A stretch of DNA of 29,900 nucleotides, taken from contig CAVPGK010000028.1 in NCBI GenBank assembly GCA_963703955.1, forward strand, positions 1 through 29,900. Direction: 5' to 3'. Below are positions 1-29,900 of the stretch, one piece after another (the stretch's first letter is position 1; each line of letters starts with the position of its first letter). The notes under the pieces were generated by a model. The model searched no databases. It worked only from the letters and a program-made list of their open reading frames with translations, and had not been told where the DNA came from. The position numbers and the translations under genes are program-made. The DNA is from Nitrospirota bacterium (lineage in GTDB: Bacteria; Nitrospirota; Nitrospiria; Nitrospirales; Nitrospiraceae).

Positions 1-503
1 ACCCCAGTTGTCCCCCCTCCGCCGACCCCAAGGGTGATCCCGCTGTCCACGCCCAGTTTCACGGTGCCTCCTCCATGAAATCGCTCCAAGGCTGAGGAGG
101 TCAGAACCGCAAGCACCACCTCGGAGGCATCGGCGCCGGCCTGGACGCCGATGCTGGTTGCGGACATCCGATAGAAGGCGGGCGGCGACCATCCTCCCTT
201 GGCGAAGTCCTGAGCGAGGAGCACTCCGCTCCCGCCGGCCCCGCCGACGAGGAAAGCGCCGCGCAGGAGTTGTGGAACGATGAACACGGCCTTGATATCG
301 CGCGCATGACGACGATACCAGGACCGATTCTCCTGGTCTGAGAGAAATTTCTCGAACGTGAGCCTCGCCCGATCGACGAGTTCCTGCTGTTTCGAAAAGT
401 CGCCCGCAACACCATGGGTCGGACCCAGCGCGAGCAGCAGGGTGATCAGCAAACCGGCGAGCCCGGCCGGCCGCAGTCGAAATGTCCCAGGATTTCGTGA
501 CAT
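1..503 (-). CDS. Lipid-binding SYLF (Ysc84) domain protein; 5' part only, runs off the window
   Basis: Translated by hand from ATG at 503: MSRNPGTFRLRPAGLAGLLITLLLALGPTHGVAGDFSKQQELVDRARLTFEKF...KAVFIVPQLLRGAFLVGGAGGSGVLLAQDFAKGGWSPPAFYRMSATSIGVQAGADASEVV. Signal peptide plus SYLF motifs. Absent from the ORF track because there is no stop in the window. Confidence 0.85.
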   Translation of the reverse strand, partial: MSRNPGTFRLRPAGLAGLLITLLLALGPTHGVAGDFSKQQELVDRARLTFEKFLSDQENRSWYRRHARDIKAVFIVPQLLRGAFLVGGAGGSGVLLAQDFAKGGWSPPAFYRMSATSIGVQAGADASEVVLAVLTSSALERFHGGGTVKLGVDSGITLGVGGGGTTG

Positions 504-527
504 CCCTGATGTCCTCGCGGGCGTCTC

Positions 528-1249
528 CTACTTGATGACTTTAGCCACGGCGTCGCGTAGGTCGGTCGATTTGGGGTTCTCGACGCTGTGTTTGACCAGG
601 ATGTCCGTCGGCCGCACGTCCTTCCCGTAGTAGGCCGCATTGGAATCATTCGACACGGCGACTAACGCTCCGTCCAGTTGCATGCCCGCAAAGATGCCCT
701 TGCTGCTGGCATACGAGAGAAGGTCGGCCGTCACCCCTGTGATCGCTCCCCCTCCCCCGGCAGAGCCCGCCGAGAGGCCCGCGTCGACGCCCATTTTGAA
801 GTCGTTCCGATAGAACTGTTCGAGACCGCGTGTTGTCCTGATCAGGAACACCAGTTGGGACACATCCGCGCCGGCTTGCAAGCCGAAACTCACCGAGCCC
901 ATCGTGTAAAAGGCCGGCTGCGACCAGGCTTTCGTCTTCTCATCGCGGACGAGAAGGACGCCGCTCCCGCCCCTGCCGCCGAAGATAAACGCGCCCCTCA
1001 GCAACTGGGGGACGATGAAGATACCTTGGGATCCTTCGTTACGTCAGCCTGGAGGGAGGCTTTCAGGTCCGGATTGGCGCCAAAGGCTTCGATGGTCATC
1101 TTCGCCTTGTCGATGAGCTGTTGCTGTTCGGCAGAATCTGCCGTGATTGCCGGTGTTGCCGGAAGGGCAACCAGCGCAGCAACCCATATGGTGGTGAGAA
1201 TGAAGAATGCCGCTATCGAACCTGTTTTCCGCCTCGTTCTACCATTCAT
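528..1249 (-). CDS. Lipid-binding SYLF (Ysc84) domain protein, split by one frameshift near 1025
   Basis: ORF 998-1249 (signal peptide, EQQQLIDKAKMTIEAF) joins ORF 528-1004 (LLRGAFIFGGRGGSGVLL, WSQPAFY, GLQAGAD, YASSKGIFAG, SNAAYYG). Adding one base at AAG-GT-ATC restores KGIFIVPQLLRGAF. GGAGG RBS upstream of 1249. Confidence 0.85.
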
Positions 1250-1774
1250 GCGCGTGCCTCCTTAGTGAATTGGTGGGCCGTGTAGCACGGCTCTCTTGTG
1301 TTATGTATCTATGAGTTGGTGCTTCTTACCGCGGTAAGCGTCTTGTCGTGGCAAGAATGACGTACGTGCTAGCCGCTAACACTACACTCGTTCTCCCGGG
1401 AAAACAACAGGCAATTGTGACGGTGCTTCTGCCATTCCGGATGAGGAAGTCCAGGTACTGGGAAATGATCACCTTCGATCGTCGCCGCGATCTGAAGGAG
1501 ATGACATGCTGGGAAGGGAGCAGGGACTCCTGTCAACGTCTGGTCGCGTTGCCTGAGCGGATCGCTCCCGCAATCTCGCGACTCAGTGCGGCGAGCGCGC
1601 GGCTAAGCGCAGCGATAAGCGCGTCATAGCATTCACCGCCGATGAGGTCTCGCACCACTGACCGACCGGTAGCGGCTCACCGGAAGCGCGATGCATTGTC
1701 CAAAGTGAGTCGATCATGATGGTCGCCAAGGGTTGAATCGAAGTCGCGGAGAAACAGATAGGCTTGCCATTCTC

Positions 1775-2191
1775 TCAGGTACCGACCACACGTAGTCCGC
1801 TGGCCTTGGCGGCAATGGCCAGCGCACCGTCGTGGGTGGTCATCACAAGATCCGCACCCGTCCGCTCCCGCCATAGCAGGGCGGTCGCCAGATGGATCGC
1901 ATCCAGAGTCCCAAGCGCGGTGGGGAGTGGTTGAGCGGCCCGCGCAAGAACGGGACGGGTCAACTCGATGACTTCAATCGCCTCGACCAGCCGGAACACG
2001 GCCTCTCGCCGCATCGCGATCTCATCGTCCCGTAACCCTTCAGCGAGACGCAGCCGGTCCAGCGTGCGCAGACACTCGACCTCTACCAAAGCGGAAGCAA
2101 CCCCTTGCTCGATGATTCGCCACTCTTTGAGGGCATTCGCCTGACCGAGGACGACGCGCAGCAGGACCGAGGAGTCGAGATAGGCAATCAC
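1775..2191 (-). CDS. vapC: VapC-family PIN-domain toxin
   Basis: YLDSS, VEVEC, TLDAIHLATA and THD PIN motifs; start overlaps the antitoxin stop. Confidence 0.9.
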   Translation of the reverse strand: MIAYLDSSVLLRVVLGQANALKEWRIIEQGVASALVEVECLRTLDRLRLAEGLRDDEIAMRREAVFRLVEAIEVIELTRPVLARAAQPLPTALGTLDAIHLATALLWRERTGADLVMTTHDGALAIAAKASGLRVVGT

Positions 2192-2451
2192 CGCTCGCCC
2201 TGCCGTTCCTCCAACAGGAGCGACACAATGTCCCTCCGCAATCGCAGTGGCGGCGGCAGCGTCACACGGCTGAGCTTCGGGGCCCCCGGCAGAGGTGAAC
2301 GCACTTTAAGCGAGGCGCCGTCCTGCTCATAAGGCAGAATACGCGCAATGGGGGTGTCGCGATCCAGTACCGTGAGGCTCCGGCCGCTCCGGACCTTCCT
2401 CAGGTACTCGCTCAGACGACTCTTCAGATCGGCGATGCGAACAGTGTTCAT
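2188..2451 (-). CDS. Phd/YefM-family antitoxin
   Basis: MNTVRIADLKSRLSEYLRKVRSGRSLTVLDRDTPIARILP is a typical Phd N-terminus. The true start is ATG at 2451, not 2592. Confidence 0.88.
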   Translation of the reverse strand: MNTVRIADLKSRLSEYLRKVRSGRSLTVLDRDTPIARILPYEQDGASLKVRSPLPGAPKLSRVTLPPPLRLRRDIVSLLLEERQGER

Positions 2452-2486
2452 GGCTAGATAATAGTCAAAACTGGTCACGAACGCAA
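2452..2486 (-). promoter_or_regulatory. sigma70-type promoter, leaderless start of TA module 1
   Basis: Minus strand reads TTGCGT-17 nt-TATTAT-6 nt-ATG, with no SD. TGACCA/TGACTA direct repeat in the spacer may be the operator. Confidence 0.65.
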
Positions 2487-2585
2487 TAGAACTATCTCTA
2501 TGAGATCGTGCCGGTGAGGTGGCTCCTGAGACGACAAAATTTCTGACACCACTTCCGGTCTGCCAAACCGGGCTAAAAAACTTTC

Positions 2586-2613
2586 TTGACATAGAGCCCT
2601 ATATCGATAAGGT
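2586..2613 (+). promoter_or_regulatory. sigma70-type promoter, leaderless start of TA module 2
   Basis: TTGACA(2586)-16 nt-TAAGGT-7 nt-ATG(2621); no SD. Confidence 0.55.
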
Positions 2614-2620
2614 TAGCCAT

Positions 2621-2848
2621 ATGAAAACGACGCTCAACATCGACGACTCCCTCATGGCCCAGCTCAAGCGAGAAGCTGCGAGGCAATGACGAACAATGTC
2701 GGAGTTGGTCGAAACGGCCCTGCGTCTCCTGTTTCAGGCTCAAAAGAGCCGACGTCCCCTCCCTCCACTGCCGTCGTTCAAGAGCGGTGGGTATCTGGTG
2801 GACATCGCTGATCGTGACGCCTTATACCAGGCCATGGAAGGGCGCTAG
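2621..2848 (+). pseudogene. RHH/VapB-type antitoxin with an in-frame TGA
   Basis: MKTTLNIDDSLMAQLKREAARQ*RTMSELVETALRLLFQAQKSRRPLPPLPSFKSGGYLVDIADRDALYQAMEGR*; TGA at 2687-2689 where Gly is expected. Confidence 0.8.
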
Positions 2849-3282
2849 TGTTCGTGGTGGACACCAACGTGCTGGCGTACGCACGACGAGGATGCGCAGG
2901 CCCATCGCCGCTGCCGCGAGATGCTCGACGGATGACGCCGTCAACGATCCGCTTGGTACACAACATGGGGCGTGCTCTACGAATTCCTTCGGATCGCCAC
3001 CCACCCCCGCGTCCTGCGTAATCCCTGGACGGTGAGCAAGGCATGGAGTTTCGTGGACGCGATGCTGGCATCACCGGCGCTGGGCATGTTGGTCGAAACG
3101 GATCGTCATGCCGGCGTCGTGGACCAGGTGTTCCGTGAAGTCCCGCACCTGAGCGGCAACTTGCTCCACCTGCGCACACCGCTGTTCTCATGCGCGAACA
3201 TGGAATCCGGCGTATCTACACCCGAGATACGGATTTCCATCGCTTCCCTTTTCTTGAAGTCGTCGATCCCCTCCAGGCCTAG
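2848..3282 (+). pseudogene. VapC PIN toxin pseudogene
   Basis: GTG at 2848 gives MFVVDTNVLAYA; frameshift; DEDAQAHRRCREMLDG*RRQRSAWYTTWGVLYEFLRIATHPRV...GNLLH; frameshift; AVLMREHGIRRIYTRDTDFHRFPFLEVVDPLQA*. Two frameshifts and one internal stop. Confidence 0.82.
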
Positions 3283-3367
3283 CGCGGTCCTTCCCGAGAA
3301 CGCGGACTTCCGTATGACTCGCGTTCGCTGAATGACCGACATGCGTTCTTCTGACATCCTGGCCGGC

Positions 3368-3391
3368 GATGTTCGCACTGATGTTCGCACT
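3368..3391 (+). repeat. Perfect 12-bp tandem duplication (GATGTTCGCACT x2)
   Basis: Read directly from the sequence. Confidence 0.9.
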
Positions 3392-3845
3392 AAGGCTGGA
3401 GAAGAACTCTTTGTGGAGGTGACTCGACAGGTATCGACAAATCCATGAGACCGACCCGCTCGTGATCCTCCCGCACGTTCTGCGGGCTAGTGCTCTATCA
3501 AAATCCGTCCCCCTCGCAACGTCCATTGATCAACGTCTTGCCTCTGGAACGCCCTCCCTCTAAGATGCCAAGCCTATGAAGCCTGAAAAGGAACATTGAT
3601 TGATCCGCCGCAGGCTCGCACAAGACCTCGGAGAGACCGGCAGCCCTTCGGGCCGCTTCTCAATCCGAGGTTATTGTCTCCACGTCCCGACAATAAGTCG
3701 GGCATGCCGTCATCCTCCCTCCAACAATCTCGCACCCATGCCTAGCGCCTCGGCTTCATTGGCGACGCGTAGGACGGCGGCTTCTGTCGTATCACGAGAA
3801 AGACCTCACTTCTATTGCCGTTGGCCCATTCCGGCCGAGGCTTCT

Positions 3846-4871
3846 GTGAATGACGCGGGCTCAGGCGCGAGGCTTTTGATGATCCTCGCTATCCTCTTGC
3901 TGTTCATCCTGGCCCCCGCCGTCACACACGCCGACGAGGTGATACTGAAAAACGGCGATGCCGTCCATGGCAAGATTCTGGGGATGGAAAATGAACAACT
4001 CGAAATAGATACCGATTTCGCCGGCAAGATCAAGATCGACTGGGAGGACATCAAAAGCCTGACGTCGGACCGCCGCCTTTTCCTGATCTTCTACTCCGAA
4101 GCTCAAATACCTGAGGGGGTCGGCATTCGAGACGGCGACCGGCTCATCGTGACCAAGCTGGAGGCCGGCGGACCGATTCGTTTGTCGGACGTGAAGGCCA
4201 TCAATGCGCGAGCTCTCTATTATCGAGGAAACCTCAACGTGGGCGGAAATTCTACAACCGGAAACACCGACACGCAGGCGCTCAATCTATCGGGGTCGTA
4301 TACGCATCGTCAGGATCGTCACCGGTTGCTGGTGGACGGGAAGTACAACTATGGCACGGCTAAGGGTCAAATAGTCGCGCAGAACGCCGCCGGATCGTTC
4401 AGGTACGACTACTATCTGACCAGACAACTCTACGCGGTGGGAAGTCAGCTCTTCGAGTATGACCTCTTCCAGAATCTAGCCATACGCAGTACAACGATGG
4501 CCGGTCTTGGGCATGATTTTTTTGACTACAAGAGCCATCTCTTGACGTTCGGCGCCGGCCCTGCTGTCGTGTACCAGAATTTCACCACCGAGCCGGATAC
4601 CATCTCCCCTTCGGCCACGTGGTTCGTTCGCTGGTACCGGGAGTTCCGCGGCGGGGACGTGAGGCTGTTCCACAATCATCAGGGGTTTCGAGACTTTGGG
4701 GCCAGCACCGCGTTCCGTCTGAACGCGGACCAGGGCATTCGCGTGACAATCATCGGGGACTTCTCTCTGAATCTCGAATACGACCTGCGATTCAATACCG
4801 AGCCGGCGCCGGGTCGCAAGGAACTGGATCAGACGTTCATTTTTGGGGTCGCATACGAAATCGAACGCTAG
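3846..4871 (+). CDS. DUF481 (YdiY-like) outer-membrane beta-barrel protein
   Basis: Signal peptide ending AVTHA|DEVILKNGD; GNTDTQ, YEYDLF-like and C-terminal FIFGVAYEI beta-signal. Start is likely GTG 3846 or ATG 3879 rather than 3600. Confidence 0.82.
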   Translation: MNDAGSGARLLMILAILLLFILAPAVTHADEVILKNGDAVHGKILGMENEQLEIDTDFAGKIKIDWEDIKSLTSDRRLFLIFYSEAQIPEGVGIRDGDRLIVTKLEAGGPIRLSDVKAINARALYYRGNLNVGGNSTTGNTDTQALNLSGSYTHRQDRHRLLVDGKYNYGTAKGQIVAQNAAGSFRYDYYLTRQLYAVGSQLFEYDLFQNLAIRSTTMAGLGHDFFDYKSHLLTFGAGPAVVYQNFTTEPDTISPSATWFVRWYREFRGGDVRLFHNHQGFRDFGASTAFRLNADQGIRVTIIGDFSLNLEYDLRFNTEPAPGRKELDQTFIFGVAYEIER

Positions 4872-4982
4872 TGAGGCGGTTCTCTCTGGTCTTAAGCCGC
4901 AACAGGAAGTCGATGAAACGTCTGATCCAGCCGGCGCCGCTCACCGACACCGGCAAAGCGGCGCGGTTGACGCGAAGAGACA

Positions 4983-6002
4983 TCAGCGATCGAGCACGGA
5001 TGGTGCTGCCAGGGTTGCTTCCAGGGTTGAGCCCTTCCCCACGGCGTCCAGATGATCATCGATCCATGCCGCGGCGATCCGACGCCCGATGTCATGGAGA
5101 TGCCGCAGGAAGCGCAATTCATTGTTGACTTTGCTCGAGGCGCCGAACTCGCGGAGTTCTTCAGCATGGATCTCGTGCAACCGGGGGTGCCGGTCCTTCA
5201 AGGGATGATCATCATGATCCCTGCCGGGCAGCGCAAGGACATATTTGATTGCTTCCAGCTCTAGAAATAATGCGGTGCTAAAGGTGATCTCATTGATCCT
5301 ATCGATGATGTCACCAGCCGTCCGAGGAAGCTCGGGGCGAGTCAACGGATTAATGCCGATCAAGATGACGTCATCAACCGTTGTCTCTCTAAAGAGCGGG
5401 GCGATCGCCGGGTTCCCCGAATAGCCGCCGTCCCAGTAGGCTTGGCCATCGATTTCAACCGCCTGAAAGCTGAGTGGCAGGCACGCGGAGGCCAGCACCG
5501 CATCCACTGACAACTCAGCATTACTGAAGACCTTTCGTCTTCCTGTCCGGACATTCGTGGCGCACAGGAACACGTGAATGTCCTCGTTGCGCCGGATCCC
5601 CTCAAAATCAATCGATTCGGCGAGCAGGTCACGTACCGGATGATAGTTGAGCGGGTTGAGCTGATAGGGCGACCACACACGGGACATCAGATCGAAAAAC
5701 AGATAGACCGGTGAAGAATCGAGACTGAAACCCCCGAAACCCAACGGATTGCACAGTGCTGCAAGGCCCGGCATTCGCCCGACTGCCTCCCACATCGCGC
5801 TCAGCGCGGCTCTGCCGGCTTTCGGGCCACCCCGGGAGAGACCATCGGCGAGGGCTATGGCGTTCATTGCGCCGGCGCTTGTCCCGCTGATCCCCACAAT
5901 CTCAAGGCTCTCTTCCTCAAGCAGACGATCGAGCACGCCCCACGTAAAGGCGCCATGTGAGCCACCGCCTTGAAGCGCCAAATTGACTTTGCGTGTCGGC
6001 AT
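4983..6002 (-). CDS. Patatin-like phospholipase/esterase
   Basis: GGGSHG glycine loop, GTSAG nucleophile motif, WDGG motif; GGAGG RBS. Confidence 0.92.
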   Translation of the reverse strand: MPTRKVNLALQGGGSHGAFTWGVLDRLLEEESLEIVGISGTSAGAMNAIALADGLSRGGPKAGRAALSAMWEAVGRMPGLAALCNPLGFGGFSLDSSPVYLFFDLMSRVWSPYQLNPLNYHPVRDLLAESIDFEGIRRNEDIHVFLCATNVRTGRRKVFSNAELSVDAVLASACLPLSFQAVEIDGQAYWDGGYSGNPAIAPLFRETTVDDVILIGINPLTRPELPRTAGDIIDRINEITFSTALFLELEAIKYVLALPGRDHDDHPLKDRHPRLHEIHAEELREFGASSKVNNELRFLRHLHDIGRRIAAAWIDDHLDAVGKGSTLEATLAAPSVLDR

Positions 6003-6083
6003 AGAAACCTCCTGCGGACGATTGAAACCTTCCGTTAACGGTGTCGGTTCGCAGAAACTCTGCGGACCGCTTCATTTGCTGTG

Positions 6084-6641
6084 CTATTTTTTCGGCGGGA
6101 ATCGCTCCAGGATTTTCTGGACAGCCTCGTTGATCCTCTCTTGCCTCTTGTCCGGACTGATGTTCTCCTTGACCTCGGCTTGGGCCGATCCTCGCCAGAC
6201 CAACTGCCGGTTTGACGCATTAAGCAAGTCCAGGATCAGGGTGCCTTCCTCGTAGTCACTCGCGTACGTCGGCCCTCCGCCACCTCCGCCTCGATAACCC
6301 CAGCCTGGCTGATACCACGAAGCATCTGAGACTGTGGTCACACCCTGCTTGCCTCGCACCGCGACATGGTAGGCAACCAATAGATCCGGCTTGGCGCCTG
6401 AGTCCTTCGTCAATCCTTTGGCGGTCAACTGTCTCTCAACGGCCTCTCGGATTCTCGAATCCAGAAGTGTTTTGTCGAGCCGTGGATCTCCGGTTGATTG
6501 CTGCGGCCCCGGCGCCCAGTTGTACGTGTGATAGGCGGAAAAGTTGGCCTTCGGGTCATGATCCGAGGTGACCTCTATGGAAGAGCAGGCACTGAACGCT
6601 AAAAGTAGAACCACAATCAGGAGTTGGCGCTCAGCTCGCAT
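6084..6641 (-). CDS. DUF4136 family lipoprotein
   Basis: Lipobox FSAC; DHDPKANFSAYHTYNW, YEEGTLILDLL, LVWRG and C-terminal FPP. Confidence 0.88.
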   Translation of the reverse strand: MRAERQLLIVVLLLAFSACSSIEVTSDHDPKANFSAYHTYNWAPGPQQSTGDPRLDKTLLDSRIREAVERQLTAKGLTKDSGAKPDLLVAYHVAVRGKQGVTTVSDASWYQPGWGYRGGGGGGPTYASDYEEGTLILDLLNASNRQLVWRGSAQAEVKENISPDKRQERINEAVQKILERFPPKK

Positions 6642-6939
6642 GTGCTGACCTCTCTCTCGCAGGCAATCGCGCCAACGGCATTCCCGGGTGCAGCCACTTC
6701 GCAGCGAGGCTCGCGCTCATGATGGACATATGTGGTGTCGGATTGTCAACCTTGTCGGAACTCACGTGACTCCTTCTTGGAGTGACGGAATTTCTCGTAC
6801 AAGGAATCAACCGAAGGCCGAACCGTAATTCCATCTATGCCATATCACTTCAACGGACCATCGTCGTAAGTCGCCTGGGGACAAGAGTGGGAACCTGAGC
6901 CCTTTCCTCCTCCCCTTAGCGCTTACCGTCGGCGCCCAC

Positions 6940-6971
6940 TTGACAGCTAGATGTGTGGGCTGATACATATT
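6940..6971 (+). promoter_or_regulatory. Probable sigma70 promoter, leaderless start of TA module 3
   Basis: TTGACA at 6940, AT-rich TACATATT at 6964-6971, ATG at 6977; no SD. The -10 register is imperfect. Confidence 0.45.
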
Positions 6972-6976
6972 CCCAT

Positions 6977-7222
6977 ATGAAAACAACTGTGGAGATATCT
7001 GATGCCCTCCTGAAGGAGGCCAAACGAGTCGCCTCCTCGGAACATACGACTGTCCGGGCGCTTATCGAGCATGGTCTTCGTCGAGTTCTGGCGGAACGCA
7101 AACGCGTGCGCACCTTTCGCCTCCGGAAGGTGACATTCAAGGGGCAAGGCCTCCAACCGAACCTGGATGCCGGCGCCTGGGACCGGATTCGTGACCTCGC
7201 CTACGAAGGCCGCGGGGCATGA
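6977..7222 (+). CDS. vapB: VapB-type antitoxin (MKTT.. RHH family)
   Basis: MKTTVEISDALLKEAKRVASSEHTTVRALIEHGLR...YEGRGA; ATGA overlap with the toxin. Confidence 0.87.
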   Translation: MKTTVEISDALLKEAKRVASSEHTTVRALIEHGLRRVLAERKRVRTFRLRKVTFKGQGLQPNLDAGAWDRIRDLAYEGRGA

Positions 7223-7653
7223 TTGCCCTGGATACCAACCTCCTTGTATACGCCCATCGGGAAGACTCCCCCTGGCACAACAAAGCGTACGCCCAGATCC
7301 TTAATCTGGCTGAGGGCCGTTCATCGTGGGCCATTCCCTGGCCCTGTCTGCACGAGTTTCTCGCCATCGTCACCCACCCTCGGATTTACAACCCTCCGAC
7401 TTCCTTAGGCGTGGCCATTGACCAAGTCGAAGCGTGGCTTGAAACCCCCAACCTCACAATCCTGTCGGAAGGCGATGGGTATTGGCCTGAACTCCGCATC
7501 ACGCTGGAGAATGGCCAGGTCATTGGCCCCCAGGTGCACGATGCCCGGATAACTGCGATCTGCCGATTTCATGGCGTACGGGAACTGTGGACTGCTGATC
7601 GGGACTTCAGCCGCTTCCCCGGCCTCCTTGTCCGCAACCCTCTCATCAATTAG
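7219..7653 (+). CDS. vapC: VapC PIN-domain toxin
   Basis: MIALDTNLLVYAH, HEFLAIVTHPRI, HDARI and WTADRDFSRFPGL motifs. Confidence 0.92.
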   Translation: MIALDTNLLVYAHREDSPWHNKAYAQILNLAEGRSSWAIPWPCLHEFLAIVTHPRIYNPPTSLGVAIDQVEAWLETPNLTILSEGDGYWPELRITLENGQVIGPQVHDARITAICRFHGVRELWTADRDFSRFPGLLVRNPLIN

Positions 7654-7743
7654 CCACCCTCCCTCATACTTCGCGACCCGCTCCATGGGAGAGGCAGGCC
7701 CCAGGCGATCATCACGCCGCTTGGTCCCACTTATCTTGGTTTC

Positions 7744-9540
7744 TTATGTACCGAGCGGGCGCGTGGGACTTTTCGCCGGTGCCGCGAACCACTGATCCTT
7801 CGGCACCACCTTGGGTGTTTGCGGGTCGCCCTCATAGGCGGGCGTCATGATCTGGACGCCATGTTCATTGAACACATCGAGGATGTTCTGGTGCAGGGCC
7901 GTGTAGAGCTGCGGCATGGCCTGCGGATTGTCACAGTACGCGTTGAGTTCGTAGGTGACGGCAAAGTCGCCCAAGGACTTCTGGAGGACGTAGGGCAACG
8001 GCTCCTTGAGCAGTCCGGGCGTGCGTTCCGCCGCAACCCGCAGCATGGCTTCTACTTGTCTCCACGACACTTCGTAGCCGATGCCGACGGTGGTGTGCAG
8101 GATCAATCCACGAGACTTGGCGAGCGTACTGTAGTTGATGACATGGCTGTTCAGGATCAGCGAATTCGGCACGACAACCTCTTCGTTCTTGATCGTGCGC
8201 AAATGCGTGACGAGCAGCCTCATCTCCACCACGTCCCCGGCAATATCGTCGACCCGGATACGATCGCCGAGCTTGAACGCGCGGCGGTAGGTCATGGTAT
8301 AGCCCGCGATCACGTTGGCGATCACCGATGAGGAACCCAGTGAGAAAATTACGCCGAGAAAGATCGAGACCCCTTTGAACGCGTCGGATTGCGAGCCGGG
8401 AATATAGGGATAGGCCATGACCAGCGCAAAGGCGATGACCAGCAGACGGACGATCCTATACGTCGGCATGGCCCAGTCACGCTCGAAACCGGTCAGCTTG
8501 ATCCTGCCTCGATCGATGCCCGCAAAGAACAGCCGCATAGCTCCCAAGCCGTAGCGCGTCATCAGAATGAGAATCGCGAGAAACGCCAGATTCGGCAAGG
8601 TGTTGAGGAATGCAATCCCCATGGTGCGCAAGGGATCCAGAAAGATCGCGAAGAGTCGTTGTGCCAGCGGCCGAGTCCACGGATACAAACCGAGCACCAG
8701 ATTCAAATACACATACCCGAGCACCAGCAGCGACACCACGCGCAAGATGTTGAGCAGGTTCCGCAGCGAGGTCCATAGTCGCTCGGCCTGAATGATCTGG
8801 AAGGACTGGGCTTGCAGCCCCTCGATGCGCGATTTGAAGCGCTGCTCGGCGGTCGCATCCAGCCACCGAAATCCGCGCCGAAGCGCGCGGAACAGCAGGA
8901 CGGCGAGCAGTGTCGCGCCGAGCGCGTATAGCGTGTTGATCAACAACACACGCGAACTACGGTTGTGCCGATACGAGCCGATGGCCTCGATCACTCTCGC
9001 TCGTATCGCTTCCGCGAGGGTTTGTCGTGAGACGCCTTCAGGGCCGGCATCGGCATCGAACACGCTCACTATCAAACGGTCGCCGGCGAGAATATTCGTT
9101 TTCTCCCCCGCTTCCTCGATGCGCAGCGTCTGGGCGGAGACGGACCGATCGCCTGCAATGGCCTCAATGCGTGCGCCGATGGCCTGCGCGCGCCGCTCGG
9201 CCGGGTACGCCGTTACGCCGCGCACACGAAACAGGATCTCGCCATCCAGCGTGACCGTTGCCGTCGCAGGGCCGACCGGCGCCTCGATGTCGGATGTGCT
9301 CGGCGAGGGACTCCCTGAGGCAGCGGTGGCAGGCGCTGCCGCAAGACACGCAATCAACAAGAAGCCGAGAACCCCCATCCGCTCGCGACGGCTTCGACGT
9401 ACCTCGCCTTCATGTTGAATGAACCAGAGAGCGCATCGCGTCCGCACTGGCGGCCGCTGATCTCCATGGCGGGATACCAGGAAACACATGACGACGGTGG
9501 CTTTCTTTCCGGACTTTGGCGCGAATGATCCGGATTTCAT
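7744..9540 (-). CDS. mscS: Small-conductance mechanosensitive channel (MscS family)
   Basis: TM helices, then GSSSVIANVIAG, FKLGDRI, VVVPNSLIL and IMTPAY. AAGGAG RBS before 9540; alternative start at 9378. Confidence 0.9.
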   Translation of the reverse strand: MKSGSFAPKSGKKATVVMCFLVSRHGDQRPPVRTRCALWFIQHEGEVRRSRRERMGVLGFLLIACLAAAPATAASGSPSPSTSDIEAPVGPATATVTLDGEILFRVRGVTAYPAERRAQAIGARIEAIAGDRSVSAQTLRIEEAGEKTNILAGDRLIVSVFDADAGPEGVSRQTLAEAIRARVIEAIGSYRHNRSSRVLLINTLYALGATLLAVLLFRALRRGFRWLDATAEQRFKSRIEGLQAQSFQIIQAERLWTSLRNLLNILRVVSLLVLGYVYLNLVLGLYPWTRPLAQRLFAIFLDPLRTMGIAFLNTLPNLAFLAILILMTRYGLGAMRLFFAGIDRGRIKLTGFERDWAMPTYRIVRLLVIAFALVMAYPYIPGSQSDAFKGVSIFLGVIFSLGSSSVIANVIAGYTMTYRRAFKLGDRIRVDDIAGDVVEMRLLVTHLRTIKNEEVVVPNSLILNSHVINYSTLAKSRGLILHTTVGIGYEVSWRQVEAMLRVAAERTPGLLKEPLPYVLQKSLGDFAVTYELNAYCDNPQAMPQLYTALHQNILDVFNEHGVQIMTPAYEGDPQTPKVVPKDQWFAAPAKSPTRPLGT

Positions 9541-9734
9541 AGCTCACTCCTTTCAAACGATGATCTCATAAGCCAGACGTGATCTTGGCGGGGAAGACAC
9601 GGGGCGACGGAGCCATCCGCCTGCAATTGCGAGGACCACCGGCCTTGCGAGAAAGAATGAAGGCGCGTCCGCTAACGGAGGGGCATCTCGGCGAAGCCTA
9701 TCAAAGGGTCGGCGCGTTCGGAAGCCTGGGGGGA

Positions 9735-11222
9735 TCAGCCGGAGCGATTCCGGAAACTCAGCACGTGGAACTCCCACGGATTGAGTTCCACATACAACCC
9801 GGACTCATACAATTCCTTCCCGTCCCGATCGAAGACAACTCCGGTCATGGCATCGGTCAGCCGCCAGGATCGCCCGGCCAGGTCATCCCATGGGACCCGG
9901 ACGCGCGCTTGCGACTGGGAGTCCGATAGATTCACGACGATCAGGTGGCGATCCTCACCCTTCCGCCAACACCACGCGACCAGATTCTGGTAGCTGGCGT
10001 TGTCCGGCCACCCGGTCCGCTCACACAGGCTCCACGTCCCGTCCTTGAAGACGCTGCGATTGATGGCCTTTAACAGGCGGCGGTAAAAGTCCTGCAGATC
10101 CTTATCGGTCGGCTCATCCGGACGTCGCCTGAGAAAGACCGGAAGCCTCACGCGCCGCCCCTCGAATTGCCCCTCATGGAAGAGCTTGGCGCCCGGCAGG
10201 GTCGCCACCGTCACGGCGGCCGCTCGCGCTTCTGCCGGTGTAAACGTCGCGGCGGCCCGCGGCTCGTCGTGATTCTCGATGAACCGGACGAGCTTCTCTT
10301 GATAGGCGAGATCGGCGCAGAGATGCAGCCGCACGGTTTCCGCCAGATCGTGTTCCAGGCGATCGTACAGCCGCTTATCGTAGCAATAGTCAAAGCCCTG
10401 CTGTTGTAACTCCCATTCCAGGTCCCAGTAGGCTTCCGCAATAAAGAGCACCTCCGGGTGCTGCTTCCGCACCGCCTGGATCACGTCCGGCCAGTACTCG
10501 GTCTCGGGCCGTGGCCCGGCCCGACCTCCCCAGGTCCGTTCGAAAATCGAATTCATCATGAGCATGGACATATCGCACCGCATGCCGTCGCATTGCCCGG
10601 CGATCGAGCTTACAGTCTGAATGGCAGCCTTGCGCAAGCCTGGACTAAACGCGTTGAGCTGGACCACATCAGGCCAGGGCGGAAAGAACGGGTCTCGCCC
10701 GAAGGCCAGGATTTTTCCGCCGGCGTCGAAAAACTCGCCGGGCGCGCGAGCCAAATCTTCGGCGTTTCCCTGAATGAAGTAATCGGGATGCTCCAAGGCC
10801 CATGGATGATCCGGAGCGACATGATTCGGTACAAAATCCAAGACCAGACGCATGCCGTGCGCGGCCAGCATTCTTCTGGCCGCGGCCAATCCTTCCGGCC
10901 CGCCGAGGTGCTGGTCCACCACGTATCGGCGGACACAATAGGGCGAGCCCACGATATCGTCCTGGGTGAAGTCGGGTAGGACTCGGCGGAACTCGCTTTG
11001 AAACCCGTCGTTCCGCCTCGCGATCGCAATGCCGGCCGGGCTCCGCTCCCACACACCCATGAACCACACGGCATCGACGCCGAGCGACGCCAGACCATCC
11101 CACTCCTGCGCCGGGATGTTGCCCAGATGGATGGGGCGCCGCTCGCGCCGGCTCAGCTCGTAGAGCCAGACCCAGGTATTGATGAGATAGATACTGGGAC
11201 GTCGAGGCCAGGCTGTGGACAT
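9735..11222 (-). CDS. Alpha-amylase family (GH13) glycoside hydrolase
   Basis: GH13 regions LDFVPNH, DGMRCDM, FIAEAYW and FIENHDE; uninterrupted ORF. Confidence 0.9.
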   Translation of the reverse strand: MSTAWPRRPSIYLINTWVWLYELSRRERRPIHLGNIPAQEWDGLASLGVDAVWFMGVWERSPAGIAIARRNDGFQSEFRRVLPDFTQDDIVGSPYCVRRYVVDQHLGGPEGLAAARRMLAAHGMRLVLDFVPNHVAPDHPWALEHPDYFIQGNAEDLARAPGEFFDAGGKILAFGRDPFFPPWPDVVQLNAFSPGLRKAAIQTVSSIAGQCDGMRCDMSMLMMNSIFERTWGGRAGPRPETEYWPDVIQAVRKQHPEVLFIAEAYWDLEWELQQQGFDYCYDKRLYDRLEHDLAETVRLHLCADLAYQEKLVRFIENHDEPRAAATFTPAEARAAAVTVATLPGAKLFHEGQFEGRRVRLPVFLRRRPDEPTDKDLQDFYRRLLKAINRSVFKDGTWSLCERTGWPDNASYQNLVAWCWRKGEDRHLIVVNLSDSQSQARVRVPWDDLAGRSWRLTDAMTGVVFDRDGKELYESGLYVELNPWEFHVLSFRNRSG

Positions 11223-11246
11223 CACGCTTCTCCTTCTTTCTGCATG

Positions 11247-14031
11247 CTACGCCTTGATTTTCGCCGGTTGTTCTTGCTGTCGGTCCGCAGGGGAAGGTTT
11301 CTTCTGCGTGACAGCAACGGCGGCCGCACCCTTCTGAAGCCATTCCTTCTCAGTCAAACCTCCAAAGAGCAGGATCATGGCGCCCACCAGACCGGTCCAG
11401 CCGGTCTGATGGCTCGCGCCGAGGCCGGCTCCGTTGTCACCGTGGAAGTACTCGTAGAACAGAATGTGATCGCGCCAGTGCGGATCGGTCTGGAACTTCG
11501 TCGAGCCGCCGTAGACGGGACGCTGTCCCTGCTTGTCGCGCAGGAAGATCGAGATGAGTCTATTGGCGAGCTCTCGAGCGACCTCAAACAGGCTCATGTG
11601 CTTGCCGGACCCGGTGGGGCATTCCACTTTGAACTCCTCCCCGTAGTACAGAGAAAGGTGGAGCAACGCCCGAATGAGCAGGATGTTGACCGGCGACCAG
11701 ATGGGACCACGCCAGTTGGAATTCCCACCAAACATGCCGTTGTTGGATTCCGCCGGCAGATACCCGACGCGGTACTCTTGGCCGTGCACGTGGAACACAT
11801 AGGGATGCTCCAGGTGATGGCGCGAGAGCGCGCGAATCCCATACGAACTGAGGAACCGGCTTTCATCGAGCATGCGGGCCAGGACCCGGCGAAGCTTGGT
11901 CTCGTTAAGGACCGAGAAGAGCCGCCGTCCCGCCACTCCGGGCTTCGTCGGCGGCGCGATATTTGCGAACAGATCCGGGTTTCGGCTATGAAATCGACGA
12001 GCGTGGGCCGCCGCTTTGGGGAACCGGTCGACGAACTCCTCCGGTATCACGGTGGTCGCGCACAGGGGCAGCAGGCCCACCATCGAGCGAACCTTCGATC
12101 CGCATCGCGCTCCCATCCGGCATGCGGAGCAGATCATAGAAGAATCCATCTTCCTCGTCCCACATTTCGTCTTGATGCTCCCCCACCCGATCCATCGATC
12201 CCGCAATGCGGAAGAAATGCTCGACGAATTTGCTGGCCATGTCTTCATAGATCGGATCCGTGAGGGCGAGCTCGAGCGCAATTTGCAGCATGTTCTGGCT
12301 GAACAAGCCCATCCACGCCGTCCCGTCCGCCTGCTCAAGGTTGCCGCCGGTCGGCAGGGGGGCGCTCCGGTCGAAGACGCCGATGTTGTCCAGACCGAGA
12401 AACCCTCCTTCGAACACGTTTCGTCCCGTCGGGTCCTTACGGTTGACCCACCAGGTGAAGTTCAGCAGCAGCTTCTGAAAGGCGTGCTCAAGGAACTTCG
12501 ATGTCGCCTTGCCCGCGCCGTTGCATTTCCATCTGGTAGACAAAGATCGTGGCCCAGGCGTGGACGGGCGGATTGACGTCGCCGAAGTTCCATTCGTAGG
12601 CCGGAATCTGTCCATTCGGATGTAGGTAGATTTCCCGCAGCATCAGGTCGAGCTGCTGCTTGGCGAAATCCGGGTCGACAATGGACAAGGCCACCGTGTG
12701 GAATGCCAGGTCCCAGGCCGCATACCAGGGGTACTCCCACTTGTCGGGCATCGAGATGACGTCGTCGTTGACCATGTGGAACCATTGCTGGTTGCGGATG
12801 TTCTGAGACCTGACGGCCGCCCGCGATGTCGCTGCCGTGTTCCTCGCAGCCACTGTTCAATGTCAAAGTAGTAGTATTGCTTGCGTCCACAACATGCCCG
12901 CGAGGGCTTGTCGCATGACGTTCCGCGCGTCTTCTCCCACTGAGGGCGGTGTGATGGCTTGGTAAAACTCATCGGCTTCGCGCAGCCGCGTCGCGAAGGC
13001 ATCATCGAAGCGTTTGCCGAACGGCTCGTTCGCCGCTTTCGGCTGCAACGCAGGAGCAGTCTCAGACAGACGGAGGCGGATGACCGCCGTCTCGCCGCCG
13101 CCCACCTCGATCTGGTAGTGGGCGGACGCCTTCGTGCCGATCTTCTCCGGATTGACCGCCTCGGTTCGACCGTGTACGACGTAGTTGTTGATCCCATCTT
13201 TGACATAGGGCGTGCGGTTGGGAGCCGGAAGAGGCGTTCCGAGTTCGTTTCATTCTCGGTGAACAGCAACTGGGGCTCGCCCTCGCAGTACAGGAACCGG
13301 TCTCCCAGAGCCTTATCTGACGGCCGCAATGATCCCGGCGCTTTTCGGCCACTGACCTGCTTCAGCGACGGTCTCGTGGCTGCCTTCGCCCCATGACCAG
13401 GTATTCCGGAACCACAAGGTCGGCAGCACGTGGATCGTCGCCGCGCTCGCTCCCCGATTGACAAGGAGATCTTGATAAGCACCTCCTCCGGGGAGTCCTT
13501 GGCATATTCGACGAACACATCGAAGTAGCGGTCCTCGTTGAAGATCCCGGTGTCGAGCAGCTCGTACTCCAGTTCCTCCCGGGTCCGGCTTCGGTTGGTC
13601 TTGACCAGATCGTCGTAGGGATACGCCGCCTGCGGATACTTGTACAGGTATTTCATGTAGGAGTGGGTCGGCGTGCTGTCGAGGTAGAAATAATACTCTT
13701 TGACATCCTCGCCGTGGTTCGCTTCGCTGTTGGTAAGTCCGAAGAGACGCTCCTTCAAAATCGGGTCCTTGCCGTTCCACAGCGCGAGCGCAAAGCAGAG
13801 CCGTTGCTTGTCGTCCGAGAGCCCTGCGAGCCCGTCTTCGCCCCAGCGGTAGGCGCGAGACCGCGCCTGGTCATGGGTAAAGTAATCCCAGGCGTCGCCG
13901 TTGTCGCTGTAGTCCTCGCGCACGGTTCCCCATTGCCGCTCGCTCAGGTACGGGCCCCACTTCTTCCACGGTCTGTCTTGTTCACGGGCTTCGGTCAGGC
14001 GTTTGTGCTCGTTCGTCTCCACGGGATTCAT
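11247..14031 (-). CDS. MGH1/GH63-like glucosidase with multiple frameshifts (assembly error or pseudogene)
   Basis: Conserved blocks spread over frames: [116 protein letters not shown]. Confidence 0.88.
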
Positions 14032-14181
14032 GGTGTTCTCCTTACTCTCATGATATGAGGTGTAGGTAGATGTATGTACTTTCCTTGTTTCTTGCGCTCT
14101 TTTATCCCAAATTCAGTCGTAATGCAAGTGATACAAATAGTGCAAAAACGCCCTGACGACTTCCCTTCAAATTACGTTCTC

Positions 14182-14622
14182 TTACGCCGCTTTCACATCT
14201 GACGTGCAATGGGCACACCGAGTGGCCCTCAGAGGAATTTCGGATAGGCAATACGGACACGGCTTGCTCGTCTTCGCTGCGGGCTCTTGGGGTTTTCTTG
14301 TCCACGCATTCACCTGGCGGATCAGTAAGAAGATGGCGAACGCCACGATCACGAAATCCAGAATCGCTTGAAGAAACACCCCGTAGTTGATCGTCGGGGC
14401 CCCGGCTGCTTTCGCTGCGCTCAAGGAGGGATATGATGCCCCTGAGAGATTGATGAACAGACTGGAGAAATCCACCTTGCCGAGCAACAGTCCAAGCGGG
14501 GGCATCAGAACGTCGCTGACAAACGAGCTGACGATTTTCCCGAATGCGGCGCCGATAATGATGCCCACAGCCATGTCCAGTACATTGCCTCGCATGGCGA
14601 AGTCTTTGAACTCTTTCAGCAT
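14182..14622 (-). CDS. mscL: Large-conductance mechanosensitive channel with C-terminal CxxC..CxxC
   Basis: [51 protein letters not shown] before 14622. Confidence 0.95.
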
Positions 14623-14910
14623 GACTACCTCCCGGTTGGATTTAAGACCATGGACCCCCGGCATCCTCCCACCCGAGCAACCGACCTTTCGTTCCTGTTG
14701 TTGATACCTTGCGCGCGCTTCGACATCATGACTCGCCTCTTCTCACACTTCAAGGTATAAACCGCCTTTCTGGGAGGTCGTCTCGTGTCTGCCCTCAATG
14801 AGAACACCTGGCAGGTCGTCTTATCGACACTATCAACTTTGCAACGTTTCGGGTGGTGCAGGCAGGTACGGAGGCAGAGTGTAGCCCTAGACCGGCGGAA
14901 ATTCCGTCAA

Positions 14911-15726
14911 TTATCGACGGCGACCAAAATACCCACCCCCGTAAAAGCGTGGGCCGTAGAACCGCGGACCATAGAAGCGAGGGCCGTAAAACGGATAGCC
15001 ATAGTAGTATCGTGGAACGCCAAAGAAGAAGGATAATCCGGGTGACGGATAGTAATACCCAGGGAAATATCCGGGATAGACCGGTGGCTGCACGTACACG
15101 GCTGGGGGTGGGGTAGTCGCTTGCCCCTCATCAAGTCTTCGTTGGACATCACTGCTTGCCGCTGCCTGTCGATCGATCTGCTCACGGAGTTGCCCGAGCA
15201 TACCCTTCTGTGTCTTGAGCTCCTCCTCGATTCGTCCCGTCTTGCTTTGTTGCATCTCGATGTAGGCATAGAGACAATTCAGGTGAGCATCTCCGGTATA
15301 GGCGCGACATTCCTGGGGAGAACGGAAGCTAGGGGCGGAAGCGGCAACAGATGGATGGGAAGAAGCCAAGGTTGAGTTGGCCGGTTGGGGAGCATCCGTC
15401 CGATCGGCAAGGTTCTGTTCCATTTCATCCGCTGCAGACGCCTGCCGGTCGATCTGCTCCGGGTGTTCGAGTCTCTTTTTCTGTTTGTTGAACGCCTCAT
15501 CGACTTTTCCGGCGTTTTCCTCCAGCATGTCAATGTAGCCGTACAAGCAGTGGAGGTGGGTCTCGCCTGTTGAGCCCTGACATTCCTGAGGAGGACGGAA
15601 CCCACCGGCCTGGGTAACGCCGTTCGAGGCGAAGAGACTGACCCAGAAAACCATCGCCAGGAGTCCGACCAAAGACAATCCGGTTGTCTGTAATCGTTCT
15701 GGTTCGGTGGGTTTGAGCCTTCTCAT
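14911..15726 (-). CDS. Hypothetical exported protein with a duplicated Cys/His module and a Tyr/Gly/Pro-rich tail
   Basis: N-terminal hydrophobic signal; two ~65-aa homologous modules; (YGPRF)3 tail. Confidence 0.75.
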   Translation of the reverse strand: MRRLKPTEPERLQTTGLSLVGLLAMVFWVSLFASNGVTQAGGFRPPQECQGSTGETHLHCLYGYIDMLEENAGKVDEAFNKQKKRLEHPEQIDRQASAADEMEQNLADRTDAPQPANSTLASSHPSVAASAPSFRSPQECRAYTGDAHLNCLYAYIEMQQSKTGRIEEELKTQKGMLGQLREQIDRQAAASSDVQRRLDEGQATTPPPAVYVQPPVYPGYFPGYYYPSPGLSFFFGVPRYYYGYPFYGPRFYGPRFYGPRFYGGGYFGRRR

Positions 15727-16217
15727 GGCACGTCCCCGAGACTCAGTTAGGGCGCCAACTAGAGTCGCAATCCTACTCTTACCTATAGCGTACCACGCAG
15801 TGAAGTGTTGACGCTAGGAACAACCAGACCGTGAGTGCGACGGGACTTTCTACATTCTGATCGACGGGGCCATGGATTGATCGTTAATCCGATGCCTAAC
15901 TCACCCCAATATCTGATGCTTCCCGATTCCCCGATCACTTTGATCGTCCTCTTGCTTAGTGCAGTGCTTGCAGTCGGCTACCTTCTCCACAAGATCTGAT
16001 CCATCTCTGTCTTGACTCTCTCCTTGATAGAGACCGCTCCCGGTAGACTCTGTAGATTCGTGGCACTTCTCAATGACCGCTTTCTCCCGCTGTCTGTCTT
16101 GGGTATGGACCTTGCCGTTCCATTCAGACCTCAGTCGTACTTCTTCTGAGGAATTGGTGTTGGGGCTTGCTTCCGTTAGAACTCCTCCAAGCCGTTCGCG
16201 CAAGGACCATTCAAACA

Positions 16218-16613
16218 ATGGAACCGAGACAGGACACGCACCGCCACTCGTATTGGGTCCCCGTACTGCTCTGTGTTTGCCTTATCTTGTGGCTATCCTC
16301 AATCCCAAACCGTGAACTGTTAGACCCGCTTCATTCCATCAATCATAGCGATAAAATAGAGCACGCCATGGCCTGTGGGCTACTGACGGTTTTGTGCTAT
16401 CGTGCGTTACGTTCCAGCAATCGTGTCTCCATTGCTCGAAATGCCGGTGCGTTCACCATTCTGTTTGTGCTCAGCTTTGGCCTCATGTGCGAATGGAATC
16501 AGATGTTCGTCCCGTCACGGTCTCCCGATGGGTGGGATGTTGTTGCCAACAGCTTCGGGTCCTTATTCGCAATATGGGCCGCTTCGTTCTTCATATCACC
16601 AACACACCACTGA
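16218..16613 (+). CDS. VanZ family membrane protein
   Basis: ILWLSSIP, SDKIEHAMACGLL and EWNQMFVPSRSPDGWDVVANSFG. Confidence 0.85.
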   Translation: MEPRQDTHRHSYWVPVLLCVCLILWLSSIPNRELLDPLHSINHSDKIEHAMACGLLTVLCYRALRSSNRVSIARNAGAFTILFVLSFGLMCEWNQMFVPSRSPDGWDVVANSFGSLFAIWAASFFISPTHH

Positions 16614-16935
16614 GCTAGCCTGTTCATCCTCTCGTGAGATTCTTAGAACAGTCGCCGGGACATTTCGAAGCCAGACGGTCGCCAATTCTTGACCTAACCG
16701 TGTCAATATCAACGCGTGGGTCTCCGCCAAGACAAAATTCGAGGTGACTAGCCGTCACTCATCGGGGAGTGGTCGGGCTATAATGGGCTTACCTCTCCAG
16801 GGTTCCGCTTGGGTCCCGTATACGTCTCGTGTGGGAAGGGCAAAAGGGCAGGTCACTGTTGCAGAGCCAAAGCTAGATGAGAAAACAGTGAGCGATGATC
16901 GCCTGGACAAGCACCAGTGAAGATGAAAGGAAAGA

Positions 16936-17922
16936 ATGAACCGAGGACGGTCATCTATAGTGCTCGGTGCGCTCCTAGTCCTTGCGTCGGTCTGTCTCTC
17001 GACTCATGCATCGGATGTGAAACCTGGAGGGACGGACGTGGGGAATCCCACCGAATCTCTCACCCCGCTCGAACTGGCGATTACTGTCGATGACCTCCCG
17101 GGGTATGGCGGCAGTCATCCAGGGATGAACCGGCTAGAGATCGTGCGAAAGACGATCGCTGCGTTAAAATCGGCTGATGACGCGGCGATCTATGGGTTCA
17201 GTAATGGTAGCCGTCTCGATCGAGATCCGAATGCAATGGCAGTGTTAAAGACTTGGGTCGATGCAGGGTATTTGCTTGGAAATCACACCTATAGTCATAT
17301 GGATCTTGGCCAAGTATCCGTTGAAAACTTTATTGCGGACATTGAAAAGATGGAGCCCATATTGGCCTTCTTCTCTTCAGCGGGTCCCTGGCCGAAAATG
17401 TTTCGGTATCCTTTTCTCAGTGAGGGAGATACGCTGGAGAAACGGAATGCCGTGCGTGGCTATGTGAGGCGCAAGGGCTATTCCATCGCCCAAGTCACTG
17501 TGAACTACGAAGATTGGGCATGGATAGACGCGTATACGCGATGCGCTGCAAGGCATGACGAGCAGGCCATGAACTGGTTGCGCGCGCAGGTAGTGGCTGC
17601 AGCCCTCCGAGAACTTCGACGTGCGCAAACCCTAGCAAACCGCCTGATTGGACGGGATATCAAGCATATCTTGGTTCTCCACTTGGGGGCCTTCAATGCC
17701 GTGTCATTACCGGACGTGCTCAAGGCGTTCAAAGCTGACGGGGTACGGTTCATCAGTTTGCAGACTGCACTGGGAGATGAGGTTTACGAGCTCAATCCGA
17801 ACGTGCCGATGTCAACGACCTTGACGTTTTTGGCGCAACTGGCCCTGCGGAAAGGGATTGAAGACCCTTCAGATAATCGGATTACTACCGTTGAGGGGTT
17901 GCAGAGAATGTGTATCCAGTGA
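16936..17922 (+). CDS. Polysaccharide deacetylase (CE4/NodB homology), exported
   Basis: ITVDDLP, GNHTYSH, FRYPFL and ILVLH motifs; signal peptide; AAGGA RBS. Confidence 0.88.
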   Translation: MNRGRSSIVLGALLVLASVCLSTHASDVKPGGTDVGNPTESLTPLELAITVDDLPGYGGSHPGMNRLEIVRKTIAALKSADDAAIYGFSNGSRLDRDPNAMAVLKTWVDAGYLLGNHTYSHMDLGQVSVENFIADIEKMEPILAFFSSAGPWPKMFRYPFLSEGDTLEKRNAVRGYVRRKGYSIAQVTVNYEDWAWIDAYTRCAARHDEQAMNWLRAQVVAAALRELRRAQTLANRLIGRDIKHILVLHLGAFNAVSLPDVLKAFKADGVRFISLQTALGDEVYELNPNVPMSTTLTFLAQLALRKGIEDPSDNRITTVEGLQRMCIQ

Positions 17923-18075
17923 CTCATCCCCCTTCACATCCCCCAGGTCGTTGAGTGTTCTAAGGGTATAGGAAAGAGCTGCAAAACTCTATACGCCTGG
18001 TTTGTCTGATGTGAGGAAGGGTGACGAGATGGCGAGCTCAATCAGCCTGGTCGATTTCGAAACGGTTGAATAGTG

Positions 18076-18118
18076 TGGAGCCGGCGACTGGGCTCGAACC
18101 GACCTGCGGTTTACGAAT
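18076..18118 (-). repeat. Displaced degenerate tRNA-Thr(CGT) 3' half (att site)
   Basis: Minus strand ATTCGTAAACCGCAGGTC-GGTTCGAGCCCAGTCGCCGGCTCCA; 24/25 identical to 29873-29897; begins at the anticodon loop TTCGTAA. Confidence 0.85.
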
Positions 18119-18340
18119 TTCAGCATGGTCCTCCCTCAGACAACCTAACACCACAAGAAGCCACAAACCCGGACACTCCCGACAGGGGGCGAGATGGGGT
18201 TTTGTCCTGCCCTGGTAGCAGCGTGGTAGCAGACTCGGATGGCGAGAAACAGGATAAATTATGAGGCACTTAGTCAATACACTGTCTTGCTGGAGCGATT
18301 GGCATGGGAGGCAGCAGAGCGAACAAGAAGCATTCCATTT

Positions 18341-18811
18341 CTAGAGGCCCAGGTCCGAGAGCCCTGGATGCCCATCTGGACGACGCCCCAGCGGCCAGTG
18401 ATACTTGCGCTCCGACTCCTTTATAGGCAGGTCGTTGATGCTGGCGATGCGGCGCCGCATGTAACCGTGATCGTCGAATTCCCAGTTTTCGTTGCCGTAA
18501 GCCCGAAACCAATTACCGGCATCGTCATGCCACTCATAGGCAAACCTGACGGCAATCCGATTACCCTGAAACGCCCACAGCTCCTTGATAAGGCGATAGT
18601 CTAACTCCTTGTTCCATTTGCGGGTCAAAAACTGCACGATCGCTTCGCGCCCGGCAAAGAACTCCACGCGGTTACGCCAGACACTGTCTGGTGAATAGGC
18701 TAACGCGACTCGTTGAGGATCACGAGTGTTCCAGGCATCTTCGGCGATCCGGACTTTTTGGGCAGCGGTCGCCGCGTCGAATGGGGGTAGTGGTGGCCTT
18801 GGTGCTTCCAT
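18341..18811 (-). CDS. DUF1348 family (NTF2/SnoaL-like) protein
   Basis: [41 protein letters not shown] and [10 protein letters not shown]. Confidence 0.9.
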
Positions 18812-19232
18812 GTTGCTGCTACCGCGACATCATAAAGAAAGTTTTCCAAGCGTTCAACGAGGCAAGTGACCTGACCGGCAGTTTTTAGTTTGCTGCCTCT
18901 CGAAATCGCTTGAGAAGGCCGGAGGTGTCAGCCCTGCTACCTGCAAGAGCAGTTGGGCCGCGCGACGACTGAACTGACGGTCTCGACCTATGGACGATGG
19001 CCGAAAAAGAAAGCGCCAGGCGCACTGGATAGACTCGACGATGTGCGGATTGTTAGGTAAACAAGATCCTTGCATCTTGCGACAGGCACGTGTTGGATAT
19101 GCAATGCAGCAATGCCAAGGAAGAGAGGGTTCGTCATGTGGAGCAACGCGCTCTTCCGTCGTTCTCCCCGGTTGACAGCGCCGATGTGATGGGGTAGGTA
19201 GTGTGCCACCACGAAGACACAAAAGGCAAACC

Positions 19233-19905
19233 ATGTCTACCTCGGCACGACTGTCGATAGTGGGAGCCCTCAGCTTTTTTAGCGATGGAGTGTGATGCCC
19301 TCCGCTAGCAGCATCACCATTGAATCAGGTTTTATTCGTGCCTCAACACGATTCGACATGGAGCCGCGCTTTAGTTTGTCCGGTCGAGACTTTCATTTGT
19401 CAGGGGCCGCTCCCACCGGGGAACTGTCACGCCCCAGCGTCCTCAATGGCACCATAGGGCAGCCATTTACCTTAGCCACGACGGTAAACTTTTCCTCGTT
19501 CCCTTGTTGCTTGATTCCAGAGGGTGGCCCGATTCCCTATCAGCTCATCTATCAAGGTGTGACTTACGAACATCCATTACGTCAAGGTCCTAGTGCCGCA
19601 ACTTATCGAGGGATCTTCCGCTTTGCAGCCTCCTTCCCTAACCTGGAAGCCGGGGGTTTGCCGTTCCCAAGCAACTTCGGGGACTTCAGCTTCAGTGGCA
19701 ACGTCATTGGGCCGTTTGGGGAGTTAATCCTGGAAGGTCGCGGCGTCGCGACTGCCACCTTTGCTACTTTCGGCGGTGGCATCGGTCAGCTCAATAGTTT
19801 CAACCTGGAGTTCGCCCCGATACCAGAGCCAGCGACCCCGCCTTAGTAGCGAATTACTGCTCTAGGGGAGGTCTCACCTTGGCGAAGGGCCTTCGGCAAA
19901 CGCGA
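19233..19905 (+). pseudogene. PEP-CTERM sorting-domain protein with disrupted signal peptide and TM tail
   Basis: Core ORF 19292-19846 ends APIPEPAT. Hydrophobic (ALVA/ITALG) and basic (WRRAFGKR) remnants follow the break. Signal-like MSTSARLSIVGALSF starts at 19233 in another frame. Confidence 0.65.
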
Positions 19906-20498
19906 AGGTTCGAACAAGTTCACAAGCACAGGCGCACTCATTTCCCTTTCGGCAGGATTCCCTTCCACTCCACTGCGATTGCCTTCGTCGTTCGGTCTCT
20001 AAATCATGGCAAGAGGCTGTAACGAGCCCTGGCCATCCTCTTCTCTTAAAGCGCCTCGCGCTGCATGGGCAAAAAGGGGAACTGCGGGCAAGAGCTGGCG
20101 GGGAGACGATCTATCGGGGTCTGAGGGGTATTGTCCTCGTCGTTGATCGGTTCGACATGGCCACTTGAAAATTCTGCCTTCTATCAAATCATTAAGCGAA
20201 CAGACTAAGCCCACAGGAAAAGGGCAATTGGTAGGAGCACCGCTAACCAGAGGATGCTTGCGACAAGAAGACCCATGAGAATTCCGCGTGCGGGGGCAAG
20301 GGTGTCTGAATACACAAACTGAGAGGACAGCATGTCATTGCGGTGGGCCATGATCTGCTTTCGCATGATCCACCCGATTATCGCCAGGAGCTATGCGTTT
20401 ACAAAGACAAACAACACGGCAACCAGACAGGATGAACCCCCACGCCAACGGCCCGAATCGGATGATACATCAAGGGGCTAGGGTCACTGGCGGGGCCC

Positions 20499-20708
20499 TT
20501 AGATCCAGCAGGCGAGTTCGGTCATCCTCACCTGGTACTCACCACCCGTCTGCAGCAACGAGACAGTTCTGGATCCGTTCAGCCGATCGATGGCCTGGGA
20601 CACCTCAGACACGTTCAAACCTGAAAGAGATACCAGCCTCTCCATGCTCTGTGGACCCATTTCGCGCAAGGTATCGAGAAGTCGTGTCTCGATGGTTGTA
20701 GTGCTCAT
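20499..20708 (-). CDS. Small winged-helix/HTH-like hypothetical protein
   Basis: GGAGG RBS; LLDTLREMGPQSMERLVSLSGLNVSEVSQAIDRL fits an HTH pattern. Confidence 0.7.
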   Translation of the reverse strand: MSTTTIETRLLDTLREMGPQSMERLVSLSGLNVSEVSQAIDRLNGSRTVSLLQTGGEYQVRMTELACWI

Positions 20709-20762
20709 GTTTTAAACCTCCATCGCTCTTGGTATGAATGTCATGTGAAAAAGCAACGAGGG

Positions 20763-20778
20763 TGCAACGAGTGTGCCC
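20763..20778 (-). promoter_or_regulatory. sigma54 (-24/-12) promoter
   Basis: Minus strand GGGCACACTCGTTGCA has exact GG-N10-GC spacing, 55 nt upstream of the 20708 ATG. Confidence 0.65.
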
Positions 20779-21242
20779 GCGAGATTGTTCTTATCTTTCA
20801 GTCAGGAGGAATTGAATGCGAAAGGAATGCGAAGCAGATCCGACAATTTTTGTTGGCATTCGAACAAAATTGAACGAAAAGGGAAAGGCTGATCGATACC
20901 CCCAGAGGTTAGGGAGTCCTGCTACCACAGGGCTACCGACATGACAGACGTTGAACTGACCAAGAAGACGAAACCGCAGGGTCATCAGTGTTCCAGCATG
21001 TGGCGCTGACTTTAGTCTACGACCTGACGGGTCAAGGTACTGTCACTGCTGACCGGCCTTCACTTCCACACATCACCACCATCCTAGCGCGGTCGGGTGC
21101 CACGCCTTCGATGGCTGTGTCGGCCGCGAACAGCGCGCCGAGCCCCGCGATACTGGCATTTCTGCTCGTGGGCTTGTTGACACGATCGAGCGCAAAAAGT
21201 ACGCTGCCACCATTTCCACGCGCGAACCGCGCCTTCCGCGCC

Positions 21243-21371
21243 ATGGCGACGATCTATCTGTCCTCCACCTACGAAGACTGCAAGAGCATCGAGCCTTGCA
21301 GCCTTTACAAAGCGTTTGTCTCATCGACATTGAAGACCTGAAAGAGTATCGTGCGCACGTCATTCGCGCGC
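21243..21371 (+). pseudogene. Two tandem DUF4062-like N-terminal fragments
   Basis: MATIYLSSTYED/(Q)EHRA followed by KAFVSST/EDLKEYRAHVIRA; both match the F(V/I)SST..DL...R motif and both are frameshifted and truncated. Confidence 0.5.
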
Positions 21372-21496
21372 CCACCGCGAATAAGACCCCATCTAAACAA
21401 TTGCCGGGCGCGATTCTGCCTCGCCGAAGGTCATCTCTCTATCGGCGGCCTTCAATCACACTGAAAGATCTTGGAGCCGCTTCAGGACCATCGTTG

Positions 21497-22912
21497 ATGG
21501 ACCGATTGTTGAGACGCCCGCGCGCTGGATCCAATGTTGTTCCCTCCTTTGCGTCTGCCACCATGTGGGCATCGTTCCTTGCCACGAGCTGGTGGACCTC
21601 CTATCCCATCGTTCACGCGTACGATCCGCCCCCGGTGCCTTGCGGCGAGGCTGCGCGTACCACGCCACGACCGGTATCCTCGGGCGATGAAGAGCACCGG
21701 CCGATACAAAGCCATTGGATGTTTGGAGCCAACAAGCGTGATGGGCTCTTTCTGAAATCACCCGATGATCAGTTGTTCCTTCAGGCGAAAGGACTACTCC
21801 AACTGGACTATCGGTCTTTTCCTGGAGGGCAAGAGAAGGGAAGCCCTCGGATTGTGGGACCGGGATTTTTCGTGCAACGAGCCCGTCCGATGCTCGCTGC
21901 ATGTGTCTATGGACAGATCAAGATACAATTCACTCCGGACTTCGGCAATGGATTGGAAACACCTCCGAACCTCTTTATTGCCAACGTGGAATGGGATCGC
22001 TTTTCACACGCTCGCCTGGCCTACGGCCTTATGAAGGTTCCCGCATCGCTCGAGGTGGTTCAATCCATCCAAAATGCGCCGTTTATGGAACGGTCGCTGG
22101 TGCGCAACCTCTCCCCGCTGACTGCCATTGGAGGCACAGTGTCTGGGCAGGTGTGGGGCGGCCGGCTCGACTATCAGATTGGGGTCTGGAACGACACGCC
22201 AAGCGGCAACCTTTTCGTCTCCGGGGAAGTCTTCAGCACGCCGTCCACACTGACCGCGCGTGTGTTTGCCAGACCCTTTCATCGCCATGGGTCGGCGTGG
22301 CTTGGGGACCTTGGCCTGGGCCTTGGGATCACGCAGGGATGGATTTTCGATCGGGCCGGTCAGTTCCCTATGCAGACCGAGACGTTCAGCTTGACGTTTT
22401 TTCAATTCAACTCCAATGTGACGGGCGGTGGGCCGCGAACGAGGCTCTTTCCGCAGCTCTCCTGGTATTGGAAGCGAGTCGGATTCCTGACTGAATACGT
22501 CCGAAAAAACTCGAGAGAACAAATAGTGAATGGGCCGTCGGCGCGGTTCACGAGTGACGCCTGGTCCGTCCAAGGCTCGCTCTTCTTGACGGACGATACG
22601 GCGTCCTTCGGCGAAGTTCACCCGCGCCGGTCGTTTACGCGGATGCAGGCCGGCTATTGGGGAGCATGGCAGGTGGCAGTCCGATATGCAGAGATCAGGC
22701 TTGACCCGGACGCCTTTTCGTTGGGTTTTACCGATCCGAGCAACAATGCTCGAGAAGCCAAGAGTACGACGGTTGGCCTCAACTGGTATCTCGACTCCTC
22801 GCTACGATTGTCCGTGAATTACGCCCATACTGATCTGACCGGCGCGATTCCGTCGTACATCGGCGTCCGACGGGAAAACGGTCTGATGTTCCGAGTGCAA
22901 ATGACTTATTGA
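21497..22912 (+). CDS. OprO/OprP-family (phosphate-selective) porin
   Basis: GLFLKSPDD, LLQLDYR, VQRARP, PFMERSLVRNL, GAWQVAVRYAEI, TVGLNWYL and terminal FRVQMTY. Start uncertain (21497 or 21563). Confidence 0.82.
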   Translation: MDRLLRRPRAGSNVVPSFASATMWASFLATSWWTSYPIVHAYDPPPVPCGEAARTTPRPVSSGDEEHRPIQSHWMFGANKRDGLFLKSPDDQLFLQAKGLLQLDYRSFPGGQEKGSPRIVGPGFFVQRARPMLAACVYGQIKIQFTPDFGNGLETPPNLFIANVEWDRFSHARLAYGLMKVPASLEVVQSIQNAPFMERSLVRNLSPLTAIGGTVSGQVWGGRLDYQIGVWNDTPSGNLFVSGEVFSTPSTLTARVFARPFHRHGSAWLGDLGLGLGITQGWIFDRAGQFPMQTETFSLTFFQFNSNVTGGGPRTRLFPQLSWYWKRVGFLTEYVRKNSREQIVNGPSARFTSDAWSVQGSLFLTDDTASFGEVHPRRSFTRMQAGYWGAWQVAVRYAEIRLDPDAFSLGFTDPSNNAREAKSTTVGLNWYLDSSLRLSVNYAHTDLTGAIPSYIGVRRENGLMFRVQMTY

Positions 22913-23734
22913 TCACCGAAGGTCCCATGGCTGCGCTCGATGCGTGCTGCTGGTCGCGTTCCACCGAAGCTATGTTCTGGACGGTGAAACCTAGAGCATC
23001 ATGGAGCTGGCGCTTCATGCTGCCAACAGAGGATGTTGAGCCCAGAGGAGTTTGATCGGCAGGAATTTGATTCTTAAGTTGTAGCTATTTCCCTCTTCGT
23101 ATGTATCTATTCTTATACAGGTAGTATTATTTAAGATGCGTATTCATGGAATTGCCACTGCATACGGCATTGATTTAACTCATTCTCCTTATTCTCGCAA
23201 AACGCAGGCGTTACGGGTAGAGTTCGCTAAGGTCTTCGCGGGATAGTCAAGCGGATAATTGCTGGTAAAGTGGCTGCATGAGTTGCTGAAAGTAAGACAT
23301 AGTGGTATTAGCATGCTTCTCGTGGTGAGGGGTTGGATTCCTCCTTCGGCTCAACCACTTGAGACTAGAAGCCGCTGAAGATAGCGACCGACTCGACCCT
23401 TCTTTGCAAATGGGACCAAGGTCCTAGCCCTTCTGTGGATTGCACAGATTGTCATCCTATTTTTATGAACTCTCAATAGAAGGCAAACGCAATCGATAAG
23501 GCGTACATCAAGAGTTCAATGCTGCGTGTGAGAACAGTGTTTGAACCAGGTACTGTTCTTGTCTCATCGAGGGTGCCCGGCACAAGCCAGACGCCTGACG
23601 AAGGGACTCCGTTCTACTCAGTTCCCTGGGGGGCTATCTGATACCCAGGCAATTCACCCAAATCACGTGAGAAGTATGGACCGCATCAAGGGAAATGTTC
23701 AGCTCTCCGTTGGCCTTCTAAAAGGACGACGCCG

Positions 23735-26665
23735 ATGTCTGGCCTAGCCGCTGGACGGCCGCGATTGCCGGTTGCCACGTATCGGTTGCAGTTCAACCGC
23801 TTGTTTACGTTCAAGGCGGCCATACAGATCATTCCGTACTTGTCGGCCTTGGGGATCACGGAGTGTTATGCGTCCCCCTACTTCAAGGCGGTGCCGGGCA
23901 GCATGCATGGCTACGATGTCATTGATCCGACGGTGTTGAACCCGGAAGTGGGGACGGAAGAGGATTACCGGGAGTTCGTCACCACACTGCAGAGTCACGG
24001 CATGGGGCAGATCCTCGACGTGGTTCCGAACCACATGGGGATCGGCCAATCCGCTAACCAGTGGTGGCTGGATGTACTGGAGAACGGGCCCAGTTCCCGG
24101 TATGCCAACCTCTTTGATATCGATTGGAGTCCCGTCAAGCGAGAGTTGCAAGGGAAGGTCTTGCTGCCGATTCTCGGCGACCTCTATGGAGCGGTACTCG
24201 AGAACCAGGAGATCAGGCTTGTCTGTGAGGCGGGCAATTTCCGCATCCGCTATTACAATTACACGTTACCAGTGGCGCCAGAATCCTGGGGCATGATTCT
24301 GACGCACCGACTCGAAGAGCTCATCGCTCAGGCTGGGGCTGAAGCTCCGGACATCCAAGAACTGCAAAGCATCGTCACTGCCCTCCGCCATCTCCCGTCT
24401 CGGATGGAAGTGGATCCCGAACGCGTGAGTGAGCGCTACCGCGAAAAAGAAATTGCTCGACAGCGATTAGCCACCGTAGTGGAGGACAGTCCCACAATCA
24501 CCAAGTTTATCGAGGAGAACGTTAACGTCTTCAATGGGACTCAAGGCGATCCACGAAGTTTTAACCTGCTCGATGTCCTTCTCAATGAGCAAGTCTACCG
24601 TCTCGCATACTGGCGTGTCGCGTCGGAAGAAATCAACTACCGCCGGTTCTTCGACATTAACGATCTGGCAGCAATCCGAATGGAAGATGAGGCGGTGCTC
24701 ATGGAATCCCACGCGTTCATCTTCCGGCTCCTGAAGGAAGGAGCCCTGACGGGTCTTCGGATCGACCATGTCGACGGGTTGTATGATCCCGAGCGGTATC
24801 TCCGCCACATGCAAGCCTGGGCGCAGACTGAGCTTTCTCCGCATCCGCGCCACCAGGACTCGGATGAGGATAGACCTCTGTACACCGTCGTCGAAAAGAT
24901 CCTCGGCAGAGATGAACCGCTGCCAAGGACATGGCCGGTCCATGGAACGACCGGTTATGACTTTCTAGGCCTCGTCAACGGACTCTTTGTGCAGAGCGAA
25001 AACGAGGCGGCGCTGGACGACGTGTACACGCAGTTCATCCATCGCCACCGCTTGTATGACGATCTAGTTTATGAAACCAAGAACCTCATCATGCGCGTGT
25101 CCATGTCGAGCGACATTAATGTGCTCGGACATCACTTGAACCGGCTTTCGGAACGGGACCGTCGGTCCCGTGACTTTACGTTGAATAGCTTGACGCATGC
25201 CATTCGGGAGATCATGGCATGCTTTCCGGTCTATCGGACCTATGTCATTGACAGCCCAGAACCAGTCCTAGACCGGGACCGGGCCTACATCCGGCTGGCC
25301 GTTGCAAGTGCCAAGCGGCGAAACCCTGCCGTGAGCGGGTTGGTCTTTGACTTCGTGCGGTCGCTGCTGCTGAAGGAATGGGATGAACGGACTCAACAAG
25401 ACCGCAAGGAGCAGCTTCGCTTTGTCATGAAATTTCAGCAGACCACCAGCCCGGTGGCCGCCAAGGGGATTGAAGATACGGCGTTTTACGTCTACAACCG
25501 GCTTCTTTCTTTGAATGAGGTTGGGAGCGACCCGCAGCGGTTCGGCATGCCGCTCACTACGTTCCATCAACACATGCGGGAGCGCCAAGCCTATTGGCCT
25601 CATTCCATGTCTGCGACCTCGACCCATGACACGAAGCGCAGCGAGGATGTCCGCGCCCGGCTCAACGTCCTGTCGGAGATCCCGCAGTGGTGGAGGACGC
25701 GTGTCAATCGCTGGGGTAAAGTCAACAAGAGACACAAGACGGCTGTGGATGGAGAGGCGGCTCCAGATCGTAACGAAGAATACTTTCTCTACCAGATTCT
25801 GATTGGCGCGTGGCCGCTCGGGCTCGTGGATGAGGCCCAATATCGCACGTTTTGTGACCGGATCCAGGCCTACATGAACAAAGCGCTCAGGGAAGCTAAA
25901 GTGCATACGAGTTGGCTTAATCCTCACCAGGGCTACGAGGAGGCCGTGCATCATTTCGTCGAGGCGATTCTGGACCGCACCACACTGAATCCGTTTCTCG
26001 AAGACTTCCGTCCGTTTCAAGCGCGGATCGCGCAGCACGGAATGTGCAATGCCCTTTCGCAGCTTCTACTCAAAGTCACAGCCCCCGGTATCCCGGATTT
26101 TTATCAGGGCACCGAACTCTGGGACTTGAGTCTCGTGGACCCGGACAACCGGAGACCAGTGGACTTCTCGATGCGTGCCAAGCTTTTGAACGAGCTCGAG
26201 CGGACCTGTCTGGATATCGGCGAAGACCGTCGAGGGTTCGTCCGCGATCTGATCACATCGCGAACAGACGGAATGCTCAAACTCTACGTGACTAGGACCG
26301 CCCTTCACTATCGCCAAGCGCATGCATGTCTCTTCCAACGAGGCGAGTATGTACCGCTGGACCTCTATGCCAGTAAGAGGGACCATGTGTGCGCGTTCAC
26401 GCGTCTGTATCAGGACGAGGCTGCCGTGACCGTCGTGCCGAGGCTCGTCGCTGAACTGATGCAGCAAGGCGAAGGGTTCCCCGTGCGGTCGGAGGTGTGG
26501 GGAGACACGTTGGTGAGGGTGCCATCGTGGAGACAAGGGGGTCAATACCGGAATGTGTTGACAGGCGAAGTGCTGACCTCGAGCGAAGCGGTCGGCAATC
26601 AAGTGCTGCGTGTTGGCGAAATCCTGAGCGACTGTCCTGTGGCGTTGTTGGAGCGGATCGCATGA
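23735..26665 (+). CDS. treY: Malto-oligosyltrehalose synthase
   Basis: ATYRLQF, GSMHGYDV, DVVPNHM, INYRRFFDIN, GLRIDHVDGL, VVEKIL, STHDTKRSEDVRAR and PDFYQG..SLVDPDNRRPVD. Confidence 0.96.
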   Translation: MSGLAAGRPRLPVATYRLQFNRLFTFKAAIQIIPYLSALGITECYASPYFKAVPGSMHGYDVIDPTVLNPEVGTEEDYREFVTTLQSHGMGQILDVVPNHMGIGQSANQWWLDVLENGPSSRYANLFDIDWSPVKRELQGKVLLPILGDLYGAVLENQEIRLVCEAGNFRIRYYNYTLPVAPESWGMILTHRLEELIAQAGAEAPDIQELQSIVTALRHLPSRMEVDPERVSERYREKEIARQRLATVVEDSPTITKFIEENVNVFNGTQGDPRSFNLLDVLLNEQVYRLAYWRVASEEINYRRFFDINDLAAIRMEDEAVLMESHAFIFRLLKEGALTGLRIDHVDGLYDPERYLRHMQAWAQTELSPHPRHQDSDEDRPLYTVVEKILGRDEPLPRTWPVHGTTGYDFLGLVNGLFVQSENEAALDDVYTQFIHRHRLYDDLVYETKNLIMRVSMSSDINVLGHHLNRLSERDRRSRDFTLNSLTHAIREIMACFPVYRTYVIDSPEPVLDRDRAYIRLAVASAKRRNPAVSGLVFDFVRSLLLKEWDERTQQDRKEQLRFVMKFQQTTSPVAAKGIEDTAFYVYNRLLSLNEVGSDPQRFGMPLTTFHQHMRERQAYWPHSMSATSTHDTKRSEDVRARLNVLSEIPQWWRTRVNRWGKVNKRHKTAVDGEAAPDRNEEYFLYQILIGAWPLGLVDEAQYRTFCDRIQAYMNKALREAKVHTSWLNPHQGYEEAVHHFVEAILDRTTLNPFLEDFRPFQARIAQHGMCNALSQLLLKVTAPGIPDFYQGTELWDLSLVDPDNRRPVDFSMRAKLLNELERTCLDIGEDRRGFVRDLITSRTDGMLKLYVTRTALHYRQAHACLFQRGEYVPLDLYASKRDHVCAFTRLYQDEAAVTVVPRLVAELMQQGEGFPVRSEVWGDTLVRVPSWRQGGQYRNVLTGEVLTSSEAVGNQVLRVGEILSDCPVALLERIA

Positions 26666-26703
26666 TTGATCTGGGGAGTGCGTGAACGATTTCAGATTAG
26701 GCG

Positions 26704-27153
26704 GCCGTCCGAACCGAGGTGGCGGCCATACAAGCTGAGCACCTTCAAACGTCTGGATCTGACCGCCGAGCAGGTCCTCAGGGAGCTCGCTCGTATCGGC
26801 TTCAGTGACATTCGTTCGCTGTTCGACGAGCAGGGTGTGCTGCGCCCGATCCACACGCTGGATGAACAGACCGCCGCGATGATGAGTTCACTGGAGCACG
26901 ACGCGATCTACTCAGGGACCGGCAAGAACCGCAAGCTGGTCGGGCATACCAACAAGGTCAAGTGTGGGACAAGGTGACCGCCTTGCGAACACTAGCGCAG
27001 CATTTCAAGTTGCTCGAGCCAGAGGAGCAGACCAAGCGGCCCTTGCAGATCATCATCACAGATGCGCCAGCGTCGGGGGCACGGGTGGTCAATGGGGCGG
27101 AGGGTACCGGGAACAACAACAGTGCGAGTCGCAAGGCAGTGGTGATTACGTGA
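26704..27153 (+). pseudogene. Phage terminase small-subunit remnant (N-terminus missing, frameshifted)
   Basis: LTAEQVLRELARIGFSDIRSLFDEQGVLRPIHTLDE...KVK, frameshift near 26962, then WDKVTALRTLAQHFKL; a typical TerS C-terminal half. Confidence 0.75.
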
Positions 27154-27790
27154 GCGCGACGAACCGCCGTCAAAAAGGAATCCAAACTCCGACCTGAACT
27201 TCATTGGGCGCGAAGCTGCCCGCCGCCGGCTGGTCCAGCATCAGGCGGGTGACGTCACGTGTCTCCCCTCCGGCAAAGCCCAGGCCCAAGCGGAACGCGA
27301 ATGGATGCCCGTCCCAGGTCTGCCACCAACGAAACTCACCAGGGAGTCGGAGCACAGTCGTCGTGACGGGGTCCGTATAGGAGTGGGGGCCAGCGAATTC
27401 AATAGGGACTGACTTCGAACGTGGACCACACGTCCCAGGTTACCCCGTACGCGCATGCCAGCCAAGACCCAAATTCCATGGGGACTGAAGCCGATTCCAG
27501 CCCCAAGTCTGAGGTGCGTGGTGAGACGATAGTCAGAGAGTGTGCCCGCCCACGAGCACGGCGAGTTTACGAAGGCACTGAAGCGGTCGGAAGTAGCTCG
27601 GTGTTAGAAGATTGCGCGCAGTGGGGGGCCGGTCCCTCAACCCACAACAAAGTTGCCTGGTCATGTATTCTCACGTTTTAGGGGATTCAATGTAAGACGT
27701 GCTAAGCTGATGCGGCGTGCTGTTCCAACCTTCAGATGTAGTGGGGACACCGCTGGCAAACTCCGCGCGTGAATGAAAGGACGTACGTCG

Positions 27791-28105
27791 ATGAAATTAA
27801 CACCGTTGCACGATTGGGTATTGATCCGGACCGGCGAGCCAAGCGAGAAGAGTGCCGGCGGCATTATCATTCCCGACACCGCGCAAGAGAAACCGGAGGA
27901 AGGAGAAGTCCTCGCCGTGGGGACAGGTCGCTTTGTCGAGGACAAGGACTCTAAGGAGAAAATCAAGAAGAAGACATTTGTGAAGACCACCCTCAAGCCG
28001 GGCGAGCATGTCCTGTACAAAAAATACGCCGCCAGAGAAGTGGAGGGCAACGACGAAGAGTTGGTGCTGGTTCGTGAAGAGGATGTCTTGGGTTATCTTC
28101 GGTAA
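27791..28105 (+). CDS. groES: 10 kDa co-chaperonin, no adjacent groEL
   Basis: MKLTPLHDWVLI..EKSAGGIIIPDTAQEKPEEGEVLAVGTG..LVREEDVLG; AAAGGA RBS. Confidence 0.93.
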   Translation: MKLTPLHDWVLIRTGEPSEKSAGGIIIPDTAQEKPEEGEVLAVGTGRFVEDKDSKEKIKKKTFVKTTLKPGEHVLYKKYAAREVEGNDEELVLVREEDVLGYLR

Positions 28106-28568
28106 TTGACATTCTTCACAGAAAGAGAAGAATTCCTGGACCCATGCGAGCGCGTGCCGACCCACCACCACGGTCCCACAGTGCAACTGCTTGGCTGCCT
28201 CAAGGACCTCCCGGACGACATTCGGCCTATGGATCGATGAAGAAAAGTGAGTGCTGATATGGTGTTGCGAAACGCCGTGATCCCCGAGAATTGTCTGATT
28301 GATGGTGAGAGAGTCCTGAGCAGCTTTCTTCGCCTTCTCTATCCATTCAGCCTGAGCGGTTTTGAGTTCTTTGCTCAGCATCCGCTCCTTTTAAGGATTT
28401 TCTGATCCCCCGAATTCTAAGAGGCTGGGGGGAATGGGAGGAAGCACATGGAACAGACGTATTTGGATATGCTCACGTCCGCGCACCATCTGGGACACGT
28501 ATGTGACGGCTTTCGTGGAAAGCCTCAGAATCGTCGGTGGCGATGAGAATTTTATTGATTCTTTCCAC
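28106..28568 (-). pseudogene. Universal stress protein pseudogene
   Basis: GTG 28568 RINKILIATDDSEA, frameshift, STKAVTYV..LFHVLPPIPPSLLEFGGSENP*KERML..GTVVVGRH. Internal TAA; 3' end lost next to the groES stop. Confidence 0.78.
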
Positions 28569-28661
28569 GGCTTCGCTCGCTCATCAACGGATGTTCTTGT
28601 ACCGGGATTCCCAACAGAGGCTAGGCCGTCGGTGGGGGGGTGTCAAGGTTCAGGGTAGGGG

Positions 28662-28690
28662 TGATCTGCCCCCAGATGTTAGGCCACCGT
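28662..28690 (+). mobile_element. Possible solitary IS3-family terminal repeat
   Basis: TGATCTGCCCCCAGATGTTAGGCCACC resembles IS3-type ends (5'-TG..CTGCCCC). No partner or transposase seen. Confidence 0.3.
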
Positions 28691-28784
28691 TCAAGTTCCC
28701 TTACGCCGACTGATCCAACGCCGGAACAGGAGACCACCCGCCACTGGGATTCAGTGAGCTGTCCTGACGGGACACCTCCACCGA

Positions 28785-28812
28785 TTGACCTCTCGCGAAG
28801 GACGGTTATCTT
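28785..28812 (+). promoter_or_regulatory. sigma70-type promoter of the candidate ncRNA
   Basis: TTGACC(28785)-16 nt-TATCTT(28807); predicted start ~28819 is the first base of the closing stem. Confidence 0.55.
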
Positions 28813-28818
28813 ATAAGT

Positions 28819-28976
28819 GAGCGGAGGCCTCGGTGAGAGGAACACTCAAGGACATCGAGGTCGGGTGTAGGGGCGGTGAGCAGGCCCGCCGGTAATGAGC
28901 GGGAAGCCTAAAACCCCTCCAAGACCTCCATAATCGACACAGAGCTCTCTGGACCCGCCTCCGCTCCGCTTTTTTT
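28819..28976 (+). ncRNA. Candidate rod-shaped structured RNA (6S-like architecture)
   Basis: Eight nested stems in order, a 10-bp perfect closing stem, a central bubble, an upstream promoter and a T7 tract. No plausible ORF. Confidence 0.5.
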
Positions 28977-29872
28977 GATCCCACAGCACACGTGCCTCTC
29001 CCACACCCGCTGGTAGTGGTATTTTTGAGACCGATATCGAGGACACGGCTCCCCACAAACTGATCAGCCTTTATCCATTCCTATGTGAGGCAGGAATCCA
29101 CACACACGAAGGAGCCTGCTACCACCTTACATATACGCTTGTGGAGGGAGTCAAAGAGGAGAGGCTTACAACAAAAAACGGCCCGTCCTTATGCGGATCA
29201 CCGGGTCTGTCGACTCGTCGGAATCATGTCCGGCAACCCTTCAGTCACCTACGTTGGTTGCCCCGCGCCGTGGTCATCGGGCTCGCATTGACGGCCATGC
29301 CTACTGGCATCGAGCGACACAGGCGCGTACCTTGAACCACAATCCCGCCACTGAAGCAGAGACGGTGCCCTTTTGCACGTTGGCGGCATAAGGGCGAGTC
29401 AAAAACTTCACAAGGCTGCTGACCTTCACTGAGCGATCAACACCTCCTTCAATTTTGGATTAACCATCCTCTCCTCGAAGTCAACGAGCTCGTGACGGCC
29501 AATCACTGTAGACAATCACCTCACTGGGGGTGAAGTTCTATTATTAGGCTGTGTCGTTCTCGTAGTGCGCGCTTCTACGCGGAATGCGACATGCGGTCAA
29601 GTGGAAAGGAAGAAGACAGTAGAGCAGTGCAGTGGAAATACCAGCATATGAACCGAAATCGAACTGAAGTTGATGGGAACAGTCGACCCACGGAAGACTC
29701 GAATCCCCGCCGCGAGTGATAAAGTACAATGTCCCCGTTTTTTAATCCTCTTGGCGGGAACTTTTTCCCACTCCAGGCGTCTTAGCGGTTGAACGGGCCA
29801 ATTTTAAAATCCTGGATCAACGCCAAGAATGACTACTGAATTGAATAGAGTTAAATGTAACGTATTGAATTC

Positions 29873-29900
29873 TGGAGCCGGCGACTGGACTCGAACCAGC
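29873..29900 (-). tRNA. 3' end of a tRNA (T-arm, acceptor 3' strand, CCA), probably tRNA-Thr(CGT); rest lies outside the window
   Basis: Minus strand GCTGGTTCGAGTCCAGTCGCCGGCTCCA. Thr identity is inferred from the GCCGGC-U acceptor and the CGT loop in the att copy. Confidence 0.8.

What the first reader, a model, noticed from the sequence alone, without database searches (positions are those of the whole stretch)
28785..28976. Unannotated self-contained rod-shaped RNA gene (6S-like) inside the island
Seen, nested pairings in perfect order: GAGCGGAGGC 28819-28/GCCTCCGCTC 28957-66; GGT 28832-34/ACC 28953-55; GAGAG 28835-39/CTCTC 28945-49; CTC 28845-47/GAG 28942-44; then an asymmetric bubble (AAGGACATC 28848-56 opposite CATAATCGACACA 28929-41); GAGGTC 28857-62/GACCTC 28923-28; AGGGG 28869-73/CCCCT 28914-18; AGG(C) 28882-85/(G)CCT 28906-09; CCCGC 28885-89/GCGGG 28899-903 closing a 9-nt loop. 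A TTGACC-16-TATCTT promoter puts +1 on the first stem base, and T7 follows the stem. Known: a long hairpin with a central bubble is the 6S RNA open-promoter mimic, usually ~180 nt in conserved chromosomal context. Inference: this shorter, island-borne RNA among stress genes (groES, usp, treY) may be a second 6S-like RNA-polymerase decoy or a new sRNA class. Several GGA motifs leave a CsrA-sponge role open.
Basis: partly seen in the sequence, partly recalled or inferred. Interest (0 to 1): 0.8.

Follow-up and report, generated by a model that had tools for sequence, protein, structure and literature searches.

The report
Second 6S RNA under heat-shock promoter
This is an extra copy of 6S RNA, the bacterial RNA that blocks RNA polymerase by imitating a promoter; in these nitrifying bacteria the extra copy appears to be switched on together with heat-shock genes, and it usually lies next to a second, undescribed structured RNA.

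Summary
The element is real: a ~148-nt RNA gene (28819-28966, +) with a covarying rod and central bubble. It is a paralogue of 6S RNA, not a new class. A model built from it finds the genome's Rfam-positive core 6S full length, and both share the 6S apical motif. The genome holds three accessory copies plus one core copy. Accessory copies occur in 53 of 100 Nitrospiraceae genomes. Homologues appear in metatranscriptome contigs.
Two things are new. (1) The accessory promoter differs from the core sigma70-type one and matches RpoH (sigma32) spacing. A matrix trained on it ranks grpE, clpB, htpX, groES and two hsp20 upstream regions in the top 0.31% of 3207 and finds the motif before grpE in 26 of 27 relatives. 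(2) A ~277-nt covarying RNA without Rfam match (R2, 29174-29450, -) lies beside it, with the same promoter type; 48 of 60 R2 loci have this 6S within 1.5 kb.
Best reading: a stress-induced decoy of sigma70-RNA polymerase. Sigma assignment, polymerase binding and R2's function are inferred, not shown.

The parts
28784..28811 (+). Promoter of the accessory 6S: -35 ATTGAC (28784-89), 15 nt, -10 GTTATCT (28805-11). RpoH-type spacing; in this copy it also fits sigma70 as TTGACC-16-TATCTT
   Evidence: RpoH consensus from a passage of PMC4843759
28819..28966 (+). Accessory 6S RNA gene (6S-2), ~148 nt; +1 inferred at 28817-28819
   Evidence: homologue contigs in RNA libraries at 28827-28974
28819..28839 (+). 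5' strand of the closing stem (pairs with 28945-28966)
28840..28856 (+). 5' strand of the central bubble; C28843 followed by conserved A28844 is the inferred pRNA start template (initiation with GTP)
   Evidence: GAACA in 44 of 51; start site inferred by analogy with passages of PMC8414754
28875..28912 (+). Apical 6S signature GGUG.GCA.GCCC ... GGGAAGCC (by analogy the sigma region 4.2 contact)
   Evidence: 47 of 51 accessory and 20 of 21 core sequences; matches the RF00013 consensus
28929..28944 (+). 3' strand of the central bubble
28970..28976 (+). U-tract after the closing stem (terminator-like)
   Evidence: T-rich in most homologues
29174..29450 (-). R2: second structured RNA, ~277 nt, convergent with 6S-2. 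5' single-stranded leader with a Shine-Dalgarno-like GGAGGUG, ~225-nt branched rod, U-tract; no Rfam match
   Evidence: homologue contigs in RNA libraries over 29169-29300
29457..29485 (-). Promoter of R2 (GTTGACT ... GGTTAATCC), same type as that of 6S-2
   Evidence: (score 15.6)
27794..28105 (+). Neighbouring groES (Cpn10), without groEL; its upstream region lacks the motif
29873..29900 (-). tRNA-like 3' end cut by the contig end; 25-nt direct repeat at 18076-18100 suggests an ~11.8-kb integrated segment holding both RNAs

Best explanation
The element is an accessory paralogue of 6S RNA (6S-2) of Nitrospiraceae. Shown: it folds as a rod with a central bubble; it carries the 6S apical motif at the same distance (30-31 nt) from the inferred pRNA start as the core 6S; it is homologous to the core 6S; and it has a different promoter, shared with chaperone and protease genes. 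Inferred: under heat or proteotoxic stress the genome's RpoH (sigma32) transcribes 6S-2. The RNA mimics an open promoter and binds the housekeeping sigma70 holoenzyme, which damps growth-related transcription and favours the sigma32 programme (a feed-forward loop). On recovery, pRNA synthesis starting with GTP at C28843 would release the polymerase; the core copy would start with ATP. The unit moves and duplicates within accessory stress-gene regions, usually with R2, which is co-regulated and probably acts in the same shutdown response by an unknown route.
For: Homology: model R1, built from accessory copies only, hits the core 6S over all 155 positions at 78 bits, with no other hit in the genome besides the three accessory copies. 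The core copy passes the RF00013 cut-off (49.1 vs 46.4). Eight accessory loci score 29-44 bits on RF00013. Structure. Geometry: 30-31 nt in 48 of 51 accessory and 30-32 nt in 21 of 21 core sequences. Promoter: spacer 16 in 44 of 47 accessory vs 17-18 in 20 of 21 core; T at the fifth -10 position 44 of 47 vs 1 of 21; sigma70's sixth-position T 23 of 47 vs 21 of 21. This matches CTTGAA/CTTGCC-N15-16-CCTATAT/CCTATCT for S. meliloti RpoH1/RpoH2 (PMC4843759). A matrix trained only on 6S-2 and R2 promoters ranks upstream regions of grpE, clpB, htpX, groES and two hsp20 in the top 0.31% of 3207; it finds the motif before grpE in 26 of 27 relatives vs 0 of 27 control stretches; the 21 core 6S promoters score at most 10.7 (gene names). 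RpoH is encoded (NF005143 266.5 > 241) just upstream of that groES. HrcA was not found (genome 82% complete). Neighbours of accessory copies: Usp at 6 and Hsp20 at 4 of 36 loci, otherwise variable; core copies lie by a topoisomerase VI-B/HATPase gene at 10 of 17. RNA libraries: homologue contigs in 3 of 4 runs laid.
Against: The window copy itself has no Rfam match, even at E 10. No polymerase binding, pRNA, start site, strand or stress induction was measured; one search used contigs, mostly from relatives, found by small shares. Genome-wide the matrix gives no more hits than shuffled DNA (15 vs 14 at score 15 in three contigs, one shuffle); the signal lies in where the hits fall. 7 of 13 chaperone/protease genes tested lack the motif (two hsp20, the window's groES, two lon, hslV, cbpA), as does rpoH itself (some start coordinates approximate, some may be inside operons). 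Five of the six positives were first noticed in the top-hit list. About half of the accessory promoters, including this one, also fit sigma70. The genome has RpoS-like and group-2 sigma factors too, and the latter has the motif upstream. The conserved GG at pRNA position 4/5 or 5/6 noted in PMC8414754 is absent from the inferred pRNA. The tree does not resolve which family is ancestral.
Confidence: 0.6

Rival explanations
1. It is a 6S paralogue acting on the sigma70 holoenzyme, but its promoter is read by another factor (the RpoS-like or group-2 sigma, or sigma70 itself), so it is a general-stress or stationary-phase dosage booster and not part of an RpoH regulon.
For: The genome encodes RpoS-like and group-2 sigma factors; the group-2 gene has the motif upstream; 23 of 47 accessory -10 elements keep the sigma70 sixth T; neighbours include Usp, TreY, MscL and ferritin-like genes.
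Against: The motif marks classical heat-shock genes (grpE, clpB, htpX, groES, hsp20) and has RpoH spacing.
Confidence: 0.2
2. 6S-2 has switched specificity and binds the RpoH holoenzyme, forming a negative feedback loop that ends the heat-shock response.
For: It forms a sequence family apart from the core clade (core 100/100), with fixed differences in bubble and stems, and is co-regulated with the heat-shock genes.
Against: The apical motif and the 31-nt spacing equal those of the core 6S. Passages of PMC11077062 and PMC13492112 describe 6S as binding mainly the primary-sigma holoenzyme.
Confidence: 0.12
3. A new sRNA class or CsrA sponge unrelated to 6S.
For: The window copy has no Rfam match; it contains GGA motifs.
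Against: Full-length homology to the core 6S; no CsrA found in the genome (82% complete); the conserved GGA words lie in stems or in the 6S signature.
Confidence: 0.03
4. A MITE or other small mobile repeat.
For: 10-bp terminal inverted repeat; three copies in the genome; variable neighbours.
Against: Only 1-5 copies per genome at 72% mean identity; internal covariation; conserved external promoter; the C11 copy shares ~160 nt of upstream flank; no flanking direct repeat reported at seed 8.
Confidence: 0.02

Closest known systems
6S / SsrS RNA (Rfam RF00013)
   Same: Rod with central bubble; apical motif matching the Rfam consensus; homologous to the genome's over-cut-off copy.
   Different: ~148 nt, below the ~160-nt Aquifex RNA named among the shortest (PMC9130861 passage); scores under the Rfam cut-off, so it is unannotated; patchy (53 of 100 genomes), up to 5 copies; variable context; non-sigma70-type promoter.
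Second 6S copies: Bacillus subtilis 6S-1/6S-2, Legionella 6S2, B. cereus-group tandem genes
   Same: Two paralogues in one genome with different expression (PMC3048289 and PMC8414754 passages; PMC7726162 listing). B. subtilis paralogues differ in pRNA start nucleotide, GTP vs ATP (PMC3753640 passages), as inferred here for accessory (G) vs core (A).
   Different: No heat-shock-sigma promoter or partner RNA was seen for those copies in the passages read. Here the paralogue is accessory, multi-copy and linked to R2.
Ms1 (~300 nt, binds RNAP core) and CoRP RNA, as analogues for R2
   Same: Length class, rod-like fold, association with an RNAP-decoy locus (PMC9130861, PMC11077062 passages).
   Different: No Rfam match; R2 has a branched tip and a 5' SD-like leader; found in 0 of 125 Nitrospirota genomes outside this family; binding untested.
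RpoH (sigma32) regulon promoters of alphaproteobacteria
   Same: -35/-10 spacing and TATCT ending; target genes grpE, clpB, htpX, groES, hsp20.
   Different: -35 TTGAY and -10 preceded by G/GT instead of CC; not validated in Nitrospirota (no such paper).

Membership tests
6S RNA (RF00013) | Long hairpin with central bubble supported by covariation | tested here: met
6S RNA (RF00013) | Conserved apical motif as in the family consensus | tested here: met
   47 of 51; alignments
6S RNA (RF00013) | Homology to a recognised 6S gene | tested here: met
   model R1 hits the core copy over 1-155 at 78 bits; core copy over the cut-off
6S RNA (RF00013) | Rfam gathering score 46.4 (a curation threshold, not a biological definer) | tested here: not met
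   window copy no hit; eight accessory loci 29-44 bits; only 17 of 151 family genomes have any copy over the cut-off
6S RNA (RF00013) | Abundant discrete transcript | tested here: inconclusive
   homologue contigs in 3 of 4 RNA runs, adapter ends at 28827-28830 in two studies; contigs give no strand, level or true ends
6S RNA (RF00013) | Binds the primary-sigma RNA polymerase holoenzyme | not testable with these tools
   needs gel shift or RIP-seq
6S RNA (RF00013) | Templates pRNA from the 5' bubble | not testable with these tools
   a candidate site with conserved adjacent A exists; no small-RNA reads available
RpoH regulon | Promoter motif shared with chaperone and protease genes | tested here: met
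   6 of 13 such genes; grpE 26 of 27 relatives
RpoH regulon | RpoH encoded in the genome | tested here: met
RpoH regulon | Transcription depends on RpoH and is heat-induced | not testable with these tools
   needs experiment
CsrB/RsmZ sponge | csrA in the host and repeated GGA in hairpin loops | tested here: not met
   no CsrA match (genome 82% complete); one terminal loop without conserved GGA
MITE | Many near-identical copies with target-site duplications | tested here: not met
   three copies at 82-84%; no flanking repeat
Ms1 / CoRP (for R2) | Match to a described family | tested here: not met
Ms1 / CoRP (for R2) | Binds RNAP core | not testable with these tools
   needs experiment
Large SRP RNA / tmRNA (for R2) | Match to RF01854 or RF00023 | tested here: not met
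   SRP RNA lies elsewhere; the tmRNA model does not hit any R2 copy

The most novel reading that the evidence does not exclude
6S-2 and R2 form a movable two-RNA cassette of the heat-shock regulon. 6S-2 parks the sigma70 holoenzyme, while R2, an undescribed ~277-nt RNA class with a start-codon-less Shine-Dalgarno leader (a divergent subfamily keeps an 11-codon ORF with a proline pair), parks a second machine (RNAP core or the 30S subunit). Transcription and translation would then be throttled together by RNA decoys under one stress sigma factor.
Probability: 0.25. Interest if true: 0.85.

Novelty: new variant of a known kind. Interest (0 to 1): 0.62.

Why it matters
6S RNA is usually described as a growth-phase regulator, and why some bacteria keep several copies is open. 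A paralogue wired to the heat-shock promoter gives a testable answer: division of labour by sigma factor, with a stress sigma suppressing its housekeeping competitor through an RNA. The same motif outlines a candidate RpoH regulon for Nitrospiraceae, key nitrifiers. The locus also exposes R2, a covarying, family-wide RNA absent from Rfam. Both RNAs occur in a named Nitrospira defluvii record (FP929003), so they can be tested in culture.

Tried and rejected
Rfam scans of the window and of the element gave no match of weight; same for R2 and 20 loci with divergent R2 copies. Single-sequence folding z-scores were unremarkable for both RNAs (-1.78, -1.31, -1.71). No match in plasmids, phages or IMG/VR. 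In one search the stretches 28400-28802 and 28989-29143 had no cover; this is not used as evidence, because the contigs come largely from relatives and those stretches are poorly conserved. A protein-coding reading of R2 was rejected: lengths fall in all three frames (15/15/12 of 42) and no start codon is conserved behind the SD-like word in this subfamily. An early idea that 6S-2 has a shorter stem fitted to sigma32 was rejected: the spacing equals that of the core 6S (the core distances printed came from a mis-anchored pattern and were discarded). The tree could not root the two families or show the accessory set to be one clade (3 changes, long-branch warning). ARAGORN's tmRNA call is a tRNA-Ser and RF00023 found no tmRNA (genome 82% complete). 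Three look-ups of earlier scan findings returned nothing. The 6S survey of Wehner et al. 2014 is not held.

Full report
Observation. The pairings, promoter-like hexamers and T-run are as described. One sequence alone does not prove the fold (z -1.78 on +, -2.86 on -), and Rfam finds nothing in the window. The host is a Nitrospiraceae bacterium, judged by the titles of the nearest TreY relatives; its assembly G000 has 3.3 Mb and is 82% complete.

Copies and homology. The genome holds two more copies (C11, 84% over 320 nt including ~160 nt upstream; C16, 82%) and a separate 6S gene on C10 that passes the RF00013 cut-off; the C16 copy scores 36.2 bits. I extracted 59 accessory and 42 core candidates. 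Dropping one truncated row and rows over 93% identical left 52 and 21; one accessory row with a long insertion was also left out, giving A1 (51) and A3 (21). The accessory set is biased to relatives of the query. A model from A1 finds exactly four places in G000: the three accessory copies (140-171 bits) and the core copy, full length, at 78 bits. At E 1e-20 it finds accessory copies in 53 of 100 family genomes, up to five per genome. Among 25 family genomes of a phylum sample, 24 have a match and 13 have an accessory-level one (my count). An exact-pattern scan of GTDB gave over 119 loci; of the 80 listed, 76 are titled Nitrospira/Nitrospirota, 3 'uncultured bacterium' and 1 Gaiellales. On a tree of 91 rows the core copies form one clade (100/100) apart from the accessory ones; the root is unresolved.

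Structure. A1 gives a closing stem, a ~17 x 16-nt central bubble, an interrupted inner stem and a short terminal hairpin: 97.5% of cells paired, 18 of 36 pairs with double changes, 0 of 500 shuffles, slid controls 35-56%. The apical motif of the Rfam consensus is in 47 of 51 accessory and 20 of 21 core rows. By analogy with passages of PMC8414754 (conserved A next to the pRNA start), the start template would be C28843 (GAACA in 44 of 51) and a U in the core copies (AATA/AATG 19 of 21), at the same 30-32 nt from the motif. Accessory pRNA would begin with G and core pRNA with A, recalling B. subtilis 6S-1 and 6S-2 (PMC3753640, passages). This is inference.

Expression. Of 19 RNA runs with small shares, four from four studies were laid at 82% likeness. 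Three have contigs over 28827-28974, one piece with no difference, and adapter ends at 28827-28830 in two studies. All four have contigs from 29169-29206 towards the end of the stretch at 29300. Contigs show presence in RNA libraries, not strand, level or true ends.

A second RNA (R2). That cover led to 29174-29450 on the - strand. From 63 hits, 49 full-length unique rows and then 42 under 90% identity were aligned. The fold is a branched rod behind a ~50-nt leader: 96.1% paired, 39 of 62 pairs with double changes, 0 of 500 shuffles, slid controls 35-50% (structure predicted from the same alignment). It has no Rfam match and no conserved frame. Its model hits 54 of 100 family genomes and 0 of 125 genomes of other Nitrospirota families; G000 has three copies. 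By hand, taken to be the same 100 genomes: both RNAs 45, 6S-2 only 8, R2 only 9, neither 38 (kin are not independent). 48 of 60 R2 loci have 6S-2 within 1.5 kb, always upstream of R2 in 6S orientation (36 convergent, 12 tandem; two of the 48 are partial matches); 41 of 80 6S-2 loci have R2; 0 of 42 core loci do. A divergent subfamily with sigma70-like promoters keeps SD plus an 11-codon ORF, MTPPDKxxP(L/P)L, in 10 of 10 rows.

Promoters. Core 6S genes have TTGAC, 17-18 nt, TANNNT. Accessory 6S and R2 have TTGAY, 16 nt, TAYCT preceded by T (49 of 51 and 40 of 41 could be anchored). This is the spacing given for S. meliloti RpoH (PMC4843759, one passage). A matrix from 85 such promoters gives no genome-wide excess over a shuffle (15 vs 14), but 15 of its 26 best hits, five of them training sites, are intergenic against 14% background. 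Of 16 genes tested, 7 rank in the top 0.31% of 3207 upstream regions (two hsp20, grpE, clpB, htpX, groES, a group-2 sigma) and 9 do not (names). Before grpE the motif scores 13 or more in 26 of 27 relatives and in 0 of 27 control stretches (from 30 loci, less the own genome, one unpublished genome and one too short). RpoH is present; HrcA and CsrA were not found. Passages of PMC545781 describe sigma32 control of such genes in delta-proteobacteria.

Context. Core copies mostly lie beside a topoisomerase VI-B/HATPase gene (10 of 17; not in G000). Accessory copies have changing neighbours, with Usp (6 of 36) and Hsp20 (4 of 36) recurring (two ORFs per locus scanned). In the window they lie after treY and a lone groES, inside an ~11.8-kb segment bounded by a 25-nt repeat of a tRNA-like 3' end. 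Nothing similar was found in plasmids, phages or viral contigs.

Mechanism. Shown: 6S fold, motif, spacing and homology; a distinct promoter shared with heat-shock genes; linkage with R2. Inferred: RpoH reads the promoter (about 0.75); the RNA binds the sigma70 holoenzyme (about 0.8); pRNA releases it. R2's role is unknown; a decoy for RNAP core (like Ms1) or for 30S subunits (SD-like leader) is my guess.

Literature. Second 6S copies are known (PMC3048289, PMC8414754 passages; PMC7726162 listing only). PMC13492112 (passages) assigns a 6S promoter to an ECF sigma in Cupriavidus, so alternative-sigma control has a precedent. PMC9130861 and PMC11077062 (passages) describe Ms1 and CoRP. Searches (listings only) showed no paper on Nitrospira 6S paralogues, an RpoH-driven 6S or an RNA like R2. 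The library lacks most subscription papers and Wehner et al. 2014, and I read no supplements; either could list these genes. The tallies include the unpublished genome G281 as one row; no alignment or conclusion rests on it.

Verdict. Real, conserved RNA gene; a new variant of a known kind (6S), made more interesting by its heat-shock-type promoter and an undescribed partner RNA.

Noticed in passing
window 29174-29450 (-); also G000 C11:176995-177259 and C13:148063-148347: R2, a ~277-nt covarying RNA without Rfam match, in 54 of 100 family genomes, linked to 6S-2 and sharing its promoter type; deserves its own study.
   Followed up: yes
L485, L487-L495: Divergent R2 subfamily with sigma70-like promoters and a conserved SD plus 11-codon ORF MTPPDKxxP(L/P)L ending inside the first stem; a few synonymous changes suggest translation, and the proline pair could stall ribosomes.
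   Followed up: partly
G000 C15:23133, C11:295726, C16:152286, C16:149578, C11:150798, C18:14717, C17:169471: Candidate RpoH regulon of Nitrospiraceae (hsp20, grpE, clpB, htpX, groES, a group-2 sigma factor) defined by the TTGAY-N15-TTATCT motif.
   Followed up: yes
window 18076-18100 and 29873-29897: 25-nt direct repeat of a tRNA-like 3' end, suggesting an ~11.8-kb integrated segment; no integrase seen among scanned ORFs.
   Followed up: partly
window 27948-28129: The 3' part of the lone groES is 98.9% identical to C11:183513-183695, near a tRNA-Ala and 6 kb from the C11 6S-2/R2 pair: recent duplication or an assembly artefact.
   Followed up: no
L446, L447, L449, L464, L465: Genomes of another Nitrospirota family also carry two or three 6S-like genes of two sequence types.
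   Followed up: partly
window 1775-2592 and 6953-7653: Two type II toxin-antitoxin pairs with PIN domains (Phd/YefM-PIN and VapB-PIN), plus MscS, MscL and glycoside hydrolase genes: an osmotic-stress-flavoured region.
   Followed up: no
window 28661-28780: About 120 nt upstream of the promoter is conserved in the C11 copy and partly at C16:186484-186532; not examined.
   Followed up: no
L342: One 6S-2 pattern match on a contig titled Gaiellales: mis-binning or transfer, not checked.
   Followed up: no
G000 whole genome: No tmRNA found by ARAGORN or RF00023; probably unassembled.
   Followed up: partly
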